Below are positions 1-64,000 of a DNA stretch of 64,000 bases, piece by piece. Made by a program: the position numbers and the translations under genes. The notes under the pieces were generated by a model. The model was not told where the DNA came from, searched no databases, and saw nothing but the letters and a program-made list of their open reading frames with translations. Numbering within the stretch: position 1 is the first letter of the stretch; each line of letters opens with the position of its first letter. Source of the DNA: Octopus vulgaris (lineage: Eukaryota); the NCBI GenBank assembly GCA_951406725.2, contig OX597818.1, positions 34,286,001 through 34,350,000 on the forward strand, read 5' to 3'.

Positions 1-1030
1 TAAAAGAGTAAATAACTTTACAGCTAGAAACACTTTCTTGAGAGTTAAGATTCCATACACATAAGAAGAAATACTGTTGTGAGAATTCGAACCTCCGTTG
101 GATTGATTTATTAGTGACCGAGCATTCAATAGACAGAAGCCATTTCTGACTTTCCTTCTAAAACATATATATTGTAAAATATAGGCTACAGTTAGGCTGC
201 TATCAAACAACTAATATACGTTGTCTAAAATCATAAACTTTTTATTTATTCTTCATTAATAACATCAAGTGTAGATTGATTAAAAACGAGATGTTTAACA
301 TAGAAACACATTTTTGATTCCTCCATTCAAAAACGAATTTGTCTTTGAAGTCATCCACTCATTAGTTATACATCTACACAAGTTATGTACGACACTAAGA
401 TACTAAATACGTAATATTAATGATATCGTAGATCTAAGTCATCGAATATCTCTTCATACAATTATATACTAACAACCCACTTGTCAGTAGTATATATATA
501 TGTGTGTGTGTACCTATTCTTGTCTCTCTCTCTCTATATATATATACGTGTGTGTCTATTTATTCATCTCTCTCTCTCTCTATATATATATAGAGAGAGA
601 GAGAGATGAATATATATATATAAAGATACATATATATGTATGTATGTGTGTGTGTGTGTGTGTGTCGTTTATTCTGCATGATGCTTAGTACAAATCCAGC
701 ATTTTCAGGGGAGGGGTTAAAATCGATTATATCGACTCCCAAAGATGAAAGGTGGAATTTGATCTCAGAACGTAAGTACAGACGAACTAACGCTAAGCAT
801 TTTGCCTGGTGCGGTAACGATTCTGCCAACTCACTACATTGGCGCATATACTAAAATATAAGGGTATAGGAACAAAATAATAAAATCCAACAAAAAAGAA
901 AAGAATAATAGTCATCGTTTCCAAATTCTTCTAACTCTTATGCGAGATCTACTGAAGAATTACCCACGGACGCTAAAATTCAGGTATACTTAAAATGGAG
1001 GGCTAATTCTGATAGCTTTTTTAATAATAA

Positions 1031-1202
1031 GGCGCAGGAGTGGCTGTGTGGTAAGTAGTGTGCTTACCAACAACATGCGTGGCACCTTGGGCAAGTGTCT
1101 TCATCTACAACCACGGGCCGACCAAAGCCTTGTGAGTGGATCTGGTAGACGGAAACTGAAGGAAGCCCGTCGTATATATATATATACATATACACATATA
1201 TA

Positions 1203-1268
<66 letters not shown>

Positions 1269-1467
1269 TGCGTCTGTCTTTGTCCCCCACCATCGCTTGA
1301 CAACCGATGCTGGTGTGTTTACGTCCCTGTAAACCAGCGGTTCGGTAAAAGAGACTGATAGAATAAGTACTAGACTTACAAGGAATAAGTCCTGGGGTCG
1401 ATTTGCTCGACTAAAGGCGGTGCTCCAACATGGCTGCAGTCAAATGACTGAAACAAATAAAAGAGTA
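1031..1467 (+). mobile_element. SINE family A: tRNA-like head, CORE-like motif, internal (TA)n/(TG)n, AAAAGAGT tail
   Basis: Head GGCGCAGGAGTGGCTGTGTGGTAAG, CORE-like GGCACCTTGGGCAAGTGTC, internal microsatellite, tail GTCAAATGACTGAAACAAATAAAAGAGTA; near-identical copies recur across the window. Confidence 0.85.
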
Positions 1468-2202
1468 ATCCTTTCAAATCTTTAGCACAGGATCAGCAGT
1501 TTTAGGATCTTTACCTTTTGACAAACAACGGCAGTAATTTTATTCAGCTGAATATACGTCATTGATTGGTTGAAAATACCAAAATACGACAACTTTAACA
1601 CGAAATAACTTCGTAAATATTAAACTTTTCTCAAAAACGCTAAGAGTAAAAGATGTTTAAAAGTGTTTAGTTACAAAAAATTAATTTCTCGATCTGCCAT
1701 TCAAAGGGAAAGGGATCCCAGTTTTGTAGGAAAGGGAATAGGCGATTACATCGATTCCAATACCTGACTGGTACTTTGTTTTATCGACAACGAAAGGCTA
1801 AACGGACAAGTTGACCTCGGTGGTATTTGAACTCAGAACATGCCTGAAGAAATACTGCTAAGCATTTTTTCCGACGCGCTAACGATTCTTCCAGCTCGTG
1901 ATATGTTTTTAATAATAGAGAGTAATTGTCAATATAACATGATCATGGGCGCGCATGTGTATATATGTGCGTATGTGAGTATGTGTGTGTGTTTGCTTGT
2001 TTGTAAGAGCACATAACTAATAACAAAGAACTCAATACCGGTTTACAACTGATGTATATATAGGCATATACAAACATACAGATATATATACATATTCCTA
2101 AAAGTAAATATCGCTAGCTAGCTAGCTAGATAGATAGATTGCTACATACATACATACACACAGACACGCGCGTGCGTGTGCACACATACAAGGACATGTT
2201 TT

Positions 2203-2257
<55 letters not shown>

Positions 2258-2446
2258 CATACACTTATGACTGTAGTCACACATTTACTCAAACACACGC
2301 AAAAACAGACTTATTACAGGCATCCATCCATCCATCCATCCATCCATCCATCCATCCATCCATACATACATACATACATACATACATACATACATACATA
2401 CATACATACATACATACATACATACATACATACATACATACATACA

Positions 2447-2822
2447 TTGTGTCGTCGTGGCACTCCGTCGGTTACAACGAGGGTTCTAGTTGAACCGATC
2501 AACGGAACAGCCTGCTCGTGAAATTAACGTGCAAGTGGCTGAGTACTCTACAGACACGTGTACCCTTAACGTAGTTCCCGGGGAGATTCAGCAAGGCACA
2601 TAATGTGATAAGGCTGGTCCTTTGAAATACAAGTGCAGCAGAAACAGGAAGAATGGGTGAGAGAAAGAGTAAAGTAGGGTTCGCCACCACCTCCTGCTGG
2701 AGCCTCGTGGAGCTTTTAGATGTTTTCGCTCAATAAATACTCACAACAACTGTTCTGGGAATTGAAACTGCGATTCTACGACCGCGAGTCCGCTGCCCTA
2801 ACCACTGGGCCATTGCGCCCCT
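2447..2822 (-). mobile_element. SINE family C (tRNA-derived head)
   Basis: Reverse complement of the 10207-10588 copy; embedded in (CATA)n. Confidence 0.8.
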
Positions 2823-3167
2823 ACATACATACATACATACATACATACATACATACATACATACATACAAGCAGGCAGATAGACAGACAGGCAGATAGAC
2901 AGACAGATAGCAGACAGGCAGATAGACAGACAGGCAGACGGACAGACTGCCAGACAGACAGGCTGCCAGACAGACATACGTATACACACGCAAACATCAA
3001 AAAAAGGAGGCGGGACAAATATCGTGAACAGCCAGGTGCATGAATGTTTACATAAGCTTTCATTAAACATACCGAAACCCTTAATTCAATTATCTAGGGG
3101 ATGGAATAGGGGTGTCATCGTTCAGGCATGTATATGTAGGTAAGTACCCGAATACGCATATTGCGCA

Positions 3168-3229
<62 letters not shown>

Positions 3230-3284
3230 AGTGTGTGGTTTACATGACCATGCAAATAATTGCGTGTAGGTAATTATAAACACA

Positions 3285-3313
3285 TAGATAGATAGATAGA
3301 TAGATAATACATG

Positions 3314-3389
<76 letters not shown>

Positions 3390-3418
3390 TATAGATAGAT
3401 AGATAAAGGTAGAGAGAC

Positions 3419-3496
<78 letters not shown>

Positions 3497-3512
3497 GTAA
3501 ACATGGATAGAC

Positions 3513-3597
<85 letters not shown>
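3285..3597. repeat. Interrupted (GATA)n microsatellite
   Basis: Direct reading. Confidence 0.95.
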
Positions 3598-3598
<1 letters not shown>

Positions 3599-3961
3599 AC
3601 ATGGGTAGATAATGAAAGATACAAAGAGAAAATAGAGATAACGCAATATATGTTTATAAATATTAATCAATAATAATATAAATTAAAAAAAGAAAAATGT
3701 TCGAAAAATAGCGTCCATATCTGGAACGAACAGAAAGAAGAGACGGACGGTAGTTGAAGTCAAACATATCTAAGACATGAACAGTCAAAGAAGCAAGAAG
3801 CTTATCTGATGTTGATGTGTGTTGAAAGCCTTCAATGTACACAGCGTTAGCTTTAGCTTTTCAACTCATATCAACGCAAAGTGTTTGATATTCGTGTCGA
3901 TCGGCTAATATTAAAAGGACAACTTTTTAACACCATCAAAAAGTAAGGCTTCTGACATCAT

Positions 3962-4000
<39 letters not shown>

Positions 4001-4202
4001 TTGCGGTGGATTAACCGAATCATCTAAGTGTTGAGTAAATTTCCTTGCGATATTTAGTTTAACACTTTTCTTTTTTAGTTTTTGTGTTCCAATTCCCACC
4101 CTACCCATTCCTCCGGCTGTCAATTTTGACCGTCATTTCTTCTGCCCCCAAAAGCTATGGTTTGGTGTCTCTGACACATATTAATATTCCCTACGAGCAG
4201 AA

Positions 4203-4620
4203 AGGCGGCGAGCTGGCAGAATCGTTAGCACGCCGGGCGAAATGCTTAGCGGTATTTCGTCTACCGTTACGTTCTGAGTTCAAATTCCGCCGAGGTCGAC
4301 TTTGCCTTTCATCCTTTCGGGGTCGATAAATTAAGTACCAGTTACGCACTGGGGTTGATATGATCGACTTAATCCCGTCTGTTTGTCCTTGTTTGTCTCC
4401 TCTGTGTTTAGCCCCTTGTGGGTAGTAAAGAAATATGTATTTCGTCTGCCGCTACGTTCTGAGTTCAAAGTCCACCGAGGTCGACTTTGCCTTTCACCCT
4501 TTCGGGGTCGATAAATTAAGTACCAGTTACGCACTGGGGTCGATATAATCGCCTTAATCCGTTTGTCTGTCCTTGTTTGTCTCTTCTGAATGTAGCCCCT
4601 TGTGGGCAGTAAAGAAATAA
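4203..4620 (+). mobile_element. SINE family B dimer (head-body-tail-body-tail), followed by older decayed B copies to about 5480
   Basis: Head GGCGGCGAGCTGGCAGAATCGTTAGC, B-box-like GAGTTCAAATTC, central GCCTTTCATCCTTTCGGGGTCGATAAA motif resembling the Meta/MESC SINE domain, tail GCCCCTTGTGGGTAGTAAAGAAATA. Confidence 0.85.
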
Positions 4621-5598
4621 GAATCGTTAGCACGTCTGACAAAATACTTAGCGGCATTTCGTTCGTCTTAACGTTCTGAGTGCAAATTCTGCCGACATCG
4701 ACTTTGCCTTACATCAGTTGGAGGTCGATAAAGTAAGTATCAGTTAAGCATTGGAGTCGATGTAAATGATTTACTCACTTCCTCCAAATAGCCGGCCTTA
4801 TACATAAATTTAAACTTAATATTTCCACAAACCGTATAGCAGCGAGCTGGCACGACGGGCAAAATGTTTAGCGGCTTTTCGTCCGTCTTTATGTTCTGAG
4901 TTCAAATTCCGCCGAGGTCGACTTTGCCCTTCATCTTCTCCTGGTCGATTAAATAAGTACTAGTTTAACACTCGGGTCGATATATTCGACTTGCTCTTTC
5001 ACTAAAGTTCCCGACCGGTTTTTGTGTGTTTCTTAAATGGCTTATAAACACATTCCACACTGCAATTGTTTATTGTTAAGCTCGACGTAAGGCTCGATGT
5101 TACACTCGATGTAATGTACCAACCACTTCCTCCAAAATTATTAAACCAGTATTTGCAAGCTGGCAGAATCGTTAGAGCATCGGAAAAATAACTTCTGCGG
5201 TTTTTCTTTAGGCTCTACATCTTCAGTTCAAATCCTGCCGAGGTCAACACTGCCTTTCATCCCTCTGGGGGTCGATAAAATAAAATACTACTCTTGTATT
5301 GCGGCCGATGGTATCGACTAATCCAATCCCACTCCACCCACAAAAAAAAAGTGTTGACCTTAAGCAGAAACGATTATAAAGCGGAGAGCTGGCAGAATCG
5401 TTAGAGCGTTAGAAAAATTTTGCGCTATTTGTGACGTATCTTTTCGTTCTGAGCTCAAATGACGCTGGGCTCAACTTTGTATATTACTTTAAAATGAGTT
5501 TTAGAATAAAAGCAAAACATTTACTGACGGGATGGGGGGAGTGATCTCAATACTGAGAGTTGAGTCAAATTTATTGTAGTTGCGTTTAACATCAACTT

Positions 5599-5674
<76 letters not shown>

Positions 5675-5764
5675 CGGATAGAAACACGCGCACAAACGCA
5701 AATCTAAATATATACATCTCCCTCTCTCTCCCTCTCTCTGTATGTATGTATGTCATCATTCAGC

Positions 5765-5865
5765 TTATTTCAAGATTTCTTGCTAATAGAAAAAAACCCT
5801 GTTTCTAACCTAGACCCAAGGTTCCTTCTTTGGAATTTCAGAACCAACAACAGGGTATTTTTGTT

Positions 5866-5899
<34 letters not shown>

Positions 5900-6665
5900 C
5901 AGATTTGTATGTTTTACGTATGTATTCTCATGCATATAGTTGCATATCTAGACATGTTCATATATTTAAATGATAAACTTCTGGAAAGTTTTACAGATTT
6001 TTACAGTTCCAGTGATGGATTGGATCAGTAGACTTCGTATTAGCTTTCTTCTTTCTAGTATTGAGAATCCTAATTTCTATTTCTTTACTACCCACAAGGG
6101 GCTAAACACAGAGAGGACAAACAAGGACAGACAAACGGATCAAGTCGATTAATTCGACCCCAGTGCGCAACTGGTACTTAATTTATCGACTCTAAAAGGA
6201 TGAAAGGCAAAGTCGACCTCGGTGGAGTTTGAACTCAGAACGTAACGGCAGACGAAAAACCGCGAAGCATTTCACCCGGCGTGCTAACGTTTCTGCCAGT
6301 TCGCCGCCTTGATTTATCAAGCCTAATTTCTCAAGATTGGTATTTAGGCAGTGTGTTACATATCCCAGGGCATCAATGATTATAGGTATGAGCCCGAACT
6401 TGTAATCTGGATAAAGTAACTGCATCTTCCTCAAAAGTTCAGCATAGGTGTTCTCTTTTTCACTGATCTTCAGCTTTATGTTAATATCTACTGGGGAGCT
6501 AATTTCCACAATTGTGCACAGTTTCTCTTCTCTATCCTAAATCATTATATTAGGTTTGTTGTGCTTACATTTTATTGAGGTCTTCACTGGTACATTCCAC
6601 CAGTATTCCTTTTTATTATGAGTGGCTGTGGCTTCGACCATAATGTGGGGTTTTGTTTCTTCGTC
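5765..6665 (-). mobile_element. 3' fragment of an R4/Dong-like LINE with restriction-like endonuclease, interrupted by SINE B
   Basis: Minus translation EYWWNVPVKTSIKCKHNKP...VEISSPVDINIKLKISEKENTY...IPIII.ALG; homologous to the 26 kb element. Confidence 0.75.
6078..6309 (-). mobile_element. SINE family B
   Basis: Full head-to-tail match; CCTAATTTCT present on both sides as a probable TSD remnant. Confidence 0.85.
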
Positions 6666-6699
6666 CTCGTTCAGGGCAATTGTTGACCTCCCGAAGGAA

Positions 6700-7457
6700 T
6701 GGAAACATCATGAAAATTCATGAACTGCTCTTGGAGGACCGTCATTGAACAATTAACGAATTTGTCGATATGACTGGTGTGTTCTCGTGCTCCCGCCAAC
6801 GAATTTTGAGCGAGGAATTGCGAATGAAAAGAATTGTCGCAAGTCTGTGTCGCGCTTGCTCACGGAAGATCAAAGGCAGTAACGACTGAATGCGTGTCGT
6901 GAACTGAAAGAACAGTTGGAAATTGATCCGGATCTTTTTGCGAAGGTCCTCACTAGTGACGAAAGCTGGTTCTACGGAATTTGCAGATGTGGAAGAGGTG
7001 AAGAAAAAAAGAAAAAAAACTTCGGAGGCGTTAAAGGGCATCATTTTACAAGAGTTCCAGCACTGCTTCGAACAGTGGAAAACGCGTCTGGACCGATGCA
7101 TTGCTTCAACTGGAGAATACTTTGTAGGCGATAAAAGTGCAAAAATGTAAAACTAAGTGGTAAGATAATATTTGTTTCTTTATTACCCACAAGGGGCTAA
7201 ACATAGAGGGGACAAACAAGGACGGACAAACGGATTAAGTCGATTACATCGACCCCACTGCGTAGCTGGTACTTAATTAATCGACTCCGAAAGGATGAAA
7301 TGCAAAGTTGACCTCGGCGGAATTTGAACTCAAAACGTAACGGCAGACGAAATACGGCTACGCATTTCGCCCGGCGTGCTAACGTTTCTGCCAGCTCTCC
7401 GCCTTATGGTAAGATAATATTGCAAAATTCCGGTTTCTTTTGGGTACCGCGGTCGTA
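6700..7457 (+). mobile_element. Internally deleted mariner transposon relic
   Basis: KIHELLLEDR...ILSEELRMKR...DPDLFAKVLTSDESWFY joined directly to FADVEEVKK...CFEQWKTRLDRCIASTGEYF; right TIR-like ATTCCGGTTTCTTTTGGGTACCGCGGTCGTA at 7427-7457. Confidence 0.8.
7173..7404 (-). mobile_element. SINE family B inserted in the mariner relic with a 15-bp TSD
   Basis: TGGTAAGATAATATT at 7158-7172 and 7407-7421. Confidence 0.9.
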
Positions 7458-7892
7458 CATATGTTCAGTATCATTCTTGATTTTATATCCTCGTATTTCC
7501 ATGTCCTTGTATATCTGTCATTGCAGACGTTATCGCTTTGTATTATACGCTTTTCGCTGTGGACCGTTTTTCACTAATCTCTTTCCACACAAAGAAAATA
7601 ATTTTGTTATGACAACGAAATACTTATCCATTTCATTGCTATATATACACATACATACGATTTTCAGTCAAATGACTGAAACAAATAAAAGAGTAAAAGA
7701 GTGTATATATATATATATATATATACATTCACATATACATATACAAGCATATTTAAATGTATACATATACGCCGATGATGTATGTTTGTGTGCATGTGTG
7801 TGTATAATGTGCGTATATCAGCGCGTATGTATGTGTATATATAGCAATCAAATGGATAATCATTTCGTATATACATGCATATACATGTATTC

Positions 7893-8463
<571 letters not shown>

Positions 8464-9018
8464 TGTCTTGTATGTATGCACTTGCATGCGCGCGCGCGTG
8501 TGTGTGTGTGTGTGGTTGTGTGTGTTACTGAATATGGGCATATATCCAGATTTCACTTTTCTCACAATTGTTCTGTTGCTACCTAGGAAATTTCCTTTCA
8601 TATCCCATACCCTCCTCTACCTTACACGCTTCTCCCCCTTCTTTCTCCCTCTTTTCTCTCTCCCACCCTCTCACTCTCTCTCTCTCTCTCTCTTCTTTCT
8701 TCCTTCCCTGTCCTACTTTCCTTTTCTTTTCTTTAAATAAACCCAATTCAGCACAACACACTCAATATCGAATTGCTTTGGTCAAGCACGTCTCTTGAGA
8801 ACCTTTTTCCTCGATCATCGGATAATTCTATCGATGAGTACAGTAAATATTATTGGGACGCGTTTTGGAGTGAAAAAACAGCACGTGTTTACGAAGATTT
8901 GTTCAAACAAGGCAAAGCATTAGCGTGTTGTGGCGTTGTTTTGATTCGCTAAAATCAGTTGTGTTTTTCTTCCCGTCACCATTTTGTTTATCTATCAATC
9001 TATCTATCTATCTATCTA

Positions 9019-9081
<63 letters not shown>

Positions 9082-9190
9082 ATATATCTATCTATCTATC
9101 TGTCCCCTCTGTGTCCAGCCCTGTGTGGCCAATAAAGAAAGTTATCTATCTATCTATCTATATATTTATCTATCTATCTGTCGGCTTATC

Positions 9191-9272
<82 letters not shown>

Positions 9273-10206
9273 GCTTTCTCTTTATTTATCTATCTATCTT
9301 TCGATATACCTCATAACGTCAAACTATCTGTTTATGTATATATGTGTGTATGTGTATGTGCGTGCGCGTGTGCTTATGTATGTATGTATGTATGTATGTA
9401 TGTATGTATGCATGAGTATATGTATGTATGTATCTACATTTGTATGTAGATATGTGTCTATCTATGTGCCTACTGGTATATTTATATTTCTACACTCACA
9501 TACACACACAGACATACACACAGACACGCGCGCGCGCGTGCACGTATTCAAAACAATTGCTAAAAGGAAATAAAAAGAAGGAAGGAAAGGAAATGGAAAA
9601 TGGTATTCACCATTACTAATCCAGTCTTAAAGACGACATGATGTTCTTCAGCTCTCAGAAAGGTCTATGGTTCGTGTATCATTGCCGGTGTTACGTTTAT
9701 CTTCTGACGAAGAACTTAACTGGTAACGCTTATCTGTTGATGGTGGAGTTAATCTTGTTATATGTAGGAACCAAAGGCTTTACCTCACCTCAGTAAGCAG
9801 TGATTAAACACCGCTGTTGCCGTGAGGGAAGGTATTTGTTGATTTGCGGAGTTCAATTCAACTCGTGGAAAAATACCTCGAAGAGAGCAGTGCTTTATCG
9901 GGGGAAATTTGGAAGAGAAAAGAGGAATTTTTTTTTTAAATTCAAGCATTTTGTGTTGAACACGATTATTTCTTAAAAAGGATAAAAATCCTTCCCGAGT
10001 CATATAAATTCATAGGGTCAATTTTCCGGTTTCTGTAGGGTATATATTCTCCACCTGAACGGTCTGCCGGTCCGCCGAAGGATTACTCATTTTTGCGAAC
10101 TGAGTAAAAGGAAATAATCGAAACCACAATCTTACGATCATGAGTACAATCACTAAACCACGCGCCTCCACATTTCTTAAGTCATACTGTTTAATCTGTT
10201 ATATGG

Positions 10207-10588
10207 GAGGCGCAATGACCCAGTGGTTAGGGCAGCGGACTCGCGGTCATAGGATCGCGGTTTCGATTCCCAGACCGGGCGTTGTGAGTGTTTATTGAGC
10301 GAAAACACCTAAAAGCTCCACGAGGCTCCGGCAGGGGATGGTGGTGATCCCTGCTGTACTCTTTCACCACAACTTTCTCTCACTCTTACTTCCTGTTTCT
10401 GTTGTACCTGTATTTCAAAGGACCGGCCTTGTCACTCTCTGTGTCACGCTGAATATCCCCGAGAACTACGTTAAGGGTACACGTGTCTGTGGAGTGCTCA
10501 GCCACTTACACGTTAATTTCACGAGCAGGCTGTTCCGTTGATCGGTTGAAACTAGAACCCTCGTCGTTGTAACCGACGGAGTCCTTCC
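10207..10588 (+). mobile_element. SINE family C with a 12-bp TSD
   Basis: tRNA-like head GGAGGCGCAATGACCCAGTGGTTAGG...GGTTTCGATTCC; TSD AATCTGTTATAT at 10193-10204 and 10589-10600. Confidence 0.9.
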
Positions 10589-10998
10589 AATCTGTTATAT
10601 TAATTTCTTCTCATATTGGCGCAAGGTTATACATTTAGAAGGAGCAACAGTCTGTATTAGGCTAGTACTTTATGTGATTGACCCCAGATGGTTGAAAGGT
10701 GATGTTGAACTCCACTGGATTTGAACTAAGAATATAAAGAACGTTAACTAAAATATGCAAAGTGTTTTATCCCATGCTCCAGTGATTCTCTGCTTTTAAA
10801 AGTATATTGGTATTAAAAGTGCTAATGAATTGAATAATGATAAAAGGCACAGACATGGCTGTGTGGTTAAGACACTCACTTTGCAACCACATGGTTTTGG
10901 GTTCAGCTCCACAGCATGGACAAGTGGCACCTACTATAGTACAGGGCCGACCATTGCCTTGTGAGTGAATTTGCCAGACTGAAACTGTGTGGAAGTCC

Positions 10999-11073
<75 letters not shown>

Positions 11074-11136
11074 AGAAAGTAATATATACACACACACACA
11101 CACACAATTATATATATATATGTATGTATATATATA

Positions 11137-11221
<85 letters not shown>

Positions 11222-11227
11222 ATTTTA

Positions 11228-12835
11228 GATAAACTTAGATATGTTTCGACCAGAGATTGGTCCAGGCCATGTCTAACTTAATAGCACCACCTGATAGGAT
11301 TATTCGAATCCTGTTTAAGTCAAGTTTTGTTCAAGTAGTGAGTTCTTGTTGGGTGAGTTGTATCCAGTTTTGTTCAAGTAGTGAGTTCTTGTTGGGTGAG
11401 TTGTATCCAATTATTGGTGGCTTATCTGGTATTCTTTGAAGGAATCTATCCAGACTCTGTTTAAAGTTGATGGGATCCTTTTCCTCTTTGATCTCCCTCG
11501 GGACAATGTTAAATAGGGCAGGGCCTGTTGAGGAAAAGAAATTATGTTGCAGTGTACATGTATGTTGTGATCTTGAATTTGGCAGGGGACGTATAGCCCG
11601 TGGTCCAAGTCTTGGATGGACCTTGAAGCTAATGTTTAGGTCGTTTGGGCAAAGTTGGCGGTATATTTTCCACATCGTACAAATGATGGACTGCTCACGG
11701 CGACGCTGGAGGGAGTAAAGTTTCAAGGCTTTAAAGCGATCCCAATAATCGAGAGCAGCCATGCCTTCAATTTGTTTAGTGAGAGCTCTCTGGGGTGACT
11801 CAATTCTGGAGATGTTTTGTCTTGTGTGAGGAGACCACAGTGGGCAGCAGTATTCGAGGTGTGGCCGTACAAAGAAGGAAAAAAGTGGTATGATGACACC
11901 TTGTTCTCTGGACCGGAAAGTTCTTAAGATCCAGGAACTCATCCTACGAGCTATATCAACCTTCTTGTTGATGTGTGCACTCCAACTGAGATCGTCATCA
12001 ACAATTACACCCAGGTCTCTGATATTGTTAGAGGCTGTGAGCGGTTCCCCTGAAGGAAGAGAGTATGGTTGTTTTAGTGAGGAATTTCTTCCAAAATGCA
12101 TCAGCTCAAATTTTCCCTCATTCAGTTGCATTTTGTTTCTGTCTGCCCATTGACTCACAGCATATAGATCAGACTGGAGTTGAGTTCGGTCTGCTTCTTC
12201 ATTGACGATTTGCTGGAGCTTAGTGTCATCAGCGAATATTTTCACTTTGCAGTGATGTACGACACTGGAAGGTCGTTTACGTAAATTATGAAGAGTAGCG
12301 GACCCAAAACAGTTCCCTGGGGAACACCGCTGGTGACTTTTGCTGGGTTTGAGTGGATTCCATCAACTACAACATGTTGTGTTCTATTCGCCAGGAAATA
12401 CTTAATCCAGTGTAGAACTTTTCCACGGATTCCAACATTTGCCAATTTTGAGAGTAGGATGTTATGGTCTACCCTGTCGAACGCTTTACTGAAGTCAATA
12501 TATATGACGTCAGAGCTCGAACCTGTTCCCAAGGCTTTGAGTACATCTTCAATGTGGTGTAAGAGCTGTGTTAGACAGTCCCTGTCACAGCGAAAGCCAT
12601 GCTGATTTGAATTTAGGAGTTTGTGGGTCTCCAGGAAGTCAGCTATCCTTGATCTTAACACTCTTTCAAACACTTTAATGATGTGGGAGGTGAGTGAGAT
12701 TGGGCGATAGTTGACTGCGAGGGATCTGTTTCCCTGTTTGAAAACCGGGATGACCGACTGGGAAAGAAACTGTTTCGGTATATAACCTGCGTCTAACGAG
12801 TTTCTCCAGAGGTTGGTCAGAGGGACTGCAAGTTG
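11228..12835 (-). mobile_element. 5'-truncated CR1/L2-like LINE (RT domain plus 3' UTR), one frameshift
   Basis: NYRPISLTSH...QHGFR...YIDFSKAFDRVDH...GVPQGTVLGPLLF...FADDTKL...VRPHLEYCCPLWSP; 42-bp tandem duplication near the 3' end; (TA)n on both sides. Confidence 0.92.
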
Positions 12836-13139
12836 ATATATATATATATATATATATATATGGTGTCACCCCTCACCACTTGACAACTGGTGTCGTGCTA
12901 CAGCTATGCTTGGAGTGCTTCAATAATGTATATATACATTTTCTGACTTTCACTCATTCATAAGTTGTAAAAAAAAAAAAAAATTGTATATTCTACCGCT
13001 ATCAAGATTTATCTTACTATTATTAATAATCTTTTTTCTAGAATGCTGTCGTGTGGGAATTTTTTTTCCCCCCGTTGTTATCGAGTCTGGTACTTTTGTT
13101 TGGCAACATATTTTTACCGGAAAGAAAAAGAAGGAAAAT

Positions 13140-13580
13140 CTTTCTGCTCGGCATGCTAACAATTCTGCCAGCTCGCCGCCTTAAGGAAACAAATAACAAT
13201 GGTTTCAAACTTTAACATAAGGTCTGCAATTTCAGGGATGGGTACTCCAGTGTCCGACTGGTATTTATTTTATCGTCCCCAAGAGGATGAAATGCAAAGT
13301 GAACCTCTGCGACATTTGAACTCAGGATGTAAAGACAGACGAAATACCTATTTCTTTACTACCCACAAGGGGCTAAACACAGAGAGGACAAACAAGGACA
13401 GGCAAACGGATTAAGTCGATTACATCGATCCCAGTGCGTAACTGGTGCTTAATTTATCGACCCTGAAAGGATGAAAGGTAAAGTCGACCTCGGCGGAATT
13501 TGAACACAGAACGTAACGGCAGACGAAATACCGCTAAGCATTTCGCCCGGCGTGCTAACGATTCTGCTAGCTTGCCGCCT
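13140..13580 (-). mobile_element. Young SINE B joined to an older decayed B copy
   Basis: Intact copy about 13350-13580; diverged body with the alternative tail about 13200-13348. Confidence 0.8.
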
Positions 13581-13590
13581 TAAAGAAACA

Positions 13591-13799
<209 letters not shown>

Positions 13800-14554
13800 C
13801 TGTGAATTTGCGTGTGTAAACTGGGAATGCATACAATGAGCTTTTCTGCCCTAGGTGTACAGAAAACACTCGGCGAGAAATGGAAGAAAATTTGAAAAAA
13901 TACGATGCTTATTCCACAAAGCTGTGTCTATAATGCCGCAAAATACGATAATCGATAACATCGACTCCCGTACATGGCTGGTACTTTATTTTATCGACCC
14001 CGGAGAGATGAAAGGAGAGATGAAATTAGCCCATGCAGTATTTGAACTCAGGACGTAATAATATCGTTTGTTGTAAATGAGAATCTTTGTGATTCAACCT
14101 CACTTCATGTCTTCAATTCCCAGGTTAAAACATACAACGGTGGAATATCCCATTTCATTATTCTACGAATTCTCAGATTACATACCGATACAAGAAACAA
14201 ATAATTCATCTTCTACTGTTCGTTCGAAGACCTTTTATTATACGAATGTTTGGAAGGGAAAATCAAATTAACAATCTTCATTTACTTACAGTTTTATTTC
14301 TTTGGAAAATGCATCAGAGTTAGAGAGAAGATATGGAAAAGGGACGAATATTAAGTACAAGATAATGATAATAATAATAATAAAAATGGGGCAAAGAAAG
14401 AGAGGAATAATGATTGATCTTTTGCGGCATATACATTTCTTTATATTTGAGGTGAACAGATAAGATGCACTCGAACTCCTATCAAGTTATCTCCTATTGA
14501 CTATATTGTGATCTTGAAACGGTCAAATGAATCTATATGCCTTATACAGATAGG

Positions 14555-14597
<43 letters not shown>

Positions 14598-14884
14598 TTC
14601 TTATAATTATGAAATATTCTCATGCGTTCTTCTGCATTTCTCTACAAAAGATCCAGGGCTGAAATTCCGGGGGTCAAGGCTACGTAAGGTTTATTTTCTT
14701 CATCATCGTGTATATACCACATCTACATTATAAAGAACCGGAGTCACGATGTGGTCGACCGACCTACTAGAAATAACAACCTCACTCAAATCATTGTCTT
14801 AATAAGGGAAGGATAATTCATTGAATTCATTGAGTAATAAGCGTGTTAGCAGGTTGATTTCTTTTTCTAAAAACCCTAGCTATA

Positions 14885-14981
14885 TTATGTATGCATGTAT
14901 GTATGTATGTATGTATGTATGTATGTATGTATGTATGTATGTACCCGTGTATGTGTGTGTGCGTGTGTCTGTGTGTGTGTG

Positions 14982-15025
<44 letters not shown>

Positions 15026-15380
15026 CATGCTTACATACATACATACATACATACATACAATCATACATACATGCATACATACATACATACATTCATACAT
15101 ACACACACATACAGACATATATACATACATACATACACACACACACATACATACATACATACATACATACATACATACATACATACAGATATACATACAT
15201 ACATACATGCATGCATACATACATACATGCATGCATACATACATACATGCATACATACATACATACATACAGATATACATACATACATATACATACATAC
15301 ATACATACACACACACATACATACATACAGATATACATACACACACATACATACATACATACATACATACATACATACAT

Positions 15381-15413
<33 letters not shown>

Positions 15414-15587
15414 TACATACATACATACATACATACATACATGCATACATACATACATACATACATACATACATACATGCATACATACATACATACACAC
15501 ACACACATACATACATACATACATACATACATACATACATGCATGCATACATACATACATACATACATACATACATACATACATACA

Positions 15588-15620
<33 letters not shown>
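14885..15620. repeat. Compound microsatellite (TATG)n/(GATA)n/(ATAC)n
   Basis: Direct reading. Confidence 0.95.
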
Positions 15621-15621
<1 letters not shown>

Positions 15622-15867
15622 AACACATGCTCACGTTTATTAACGGAGATGTCGAGTTATGAAAAGTCACAAAATTTACAAACACTCCTTTAGATAAATT
15701 TTAATCAATTATCGATTGATCTACTCACTCAATAACGGAGCGATTAATTATCTGATTGATTGATTATGTGTACTTAAAAACGGAAGTCATTCAGCCCAGG
15801 TCCCCCGGCCGCCACGCCCTACCGCCTCGTTCTTGTCGTAGTTGTGGATAGTAGTAGTGGTGGTTCG

Positions 15868-16097
15868 GGCGGCGAGCTGGCAGAAACGTTAGCACGCCGG
15901 GCGAAATGCTTAGCTGTATTTCGTCTGCCGCTACGTTCTGAGTTCAAATTCCGCCGAGGTCGACTTTGCCTTTCATCCTTTCGGGGTCGATTAAATAAGT
16001 ACCAGTACGCACTGGGGTCGATGTAATCGACTTAATCCGTTTGTCTGTCCTTGTTTGTCCTGTCTATGTTTAGCCCCTTGTGGGTAGTAAAGAAATA
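15868..16097 (+). mobile_element. SINE family B
   Basis: Full match; GTAGTAGTGGTGGTT on both sides as TSD. Confidence 0.88.
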
Positions 16098-16417
16098 GGT
16101 AGTAGTGGTGGTTTGGCGATTTGGTGGTGGTGGTGGTGGTGGTGGTGGCAGCGGCAGCGGCGGCGGTGGTGGTGGTGGTGATGATGAGCTTCGAACCAAT
16201 CTTTATTGAGCAGATATGTTCAAAAGCTTTTCTGCTATAATCATCCCATCTTTTTGAGACAATAAATGTTCCGAATTGCATTACCTAATTAGCATTGTCT
16301 ATCTAATTATAAAACTGTGGCCATGATTTTAGGAATATTTGGCAGTAATTTCGACGTGACCATTCAGTTCTGATAAAGAGAAACACACACATAAACACAT
16401 ACACACACACATACACA

Positions 16418-16501
<84 letters not shown>

Positions 16502-17155
16502 TCTAAATCCTATAAACCAGTGCGGCATGAAATCGAACGTTCGATAAAAGAGCAAGGAACCAAAATATCCCACGATGCTACGTACCAGAAAATCATTAGC
16601 CTTTATTGAACGTATCACGGAATCACCAGCGAATGCTTTCAATTTACTTAACATCTCAACAATCTTTTCATCGTAAGATTTATTGCATGTCTAGTCATCC
16701 ATAAATAAAGAGATATTTCCGAGATCGGTTTGCACCACCGACCCATCACCACCGCCACCACCACCACAGCACGCTATACGCACGCTATACGCACGCTATA
16801 CGCACGCTACATACAACACTGCTGATTACGAAAATGAATTTCTTCACTTCTCCACTGAAGATTATTGCTAAGAAGAGATCATGTAACTTAACAGTCGAAT
16901 CACCACTCGGGCCAAAGATTTTTTACCATTGATTAATCGCATCGAGCTCAATTTCCTGCGATTGAGTATTTCAAATGTAAGGAAGTCCAGCTTCCATCGA
17001 AGACGTATCATATTCGACTCATTAAACACTAACTGTTAAGAAGAGCGCTAAAGAAAAAAAAAAAAGAATTTTTTAATGAAAAGAAAATTAACCAATCCTT
17101 ATTGATTTGATTTGATTTGATTTGTGTTCAGTCAGTTAAAAGAGAATACGAATAT

Positions 17156-17229
<74 letters not shown>

Positions 17230-17249
17230 TAATAATAATAATAATAATC

Positions 17250-17448
17250 TTTTGTACTATAGGCTTAAGACCTGAAATTTTGTGGGGAAGGGGCTAGTGA
17301 ATTACATCCACCCAAATGCATAATTGGTACTTATTTTCTAGACCCCGAAAGACTGAAAGGCAAAGTCGACTTCGGTGGAATTTGAACTCAGAATGCGAGA
17401 CGAACGAAATTTTGCCCGGCCTGCTAACGATTCTGCCACCTTACCGCT
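17250..17448 (-). mobile_element. SINE family B with the alternative tail, next to (AAT)n
   Basis: Same central domain; tail reads GAAATTTTGTGGGGAAGGGGCTAG on the plus strand. Confidence 0.75.
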
Positions 17449-17506
17449 TTAATAATGATGATGATGATGATGATGATGATGAGGAGGAGGAGGAGGAGGA
17501 GGAGGA

Positions 17507-19262
17507 TTTCATTTATTTGCCACCAAGGTAAAGGATGAAGGGGACGGTATAAAACAGACGTAAAGTGTGGGGTTTTACATACAATGAAATGTAAAAAATA
17601 TAAATAAACAAACAAAAGAATGTGTAAGTATACACGGTATGCAATGAAAAGCAAGGGAAATATACATAATATACAAAGGTAAAAAAGTGGGGGGTGATAG
17701 AGATGTTGTCCTCTTGATACAGGATGACCCCTAGGGATAATTGGGGAACCCCGCTGTCCAAGACCTCCCTGAACACTAAAGGCAAGTACCCTCTCCAATT
17801 CCTTTTCTCCAACTAAAAAGTTTATACTTAGAGAGACCATCCACTCTTGCTATTTTCGCAACCTTTCAATAAACTCACTCGAGGACAGCGCTTCCCTCTC
17901 CGCCCTTAATTTCTTTTTCATGTGAAACTTGAAGAAGTCAATAAGACCTCTACCAAAGAGGAAGGTACTTGTCTTCATGCCTTTCAACCTCGTCCACCAC
18001 ACAATCTCTTCCGTCATAGTCACCAGACAAAGGAAAAGTACCTTGCCTGCCCAATTCAAGGAGGGCAGCAAGACAATCATCACTATGGACTCGGCCAACA
18101 GACGGATCCGTCTCACACGCGACAGTAGCTGTTCCACATAGCCCCACATGTTGGCAATGCTCAGACACGGAACGTGTGTGTGCAGAACGATTTCGTCGCT
18201 CTGTGCGCTCCTCAGACAAGCCCGTCTGACAGCATATCTGTGTCTGTAGGGTTCATCTCGAACCGGTAGCACTGCCAGGCCAAGGACATCTGGAAATTAC
18301 CCACAATAGTTACCGACCGGGAAGTACTCCAGAATAGACTGGGCAATTTGTTTTCATCGATGCCTGGAGTCTCCCCGAATATGCCATCGTACTTCCTCGA
18401 CACTAATCATCTATAAATTACTAAAGCGGAACGTCCACAGATCCAATTACCCGACTAGTAGTGGTCTGTGAGAGCCGGACAACATTCTAGGTGCCAGGCA
18501 CCGTCTAGAAACCGTTGTAGGTGGTGCAACGTAAGAGCGTGCCTGCGCATTAGAAGCTACAACATACCTAATCCGCCACTCACAGGGTACTACCAGGCAC
18601 CATCCAGAAACCGTAGTAGGTGGTGCAATGTAAGAACGTGTCTGCGCATTAGAAGCTACAGCATACCTAATCCGCCACTCACAGGGTACTACCAGCAAAC
18701 TCAACGCTTGGCCACTGGAACGCGTCCCTTCCACAAGAAATTAAATAAGAGACACCCCAACCTGGTCAAGCAGTAACTGGGAGAAGCTACGACGGTCAGG
18801 CGATAAATGATAACGGTGGTGATGTAGACATTCGCCACCTCTACCCGACCTTTCAGGGAAAGCTTCCTCTCAGCCCATTTCTGTTTAAGACTGACCACCC
18901 TGTTCGTCATCTCGTCCCAGTTCTTATCTCCCTGGAGGTCGAGACTAAACCAAACCACGAGCAGTTTAACTGGTCCGTCGGTCCAGTGTCCGACGACGAC
19001 GTCCGATGGCATCGACCTGCCTCTCCAGGAGCCCAACTGCAAAGCTACCGATTTGTCGGCATTGATTTTAGCCTCTGCAACCGAGTCGTATTCCTTTAGA
19101 ATGGTGCTAACCGTCTCTACTTTAGAGGTGTCCGACACCATGACGGTAACGTCGTCCGTGTACGCCGACACTGCCCTTCCCTGTCCCAGTTCAAAAGGGA
19201 TGCCCCTTAACTATTCCAACTGCCATAGCAGTGGCTCGAGTGCCAAGATTCGTCCAAAACGA
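17507..19262 (-). mobile_element. 5'-truncated Tx1/L1-clade LINE
   Basis: SAYTDDVTVMV...KINADKS...WAERKLSLKGRVEVAN...LFNFLWKG and C-terminal FFKFHMKKKLRAERE; 99-bp internal tandem duplication at 18494-18691; pyrimidine-rich 3' UTR. Confidence 0.85.
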
Positions 19263-19289
19263 GGAGGAGGAGAGGAGGGATAGAAGGGC

Positions 19290-19511
19290 GAAGAAGAAGA
19301 AGAAGAAGAAGAAGAAGAAGAAGAAGAAGAAGAAGAAGAAGAAGAAGAAGAAGGAAGAAGAAGAAGAAGAAGAAGAAGAAGAAGAAGAAGAAGAAGAAGG
19401 AAGAAGAAGAAGAAGAAGAAGAAGAAGAAGAAGAAGAAGAAGAAGAAGAAGAAGAAGAAGAAGAAGAAGAAGAAGAAGAAGAAGAAGAAGAAGAAGAAGA
19501 AGAAGAAGAAG

Positions 19512-19541
<30 letters not shown>
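19290..19541. repeat. (GAA)n microsatellite
   Basis: Direct reading. Confidence 0.97.
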
Positions 19542-19542
<1 letters not shown>

Positions 19543-19689
19543 CAAACAAATTCAGTGATATACTAAAACCCAAAAAAATAACAGAAGAGAAAATACACTC
19601 CATGATCAGAAAGTTACAAGGCTCGAGAGAAAAAAAAGGAAATATACTGAACTGGAAACCAACTATGATTTAAAAGAACCTCAGACAAA

Positions 19690-20200
19690 AAAAAAAAACA
19701 GAAGCATGATTGATCTTAACTGCACAGGACCAAATGCAGGTAAAAAAAATATTTACAAAAATAAAATAATGAAAACAATAAACCAACAAAAGTGCAGATT
19801 TTACTCTCAAACCAGAGAGACAGTTGATCACAATATTGGCTGCTGTTCTGTCCTTTTTAAGTCACAGATGCGATTAAGTTGGCAGCTATTGCCCACTGGG
19901 CAATATGCCAGTGCTTCACTGTGGAAATGAATAAAAAAAAAGTTACCAAATACGGTACATGGGAACGACTTGATCACAAGCATCCGAAGTATGACTGTCA
20001 AACTAACAAAGAAATCAAAGAAAACAGTCAAATGACTTGAATGGAAATGTCTTGAATGATAGACAACGCGATTACATCTCACCAAAATATTGCCTGAAAG
20101 GATGTAAAGAAACTGAAAGAATCTGGTTGTGGGGGCAACCTTTGAAACTGAAAGAGCATGTTGTGGGGTATGAAAGTGAAAGTAGTATCAATAATTATGA
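19690..20200 (+). mobile_element. Highly decayed R4-like LINE C-terminal fragment
   Basis: KCRFYSQTRETVDHNIGCCSVL resembles the CCHC knuckle; many stops and frameshifts. Confidence 0.45.
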
Positions 20201-20440
20201 AAGTACTAAATACGGTGAGCTGTCGGAATCGTTAGCGCGCTCGGTAAAATGTTTCACGGCGTTTTGTCCATCAGTACGTTCGGAGTTCAATTTCCGCCAC
20301 AGTCGATTTTTTTTTTTTTTCCATCTTTTTGGGGGGTTTATAAAATTGGGCACTGGGATCGTTATAATCGACTTAACTCCATCCTGAAATTTCTGTCCTT
20401 GTTCGAAAACTTAAATTCAATGATTATTAGAGTACTAGGT

Positions 20441-20666
20441 ATTCTTTTATTCTTCTACTTGTTTCAGTCATTTGACTGTGGCCAGGCTGGAGCACCACCC
20501 TTAGTCGAACAATTCGACCCCAGGACTTACTCTTTGTAAGCCTAGTACTTACTCTATCGGTCTCTTTTGCCAAACCGCTAAGTTACAGGGCCGTAAACAC
20601 ACCAGCATCGGTTGTCAAGCGATGGTCAGGGAACAAACACAGATACACACACACACACACATACAC

Positions 20667-20709
<43 letters not shown>

Positions 20710-20873
20710 CGACGGGCTTCTTTCAGTTTCCGTCTATCAAATCCACTCACAAGGCTTTGGTCAGCCTGAGGCTATAGAAGGAGACACTTGCACAAGGTGT
20801 CACGCAATGGGACTGAACCCGGAACTCATGTGATTGGGAAGCAAGCTTCTTACCACACAGCCACTCCTACGCC
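20441..20873 (-). mobile_element. SINE family A
   Basis: Full reverse-complement match. Confidence 0.85.
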
Positions 20874-21000
20874 TATGTATGGTAATACTTTTTTTTAATG
20901 AACAAAGCTATGCCAAGGCTGACAACGTTAATCACAGTCCAACAGAGATCTATACTAAGCACAATCTAGTTACTATTTAAGATATCAGATGTTCTAATTG

Positions 21001-21458
21001 TTTTCTACTCTAGGCACAAGGCCCGAAATTTTGGGGGAGGGGGCCAGTCGATTTCATCGACCCCAGTACGCAACTGGTGCTTAATTTATCGACCCCGAAA
21101 GGATGAAAAGCAAAGTCGACCTCGGCGGAATTTGAACTCAGAACGTAAAGACAGACGAAATATCACTAAGCATTTCGCCCGGCGTGCTAACGTTTCTGCC
21201 AGCTCACCAGCTTATCAGATGTTTTATATTTCTTTACTACCCACAAAGGGCTAAACACAGAGGGGGCAAACAAGGACAGACAAACGGAGTAAGTCGATTA
21301 CATCGACCCCAGTGCGTAACTGGTACTTAATTTATCTACCCCGAAAGGATGAAAGGCAAAGTCGACCTCGGCGGAATTTGAACTCAGAACGTAACGGCAG
21401 ACGAAATACGGCTACGCATTTCGCCCGGCGTGCTAACGTTTCTGCCAGCTCACCACCT
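21001..21458 (-). mobile_element. Two adjacent SINE B copies with different tails
   Basis: 21001-21212 has the alternative tail, 21228-21458 the standard tail; ATCAGATGTT-like flank occurs three times. Confidence 0.85.
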
Positions 21459-21585
21459 TATCATATGTTTTAATTGATCAAATATACAAACCTACTAAAT
21501 ACACGCTTCATATTCCTAGCAATTGTCACCCATTTGCACGACAATATATGCTGTGCGTAGTCTATAAAATCTTACACTGTCATCC

Positions 21586-22230
21586 CTTCTCCTCGACTTA
21601 CGACCCAGTTCCGTTCCAACTGACAAGTCGATCTGGTCGTATGTCGGATTTACATTTTTCAACATTGCTTTCATTCAAACGCAACTGGTGCTTGAAAGTG
21701 ACCGTGTGAGAGATAATGGCAGGCGGTAGATGCCTGAGTCTAAGGGAAGTCTACGTTGCCAGATGCTGCCATAGTCATCGTACGCGCAGTTGCCCAACGT
21801 CCGAAAATTGTATTTTCATATATTTACTAGCACTATGACCCGGCATAAACAGCTGCGTGCGTGCGCACATACACGCGAGTACTGTCCAAATCTCCGACCA
21901 ATCATATACAGCTAGTTGGCATTCAATTGGCGTATCAAGTTTCGGGCATTTTGATTGGGTTTTGGATAGAAAATCCACAAAAAAAAGTCACTTCTATTGA
22001 TTTTTTAAAGGCTTTGCGAGGTGACTGGGGAAATGTAAAGATGTGCACGACCACCCTTAGACGGTTTTGAATGACAATAGAAAGTGCGAGCCCTCTAACT
22101 GAAAAATTGTGGATTTGTATAAAGGACACACACGCAGACAGATATTTTGCCGTTTATATATATAGACATTTATTGTGATTGAAAATGCGGATGGACGTTA
22201 GTCGCATAGGTCGTAAGTTGTGGAGGTGTA
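21586..22230. mobile_element. Tigger/pogo-like MITE
   Basis: Imperfect TIRs CTCCTCGACTTACGACC and GGTCGTAAGTTGTGGAG. Confidence 0.55.
21825..22167 (+). mobile_element. Non-autonomous Helentron/HINE-like element nested in the MITE
   Basis: Starts TACTAGCACTATGACCCGGC; ends ACACACGCAGACAGATATTTTGCCGTTTATATATATAGA. Confidence 0.5.
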
Positions 22231-22398
22231 CAACATTAATCTTACAACGCATAGGGAACACAATCATTACCCAAATAAGTAATGATGGTAGTCTCCCGTG
22301 ATCCGAGGAAGACGTTTTTGCAATTTCTTTTTGAATAACCTGCACAAAATATTCGCTTATAGTGATCACGTGAATGTTCTGTGTATTAGCTCATACCT

Positions 22399-22629
22399 AT
22401 TTCTTTACTACCCACAAGGGGCTACACACAGAGGGGACAAATAAGGACAGACAAATGGATTAAGTCGATTACATCGACCCCAGTGCATAACTGGTACTTA
22501 TTTAATCGACCCCGAAAGGATGAAAGGCAAAGTCGACCTCGGCGGAATTTGAACTTAGAACGTACCGGCAGACGAAATACTGCTAAGCATTTCGCCCGGC
22601 GCGCTAACGTTTCTGCCAGCTCACCGCCT
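22399..22629 (-). mobile_element. SINE family B with TSD
   Basis: TTAGCTCATACC on both sides. Confidence 0.88.
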
Positions 22630-22639
22630 TTTAGCTCAT

Positions 22640-22830
22640 ACCCTCCATCAAATCAACGTTGTCTGAACAGGTGGACAGTGTACCAGGCGTCAGGTGCCGA
22701 AGATATCGCAGAGCAACGTGAGATGAAATGCTTTGTTCACGAACACAACGTACAACCCGGTCCAGGGACTGAAACTACAATCTCGCGATCATGAGTTCAA
22801 CAACCTAACCACTAGGCCATGCACCTTCAC
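22640..22830 (-). mobile_element. tRNA-headed SINE related to family C, with a different body
   Basis: Minus strand reads GAAGGTGCATGGCCTAGTGGTTAGG...GTTTCAGTCCCTGGACCGGG. Confidence 0.6.
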
Positions 22831-23406
22831 CCAAACCAAGTAATGCAACTCCCATTACGCATACTCTGCGCAGCAGACGAAATACTGAAGTAATGTCAGA
22901 AGCAACAAGCCACACCTCCATAACAATACGAACTTATGTAGAATACAAACGTGATGCTACGTCACACGCACGCGCACACACACACACACTCACACACGCA
23001 CACACACACACACACACACGCATACACACGCATACACACGCACACACATACAGAGTACAAGTACACACCTCTCCAACCCGACGTTGCAGCAAATCGCGGG
23101 ATGAAGTAGAAACTCGCATGAAAACCATTGAAGCAATAAACAATATAATTGAGGAGGAGAAGGAGGAGGAGGAGAAGGATGAGAAGAAGGAGGATGAGGA
23201 CAACGACGACGACGACGACGATCACAATCTTCGTCATCATCATCATCATGGAAATCGTGTTTGACTTTCGGATGAAGAAGTAACATCAAAGGTTATCGAA
23301 ATTAAAGTATTGCTATCAACACCTCCTACAGTTCTATTTACTTTCTTTAATCGATTTTGCCCCCAATAAGTTCTAGGAAGTTTACGTTTCATATAAACAG
23401 TGCAAT

Positions 23407-23582
<176 letters not shown>

Positions 23583-24144
23583 CAGACAGATAGACAGACA
23601 GATAGACAGACAGACAGACAGACAGATAGACAGACCGACAAACAGACAGACAGACAAACAAATAGATAGATGGATGGAAATGTTTGTGTCAGTATCTCTA
23701 TATGCAATCTGCAAACAACAGTTTTACCTTCATTTTATCACATGTTCATGTATATGTATGTGTTGGTGTATGCGTGCGCATGTTTGTGTGCGTAAGCGTA
23801 CCGCTCCTTGTATATTTGCCTATATCTATATATATACTGATGCACTTGTATTGAATCTACGCATGTTATTGTTATAAATTCATTTGTTAAATATATAAAA
23901 ATTAAATAAAAACAAAAAAACAAACAAAACAAAGCAAAAAATGGAACAAAACGTAACAGGCGACGACAAGACATCCGGACGGCAGGACGATACCAAGAAG
24001 AACAGGAAAAAAAAAGGACAGGTCATTCGGAGCTTTCTATCGTCAGTCGAATTCTAGATCATCCCTACAGTTTCGGCCGGTTACACTCGAGATTGCTTCT
24101 ATCTGGCCGACCCCAAGAAAATCAAAGATAATTTGTTACATTGC

Positions 24145-24353
24145 TTTTAGTCTTTTATTTTTACTTGTTTCAGTCATTTGACTACGGCCATGCTGGAGCA
24201 CCGCCTTAAAAGGTTTTAGTCGAAGGAATGGACATCAGGACTTACTCTTTGTAAGCCTGGTACTTATTCTACCGGTTTCATTTTTTGCCGAACCGCTCAT
24301 TTACGGGGACATAAACACACCAGCTGTCAAGCGATGGCGGATTAGGACAAACA

Positions 24354-24415
<62 letters not shown>

Positions 24416-24595
24416 TATGTACATATATATACATATATATGCATATACAATGAACTTCTCTCAGTTTTCGTCTACCATATCCACTCACAAGGCTGTGGTC
24501 GGCCAGAGGTTATAGTAGAAGACACTTGCCCAAGGTGTCATGCAGTTGGAATAATGTGGTTGGGACGCAAGCTTCTTACCACACAGTCACGCCTA
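24145..24595 (-). mobile_element. SINE family A (diverged)
   Basis: Match to family A with internal (CA)n. Confidence 0.8.
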
Positions 24596-24977
24596 CGTCT
24601 ATCTATCTATACATTCTTTCCGTATGAGAAATAGTATGTTGTGACGTTCATGCATTTCCGAAGGCTTAGATCTACATTAACATGTAGCATAATAATGATA
24701 CTATATGTATATATTAGTGACAGAGGAAGTGTTAATACTGCGCGATAATATTTATCCCCACTTACACGTGGATGTTCTATTAGAACAAGCTATACTGCAG
24801 CAGATACCACGAGAGAAACTCTCGTATTGGCTTTCTGTTGCAAAATGCACCCTTGTTTATGTCGCTGCCTCCAGTAACGAGACTACAAGTTCACGTGATT
24901 TCGACCTTGTTTGGTCTTGTCAATGTGAGACACTCGACCACTAGAAACAGCAGTGATTCGTTTCCCCACCAGCGATA

Positions 24978-25500
24978 CATCATCACCATCATCATTGTTC
25001 GACCGTGGTCGAGACAATGGAATTTACCATGCTACGCCAGACTTCACGGTCCATCATGACATTACGGAGGTCCTGTTGCTGGATGCCTGTATCCCTGGAG
25101 ATTACATCAGGGTAGGAGAGTGTGCGCCCTCTGGCATTGCGAGTAGATGGCTTCCAGAGGAGGAGAGTAGAAATTACCTCTTTTTCAGCTCTACAACAAT
25201 GTCCAGCAAACTGGACTCTTCTACCTTTCACAAGAGATGACACAGGTGGTAGTTTCCCATATATTTGCATTTTGGTTGGATGGCGCTTCCACGAGAGATT
25301 TTGAGCTCTCATAAGGAGGCGAGTGTAGGTTCCATCCAACCGCCTCTCAAGCTTCTTTGATAACGTCCAGGTTTCTGAGCCATATAGTAGAATTGGTTCG
25401 ACTGTGGCTTTGAAGATTTCAAGTTTGAAGTCTCTACTTAGATTTGATGACCAGATCTTATGCATGTCATTACAGGCTGACCAGGCTGACCAGGCCATAC
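24978..25500 (-). mobile_element. RTE-clade LINE 3' end
   Basis: KLEIFKATVEPILLYGSETWTL...FAGHC...GRTLSY...MMDREVWRSMV followed directly by a (GAT)n tail. Confidence 0.85.
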
Positions 25501-26074
25501 ATAGGTTGCACCAAAAAGCCAATATGAGAGTTTTTCTCGTGGTAACACCCACGTTTAAGTGGGGCTAAATCATTGAGAACCACTCAATGATTATACAATC
25601 CAATATTTTCAATTTCTTTTTAATGAAGGTGGATGTAATACAACGGGTGTTATTTGTTGCTATACGAGAGATTGTATAAAGCAAGAGAGTCAACTTCGTT
25701 GGACTTTGCAGACTGGATTGATGCAAAACTAGGTGTGGCGAGCAAGAGAGAGACATTTGTTCTTAAAAAGTTTACTGATATTGTAGGCCACAGTAAATAA
25801 ATATAGATGTCAATATACTTTAGAGGTGGGGATATGAAAGCAAATTTTGTGTGCAGAAATGTGTTAGAAAATTCATCTACATACATACACACAAACAAAT
25901 ACACACACACACGCACGCACGCACACAGTTACACGTATACATACATACATACATACATACATACATACATACATACATACATACATACATACATACATAC
26001 ATACATACATACATACACACGTACAAGTGTAAATATATATGTGTATCTCTTCTAGCTTTTAATTATTATAAATC

Positions 26075-27450
26075 TTCCACTGAGGAGGGAGCCGGTTTCC
26101 AACAAAGATGCAAGGCTCCATCTTTGGGACGAAGTTAACACAGACAAATTAACATTTGTAACTTGAGAAAAGTCTTGCATAATTTCACTGTTCCATTCAC
26201 AGATTGCACTTGTAATGTGCGAATCAGCCGACGAATTTCTCTTTCTGAAAATCCCAGTTTATCCAGATTTTCCTTTAAGCATTTACTAATAAAACCAAGT
26301 GCTCCAATTATTGGTATGAATACGAATTCATAGTCTGAATTATAGATACTGGAGGTTTCGAAGCAGTTGTCCATAGATATCCTCTTTTCCTTTGATTTTC
26401 AAAGAGATATTTATATCTTCAGGGCAGCTGACTTCCAACACGATACATACCTTTGCCCCTCTGTCCCAAACAACAATATCCGGCCTGCTATGTTTACATT
26501 TGACAGAAGTTTTGATGGGAATATTCCACCAGTATTCATTGACCTGGTGTTTATGAATGTTTTCCTTAACAAAGGGATTTTCTAAGTTTATTTCCGGACA
26601 GTCGTTTTTCTGGATGGCATTGTAAATTGTTTTAGCGACAACATCGTGCCGCATAGGAAGGTAGTACCGTGACGACATTTCAGGACAGCTGCTAATCACT
26701 TGTGTATCTTCCACAGAAACCCAACATAGCCTACACATGCGGTTGCACCTTGGGATTACAAGAACGTCACTGTGTCTCTTGTTCACCAGGTAATTTGTGG
26801 CAATCTCCTGTTCCTGGATTCCAAACGCATAGCTTTCAAATTGTGATGTGATGTAGTGGTCTTGTGTCCAAGAGAGGCTGCGCTTCGTGTCAATTCTACT
26901 GTCTTCTTTAAGCTTCTGAGCAACCATGCATGGTCTCCTTTTTCTTTTTTTTTTTGCATATTGAGTACTTTCCACCCAGGTCTTCTCTGAGGTAAGGGAG
27001 CCCAGCTGTCTTGGGGCTGTATAGGAGATCATCAAGAAGAGAGTGTTTCTTGAGAGTTCAACTCGTACAATGTTGCTCACTTCACTTTTCAGAACTGTAT
27101 TAATGTATTTATTTTTGCTGCTGTTTTTTGGCAGATGCTGTCTGAGTGATACCATACGGCATTCGAAGGCCGTCTGTACTGATCTCAAGCCTCTACTACT
27201 TTCATTCTGTCAACATCACTGTTTCTGTGGGAGCTCCCAGCTGTTGTCAGGATTTTGCGGGTTTTGATATCTATGGAGTGTATTTCCTCTACAGACCAAT
27301 CAAGTATCCCAAATGTCGGGATCAGCACTAGTACTGCATTGTTGTAAGAGGAGAGTTTTGACTGCCATATTTTCCTAAGTCTGATGTAATATTCTCGGGT
27401 CACTCTATTTTTACTCACAGTGCCTTCATATACTTTTTCATCTATGGAGT
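26075..27450 (-). mobile_element. R4/Dong-like LINE: post-RT region, CCHC knuckle and PD-(D/E)xK restriction-like endonuclease, frameshifted
   Basis: CRLC...VISSCPEM...MRHDVVA...KHSRPDIVVWD...LEVSCPED...IPIIIGALG. Confidence 0.85.
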
Positions 27451-27578
27451 CAGTGCCGAAGTGAAGAAAAGGACAGAAAGACTATCTCCCTGGAATATTC
27501 CCTTTCAAATGCCTATACTACCTGAAACAATTATTCTGTTTCTATGTACGTACGTATGCATGTATGTATGTATATATG

Positions 27579-27612
<34 letters not shown>

Positions 27613-28004
27613 TGTATGTATGTATGTATGAATGTATGTATGTATGTATGTATGTATGTATGTATGTATGTATGTATGTATGTATGTATGTATGTATGTA
27701 TGTATGTATGTATGTATGTATGTATGTGTGTGTGAATGTATGTATGTATGTTTTGTTTTATGTTTGTATTCTCTTGCATATACTTGCATACCTAATCATG
27801 CTCATACAACTTGAACACACATCAGTACATAAACATACATATATACACACACGCAGACACGTCTACACAATTACATACGTAAATACTCACATACATACAT
27901 ACATACATACATACATACATACATACATACATACATACATACATACATACATACATACATACATACATACATACATACCTATCATGAACTAACTATTACT
28001 CTCT

Positions 28005-28411
28005 CAGATGCAGCTCCAAGTTTTGTCAGTGAACAGGTCGTGGTTTCAAAGCCACGAAAATATTTTGACACAAGCGAATTTTGTCAGAGAACAGGTCGCG
28101 GGTTCAAGGCGACGAAAATATTTTGACAAATTAAATTTAGATGCTGAAGTGAATCTAACGGTTTTTGTGTGTTTTTAAGTAACTTACAAACATCTTCCAC
28201 GCTGCAATTGTTTTTATTTCCGCACACGATCTCAGATCAGGTCACTTGCTTTGCAAGTACATCTCTGAAAATTAAATGTTGAAATGAAACTAACGGTTTT
28301 TGTGTGTTCTTAAATGGCTTACAAATATCTTCCACGCTGCAATTGTTTTTTTTTTTATTTCAGGGCACGATCTTAGATCAAGTCACTTGCAATGCAAGCA
28401 CATCTCCGTAA
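28005..28411 (+). repeat. Partly duplicated copy of a ~210-bp dispersed repeat containing two hammerhead-like motifs
   Basis: Same family as 43878-44090; the first module (28021-28130) and the second module (28140-28410) each occur twice. Confidence 0.8.
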
Positions 28412-28782
28412 TAAACTGGAAAGTTTTACAGATTTTTACAGTTCCAGAGATGCTTTCTCCTTTCTGGTTCTGAGAAGCCTATTTTCCCAAGATTAGCATT
28501 TAGGCAATTTCTATCAAGTATTAGTCTTCTCAAGGAATTTATGCCTTCATTTAGATTATTTCTATCTCTGTTCTCACTCCCAAAGCTCTTATTTAATAAG
28601 AGTGTATACATACATACATACATACATACATGTATATGTGTGTGTGTGTGTATTACAATGAGCAATGACCATTTTTTGTGGAAAGGCGATTTGACGTCTA
28701 TCTCTAGCGTATATGAATCCACTCAAGTGGTCATTCCTCTTATTAACTGTAATATATATATATGTATGTATGTATAAGTATA

Positions 28783-28831
<49 letters not shown>

Positions 28832-28946
28832 GTATATATATGTATATATATTTTTTTTTCTATTCCTGAGCGCTATACTAATACATCTGTTTGCTTTGTA
28901 CACCACCTGCCTTCGTTTTTTGTTTATTTTCGTAAACTTTCACTTT

Positions 28947-29007
<61 letters not shown>

Positions 29008-29012
<5 letters not shown>

Positions 29013-30063
29013 CGATGACTGTTTCATCTTTTGGAACAGATCAGAAGAGGACCTACAAACATTCCACAACATCCTCAATACGCTGCACCCATCTATCAAT
29101 TTCACAATAGATACCAGCCACAACGAACTTCCCTTCCTAGACATCAACATCAAAATACACAACTCCATCGTCACAACAGACATCCACTACAAAAAAACTG
29201 ACACACATCAATACTTAAATTTCCACTCCTGCCACCCATCCCACACAAAAAGAAACATCCCATATAGTATGGCACGACGAATATGTAGCATAGTAACTGA
29301 TTCACAAATACGATTAATAAGACTAGATGAACTCAAAAGCTTCCTCCTAGAGCAAAAATACCCCCTTAAACTAATAGAAAATGGAATCACAAGAGCATTA
29401 AAACTAGACATCACACAACTCAGGACACCCAAAACAAAAAACAAAGAAAACACTATCCCTTTTATAAACACACACAACCCTGGAGTTACCAACATCTTCC
29501 AAACCATACATTCAAACCTACCAATAGCCTTACAGAGCCCCAAAATGAAAAACATATTAAACAAATATAGCATAAAAAACAGTAGACGACAGGACAAAAA
29601 CCTAAAAAAACACCTAACAAGAGCGAAATTCTCTTCAGAAACTAAAACGGAATTCTTTGCAAAAGAGTGCGGAGATGGTAGATGTGGGACCTGCAGCAAC
29701 CCCACCTACAAATACATAGAGAGCAACAGAGAGATAAGATTTAAAAATGGTGTCATATTCAAAGTAAATGCAGATATGAACTGCAAGACGCAGAACGTCA
29801 TATACTGCATAACCTGCCCCACATGCAAGGAGAATTACGTAGGAGAAACTGGTAATTCTTTGTGCCAGCGAGCCAGGATCCACCGACAACATATTCGGCA
29901 GGAAGAACTACGCAAAATACCACTAAGCACACACCTAGCTACATGTGGAGAAGGAAAATTTAAGATATTTCCCTTCTACAAGTGTCCGAAGAATGACACC
30001 CCCTTCAGGAGGAATATGGAAAAACATTTCATAGCTAAGTTCTCCCCCAAATTAAATGGCTGA
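29008..30063 (+). mobile_element. Penelope-like element (Neptune-type): RT C-terminus, Cys linker and GIY-YIG endonuclease; 5'-truncated, frame open
   Basis: In-frame YLDDCFIFW...LHPSINFT...LPFLDI...YKKTDTHQYLNFHSCHP; linker CGDGRCGTC; VIYCITCPTCKENYVGET...RIHRQH (CCHH); ends FSPKLNG stop. Confidence 0.92.
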
Positions 30064-30583
30064 AACTTTACTCAACATACATTGAAGGAAAAATCTGTGT
30101 GTGTGTAGATGTGTGTATTGCCTGTTATATACATCATATTATATTATTATCTTTATAATTCACTTCCATCTTTACCCTTTAATTGTCACTTTAATTTTAA
30201 CTTTCCTATGACATACAACTTTCAAGATGGTATAATTTGGTTGTTCATTTTGAACCGATAAAAAGGTTTTTTCAAATATTTTATGTATAAGTCTGTGTGT
30301 GTGTGTGTATATATATGTGTTGGTATAAATATCAACACACAAAAATATTTTTTCTTCTCCACTTCCTCCCTTATTTTTATTTTTATTTTTATTTTTATTT
30401 TTTTATTTTTTATTCTTTATATTTTTATTTATTCTTTATATTTTTTTATTTTATTTTTTATTTTTGTTTTTATTTTATTTTATTTTTTTAATTTTTTAAT
30501 TTTTTATTTTTATTATTATTATTTTTATTTTCCCTTTTCTCTTTTTGTCTCTCTCCCCTTCTCCAAACACACAGACACACACA

Positions 30584-30623
<40 letters not shown>

Positions 30624-30833
30624 AAAACACACACAGACACACAGAGAGACACACACACACACACACCTCCACAGAATGATCATAGAAAGTGTGACCCCAA
30701 ATGACATTTGCCAGGCCAACCTATGCACAACACACACTCAGTGACATTGAAATGGACAGCCAAAGTTCTTATAAAACCACAGGGGGTCCAGCAGACCAAC
30801 GGAAATAACACTTCTTCACTCTCAGATATAAAT

Positions 30834-30909
<76 letters not shown>

Positions 30910-31138
30910 ACATATTTTCTCTCTGTCTCACTTCCTCCTCACCCACTACTACGAAACTATAAAAAGGTTCAAACTACCCACAACTGATTTGATTTGAAAA
31001 CCCACTAGAATGGGAGCAAGCGCTAATCCGAATGATATGATATATATGTAAAAAATGTAATATATAAATAAATATCTACAAATATGAACCATCTGATCTG
31101 ATTACCTCAATTTTTCTAATATATATATATATATATAC

Positions 31139-31264
<126 letters not shown>

Positions 31265-31362
31265 ATATATTCACCCACCATGCAATCATGCAATTTGAAC
31301 TTCATAAAATGAGGCTAACTCATATTCAGAAGAAGCAACCACATTGCTGTTTCCTATTATCC

Positions 31363-31412
<50 letters not shown>

Positions 31413-32255
31413 TCACCCACCATGCAATCATGCAATTTGAACTTCATAAAATGAGGCTAACTCATATTCAGAAGAAGCAACCACATTGCTGTTTCCTATT
31501 ATCTCTACAATATGGGAAAGAAGATGTAACGTTTATGTTAATTCCAAATTTAGGATCTTCAAATTAATGTATTTAGGGACTGCAACAGTCACTTCTATTC
31601 TTCTCCCTTCGATCTTTACATAAGTAAGGGAGATAAAACAATATACAAAGTTATCTCCCTTAGATTTATTATATTTTATTTTTCATTTTGAAACGCGAAA
31701 GAAATATTTACATTCTAATCTCACTGATAGTAGGAAATTAATCAATACATGTGTCGATATTTGGGAAATCTTATATACATATATATATATATATATGTGT
31801 GTGTATGTGTATATGTATATATATGTGCATGTGTGTTCTGTAAAATACAGAGAAGATTAAGCAGTAAACTTCACATGACAAAATTCGTTACTCGTAAATC
31901 TTAACAATTACTGCAATTAGAGAATTGTCAGAGTTGCTTCCCCTATTTTGGTGACTATCTACTTTTATATTTTGTATGCTTATCAGACTGGCATTTTAAT
32001 TGCTCTACTTACATTGTGTTTGAACAAATACTGGAGCACTTACAAGGTTGCTTCACTTGGTAGAAATATCAGCCATTGTCCCCTCGAATCACATCTACAA
32101 AATGAACAATGGAGTGATATATTTGGCAGTGTAGTTCCTGATATACAAAAAAATAGGGGACGGTTAAAGCTGGAATAACTTTGATCATAGGTATGTTCGA
32201 TAAGGAACGATGTGGATTAAAAACAAAACAGCAATGGTTGCATAAATAGGACAGA

Positions 32256-32636
32256 GGCGCAGGAGTGGCCGTGTGGTAAGTAGCTTGCTTACCAACCACA
32301 TGGTTCCGGGTTCTGTCCCACTCCGTGGCACCTTGGGCAAGTGTCTTGTACTATAGCCTCGGGCCGACCAAAGCCTTGTGAGTGGATTTGGTAGACGGAA
32401 ACTGAAAGAAGCCCGTCGTATATATGTATATGTATATATATGTATATATATATGTGTGTGTGTGTGTACTGGTGTGTTTACGTCTCTGTAACTTAGCGGT
32501 TCGGCAAAAGAGACCGATAGAATAAGTACTAGGCTTACAAAGAATAAGTCCTGGGGTCGATTTGCTCGACTAAAGGCGGTGCTCCAGCATGACCGCAGTC
32601 AAATGACTGAAACAAGTAAAAGAGTAAAGAGTAAAG
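32256..32636 (+). mobile_element. SINE family A
   Basis: Full match. Confidence 0.88.
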
Positions 32637-32953
32637 ATATGTAGAGCAGCATTAGTATTAATCGCTTTATGTGAGCTGCTCAGCTGGTTTGGGCTCGAAG
32701 CACCCATGGTAAATAACTAGGAGCACAACTGCGAGCTTAAGCCCTTCATGCCTGTGACTAAGAAGATATAGTAAAACTAATCAGTAGACACTTCTGACTC
32801 CACCGACCCTATTCATCTCTAAGAGAACATGAAGATACATAGAAACGGTTGCTATGTTTGACCCCTCAACATTCTCCCACAACAACAGACTCTTCAATCA
32901 TGAGGATGTGGATATTCATTCACTCCTTTAAGTGTACTGCAAATGCTGTTTTC

Positions 32954-32958
32954 GCTGC

Positions 32959-33024
<66 letters not shown>

Positions 33025-33243
33025 GGAGGAGGAGGAGGAGGAGGAGGAGGAGGAGGAGGAGGATTCTACTTCTGTTGTTGCTGTGCTGCTGCTGCTTTTG
33101 TTGTTGTCGTCGTTGTTATCTTGTTGTTGTTGGTGTTGCTGTTCTTCTTCTTCTTCTTCTTCTTCTTCTTCTTCTTCTTCTTCTTCTTCTTCTTCTTCTT
33201 CTTCTTCTTCCTCTTGCTGCTGGTGCTGCTGCTGCGGTTGTTG
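32954..33243. repeat. Compound trinucleotide array (GCT)(GAT)(GAG)(GTT)(CTT)
   Basis: Direct reading. Confidence 0.9.
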
Positions 33244-33667
33244 TTATAGGTCTCAGCTCCAGAAAAAGGAGAAATGCCCATACACCTAGCAGTCATGTTT
33301 ACCTAAGATTAGCTGTGTGCTTTGGTGTCGTGTTTAGCACTAATTTCTCCCACCATGGTACTTGCAGGTTAACAATAGACAAAAAAAGGTGTTCCTTCCA
33401 GGTGGCTGCAGTTTCAAAGATAAAGGATTGAAGAAACAGTTTAATCCAGGGTTCTGGGGCCTCCCAAACACAGATGGATTGACGACAGGGAGAAACGGAG
33501 GAACTGTATAGCTCTGGGTCAGAATGGCAGACAGTATGTTGTATGTCTTTGTAAAATAAATAAATAAATAAATAAATAAAAAAGAGGGGATAGTTTAAAG
33601 TGGGACATGTTTGACGATAGGTCTGCACTTCAGTGCTGAATTAGAGATAAACTACAAGGGTAACAGT

Positions 33668-33965
33668 GGAGGCACATGGCCTACTGGTTAGAGCAGCGGA
33701 CTCGCGGTCAAGGGATCGCGGGTTCGAATCTTAGACCGGGCGATGTGTGTGTTTATGAGCAAAGCACCTAAGCTCCACGCGGCTCCAGCAGAAGGTAATG
33801 GCGAAATTCTACTGACTTTTTCGCCACAACTTTTTCTCACTCTTTCCTCCTGCATCTTGCAGCTCACCTGCGACAGACCAGCGTCCCGTCCAGGTGGGGA
33901 ACCTATACGCCAATGAAACCGGGAAACCAGCTCTTTATGAGCCAGACATGGCTTGAGAAGGAACA
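33668..33965 (+). mobile_element. SINE family C variant with a different 3' half
   Basis: Head and body shared to CACAACTTT.TCTCACTCTTTCCTCCTG, then unrelated sequence. Confidence 0.7.
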
Positions 33966-34560
33966 AACAAAAACAAGAGTAACAACAATATCAACATCAT
34001 CATCATCATCACCAAAATCACCATCATTATCATCATCGTCGTCGTCATCATCCTCAACATCATTTGCGCCAACATTGTCTATAGAGTGTTGTTGAGAAAA
34101 CGGCTTGCGTATCATTAGGGTGAGTTTATGTAACCTAGAATGTATGTTTGTATAAAGAGCAGTTTTTACTTTCAAAATACATAGCTAGTAGTTTGGACCA
34201 CATTTAATTTAGAGTTATCATTATCGATGAACGAGGAAACTTCGACAAGGTTGCTTGATATACTAGAAAACAGCAGCTAAATTTCCCTTAAACCACACCA
34301 TACTGTCTTAAATACAGAGAGAACAGATTAACTAATGAGGTTATGAGTAGAATACTGGAATGCCTTTGACCATTAAGCTGTTCTGTCAGGGATGATCTGG
34401 GACTAAATGACTACAATAGCAGGCACCAAAGACGTAAACTTTAAGTCGGTGGTTCTCAACCATATTTTGCCTATGGACCCACTGAGTTCTAATTTTACTC
34501 TAGTGCCTCCCACCCCGATTCATTCGATGTTTAAAAAATTGCAGGCGTGGCTGTATGGTA

Positions 34561-34787
34561 AGACGGCGAACTGGCAGAAATGTTAGTACGCCAGGCGAAA
34601 TGCTTTGCGGTATTTCGTCTGCCGCTACGTTCTGAGTTCAAATTCTGCCGAGATCGACTTTGCCTTTCATCCTTTCGGGGTCGATTAAATAAGTACCAGT
34701 TACGCACTGGGGTCGATATAATCGACTTAATCCGTTTGTCTGTCCTCTCTGTGTCTAGCCCCTTGTGAGCAGTAAAGAAATAGAAAT
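34561..34787 (+). mobile_element. SINE family B
   Basis: Full match. Confidence 0.85.
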
Positions 34788-35224
34788 AAAGGCTACATTG
34801 TCGACCGGAATTTCAACAGTGGATGAAAAAATTTGAAAGTTCATATTCCACGGGTAGCCTTTAACTTTTTCCATCCAAGAGATTTTTTTTAAACCCAATA
34901 TTCTACAAGTCGTTATGTATTGCTTTAGCTACCGTTAGTTTCCTTTCCGTTTTCTGTTTCTTTTTATCTAACAACTTCATACAACTGTAGTTGAACAATG
35001 GACCAACAAAACTAAAAATACAAACATGAATATATTAATAAGAAAAAAACTGCAAAGTGAGATCAATTGCAATTGTGTGCATAAAATTCAATGATTTCGT
35101 TGTTCCTGCTTCTCGTTCATGACTTTATCAAAATGCTGAACTTTCTCGCTTTCTCTCTGTTATATCGCAATACTACACAGTGGCTGTGTGAGCATCTCAT
35201 CCTCGTCACCACTGTTATGTCGCA

Positions 35225-35614
35225 CGTTCGGATGTCCTCTACTCAACTCTGCTCTACTCTCGCCGCTACTCTCCCCAACTCTTCTCTCGACATCTAGGCT
35301 TCTCCCTCTATATCTACGTATTGGGCTAGCCTACTTCATCGGCTGGGGGCGTCCACACAACACTCTCGTAATCCATATGTCTGATTGAGAATGCGGGCAA
35401 TATCTGGATATAGTCTTGACGTTCGGATGTCCTCTACTCAACTCTGCTCTACTCTCACCGCTACTCTCCCCAACTCTTCTCTCGACATCTAGGCTTCTCC
35501 CTCTATATCTACGTATTGGGCTAGCCTACTTCATCGGATGGGGTCGTCCACACAACACTCTCGTAATCCATATGTCTGATTGAGGATGCGGGCAATATCT
35601 GGATATTGTCTTGA
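35225..35614. repeat. 195-bp tandem duplication (2 copies)
   Basis: CGTTCGGATGTCCTCTACTC...GTCTTGA repeated with few mismatches. Confidence 0.9.
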
Positions 35615-35785
35615 CTGACAACAGAGAACTGATACACGTAAGTATATCATTGCAAATGGAATCAGGACACAGTTCACAGTTCTTGGTCATTATCTCAGAT
35701 CTACGGATATAGAATAATAAAGTTTTTGGTGTGTTTGATAGAATGTGTTTAGAATAACACAAGAAAGAATCGCAAGAGAGATTAT

Positions 35786-36018
35786 TTAACCCTTTAGTAT
35801 TTAAACAAGCCATATAAGGCCTATTCTACCTATCTATTTTATGTTCAAACTGGCCTGATTTGGTCCCTAATATCAACCTTACAACGTCATTCTAAAAATT
35901 GAATCATCTCACCAAAATCTCAAACTCTCGAAGCTACAAGATAATGGTAGATTTATTCAAGACATATGAATAAATAAGCATGACATTTGACAGAATAATG
36001 TGAACGCTAAATGGTTAA
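35786..36018. mobile_element. TTAA-flanked piggyBac-like MITE
   Basis: TTAA-CCCTTTAGTATT ... AACGCTAAATGG-TTAA imperfect TIRs. Confidence 0.6.
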
Positions 36019-36799
36019 GCCGAGCCAATCGGTAAGAGATCTTAAGATAAACCAAGAATGAGATGCTTGGATAATATCTATAGTCTCAATTGGTCGCGCT
36101 TGAGAATCAAGCCACAAATTGTAATAACGGTTGCTCCTGATAGGATCTTATAGACAAGATGCCAGAGGATCCTACCTTCATGACATTTCCAGGAATAGTA
36201 AGCAGAGAAGATGGCTGGACAGATGCAAAGCTAGATGGATGCTTGCATGGGTAATACATTAAAGTTATTTTTAAAAGTTATTTCAATAACTATATTTTGA
36301 AAAGCGATCTTAAAAAAGTATACTCTTTCTTTGACACAATCCCTAATATGCTATCTCTCACTTTAAGAGAGTTCGGCCTCCCTAAATTGGGAACCGCAAC
36401 TTTACGTGAGTACCCGATTTCTAGAACTATCAGCTAAATATCCTTCAAATTACACCCGACAGTTTAAAAAAACGTAGGACACATTATATTAATATAGACT
36501 TCGGTGTATTAACCCAATGGAGACAACTATGGCTGTATGCTTAAGAAATTTGTTTCGCAATCACGATCTGATTAGATCCCATTGAGTAGCATCTTAAACA
36601 AGTTTTGCCATAGGCTCAGGCTGACTCAAGCCTTGTGAGCGAAAAAGGGTAAACGGAAACTGTTAGGAATTCCGTAAGATTGGATTGTACCCGAAATTCA
36701 AATGACCAGGTTTGTCATACCCTGTATCATACTGATTCTCCCTAAGAGTTTCGTCGAAGGACACAAATTTTCCGTGGGATACTCAGTCACTTACACGCA

Positions 36800-37024
36800 T
36801 TCTTTTATTCTTTTATTCTTTTACTTGTTTCAGACATCTGATTGTGGCCATGCTGGAGCAGTGCCTTTAATCGAGCAAATCGATCCCAGGACTTATTCTT
36901 TGTAAGCCTAGTACTTATTCTATCGGTCTCTTTTGCCGAACCGCTAAGATACGGGGACGTAAACACTCCAGCATCGGTTGTCAAGCGATGTTAGCGGGAC
37001 AAACACAGACACACAAACATATAT

Positions 37025-37074
<50 letters not shown>

Positions 37075-37230
37075 GACAGGCTTCTTTCAGTTTCCGTCTA
37101 CCAAATCCACTCACAAGGCTTTGGTCGGCCCAAGGCTGTAGTAGAACACACTTGCCCAAGGTGCCACGCAGTGGGAATGAACCCGGAACCATGTGGTTTG
37201 TAAGCAAGCTACTTACCACACAGCCACTCT
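36800..37230 (-). mobile_element. SINE family A
   Basis: Full match. Confidence 0.87.
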
Positions 37231-37305
37231 AACCCTTCTGTTGATCGAACAATACAATTGAAACAATCATCGTCGAAACCGACGTTGATCCCTTTTTACT
37301 ACTTC

Positions 37306-37492
37306 TACGAGGCGGAGCGGAAAAGTTCCTGACTCGCGAAAGGCCTAGCTGGAGGTCCAACCTTCCGAGTTCTTTTACAGGGCTTAGAAAAACTCAAGAA
37401 CCTCTGAGAGGGGAATATGTTGGATAAAATCATAATTAAATTATCCTTCTGTATTTTCTTTCACCCAAAGCCAGGAACTTTTCAGCACCGCT
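37306..37492. mobile_element. Mariner-derived MITE
   Basis: TACGAGGCGGAGCGGAAAAGTTCCTG ... CAGGAACTTTTCAGCACC TIRs. Confidence 0.65.
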
Positions 37493-37988
37493 CCCCCCAC
37501 CCATACGCACACACCTCACTTCGTAGAATATAAAAGCGTGAGCGAAGATGCTAAACAACAGCAACAACAACAACAGCAGCAAAAACAACATTAATTACAA
37601 CAATAACGACAGCAACAATAATAGCCGCACCGTATCCACCATCCACTGTTTATCAATTTTACCATTTTCCATTTACCACCACCACTACCACGACCAACTT
37701 AAGTACAACCGCACCACGCAGAACCTTAGCTCACTATCACCTTCTACTCCCACCACCACCACCACCACCACCACCATCACCAGAGTCTGCAACCATCTAA
37801 TGCAGTTTACAGCCTCCTACTGTGGTCGTTATCAATACTAACACCGCAACCACGATTAACAAACACTTCGATGAATACTTCTTTTAGCACTGTTTACCAC
37901 CTTTACCATCGTAATCAACCCCCTTACCACTGGCACCACCACCGCCAATGCCATCACAGGAACATGCACTAACACAACCACCACTTGC

Positions 37989-38024
<36 letters not shown>

Positions 38025-38358
38025 AATAATAGCAACATTGTCTCTCATAACTGAAATACAAGCTTGATAAACGTTTAATATACAACACAAGTGGATTCAG
38101 CAATGTCCAGCGGCGTTTCCAATAATTTCGGACATCGGAACGATGGAACAAGCATCTACTTCAACATACTCGCCGCCTACACAGGCAAGCATGTGTGACG
38201 CACGCATACATATACATATATATATATATGTATATATATATATCGGCATACGCGTGCACATGCACACGCACACATACACACAGAAACACATACACACACA
38301 CACACACACACGCACGCACTTTCACTTTCTCATTCTCACTCTTTCTCTCTCTCTCTCG

Positions 38359-38401
<43 letters not shown>

Positions 38402-38486
38402 GATCTTTCTCACTGTGTTTCTTTGTCTTAAACACACACACACACATATACACACATGCACACACGTACATGAACACACACACATT

Positions 38487-38625
<139 letters not shown>

Positions 38626-38663
38626 GTATATATATATGTACATACACACATACACACACACAC

Positions 38664-38713
<50 letters not shown>

Positions 38714-38883
38714 GTGTTTGTACCTCTGTGTGTATTTACGTACATCTATACAAACCGACACGCAATTATAATGGCACCATGAGAGACACCACTGCTCACC
38801 ACCACCACCACCACCACCCATATCACAGCTATCACCACTACCATCACAACTACCACTACTACCACTATCACTAATTCTAACTA

Positions 38884-38914
<31 letters not shown>

Positions 38915-39718
38915 ACCCACCAATATCACTACCTCCACGAATACATCTATAGATGTTAGCAATCTGTCCAGCTGCGGCTGTAAAAACAGAAATAAACAAA
39001 GAAATGAGAAAAACGCAGAATGTAAACCAATATTATTGTGTGTCTGATTAAGAACAATTTACTGTTGTAATGTAATCAAATTGGTAAAGGTTTCGTGTGG
39101 GCAATGGAACTAGTCTCTGTGGTGGTGGTGGTGGTGGTGGTGGTGGTGGTGGTGGTGGTGGTGGTGGTGGTGGTGGTGGTGGTAGTGGTGAGTGTTTTGT
39201 TTTTGTTTTTTTGATTGGTGGTGGTGGTGGGGTGAGTGCGTAAATGTGTGAGCATGTGTGTGTTTATGTATGTTTGGGTATGAGTTGGTGTGTGTGTTTG
39301 GGTAAGTTGTGTGTATGTGTGTATGTGTTTTGGTGAGTTGAGTGTGTGTGTATGAGTCTGTGTTTGTGAGTGTGTGTGTATGTATGAGTGTGTTTGTGTG
39401 TGTGTGTGTGTGTGTATGAGTGTGTGTGTGTGTGTGTGTGTATGTATGAGTGTGTGTTTGTGTGTGTATGAGTGTGTGTTTGTGCGTGTGTGTGTTTTTG
39501 GGTGTATGGTGGAGGTGTTTTGGGTGAGTGTTTGTTTGTGTTGTGTGTCTGGGTATGTGTCAGTGTGTGTGTGTGTTAGTGTGAATATGTATGTGTTTGG
39601 CCGTATCAGTTTTTACGTGTGTGTGCGTGTGTGTGCGTGTGTGTGTGTTTGAAGGATGTAAGTGTATGTGAGTATATGTGTGTGTTTCAGCACGTGTGAA
39701 TTTGTGTCAGTATACGTA

Positions 39719-39798
<80 letters not shown>

Positions 39799-39999
39799 AA
39801 GGAAGTATGTGTTGTATGGGTAGCAGTAACGCTGTGTTTTGTGTGTTGCATACGAATAAGAAGGTAAACATAGAGGAAGGAACTCAACAAGCCAGAATGA
39901 CTGAGAAATGCGCTTGGAAATCACGTGGTCTAACTTGTCTTTTTGTTTTGTTGTTTTTTTTTTGTTTTCTTTTGTTTTTGTCATATGAAAGAAATCGTT

Positions 40000-40880
40000 G
40001 TATAGAGTGCTCAGGTGCACTACAACTAAGGAAAAACAGATGCCATCAGGTGTACTGTTGGTGGATTTCAGGAAGCAGGGAAGTTTTGAAGGATATAGTG
40101 TCTCGACAGCTAGCGACTGATGTGGCTAGTTTGCTTCATGCTTCAACAATTCTGAGCGAGGAAAATGTTTCCGAAATTCATTGGTGCTGTGTTGTTTTGG
40201 GGATTTTGCAAGCATGCTCACGAGTGTTTGGCATATGGAATTCAAAAAGGTGCCCAATGTTGTTGTTGTTGTTGAAGAGATGGTGAACAATCTTGCGCGT
40301 GTCTACCAAGTCAGTTGCCAGACGTCTGAACTTCATTGTATCCATACCCAGGGAAGCAAAACGTTCAGAGTATGATAGATGCCTGACGGCGAGTATTCGT
40401 TTTGTGGCCCGTCTTTGAACAGTTTCCAGGAGATTGATATACTGAGCAAGATAGGAGTTCCAAACTGGTGATGCAAATTTTAAGTGTGGACTTACCATTG
40501 TCATATACAGTCTTAAATAGATAGCTGGAGAGCGGCTGGCAAAGGTCTTACTAAGTGACGCTAGGATATACTCAGCCTTCTCGACAATCTTAGTGATGTG
40601 GTTTGGCCAACGTAGATCGCTGTTTACAATAATATCCAGATCACGTTCACTAGCAGACGTCTTGAGATTGGTGTTGTTGAGGGAGTATGTAAAGGCTTGG
40701 TTTTTCCTCCCAAAGTGCATGGTGACGCACTTGTTTCCAGCTAGTTTGAGTTGCTAGTCAGAAATCCATTGTTGCATTGTGCCCAGGTCTAATTGCAGGA
40801 AAGATCTATAGCGCATCGGATTTGTTCTTTTTATCTCAAGGTACATCTGCATATTTCAACACTGTAACATTCTTCATTCG
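40000..40880 (-). mobile_element. Decayed CR1/Jockey-group LINE 3' part (second family)
   Basis: MHFGRKN...ERDLDIIVNSDLRWPNHI...VSPHLKFASPVWN...LETVQRRATK...LSYSER. Confidence 0.85.
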
Positions 40881-41914
40881 ATTCCATTGCGGAGCATCTT
40901 GGATTTTTATCGTAGCTTAGAGCTGATCCATGTGGAATTCCAATTGGACAGACGGAAACCGAGGCCAGAAGAAAGTTCATCGGATGGGTTGTACGTATAA
41001 TTCAAATGTTCCAGTTATATCACACACTGTGTAACGCTGATTGAAGATGAAGGTATACTAGTGCGAGGAATATTCAACCATCTGCTGTACAATTCAATGA
41101 TTAGGTTGTTCAGATGATAGAACTGAATATACAACGATGAAACCGACGGAGACTCATTTTTCTTATTGAACATAAGTGGAAGACATAGGTGGACGTAGGT
41201 GGATGTAGGTGGACATGATTGCGTCTCCCACCCACACCGTCATCTGCGCTCTTGCCCTTTATTCTTCTCCTCCTCCTTATCCTCCTCGTCTAAACAATAC
41301 CTTCACCACTATCACCACTACTACAACAACAACCACTGTCACACTTCAGTGATAAATAGCCACAAGGCATGAGACAGACAGCAAATTAATGTTTGAGTAC
41401 GGAGTAGGTAGGTGGTCGTGGTCATGGTGGCAATGATGTACATGGTGATGGCGACGGTGGTGGTGGTGGTGGTAGTGGTGGTGGTGGTGGTGGTGGTGGT
41501 GGTGGCAGCAGTGGTGGCGGCAGCAGTGGCGGCGGCAGCAGCGGCGGCGGCAGCAGCGGCGGCGGCAGCGGCGACAGCGGCGGCAGCGGCGGCAGTAGCG
41601 ACAGCGGGGCGCTGGTGGTGATGGTGATAGCGGTAGTGGTGGTGGTGGTTGTGGTGGTGGTGGTGGTGGTGCTGCTGCTGCTGCTACTGCTGATCTGCTA
41701 TTGCTGCCGCTGTTTTGACATTGGCGATGCTGCTTGGTGCTAGTGGTGTAGGCGGTGAGGACGAGGGTGAGAATGAGCATGGTGATGATGACGATGATGA
41801 TGATGATGATGATGATGATGAGAAGGAGATTTAGCTGCTATTTCTAGCAGCGCTATCGATCACATAGTGATACTCCCTCCCTTATGGTGATGGTAGTAGT
41901 GATGATGTTAACAA

Positions 41915-41957
<43 letters not shown>

Positions 41958-42585
41958 ACTTAGTGGAGGTGGTGTATATTGAAGTTCCGTATAATCACAT
42001 CTGTCAGCTCGCACGGAAAAGAGGTATATATTTTAATTAAACAATGAAACAATAGAATTATGACAGTAATTCATATTGCGTGATTAACACCACATACTGT
42101 TGTGCGCGTGCGCGTGTGTGAGGTGAGCGTGCGTGCGCGCGCGCGTGTGTGTGTGTGTGTGTGGTATTGGTTGGGTGTTTGGGTAGTGTGTGTTAGCGTG
42201 TGTTTATACTGCAGTTTGGTATTAAAACATATCAATTTCTAACTTAAAGGTTGAGGATATCTTCTAAGTTGGTGAACAAATTAAAAAACAACTCACGGGG
42301 CTAGAATGGCACAAATGGATGAAGTATTGGGAGAGGGGAGATGGAAAGGAAAAAAAAAGAAAGAAAGAAGAAAGGAAAGAAAGAAAAAGAGAGAATTCTT
42401 GAATTTTTAAGACGTCCTAAAACGAGAGAAAAAAGAAAAGAAAATTTGCATATATACACATACATACATACATACATACATATGATATATTCTCTATATT
42501 ATATACATATATTATATATTGTGAAATTTGATTTAGAATTACTAAATTGAATTTTTCCCTGTAAGTTTGGAATTATATTCCCTAA

Positions 42586-42671
<86 letters not shown>

Positions 42672-42683
<12 letters not shown>

Positions 42684-42926
42684 GAGGGTAAAAATTAATA
42701 TTAATCAAATTAATATCAATTTAAACCAGTGGCCTAACATATTTTTTAAAAAAAAACGAATATTCAGAAAAATTATATTACATACATATAAGAGAAATGA
42801 CCACTAGGTGGATTCCTAATATGCTAAAGATAGACCCCATATAGTCTGACCCCTAAAAAAATGTTCTCAAGAAATTTCGGCAAACGCCAGAACATAAAGC
42901 GAGCAAGACAAATGAAACGATGCAAA

Positions 42927-42930
<4 letters not shown>
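42672..42930 (+). repeat. (TA)n-flanked dispersed repeat, possible PLE terminus
   Basis: Homologous to 60150-60400 and, in reverse, to 28680-28745. Confidence 0.7.
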
Positions 42931-42963
<33 letters not shown>

Positions 42964-43123
42964 TAAAGATCAGGCTTAGTGGTGGATTTCACGCTCCCTT
43001 CCAGTATCCAGTGTAGTTCGACGCAGGACATCAATCGTGGGATAGGATAGTGTGCGATATACGAGTCAAAGAAAAGAAATAATAATAATATACAGAAAAC
43101 AGGTATAGTATTCAGTGTTTTAT

Positions 43124-43214
43124 AGAACATACATGTGTTTCAACAACACGTCGTAATAACTTCATCACTGTGTAGATATATTATGCAATCTTGCACACAC
43201 GTCATCAGTGTTCC
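43124..43214 (-). ncRNA. Putative type-I hammerhead ribozyme (PLE-type) with a long helix-II insert
   Basis: Minus strand: GGAACA-CTGATGA-[about 60 nt]-GAA-ACACATGT-A-TGTTCT; helix I GAACA/TGTTC; GUA triplet. Confidence 0.55.
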
Positions 43215-43877
43215 TGTCTATAATCCCTCTCCAGATTGACTACGCAAATTAGAAACTTTTGAGCTGACCAGTTGAAATGGTGGACACCGTGCACAATCTA
43301 TTCCCTCTTAAGTACACAGATATTCTATCTAGCTACGATCTAGATGACTCGATACAATTTATCCCATGTTCACACGGAACACGTTAGGAAAATCCAGTCG
43401 TCACTTGTCAGATTTGGGAATTATCTGAGCAAGGCTTTTCGTTGTCTACATTTTTTTTATAGAATACTCGCATGCAATTTCTGTGCTTACCCATGATTCC
43501 GCCCCAGGTACCCACTAGTACTGATTAGCAGGGCATCCCCCAAAATGATTGCTTTCCTCCAAACGGATTATCAATGGCTACTCACTAGAAGACACCACCT
43601 TCACAGCTGCTTACAACCAGGAAAACTGTCTTACGATCGAAACCAAGAAGAACGTCTGTCTCGATATTTGGATCTTTTCAGAACAGTGTTACCCTGCTTG
43701 ATCCAGACTGACCGAAAGATGTATACACCTCGTAGTTGTCGTTGTTGTCGAGAACCAGCTCAAATGACGACATGCCTGATCTCGATGATGGCGGCCATAT
43801 CAATCTTAAGAGAATGCAAGTCGTTAAGTAAGTAACATTACTTTTTGGTCAACTTCAAATATTATTCTTTTAGACAT

Positions 43878-44090
43878 GAGATGCAGCACGGAATTTTGTC
43901 AGTGAACAGGTCGCGGTCTCAAAGCGACGAAAATATTTTGACAAATTAAATTTAAATGTTGAAGCGAATCTAACGGTTTTTGTGTGTTTCTTAAATGGCT
44001 TATAAACACCTTCCACGTTGCAATTGTTTTCGTTCCAGGACACGATCTCAGATCAGGTCATTTGCTATGCAAATTTGCTACATCTCCGTA
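43878..44090 (+). repeat. ~210-bp dispersed repeat (hammerhead carrier)
   Basis: Homologous to 28005-28411 and to the fragment at 5016-5072. Confidence 0.85.
43895..43945 (+). ncRNA. Putative minimal type-I hammerhead ribozyme, G3-C8 core variant
   Basis: TTTGTCA-GTGAACA-G-GTCGC-GGTCTCAAA-GCGAC-GAA-AATATT-T-TGACAAA: 7-bp helix I, 5-bp helix II, palindromic helix III. Confidence 0.6.
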
Positions 44091-44164
44091 AATCTTTTGT
44101 TCATTTTACTGCAAATATATACGGTGTAAAATAATAATTAAAATAGTATATATTGTCCATTAAT

Positions 44165-45310
44165 GTCCCCTGTGGCTGATGACTAGCAACACGTTTGACA
44201 ATATTTGGTTCCAAATTTGATAAAAGAAGTCGTCAATCCTCATGCTGCGCAACTTCCATTTTGTTTAAATTCTTGATCAAAATTTGGTTTGCTGCGTTAA
44301 AACCCTTCAACTCCAGAGCGAAGGATGGAAACGTAACAAAATAAAAATTGGTTTTATTCTACAATGTAGGATACTTCAAACTAAGTTGCACCCATCTTTC
44401 ACACAAGCTTTGATTTTCAGAAACAATCATCGTTACTTCATCATTCTGGTCTCCTGTAAATCAATTTTTTATTCTCCTTTGCACATAAATGCATTGTTTC
44501 ACTCAGTCAGGAATCTTCAGTTTAATTAGATCATTAAATTTTCTTTCAAAATCTTTCTTGAATTGTTGTAGATAGGCACGCTCTGTCCTCAGATTATCAT
44601 TTGATTATCCACAGATTATCTACGGATTATCATTAAAGGCGGCGAGCTGGCAGAAACGTTAGCACGAAATGCGTTAGGCGAAATGCGTAGCCGTATTTCG
44701 TCTGCCGTTACGTTCTGAGTTCAAATTCCGCCGAGGTCGACTTTGCCTTTCATCCTTTCGGGGTCGATAAATTAAGTACCAGATACGCACTGGGGTCGAT
44801 ATAATCGACTTAAACCGTTTATCTCTCCTTGTTTGTCCCCTCTGTGTTTAGCCCCTTGTGGGTAGTAAAGAAATAGGTATTTCGTCTGCCGTTACGTTCT
44901 GAGTTCAAATTCCGCCGAGGTCGACTTTGCCTTTCATCCTTTCGGGGTCGATAAGTACCAGTTACGATAAGTACCAGTTACGCACTGGGGTCGATGTAAT
45001 CGACTTAACTCCTTTGTCTGTCCTTGTTTGTCCCCTGTATGTTTAGCCCCTTGTGGGCAATAAAGAAATAAGATTATCATTTGTTGGTAAATGTGAAAGT
45101 TTTCTCATTGATGGAAACTGACAGAATTCCCTTCTGCAAAGGTTTTACTTGCGCAATTCAGTTTTACTTATAAAGCTATTTATTGCCTGTATTACATAAA
45201 AATTGTTTCTGTTTTTGCAAATACAGGTTGTTGATCTTGTCGGGAATATCCTCGAAGTAATCCACTCTCCAGGAATAAAGTTTGTCTCCTGTTAGTTGGT
45301 CCTCATGATT
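44165..45310 (-). mobile_element. hAT (Buster/Charlie-like) transposase C-terminal relic, split by a SINE B dimer
   Basis: DYFEDIPDKINNLYLQ and WVQLSLKYPTL...TFPSFALELKGFNAANQIL...RLLLSNLEPNI...SHQPQG resemble the hAT dimerisation region; many stops. Confidence 0.6.
44638..45070 (+). mobile_element. SINE family B dimer
   Basis: Head-body-tail-body-tail; GATTATCATT on both sides. Confidence 0.88.
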
Positions 45311-45344
45311 TATAAGTAAAAATTCAACATTAGTTGAATATAGA

Positions 45345-45565
45345 GGCGCAGGTGTGACCAAATGAACGCAGGCGTGACCATATGGAAGCAGGGGTGGCTA
45401 TATGGGAATAAGCATTGCTGTGTAGTAAGAAGTTTGCTTCCCAACCACGTGGTTTCATATACAGTCCCACTGCGTGGAACCTTGGATGATGACAATGGTT
45501 ATGGTCTCGGGCCGACCAAAGCCTTGAGTAGATCTGGCAGACAGAAACTGAAACAAGCCTATCGA

Positions 45566-45624
<59 letters not shown>

Positions 45625-45871
45625 TGCTGTGTGTGTGTGAATGTGTGCGTGCATGTGTGTGAAACCATCGCTTGACAACCGGTGTTGGTTTCTTTACGTC
45701 GCTGTGAGTTATCGGTTCGGCAAAAGACTCCCCCATAGAATAAAAGAGATCTTTCAAAAGAAAGATATATAGAACCACATACATTGTAGAATAAAACCAA
45801 TTTTAATTTTATTACTTTATATATAGGCGTAGGAGTGGCTGTGTGGTAAGTAGCTTGCTTACGAACCACAT

Positions 45872-45873
<2 letters not shown>
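45345..45873 (+). mobile_element. Decayed SINE A followed by a second SINE A head
   Basis: Partial matches to family A. Confidence 0.65.
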
Positions 45874-45928
<55 letters not shown>

Positions 45929-45929
<1 letters not shown>

Positions 45930-46410
45930 AGTACCAGTTACGCACTGAGGTCGATATAATCGACTCAATCCGTTTGTCTGTCCTTGTTTGACATCTCTGT
46001 GTTTAGCCCCTTGTGGGTAGTAAAGAAATAGAAATAGGTATTTCGCCTGCCGCTACGTTCTGAGTTCAAATTCCGCCGAAGTCGACTTTGCCTTTCATCC
46101 TTTCGGGGTCGATAAATTAAGTACCAGTCACGCACTGGAGTCGATAAAATCGACTTAATCCCTTTGTCTGTCCTTGTTTGTCCTCTCTGTGTTTAGCCCC
46201 TTGTAGGTAGTAAAGAAATAGAAATAGGTATTTCGCCTGCCATTACGTTCTAAATTCAAATTCTGCCAAGGTTGACTTTGCCTTTCATCCTTTCGGGGTC
46301 GATAAATAAAGTACCAGTTACGCAGTGGGGTCGATGTAATCGACTTAATCTCTTTGTCTGTCCTTGTTTGTCCCCTCTATGTTTAGCCCCTTGAGGGCAA
46401 TAAAGAAATA
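45929..46410 (+). mobile_element. Headless SINE B tandem array (partial unit plus two units of about 190 bp)
   Basis: Units joined at GAAATAGAAATAG|GTATTTCG. Confidence 0.88.
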
Positions 46411-47207
46411 AGATACCAGAAAGTAAAACAACTGCAAATGCCTGTGTGTGTGTGTGTGTGTGTAAGCATTTGTATATGTTGCGGGGTTCTGCCTATTTAT
46501 GTTAATATGTCTGTTTCTTTGACTGTTTCTATGTGTACGCGCGATCATGTATAAACCGAAACCAGACAAATCACGCTATATAGGAAAAACCATGGTGTCA
46601 GATATTTGTTTGGGGTTAAACCGCTGCAGTAATGGCAGAACGATATATAGGATCAAATAGAATGCAATAGATGAAGATAAGTGAGAAAATGTCAAAGATG
46701 AGAACCACCTCCTGTACAAGGCTCATATATGATGTAAAAGGCTCCGTACCGCGCAGCGGTAAAGCAAAAGAATAGACCTCATCTAATTAGTTGTTTATTT
46801 CTATGTTAATTGCTTCTTATCTGTAACGTTTATTTTTAGGGAAGCTTTTGTGAGTGGTTCTCGTATGCATATTTACACACATGCAGCCGCACATAAATGT
46901 ATATACACACATACATACATCCAGATTGACAGACAGACAGACACATACACACAATCATATGTACGTATAATGTATATCCATGCAAAACCTACAGAGTGGG
47001 TTTAATAATTTAATACATTGCACTAGACCAATCATGCAACACACACACACACACACACACGTACAAACATACATATATGCGTGTATATATATATGCATAT
47101 TTGTATCGCCGCCGCAGTTTTTTGTCGTCGTCGTCGGCGGCGGTGGCGGCTCGTTCCTCGAATCCAAGAATTGATTCTTTTCCTCTTTGATTAAAACCCT
47201 TTCTAAC

Positions 47208-48234
47208 ATGGAAATATCCAAAGAGCATTTAAGGCACATAGAGCGCTATGAGTACAAAAAATGAAATTCTGCAGCTGAAGCGACTCAAAACATACACTCA
47301 GTTTATGGGAAAGAATACTTGAATGAAAGAACTTACAGAAGATGGTTTGCAAAATTCAGAAGTGGAGATTTCAGCTTTGAAGATGAAGATCGAACAGGAC
47401 GTCCAATTGAGTTTGATGATAAGCTCCTTGAGGCATTACTTAAAGAAAATCCTGCATTATCAGTTGAAGAATTAGCAATAAAGTTTAGTTCAAACCATAC
47501 AACTGTTCATCGTCATCTTCAATAACTTGGAATGGTTCCTAAACTTAGAAAATGGGTGCCTCATGAATTGTCCGAAAGTAATTGCAAATCCCGAGTTGAC
47601 ATCTGCTCTTCTCTCCATTCTCACGAACTCATTTCACCCTTTTTGGATAGACTTGTGACTGGTGACGAAAAATGAATCTTCTATCCAAATGTTAAACGTC
47701 GTAAACAGTGGCTTGGTAAAAAGGAAAAAAAGCTCAACCACAACTGAGAAAGGAACTTCATGGGAAAAAGGTTCTTCTCTCTGTCTGATGGGATTGCAAA
47801 GGAGTAATTCATTTTGAATTATTACCACCTAATGCAACAATGTTCAAGTCTACTGTCAGCAATTAGAGCGTTTGAACCAAGCTTTGAAGAAAAAAAGACC
47901 CGCTTTAGTGAATCGAAAAGGAGTGATGTTTCATCAGGACAATGCGCGACCCCACACTGCAAAGATCACATCACAGAAGATCGAAGAGCTTGGTTGGGAA
48001 AAAATTCCTCATCCACCTTATTCTCCCGACCTTGCTCCTTCACATTACCATTTGTTTCGTAGTTTACAGATTCATTTGGGGGACATAACTTTCGCAAGCC
48101 AGGAGGAGGTCGAAACTGACATTTCAGAGTTCTTCGCTGTGAAACCAAAAGAGTTTTACATTGATGGGATTAAAAAGCTTGTAAATAGATGGAAGGAAGT
48201 CATAGATAATCAGGGAAAGTACATTGATGATTAA
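47208..48234 (+). pseudogene. Mariner (D,D34D-type) transposase pseudogene
   Basis: WFAKFRSGDFSFEDEDRTGRP, WVPHEL, LVTGDEK, FHQDNARPHT, HPPYSPDLAPSHYHLF (third catalytic D is H); several stops and frameshifts; right TIR-like CGGACAGAATTTATGGGATGACC at about 48284-48306. Confidence 0.93.
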
Positions 48235-48577
48235 ATTTCAATTAAATATAACATTTGATCACTTGTTTTCTTTATTTAAAATTCGGACAGAATTTATGGG
48301 ATGACCTTGATATATTGGGAGGAAGTTAGTGGATGAGTGAATGTGCCTGTATATACAAAGTATGAGGGTTTAGTTCACGGGTGATCTAAACGATTAGGCA
48401 CGCTAGGTAAGTGCTGTAAAGGATTACTAAAGCTCCAAGGTTATAGCCGAGACGATAGTTATGGAGCCATTGTAGATTTCGGATATAGCGGATATATGAC
48501 TATTAAAGAGGACAACAAACGTTACGGCAGGGCAAACATTTCAAGTCATATGCAGTATTATTATTGGAAAAAATTCA

Positions 48578-48633
48578 GTCTTACAGCTGTTTCTGGGGTA
48601 TCCCAGGGTATGGGATATTTCGTCATTAGAGAC
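48578..48633 (-). ncRNA. Degenerate PLE-type hammerhead
   Basis: Minus strand: GTCT-CTAATGA-...-GAA-ACAGCTGT-A-AGAC; G5 replaced by A. Confidence 0.5.
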
Positions 48634-48949
48634 AAATAGGGAAAATGAGAAGGGATAGATTAAAGAAATGACGGCATAGACAAAAATATGTACGTGTATA
48701 TTCATATGAATACGTATATGAATACGTGTGTGTGTGTGTGCGTGTGTGAGGAAGTGACAGAAAGAGGAGAGTGGGGCAGAGTGGGGAAGAGATTTACAGT
48801 TTAGTAATAGTGTTGTTTAATAATCTAAAGGCTGGTGTGGCTAGTCGTATACTTCCGGAAACTTACAGTGGATCCGTAATTCGTTTATTGGTTCTAACTT
48901 GTCATTTCAGTATAATTCTGTTATGTGTTGTGCGTGTGGGAGGGGGTGT

Positions 48950-49392
48950 GATTGTGTGTGTTTGTGTATGCGTTGTATGTGGGGGTGTGCGCGCATTTGT
49001 ATGTGTGTGTGTGTGCATTTGTTTCTGTGATTATCTCGGCATTAGTTTTCCACTGTGTATGTGCGTGTTTGTGTGTGTATGTGTGCGCGTGTATGTATGT
49101 GTGTGCATGTGTGAGTATGTATGTATGTATGTGTGCGTGTATGTGTGTGTGTGTGAGTGTGTGTATGTGTGCGAGTGTATGTATGTGTGCGTGTCTGTGT
49201 GTGTGTGAGTGTATATATGTGTGTGTTTGTGTTTGTGTGTGTGTGTACGTGTGTGTGTGTTTGTGTGCGTGTATGTGTGTGTGCGTGTGAGTGTGTGTAT
49301 GTGTGCGTGTGTATGTATGTGTGCGTGTCTATGTGTGTGTATGTGTGTGTTTGTGTTTGTGTGTGTGTGTGTATGTACGTGTGTGTGTGTTT
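48950..49392. repeat. Degenerate (TG)n low-complexity tract
   Basis: Direct reading. Confidence 0.9.
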
Positions 49393-50764
49393 GATTCTAT
49401 TTGTGCGTTTGACCTATTAACTGCCAGATTTCAACATGTCTGATCATATTTAACTATTGTTGCTTTAATTTGTTAGAGTTTAACCTCAGGTCAACCCTGT
49501 CGGGAAAAACTTATGAGGGAAGACATTCCAGCGATGTATGTATGTGTGTGTGTGTGTGCGTGCATGTGCGTATGCGCGTACGTATGTGTACGCGCGGGTG
49601 CTTGTGCGTGCATCCATACATATTGGCTCTTTTTTATTTAATGGGTTTGTTAATTCAGGAGAATTGTAGATTATTTGGGATCCGTAACCCTTCTCATTTG
49701 GAATCGGTTACAACTGCTGATAGGCGTTTGCTTACCTTCTCTCGAAACGAAATACCTTTTCATTAAACCACAAATTCATTTTGTACCGCATTTATTAAAA
49801 CTCATACACACATATAGAATAAAAGAGATCTTTCAAAAGAAAGATATATAGAACCAGATATATTGTAGAGTAAAGCCAATTCTAATTTTATTACTTTATA
49901 TACAGGCGTAGGAGTTCCGGGCTCAGTCACACTGGGCAAGTGTCTTCTACTATACACACCCATCCACACAAATATTGTGTGGGTGTGTGTGTTGTGTCGA
50001 GAGTGTGTGCATGCGTGTGTGTGCGTGCGTGTGTGCGTGTGTGTGTGTGTGTGTATGTGTGTGTGTGTGTGTATGTGTGTGTGTGTGTGTGTGCGCGTAT
50101 AATACCTGATCCCCTTATGTGATCATTAAAAATCCTGAAGCCAAATATTTTCGTAACGTTAAAGACTCTATTGAAAAGTTTTTATTGTGTAGAGAGGTTA
50201 ATATGCCGCACATTTTCTTTTACACACACAGTGATTGTATCTGCTGATTAAAGAAACCATTATTGGGTTTCATTAGAAGATGCTTTCAGGATTTCTGTCC
50301 CTGGAAGCTATGCATGTACGAAGAGAGACGCGTATGAGGAAGATGAATGAAAATAATGAGTCCATGCATCAACCAGCATATGAGTGAATTTGCGCGTGCA
50401 TATTTGTATGTATGCCCGTGTGTGTGTGTTTGCTGATAGCCAAGCATGTAGATCCTTAATGAGCGTGTGAAACATAACCTAAAACTGGAATTACGGGCAT
50501 TTGATCGAAAGAAATTGAGCTCTGTTTCAATGAGAGTATAACTTTGAAAATTGAGGTATATTTTCGTGGCTTACAATGTTTTCGCTTCAATCTGTAGCAA
50601 AAATCTATCTTTGGTAATTGCTGGTTTATTTTGATAAATTAGCAACTTATTGCATATATAAAAGAGGATTTGTCTCTGAAACAATACTACAACGATTTTA
50701 CAGAAAAACCTAGACGGAGACATGGATATCTCGGAAAAGATACGTAATTTACATCATCAACTTT

Positions 50765-51038
50765 TTTCGCCCTTTTCAAGCCTAGCCAGGTTCATGGGCC
50801 CAGTTTCCCGGTTTCTGTGGCGTATGTGTTCCCCCCAGCTGGAAGGGACGCAAGTCCATCGCAGAGTTACTCTAGAAACAGGATGAGAGAGTGAGAGAAA
50901 GTTGTGGCGAAGGAGTACAACAGGGGTCGCTACCAGCCCTTGCCGGAGCCTCGTGGAGCTTTTAGGTGTTTTCACTCAATAAACACACACAACGCCCGGT
51001 CTGGGAATCGAAACTGCGATCCTCCGACCGCGAGTCCG
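50765..51038 (-). mobile_element. SINE family C variant (third tail), head clipped at (GATA)n
   Basis: Shares the head remainder and body with 10207; tail differs. Confidence 0.72.
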
Positions 51039-51039
51039 G

Positions 51040-51125
<86 letters not shown>

Positions 51126-51328
51126 GATCCAGAGAGGCATAATATACAAAGCACATTGTAGTGCACAAACGATTTAAACTTACAGAATGAAATATTTATC
51201 GAGGACAAAGTCCGTTGGGTACAGAATGGCTATATAAGAGGAATCCAGGTGAGTTGATATGGAGCTAATGATGCAAATAAACAAATAAACACGCTAGGGT
51301 AATATATATAAAATATACATGCATATAT

Positions 51329-51515
<187 letters not shown>

Positions 51516-51521
51516 AGAGAG

Positions 51522-51586
<65 letters not shown>

Positions 51587-52003
51587 AGAGAGAGGGGGGC
51601 TTTTTGGAGAATAAAGGGAAAACTGAAAGTATTCAAAAGATGAACGTCCATGTATGAGCAAATAGATTATTTATATTCTTACTGAACAGGGTTGTATAGA
51701 ATATAAAAGATACAGAAAACCTAAGGGCTGAGGACGTGTTATTTCAAGTCCGACAGCTGTTTCTGTGTGCTCTGAATAACATAGCACCTGTAATATTGGT
51801 AAATGGAGTGTGCAAAAAGTTTTAAAAAATATGCAACCAGTAGTGGATGAATATAAGCATTACAGTAAATCCGGCCTCTGTTTTTTTTAGGAGTTCTACC
51901 AGAAGAGAGGTGACAGTGACTTCGAAGTTTATGCTTGCTAGCTTTCATTAGACTATGTAGTCTTGAAAAAGGCATTGAATAATTTTTTCAGTTTAATGCT
52001 ACT

Positions 52004-52513
<510 letters not shown>

Positions 52514-52589
52514 AATAATTTATTTTTGTTATATAACACCGCGTAAAAATATACGCGAATAGAAATAAACAGACAGACAGACAGACAGT

Positions 52590-52663
<74 letters not shown>

Positions 52664-52665
52664 TG

Positions 52666-52902
52666 TTTCTTTATTAACCACACAGGGCTGAACACAGAGG
52701 GGACAAATTACAAAGTAGAGCTTTTCTTTTTGGGGAGAAAAAAAAAATAAAAGGGGTGTGGGTTTTCGATCAAAAGGGATCGTAAAAAAGAAATAAAAAA
52801 CAAACGATCAATAGGGATCGTGTATCACAGAAATGTCATGATGTAAAGTGTAAAGGGGGAAACAAATAAGGTTTATCCGTGGAAAGAAAAGCCTAGGGAA
52901 AA
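52666..52902 (-). mobile_element. Probable LINE 3' UTR fragment inside (GATA)n
   Basis: Terminal about 40 nt resemble the SINE B tail and match the 9101-9140 fragment; the rest is not SINE. Confidence 0.55.
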
Positions 52903-52915
52903 GATAGACAGATAT

Positions 52916-53060
<145 letters not shown>

Positions 53061-53820
53061 CAGTTACAGATAGAGCATTGTATGTTTATCGGTGTTAGAA
53101 GATAGAATCATTTATTGGCAAAATACTTCATCTGGGCGATCGCCTTGATTTTTTATTTCCCAATTCTCTGCAGACTAAATAATAATCAGAGAAACTTCAA
53201 TAAATAATCATTTCCTTACTGCAACAAGCAGCAAAGATAATTTTTTACATCTTTTGTTGCGATATTCATTGACATGTTTTTTATGATATTCCACCGGAAA
53301 TTAATAGGTTAATCTGATCTAAAAAATGACGGGAAAATAATTATATCTACCTTCAGAATAGTAATATACACCATACAGGTCTCTCTCGCTATTCCTCTTT
53401 CAACATGGTTCTCTCTCTCCCTCTCTTTCTCTCTCTCTCTCTCTATCTCTCCATATGCCTGTATGTGCGCGCGCGTTTATGTGTATGAGTGTACATGTGT
53501 ATGAGTGTACATGTGTATGCGTGCGTGTGAGTGCGTGTCTATGCATATAAATACATACACGCATATTATGTATGTATATCAACACACACATATGTACATA
53601 CACACATGTATATATATGTGTATATATATATATCATATACATGTGTGTACTTATATATATACTATATATATATATTTATATATACATGAAGGTATTTATG
53701 TATGTATGTATGTGTATATACAAATATATGCATATGTATATACATATATATGCATATGTATATACATATATATGCATGTGTATATGAGTGTGTGTATGTA
53801 AATATATGTCTGAACATATA

Positions 53821-54241
53821 CAGGAGTGGCTGTGTAGTAAGTAGCTTGCATACCACCCACATGGTTCTGGGTTCAGTCCCACTGTGTGGCACCTTGGGCA
53901 AGTGTCTACTACTACAGCCTCGGGCCGACCAAAGCCTTCTGAGTGAATTTGGTAGACGGAAACTGAAAGAAGCCCGTCGTATATATGTATATATATATAT
54001 ATGCATGTATGTATGTGTGTGTGTATATGTTTGTGTGTTTGTGTTTGTCCCCCGAACATCGCTTGACAACCGATGGTGGTGTGTTTACGTCCCCGTAACC
54101 TAACGGTTCGGCAAAAGAGACTCATAGAATAAGTACTAGGCTTACAAAGAATAAGTCCTGCGGTCGATATGCTCGACTAAAGGTGGTGCTCCAGCATGGC
54201 CACAGTCAAATGACTGAAACAAGTAAAAGAGTAAAAGAGTA
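53821..54241 (+). mobile_element. SINE family A
   Basis: Full match. Confidence 0.88.
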
Positions 54242-54298
54242 TATGTTCGTGTGTGTTTGTGTGCGTGTGTGTATGCAAATATATATCTGAGCATATGC

Positions 54299-54369
<71 letters not shown>

Positions 54370-55204
54370 CTGCGATGAGGAATCGGTTTCTGACTGAAGA
54401 ACGAAGGCTTTGAATGACCCGTCTGTCTCTTATGTTCGTCCCTTCGTGTATTTCACGTTATTTATATATGTAAAGGTTTATTCTTTATATATATATACAT
54501 ATATATATGCATATAAATATGGCTCAGAGAAAAATCATAAAATCGTTTATTTCAGTTAAGTGGAACTTATTGTTCAAATGCATGTTCAGTGTTTGGTTTT
54601 CTTTTTTTCTTTTGTCTGTACGATTAACGGCGTTCATTTGGTATAATAAACATCAGCGTGGCAATGTAGTCTTAATTACAATATGTCATGTTGAACGCGG
54701 TTTCTTCAACCCTTTGACGTGGTCATAACATTTGAATGACATAGCGGGATCATTTCGGTGTGGCGACAGCAGGAACAGTTGTTTTGTTGTTGTTGTTGTT
54801 GTTGTATAGCGTCAGGTTAGTCTGATTAAAGAGTCCTGTGACAAGCACGTAACCAACTGAATGGTAAGGTTGCACCATACAAATTTGTTTTTGTTGTTGT
54901 TGTTGTTTCAGGGGATTTTGTTTCTGATATATGTAAACATTTGTATTTTTTTTTATCTTTTATTTGTTTCAGTAATTTGACTATGGGCTCCCTGGCGCAC
55001 TGCCTTGAAGAGTGATACTTTATTCTATGAAACTTTTTCTGGCCAAGCCACTATTGTACGAGGACGTGATTCAAACAGTGGTAATATACCCAAACACAAA
55101 GGCACACACAAAAATATACACCCGTGGTATAATTCAACAAACAGAGCACGCCATCTGGTGAGAGACAAATATTGTTGTTTAAGGGTCACGATAAATGTCT
55201 CCGG

Positions 55205-55256
55205 GCGCTACTAATAGTTTCACGAGTCTGAAAATCTAAACAGGTTCTTCAGGCGC
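55205..55256 (-). ncRNA. Putative minimal hammerhead in the pLTR
   Basis: GCGC-CTGAAGA-...-GAA-ACTATTAGT-A-GCGC. Confidence 0.6.
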
Positions 55257-56020
55257 AGGCCACTCTTCGTGCTGAACTAAGAACTTTAAATATGGCTTTG
55301 GACGTGAGAAATACGAAAAAACGTGAATAAATGGTAGCATATAGAAAACGAACTCAGGAGACTTGATGTAAATGTAAATAATGCACGAAATTAAATGTAA
55401 TGTAAATTGTGTACGAAGAGTAAAAATGTATGCGAAAAATAAATATATAAAATATAAGGTAAAAATGTAAGGGTATAAATATAAGAAATGTCAGGGATAT
55501 AAAAACTTATAAAGGCCATAAAGGATAAAAAAATTAAACCTAAAATAAATACTGAAATAAACGGGGGAAAAACTATAGTAGTAAGCAATCTAACTTCCTT
55601 GGTCTTTAAATAATAAGGTCAGAGGGTGGATGTCAAATCAATCAGGGATACGTGAGATTGTCCAGTTCTTCAAAATATATTTTTACATGTGTCTGCAATC
55701 TCTGAAAATTTCAGACCTCGAGTTCAATAACGAGTTAAGGATTTTTTGATCTGAACAGTATCTGTGCTCTTTCAGCCAAGCAAAGCCTATGCTTCTTTGA
55801 TCCATTCACATAAGGTGTAGATTTTTCGATTATTTTCCATTTAATCGTATATGGCGTTCTATTATCTTTCAAAGCCCACACGTGGCTGGTTAACTTTGTG
55901 ACCTTACACTTGTCTTTATGTCCGAAGGAGACTATGTGGTTGGCATAACGTTTTTTAAAGACCTATATTGGATTATGGACGCCATATTTAAAGTTCTTAG
56001 TTCAGCACGAAGAGTAGTCT

Positions 56021-56072
56021 GCTCCTGAAGAGTGTGTTTAGATTTTAAGACACGTGAAACTATTAGTAGCGT
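56021..56072 (+). ncRNA. Putative minimal hammerhead in the inverted pLTR
   Basis: GCTC-CTGAAGA-GTGTGTTT...AGACACGT-GAA-ACTATTAGT-A-GCGT; helix II good, helix I has one mismatch. Confidence 0.55.
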
Positions 56073-56123
56073 CTGAAGACATTTATTGTGACCCTTACAC
56101 AACTACACACACACACACACACA

Positions 56124-56181
<58 letters not shown>

Positions 56182-57569
56182 ATGGCTGTTCACCGAGGTA
56201 GACCATCACTGGCCATTGCCTGTGCAAAATGCCAGCAATGTCAGCAATGCTCGAGCATGGGTTTATTGTACCAGTAGTCGGCTACACTTGGGTTCGTGTA
56301 CGTGGCTTCCATGTTTGCCGCAGCGCGCTCCTACTCGACCGGGTATCGGATAGCTGCCTCGCCGGCGATTGCACAACCTAAAATTTTAGGACTAATAATT
56401 CTTACACAACCTCTCTACCCTACTGACATGATCCAGAGATAATCCAGGACAAGATAACCAATGCCAAAATGGGTTGCATCCTCAGGAATGTGAGAGCGCC
56501 GTGAATTAAGGCACAAGCGAAAGATCCCCAAAGTGTTCAAGGCCATATCCGGTTTTATATCAAAGTGATCTTTTACTAGAGACATGCTTTAACAAAAACG
56601 TAAGGGGTGCCTTACTCTCAATAGTCTTCTAGCACACCAAACACCAACCCGGAATATCTGAAGGCCCGTACTATTTGCTAGATAGTCGTAGAATCTATGC
56701 TAGGTTCGTCAGGTCCTTTTCACATGTCGCATTTTTAGGCCTATAGGGTTTCTAGCAACCCTCTTCTCCAGGCAAGTCTACTAGAAGTGCCACTTTGGTC
56801 GGCGGCAACCCGCCATGCAACAAGTTTTACTGGATTCTATGTCACAAGTGACCTGATCTAGTATATATATATATATTCTATATAATTCAAAATAAAAAGA
56901 AACATGTTAGTAATAGACTTCTGGTAAATGCATGAACAATGATATACAGGCAATGAGATTACAAATGTTCAATTTGGGCCTTTTTTCTAGGTCCCTTTCA
57001 TTTTTATAAGGTGTCCTGAAATAAAAATAATAATTATTCACTTTTTTACATCTATACAGCTAGATAAATAATTACATACATAAGCCAGCAAATACACAAA
57101 CATACACACACACTCACTCACACACACACTCACTCACTCACACACATACTCACTCACTCACACACATACACACATTATACAAACACTCTCTGTCTCTTTT
57201 AGATATACATGCATACGCGTATATGCACATACAGTCACATGCAATCACACATACGAATATATATGGATTTATATCACTGATATATAACCAGATGTATAAA
57301 TATATATACACAAACATTTCACACAGAGAATCCTCTGCACGTACATAGGCGGTTGTATGCAGCCAGCTTGACAAACACATACAAATACATGCAATTCTAA
57401 GCGCACGCATACACACATATACACACACACACACATACAACTCGCGCGCGCGCACATATACGCACACGCACGCACCCACACACATTGAAGGAGAAAGAAA
57501 CAGATATTAATAGATAAATCGATCGATCGATCGATAGATAGATAGGTAGACATACAGACAGACAGACAC

Positions 57570-57660
<91 letters not shown>

Positions 57661-57766
57661 CGCAGACACACAGACAGACATAGATAGATTGCTTGATAGA
57701 TAGTTAGATTGATTGATAGAAAGATAGATAGATAGATAGATAGGTGGATAGATGGATAGATAGATG

Positions 57767-57828
<62 letters not shown>

Positions 57829-58807
57829 CACATTTTACATACAGTTCACTTTTATGCGACTATACAAACATGCACTCCACCATCCACATATATTTTTGCA
57901 CATATGTAAACAAAAATAAGAATAGATACGACGCGTTCCTCCTCCTACACACACTACACACGCACGCACACACATACATACACTTCCGACCGCGCCTGTA
58001 CACCTATAAGAAATACTTGTGCGCCCACGTTTATACGTATGTACATAAGTTATATGCATAAATATTTAGATATATGTTTACACAGAACTCTTTTCTTTTT
58101 TTCCTTCTTTCTCTCGTTTTGTTTCTCACATATACAAAGACATAATAATGGACGTGCGCGTGTAGATAATACAAACAGCTGTAGTCGTTCATTTCACTGT
58201 AGCAGACGATATTTCAACGAAACTGGAGCAGTGTGTCCGATGTAAAATATACATTATAACAGTCACAAAACATGACGATTTTAAAATATAGGAAAACAAA
58301 ATAATCAAAATAATTTCAAGAAGAATTACTCAAAGGTAAGCAAATAATAAATTTCATTCATTTTTTTAAATATATTTTCATTATTTTTCTCTATTATTTT
58401 GTTTTGTGATGTAATCTAATTAAAACATTTCTTGTATGAATACTTTAAATTTATGTATGAAGCAATTTAGAAAATAAACGAGGAACAAGAAAGTATTAAA
58501 GACAGAAGAAAAAAAAGAGAAGACAAAGAATTCCAGAATTAATTATGTTGGTGAGGGAGTAAATTGTAGAAGCTAAATAATGAATCTAGTCACCACATTC
58601 ACATTACTTCCGCTCAATGACAGTGTGTGTGTGTGAGTGTGTGCGTGTGTGTGTGTGAAAGAGAGAGAGAGAGAGAGTTTGTGAGTGAGAGTTACATACA
58701 TACATACAAATACATAGAGTTATATACAAAGTTATATTCATACATACCTATATAAATGTATATATACATATATATACATATACATATACATGTACATATA
58801 TACATAT

Positions 58808-58879
<72 letters not shown>

Positions 58880-59034
58880 CTCCAAGAAAGTAAGAGGTTG
58901 TGAATCCAACCCACTAAGGAATAACATCTCTTAGAATACCCAATTATTAATACACAAGTACTTTTTATTACATTGCAATTACATTACCTAGTGTACTAAA
59001 TGGGTGAAGGTAAAGAGATATTTTACTATTAATT

Positions 59035-59407
59035 TATATAGCAATAAGAAAATGGAGGAGAACAATAGGTGGTTCATCAACATTTAGACATTATATTATG
59101 TTAACTTATTTATTTACTTAACTGATAATTTCAATAATATACATACATATAGCATATTATTCTTTACATATAAGATATAAAATATAAAATATAGTAATAT
59201 ATAAGGATACCAGTAATTGTTTTTTATAATAATTACTGGTATCCTTATATATTACTATATTATATATCTTATATCTTATATGTAAAGAATAATATGTTAT
59301 ACGTATGTATATTATTGTAATTATCAGTTTAGTAAATAAATAAGTTAACATAATATAATGTCTAAAAGTTGATGAACAACCTATTGTTCTCCTCCATTTT
59401 CTTACTG

Positions 59408-59414
<7 letters not shown>
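59035..59414. repeat. ~380-bp near-perfect palindrome
   Basis: Arms 59035-59218 and 59231-59414 are reverse complements with scattered mismatches. Confidence 0.92.
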
Positions 59415-59450
<36 letters not shown>

Positions 59451-59697
59451 GATGTCCAAGGTGCCACAAGTGGGACTGAACCCGGAACCATGTGGTTGGG
59501 AAGCAAGCTTCTTACCACGCAGCCACTGCTGCCCCGATGTATATATATATATATATTTTCTATTTCTATGTCTTGTTATATTTGTAATATATTATGTATA
59601 ATGTCATTGCTGTTGTGTAATGGTTTAATAAAGTATTGATTGGGTATTATCTGATGGTTGATGATTGATTTAGGTATGTTTCTCCATTTTCTCATTT

Positions 59698-59765
<68 letters not shown>

Positions 59766-59914
59766 AGCAAACTTTTGGAAGCGTCGAATTTGTTTCGTAT
59801 TTCACAAACAAGCAAGTAAAATTTGAATGCAGTATAGCCATGAAAGCCGCAGAAATATCGGGTATTTTTACCCTTAGAAGGGTAAAATACACATTTATTG
59901 GGAGCTACATGTAT

Positions 59915-60066
59915 GGATCAAACAGTTTGATTCAAACTCCTTGGTACTCAGAGTTTCAAGCATGTCGTTAGTCAGGGGGCATTACAAGTCAGACTCCTAA
60001 TGGCCGACGACCAGCGACACGCTTGAAACTCAGAGTGCTAAGGTTTTTAATCAAACTGTTTGATCC
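59915..60066. repeat. Inverted repeat with ~58-bp arms
   Basis: GGATCAAACAGTTTGATT...AATCAAACTGTTTGATCC. Confidence 0.88.
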
Positions 60067-60071
60067 TATAT

Positions 60072-60119
<48 letters not shown>

Positions 60120-60245
60120 GTATATATATATATATATATATTTAAATTTAAATAATAAGGGTGAAAAATTGAATATTAATTTGATTAATATCAATTTAAA
60201 ACCAATGGCCTAGCATATTGAAAAATTTGAAGATTCAGAAAAATT

Positions 60246-60584
60246 TATATTACATACATATAAGAGGGATGACCACTAAGTGGACATCCATTATGCTAGA
60301 GGTAGAACCCATATGGTCTGACCACAAAGAAAAGATTGTTCTCAAGAAAATTTAGCAAACGCCAGAACGTAAGCGGGCAAGACAAATGAAAAGATACAAA
60401 ATATAGATTAATCACAAACCCGATTTCATTGTTACCACTTTCTTTAGTCTTGATCGCTTACGTCATGGTGTTTGCTGAATTTTCTTGAGAACAATCTTTT
60501 CTTAGTGGTCAGACCATATGGGGTCTACCTCTAGCATAATGGATGTCCACTTGGTGGTCATCCCTCTTATATGTATGTAATATA
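60246..60584. repeat. Inverted repeat with ~138-bp arms
   Basis: 60246-60383 versus 60447-60584. Confidence 0.9.
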
Positions 60585-60609
60585 TATATGTATGTAATAT
60601 ATATATGTA

Positions 60610-61997
60610 AGGATAGCTGACTTCCTGGAGACCCACAAACTCCTAAATGCAAATCAGCATGGCTTTCGCTGTGGCAGGGACTGTCTAACATAGCTCTTAC
60701 ACCACATTGAAGATGTACTCAAAGCCTTGGGAACAGGTTCGAACTCTGATGTCATATATCTTGACTTCAGTAAAGCGTTCGACAGGGTAGACCATAATAT
60801 CCTACTCTCAAAATTGACAGATGTTGGAATCCGTGGAAAAGTTCTACACTGGATTAAGTATTTCCTGGCGAATAGAACACAACATGTTGTAGTTGATGGA
60901 GTCCACTCAAGCCCAGCAAAAGTCACCAGCAGTGTCCCCCAAGGGACTGTCTTGGGTCCGCTACTCTTCATAATTTACATAAACGACCTTTCCAGTGTCG
61001 TACATTACTGCAAAGTGAAAATATTTGCTGATGACACTAAGCTCCAGCAAATCGTCAATGAAGAAGCAGACCGAACTCAACTCCAGTCTGATCTATATAC
61101 TGTGAGTCAATGGACAGACAGAAACAAAATGCAACTGAACGAGGGGAAATTTGAGCTGATGCATTTTGGAAGAAATTCCTCACTAAAACAGCCATACTCT
61201 CTTGCTTCAGGGGAACCGCTCACAGCCTCTAACAATATCAGAGACCTGGGTGTAATTGTTGATGACGATCTCAGTTGGAGTGCACACATCAACAAGAAGG
61301 TCGATATAGCTCATAGGATGAGTTCCTGGATCTTAAGAACTTTCCGGTCCAGAGAACAAGGTGTCATCATACCACTTTTCTCCTCCTTTGTACGGCCACA
61401 CCTCGAATACTGCTGCCCACTGTGGTCTCCCCATACAAGACAAAACATCTCCAGGATTGAATCACCCCAGAGGGCACTCACTAAACGAATTGAAGGCATG
61501 GCTGCTCTCAATTATTGGGATCGCCTTAAAGCCTTGAAACTACTCTCTCCAGCGTCGCCGTGAGCGGTCCATCATTTGTACGATGTGGAGAATATACCGC
61601 CAACTTTGCCCAAACGACCTGAACATTAGCTTCAAGGTTCATCCAAGACTGGGACCACGGGCCATACGTCCCCTGCCCAATTCAAGATCACAGCATACAT
61701 GTACACTGCAACATAATTTCTTTTCCTCAACAGGCCCTGCCCTGTTTAACATTGTCCCGAAAGAGATTAAAGAGGAAAAGGATCCCATCAACTTTAAACG
61801 GAGTCTGGATAGATTCCTTCAAGGAATACCAGATAAGCCACCCATAATTGGATACAACTCACCCAACAAAAACTCACTACTTCAATGGACCATAAACAAA
61901 ACTTGACTTAAACAGGATTCAAATAATCCTATCAGGTGGTGCTATTAAGTTAGACTTGGCCTGGACAAATCTTTGGTCGAAACATATCTAAGTTTAT
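60610..61997 (+). mobile_element. 5'-truncated CR1/L2-like LINE, same family as 11228-12835
   Basis: YLDFSKAFDRVDH, VPQGTVLGPLLF, FADDTKL; near-identical peptide; one stop and one frameshift; runs into (TATG)n. Confidence 0.92.
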
Positions 61998-62051
61998 GTA
62001 TGTATGTATGTATGTATGTATGTATGTATGTATGTATGTATGTATGTATAA

Positions 62052-62350
62052 ATTTAGATATATTTCGACCAAAATTGACGAAGTCCATATCTAATTTAAT
62101 GGCACCTTCTGACTGATCTTTTTCGGGATAATATTACATAGATCTAGACCCTTTACAATGTACTAATGTGTTATGAGTCTGAACTGTGTGGGAGACCTAA
62201 GGTTTGGTGTCCCAGCCTAGGATGAATTGCCAACTTGATGCTTATGTCGTTCGAACAATGCTGGTGCCATATTCTCCAAACTATGCTAATGATATAGCGC
62301 ACAGGACGGCGTTGGAAAGAATAAAGTTTCACTCTCATAAAGCGGTGCCA
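62052..62350 (-). mobile_element. Diverged 3' end of a related CR1/L2-like LINE, tail-to-tail with the previous copy
   Basis: KLYSFQRR...WRIWHQHCSNDISIKLAIHPRLG and a similar terminal GGTCGAAATATATCTAAA. Confidence 0.7.
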
Positions 62351-62429
62351 ATTACCACAATTAATCATGTTTTATGTGTGTGTCTAAGTGTACTTGCTCC
62401 CTGGGATGTCTCAATTCTCGGGAGTTGAA

Positions 62430-62644
<215 letters not shown>

Positions 62645-62656
62645 CCCGAGAATTGA

Positions 62657-62697
<41 letters not shown>

Positions 62698-62985
62698 TGT
62701 ACATTTAAACACATAAGAGATGGCCTTAACAGGACATCTGACTCGCTAGAAAGAGTAGTTAAACTACAAACCACTATTAGGGGTAATTTCGAAAGGGAAT
62801 GAAAGATAAAAATATTTACCCTATATTTCCTGGACTATGCATAGCTTCAAACAATCTTTTGTAAATAAAATAATCTGGAATTTTATATGAATAATATATA
62901 GTCCATTGACTAGTTTTTTTTCTTCTCGCTTGACCACTTGTAGCAAAAAAGTTTTCTAAATTTTCTTTTGCTACCCTGAGATTTA

Positions 62986-63036
<51 letters not shown>

Positions 63037-64000
63037 TCACACAATAATTTATCAAAAGCATTAAACAGTAATACCTAGATTATAGATTAGACTGACTCTC
63101 CAATCTAGGTCAGTCCCCCCAAAACATATTTATGATGAAAGTTGTTCTTACTATGACCATCCATCTTGTTTTGTTTCATTTTTCGGGCTCCTTTTTTAAA
63201 AAAACGTTTAGCGTGCGTGCAATCTGATAAAGATTTGCTTGCTATTTGCAGCTAGTCGTGTGACCTCTTAGAGCAGGCATGGCCAACTCGAATTACACTG
63301 AGGGCCACTTTAATCACAGAAAGGTTTTTGAGGGTCGCTTGTATACTTTATGCACAAATAGTCAAATGCATTAATAGTCAAATATCTTTTCTCGAGTCAC
63401 CCAAACAACAAAGTTAAATCCAATGAGGTGCAAAGCAATAGACGACTCGTTTTTGACAGTTCCACAGTCACAAGAAAGGATGTTGGCCAAATCTAATGTA
63501 GAACCATTTAATACATTCCCAACCGCTCCAAGTAGACCCCGAGTGCCTTGACAAATCTCAGCGGGTCTACCTTCATGTTCACAAGTACCAGATAATATCA
63601 CGACAGTTTTTCTCTGATGACATTTTTTCCAGAAATGTTAGCACATGAAGAAATGAGTCACATCCATTGGATCGTAGGAGACGAAGAACGGAGATGGTTA
63701 ATTTTGTAATAGTATATCTAGAGAAGAATGTCAATTTGGTGGGTCTAATATATTTGGCAGGTCAACTCTGCTTTTCATTCCTTTCGGGGTCGGAAAAAAA
63801 GCCCCATTAGAGCACTGGGGATGGTGTAATCGACTTAACCTCTCTGTCGAAATTACTGACCTTGTACCAAAGTCTGAACCAATAATTTAATCCTTTGTTA
63901 TGCATTAACAACATCTGAGTTCAAAATACTTTTGATCATATGTCTACGTACTTGATCAGAAATAACTTGGGGTTAAATAACAACAACAATTATCATTATC

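Follow-up and report, generated by a model that had tools for sequence, protein, structure and literature searches.

Textbook accounts of the hammerhead active site include the C3–G8 pair, and the 2'-OH of position 8 is the general acid of the hammerhead. The closest described systems are the minimal hammerheads that metazoan Penelope-like elements (PLEs) carry; they are of type-I topology with one additional nucleotide separating positions 9 and 10.1, a G10.1–C11.1 pair and a palindromic helix III, lie in the pLTR, occur in thousands of mostly solo copies and have C3–G8, plus a U3–A8 variant in Schistosoma (Cervera & de la Pena 2014, PMC4209133). Natural U3–A8 covariants, in which the tertiary 3–8 pair has undergone a compensatory change, have been described in their own right (Perreault et al. 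2011, PMC3088659), and G3–C8 is known as a tested hammerhead variant (PMC3884650). In the Poseidon PLE of the anole, the hammerhead cleaves only with protein, a C3G/G8C double mutant is partly active, and two internal start sites of the reverse transcriptase (RT) define a tail, the uncut RNA being the template (Frangieh et al. 2024, PMC11167929).

In a 64-kb stretch of Octopus vulgaris DNA, the whole of which is called the window below, we analyzed a repeat whose hammerhead motif shares with the PLE minimal hammerheads the structural features, the location and the abundance listed above. It differs from them in having G3–C8 and in its longer helix I (6-7 bp), and the C3/U3 descriptors of PMC4209133 would not match its G3 core. 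As in the U3–A8 covariants, the change in the 3–8 pair is compensatory; U3–A8, however, keeps the pyrimidine–purine order, whereas G3–C8 inverts it and places a pyrimidine at position 8. The octopus family has in common with anole Poseidon a tail with two RT starts, an apparently uncut template and the lack of read ends at the cut site, but its tail is longer (~60 nt compared with 30-40), and G3–C8 is the wild type of the whole family, compared with an engineered mutant in the anole.

The new point would be G3–C8 as a natural form, the PLE minimal hammerhead as a kind, natural U3–A8 and engineered G3–C8 being known. No report of a natural G3–C8 hammerhead was found in the literature searched, which took in PMC6765202, PMC11014351, PMC13481778 and PMC7151607 (nothing on G3–C8 was found in the last three), with Lunse 2017, Przybilski & Hammann 2007 and Hammann 2012 outside its coverage. 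The PLEs of octopus have been counted in a study whose main text contains no use of 'hammerhead' or 'ribozyme' (PMC13282606); the family itself may well already be catalogued as a repeat in Repbase or Dfam.

Hammerhead motif with a G3–C8 core

The motif is composed of the following features:

43895..43945, + strand: minimal hammerhead motif of type I, helix I of 7 bp
43895-43901 / 43939-43945, + strand: helix I strands, TTTGTCA/TGACAAA
43902-43908, + strand: core G3 U4 G5 A6 A7 C8 A9 (GTGAACA)
43909, + strand: extra G between positions 9 and 10.1
43910-43914 / 43924-43928, + strand: helix II, 5 bp, G10.1–C11.1 (GTCGC/GCGAC)
within 43910..43928, + strand: loop II, 9 nt, sequence varying by subfamily
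43929-43931, + strand: G12 A13 A14 (GAA)
43932-43937, + strand: helix III, self-complementary AATATT
43938, + strand: U17, with the predicted cut directly 3' of it

The helices, core, extra G, palindrome and UUU site given in a preliminary description of this locus were found letter for letter, and U17 falls at 43938, the position after which cleavage had been predicted. The motif has all four hallmarks of the minimal hammerheads in PMC4209133, among its features being the extra nucleotide 9a, G10.1–C11.1 and the palindromic helix III; the type-I minimal PLE-like topology proposed earlier is upheld. U4, G5, A6, A9, G12, A13, A14, A15.1–U16.1 and H17 are present, each being the majority state in all three family alignments described below; in place of the consensus C3/G8 (CUGANGA), the motif has G3 and C8. 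The predicted fold with helices I and II had an energy of -13.8 kcal/mol (z -2.5), which was equalled by 2 of 200 shuffles. A descriptor allowing any Watson-Crick 3–8 pair returned this motif as its single match on both strands of the window and, on 30 dinucleotide shuffles, a mean of 0.13 matches, none of equal strength.

Rfam returned no match at E ≤ 10 on 43860-44110 and, among the matches listed for the whole window (150 of 259), only repeat-driven ones. The zero result in the face of more than 7,000 exact genomic copies marks a blind spot of Rfam and descriptor searches. Canonical Rfam relatives were rejected, since a genome search with RF00163, in which 73 candidates were scored, led to six canonical hammerheads without significant similarity to the repeat. 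As a separate observation, canonical C3–G8 type-I hammerheads of other families are present in the same genome (L061-L066), three of them with an extended helix II of ~60 nt. Coding constraint on the motif was also discarded, because a frameshift between subfamilies alters the short frame that the ATG at 43881 opens.

The terminal repeat and its parent element

The motif forms the 5' part of a ~215-bp repeat. In the genome searched, a 2.8-Gb assembly of 227 contigs, the core 17-mer had 7,171 exact matches (3,640 + 3,531) and the 3' 20-mer of the repeat 8,197, with 0 for the reversed control in each case, in agreement with the dispersed repeat of the preliminary description. The cross-occurrence of the two in two samples (10/30 and 14/30) gives a rough estimate of 17,500-21,500 arms genome-wide. 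Sequencing runs under seven organism labels contain at least half of the window's sampled words, and none among the holders listed was RNA. The pieces in the window are as follows:

43878..44091, + strand: solo short copy of the terminal repeat of the PLE (pLTR piece) with motif, 3' region and tail, bounded by genome matches
43878..43879, + strand: 5' boundary, G at 43878 (C in the parent) and A at 43879
44027..44091, + strand: optional ~60-nt PLE tail, between two preferred 3' ends
27804..28070, + strand: longer copy with part of the parent's microsatellite-rich 3' UTR
28075..28272, + strand: second arm, partial tandem (motif 28080-28130, G3 at 28087, U4A)
28268..28411, + strand: third tandem piece, 5'-truncated, without the hammerhead motif
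5016..5071, + strand: short 5'-truncated, tail-less fragment of the repeat family

The three motifs in the window all keep G3 and C8, as had been claimed, but two of them are damaged: the one in the 27804..28070 copy, with G3 at 28029 and C8 kept, has a C.C mismatch in helix II, and the one at 28080-28130 retains both bases despite U4A.

The parent was reached by walking upstream. A 26-nt upstream motif had 203 exact genome matches, and the walk through the microsatellite-rich tract led to a GIY-YIG fragment in locus L238; a genome search with this fragment yielded 380 candidates, of which 40 were scored and 30 loci taken. In 15 of the 30 loci, the repeat lies downstream of the endonuclease (EN) on the same strand, with the hammerhead core about 0.3-1.4 kb past the EN stop, compared with about 0.5% expected by chance for any one locus, given ~20,000 arms. 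The check for linked GIY-YIG and RT suggested in the preliminary description was thus positive. Two RT motifs, GAIG and YVDD, are present in the coding pieces of the parent, together with a CX3CxxC linker and an endonuclease containing CCHH; the latter scores 23.1 bits with Pfam PF01541 (GIY-YIG), for which the cut-off is 22.6. At 55% identity, the closest full protein is P0002 of Octopus vulgaris, which has a weak RVT_1 match (E 0.004). The copy at 43878..44091 is 91-96% identical to the 3' end of the parent copies L287 and L291. The readable cores in the parent loci were G3–C8 in 9 of 14, G3.G8 in 3, G3.U8 in 1 and C3.C8 in 1. No full-length intact parent was seen among the copies fetched, four of which were extended 4 kb upstream and were all 5'-truncated or broken, and a sense pLTR lies upstream of one copy on contig C16 (L307/L296) in partial tandem. 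Many of the long parent copies cluster on that contig.

The ~215-bp unit constitutes the terminal piece (pLTR) of a PLE that is autonomous, with RT and GIY-YIG, and the motif almost certainly descends from a PLE pLTR hammerhead. Of the earlier proposal of a non-autonomous family of PLE-terminus or retrozyme-like type, the PLE terminus stands, whereas a stand-alone family does not, the pLTR being linked to an autonomous PLE. By the linker, the only motif used for this assignment, the parent would be an EN+ PLE of the Neptune/Nematis type; it has a zinc-finger-like linker, and Penelope and Poseidon are without one. With the Neptune and Nematis elements, it shares RT, a CX2-5CxxC linker and, at the C terminus, GIY-YIG with CCHH as well as (TA)n or AT-rich targets, inverted 5' arms and a tail (Craig et al. 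2021, PMC8557442); it differs from them in the non-canonical core and in that every parent copy retrieved is either broken or truncated at its 5' end.

The window also contains, at 29008-31120 (+), a 5'-truncated copy of a different and very young EN+ PLE, which was considered as the parent and rejected; in 30 loci there was no descriptor match inside the element, any Watson-Crick 3–8 pair being allowed, and no similarity to the repeat. One locus of this type (L087) has an adjacent copy of the repeat, as expected by chance. At least 30 genomic copies of this element show 100% identity to one another over 351 aa, and many of them have open frames of 775 aa. Its 3' UTR is 1 kb long and rich in microsatellites, a tail of ~31 nt is optional, and the targets are (TA)n. 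The lack of a descriptor match inside it contrasts with the description of canonical hammerheads as universal in such clades.

Conservation of the core and predicted cleavage

The fold was compared between a young subfamily alignment (the 30 best matches) and an older one (412 candidates, 30 aligned, mean 87% to the consensus); both were picked by similarity to the query, by which the column frequencies are biased upward and the consensuses are reliable, and covariation was read from the family consensuses. G3 and C8 were each found in 28 of 30 young copies, and in 26 and 27 of 30 old ones, respectively. The swap, being the majority state in both subfamilies, is a family trait as first suggested. 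In one subfamily pair, partitioned by hand, 0 of 35 constrained motif positions differ between the consensuses, compared with 22 of 142 positions 3' of the motif (Fisher p 0.009). Helices I and II, whose conservation had been proposed as a check, are kept between the consensuses, the sixth pair of helix I having changed from T–A to G–C; helix III went from AATATT (young) to AATT (old) with the palindrome kept, and the free positions changed, N7 from A to C and loop II by replacement. Although the CpG-rich helix II has decayed in individual copies, all three consensuses retain it, including that of the third family described below.

After insertion, G3 is no better kept than N7, as indicated by 348 genome matches with altered position 3 (any N7/N8; control 11) compared with 242 altered at N7; 429 are altered at position 8. 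As read from the consensuses, it was the source elements, unlike individual copies, that retained the core and helices. A canonical C3–G8 subfamily on the same scaffold was rejected as essentially absent, with 2 cases in the first 100 of the 348. By hand counts, G3.G8 makes up about 38 of the first 100 of the 429 position-8 mutants (~160 copies) and C3.C8 11 of the first 100 position-3 mutants; the G3.G8 class is roughly four times the reciprocal class and about 2% of the exact-core count. It includes the parent copies L291, L297 and L301 (G000:C16) and one inverted pair. The counts suggest either that a lineage whose core is predicted to be dead still multiplied about hundredfold, or that duplications took place.

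In a second old family (981 candidates), all 30 copies aligned have U3 and 27 of them G8, a wobble pair in the consensus; the family has PLE-like inverted arms (L157-L186, e.g. G000:C1:139196782-139197092) and a 2-bp helix III, and no parent was found for it. Its helices I and II and extra G are those of the G3–C8 repeat; the search pattern by which it was found fixed the 5' helix strands. Outside the motif, the two are collinear with weak similarity, equalled by 8-15 of 1,000 shuffles; an HMM comparison on 40 sequences each gave 21 forward and 2 reversed matches (best E 0.003), and the reciprocal search gave almost nothing. The U3.G8 family is probably, by this sequence comparison, a sister of the G3–C8 family.

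Closing helix III within a monomer is unfavourable (+5.4 kcal/mol). The double-hammerhead dimer is predicted at -27.0 kcal/mol, compared with -15.6 for two helix-III-closing monomers, and is roughly neutral against two open monomers (-26.4); in the dimer of best energy (-32.0 kcal/mol), helix II is swapped and helix III open. The conservation and the lower energy of the double-hammerhead dimer compared with the closed monomers speak for, and the best-energy dimer against, the reading that we consider quite probable, namely a PLE pLTR hammerhead with a G–C 3–8 pair that would, likely slowly, cleave itself after U43938 as a dimer or with the assistance of the element's protein. The predicted cleavage is also fairly likely to be measurable. 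A natural G3–C8 family in high copy number, conserved at the level of subfamilies, provides evolutionary support for the 3–8 pair and a ready substrate for kinetics.

A dead or vestigial hammerhead, whose fold the pLTR would retain for protein binding, as a promoter or in connection with splicing, with G3–C8 as a tolerated relic, is unlikely but has several points on its side, the first of which is that the insertion templates appear uncut. Among 180 arms pooled from five samples, several of them core-anchored, only one starts at 43935-43939, and no pile-up of 5' ends was seen at the predicted cut site; cut RNA is therefore no visible template. RNA reads do not end there either: in two raw RNA-seq runs of the same study on a related species, of which about 6% each was read, no pile-ups of molecule starts or ends were found, including at the cut site, and there was no back-joint (circle) among the 15 joints listed, the library type being ill-suited to circles. 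The 2,009 and 1,496 reads that aligned to the element came from both strands about equally, and ~80% of the element-matching reads ran on into other sequence; consequently, they are uninformative on element-specific expression. The same reading would accommodate the amplified G3.G8 sub-lineage and the finding that hammerhead mutants were without effect on in vitro insertion by the anole PLE (PMC11167929).

A splice-related role is further suggested by CTAAC...CAG, which resembles a branch point and 3' splice site and lies just upstream of the motif in both subfamilies, and by Penelope of D. virilis, in which the intron ends at helix I (PMC4209133). When the 5' boundary was considered as a splice site, neither the copies nor the loose read ends revealed a common first exon; there may be a very short one. 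Against a vestigial hammerhead, however, the unpaired U4, G5, A6, A9, G12, A13 and A14 and the pairing of 3 with 8 are kept in three consensuses while neighbouring free positions change, a pattern that is specific to hammerhead chemistry, and the anole ribozyme likewise has no RNA-seq ends yet cleaves with protein. The combination of uncut templates and the spread of broken cores with source elements that nevertheless kept the core bears on the purpose of PLE hammerheads in general.

Insertion architecture and the origin of the short arms

The copies of the repeat show the insertion architecture of PLEs, with inverted 5' arms, a tail and AT-rich targets (PMC8557442, PMC11167929). The 41 distinct insertions sampled comprised 24 single arms, 17 head-to-head pairs and 0 tandems. 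The 3' ends of the arms fall at two preferred sites, ~44022-44031 and ~44078-44098; 24 of 59 arms were short, 34 were tailed and 1 was neither, and in each of the 17 pairs one arm ended at 44022-44031 and the other had the further ~60-nt tail. Target duplications, where visible, were AT-rich and variable in length (about 6-14 nt), and many copies were inserted in (TA)n.

In the same pooled and partly core-anchored sample of 180 arms, 106 start at 43875-43889 and 6 upstream of 43870. Where AG-ATG is present at the junction, 17 of the 24 cases that are not of the parent type have G as the preceding base, and the next upstream base varies; the excess of G at the 43878 junction has a binomial p of 5e-8 against an assumed 19% G. 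By analogy with the untemplated 5' G at full-length L1/SVA insertions, which has been attributed to cap copying (PMC3287187), we infer that G at 43878 may be a copied RNA cap and A at 43879 the transcription start.

The probable hammerhead reading given above can be put as a sequence of steps. Transcription would start at about 43879 in the pLTR. With uncut RNA as the template and priming from AT-rich nicks, the RT would have two internal start sites, one near 44025 and the other near 44091. Copying of the 5' pLTR would run off the capped RNA end and leave arms of 150-215 bp, of which there are thousands; copying of the 3' pLTR would continue into the UTR, EN and RT and give the long copies, which are rarer. 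Two molecules would join to form helix III, and cleavage, which would process or limit the element's transcripts, is probably not required at every insertion. A bolder version, for and against which we hold the evidence to be evenly balanced, is that the natural G3–C8 form is active in two subfamilies, with the U3.G8 family as sister, that the 3–8 pair is freely rewritten in PLE evolution and that the ~20,000 arms are run-off cDNAs made in vivo. If this is the case, CUGANGA-based surveys would miss whole families, perhaps including PLE clades that have been called ribozyme-free, and the short arms would reveal the positions of the two internal RT starts as well as that of the RNA's capped 5' end.

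It is very improbable that the short unit is instead an independent, non-autonomous retrozyme- or SINE-like element, which spreads, maybe via RNA circles, with PLE proteins acting in trans. Long arms are rare, as is seen from the 6 of 180 that start upstream of 43870 and from the 203 exact matches of the upstream motif compared with 7,171 of the core. Moreover, animal retrozymes derive from pLTRs (bioRxiv 10.64898/2026.07.22.740005), and the octopus repeat shares with non-LTR retrozymes a short, pLTR-related non-coding unit and a type-I hammerhead (same preprint; PMC7229834). One tandem array of ~426-bp units (L029) was also present among the 30 best matches. Unlike those retrozymes, however, the octopus copies are not tandem arrays, none of the 41 sampled insertions being tandem, and the boundaries of the unit lie off the cleavage site, with the 5' ends clustered about 60 nt upstream of the predicted cut and not at it. 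In addition, a subfamily with a variant loop II also occurs with parent-type upstream sequence (L211). The retrozyme-like character put forward in the preliminary description is not borne out by copies that are mostly single or head-to-head.

A TIR or MITE DNA element with a coincidental fold is effectively refuted: the ends do match in inverted orientation at 7 of 8 nt (GAGATG.A and T.CATCTC), but the repeat is linked to RT and GIY-YIG, its 3' end lies at either of two sites and its 5' ends are ragged instead of fixed, its target duplications are AT-rich and vary in length at about 6-14 nt, and its head-to-head arms are unequal, so that the TIR origin named in the preliminary description as a way for its proposal to fail does not apply.

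The array at L029 (G000:C27:32597174-32600383) consists of at least six units of ~426 bp, each made up of a pLTR piece and part of a SINE-like repeat, and the motif of its centre unit is damaged; it is a candidate for a retrozyme-like satellite. In the window, an abundant SINE-like repeat of ~240 bp is present at 44633-45074 and a dozen other sites, often as partial tandems. Two inverted copies of a LINE RT fragment, which we take to be CR1-like, lie at 11226-12650 and 60609-62000 and are 93% identical. The stretches at 18701-19210, 24992-25564 and 26340-27209 are presumably further retroelement fragments, and the one at 47833-48234 is presumably a piece of a mariner-like transposase.
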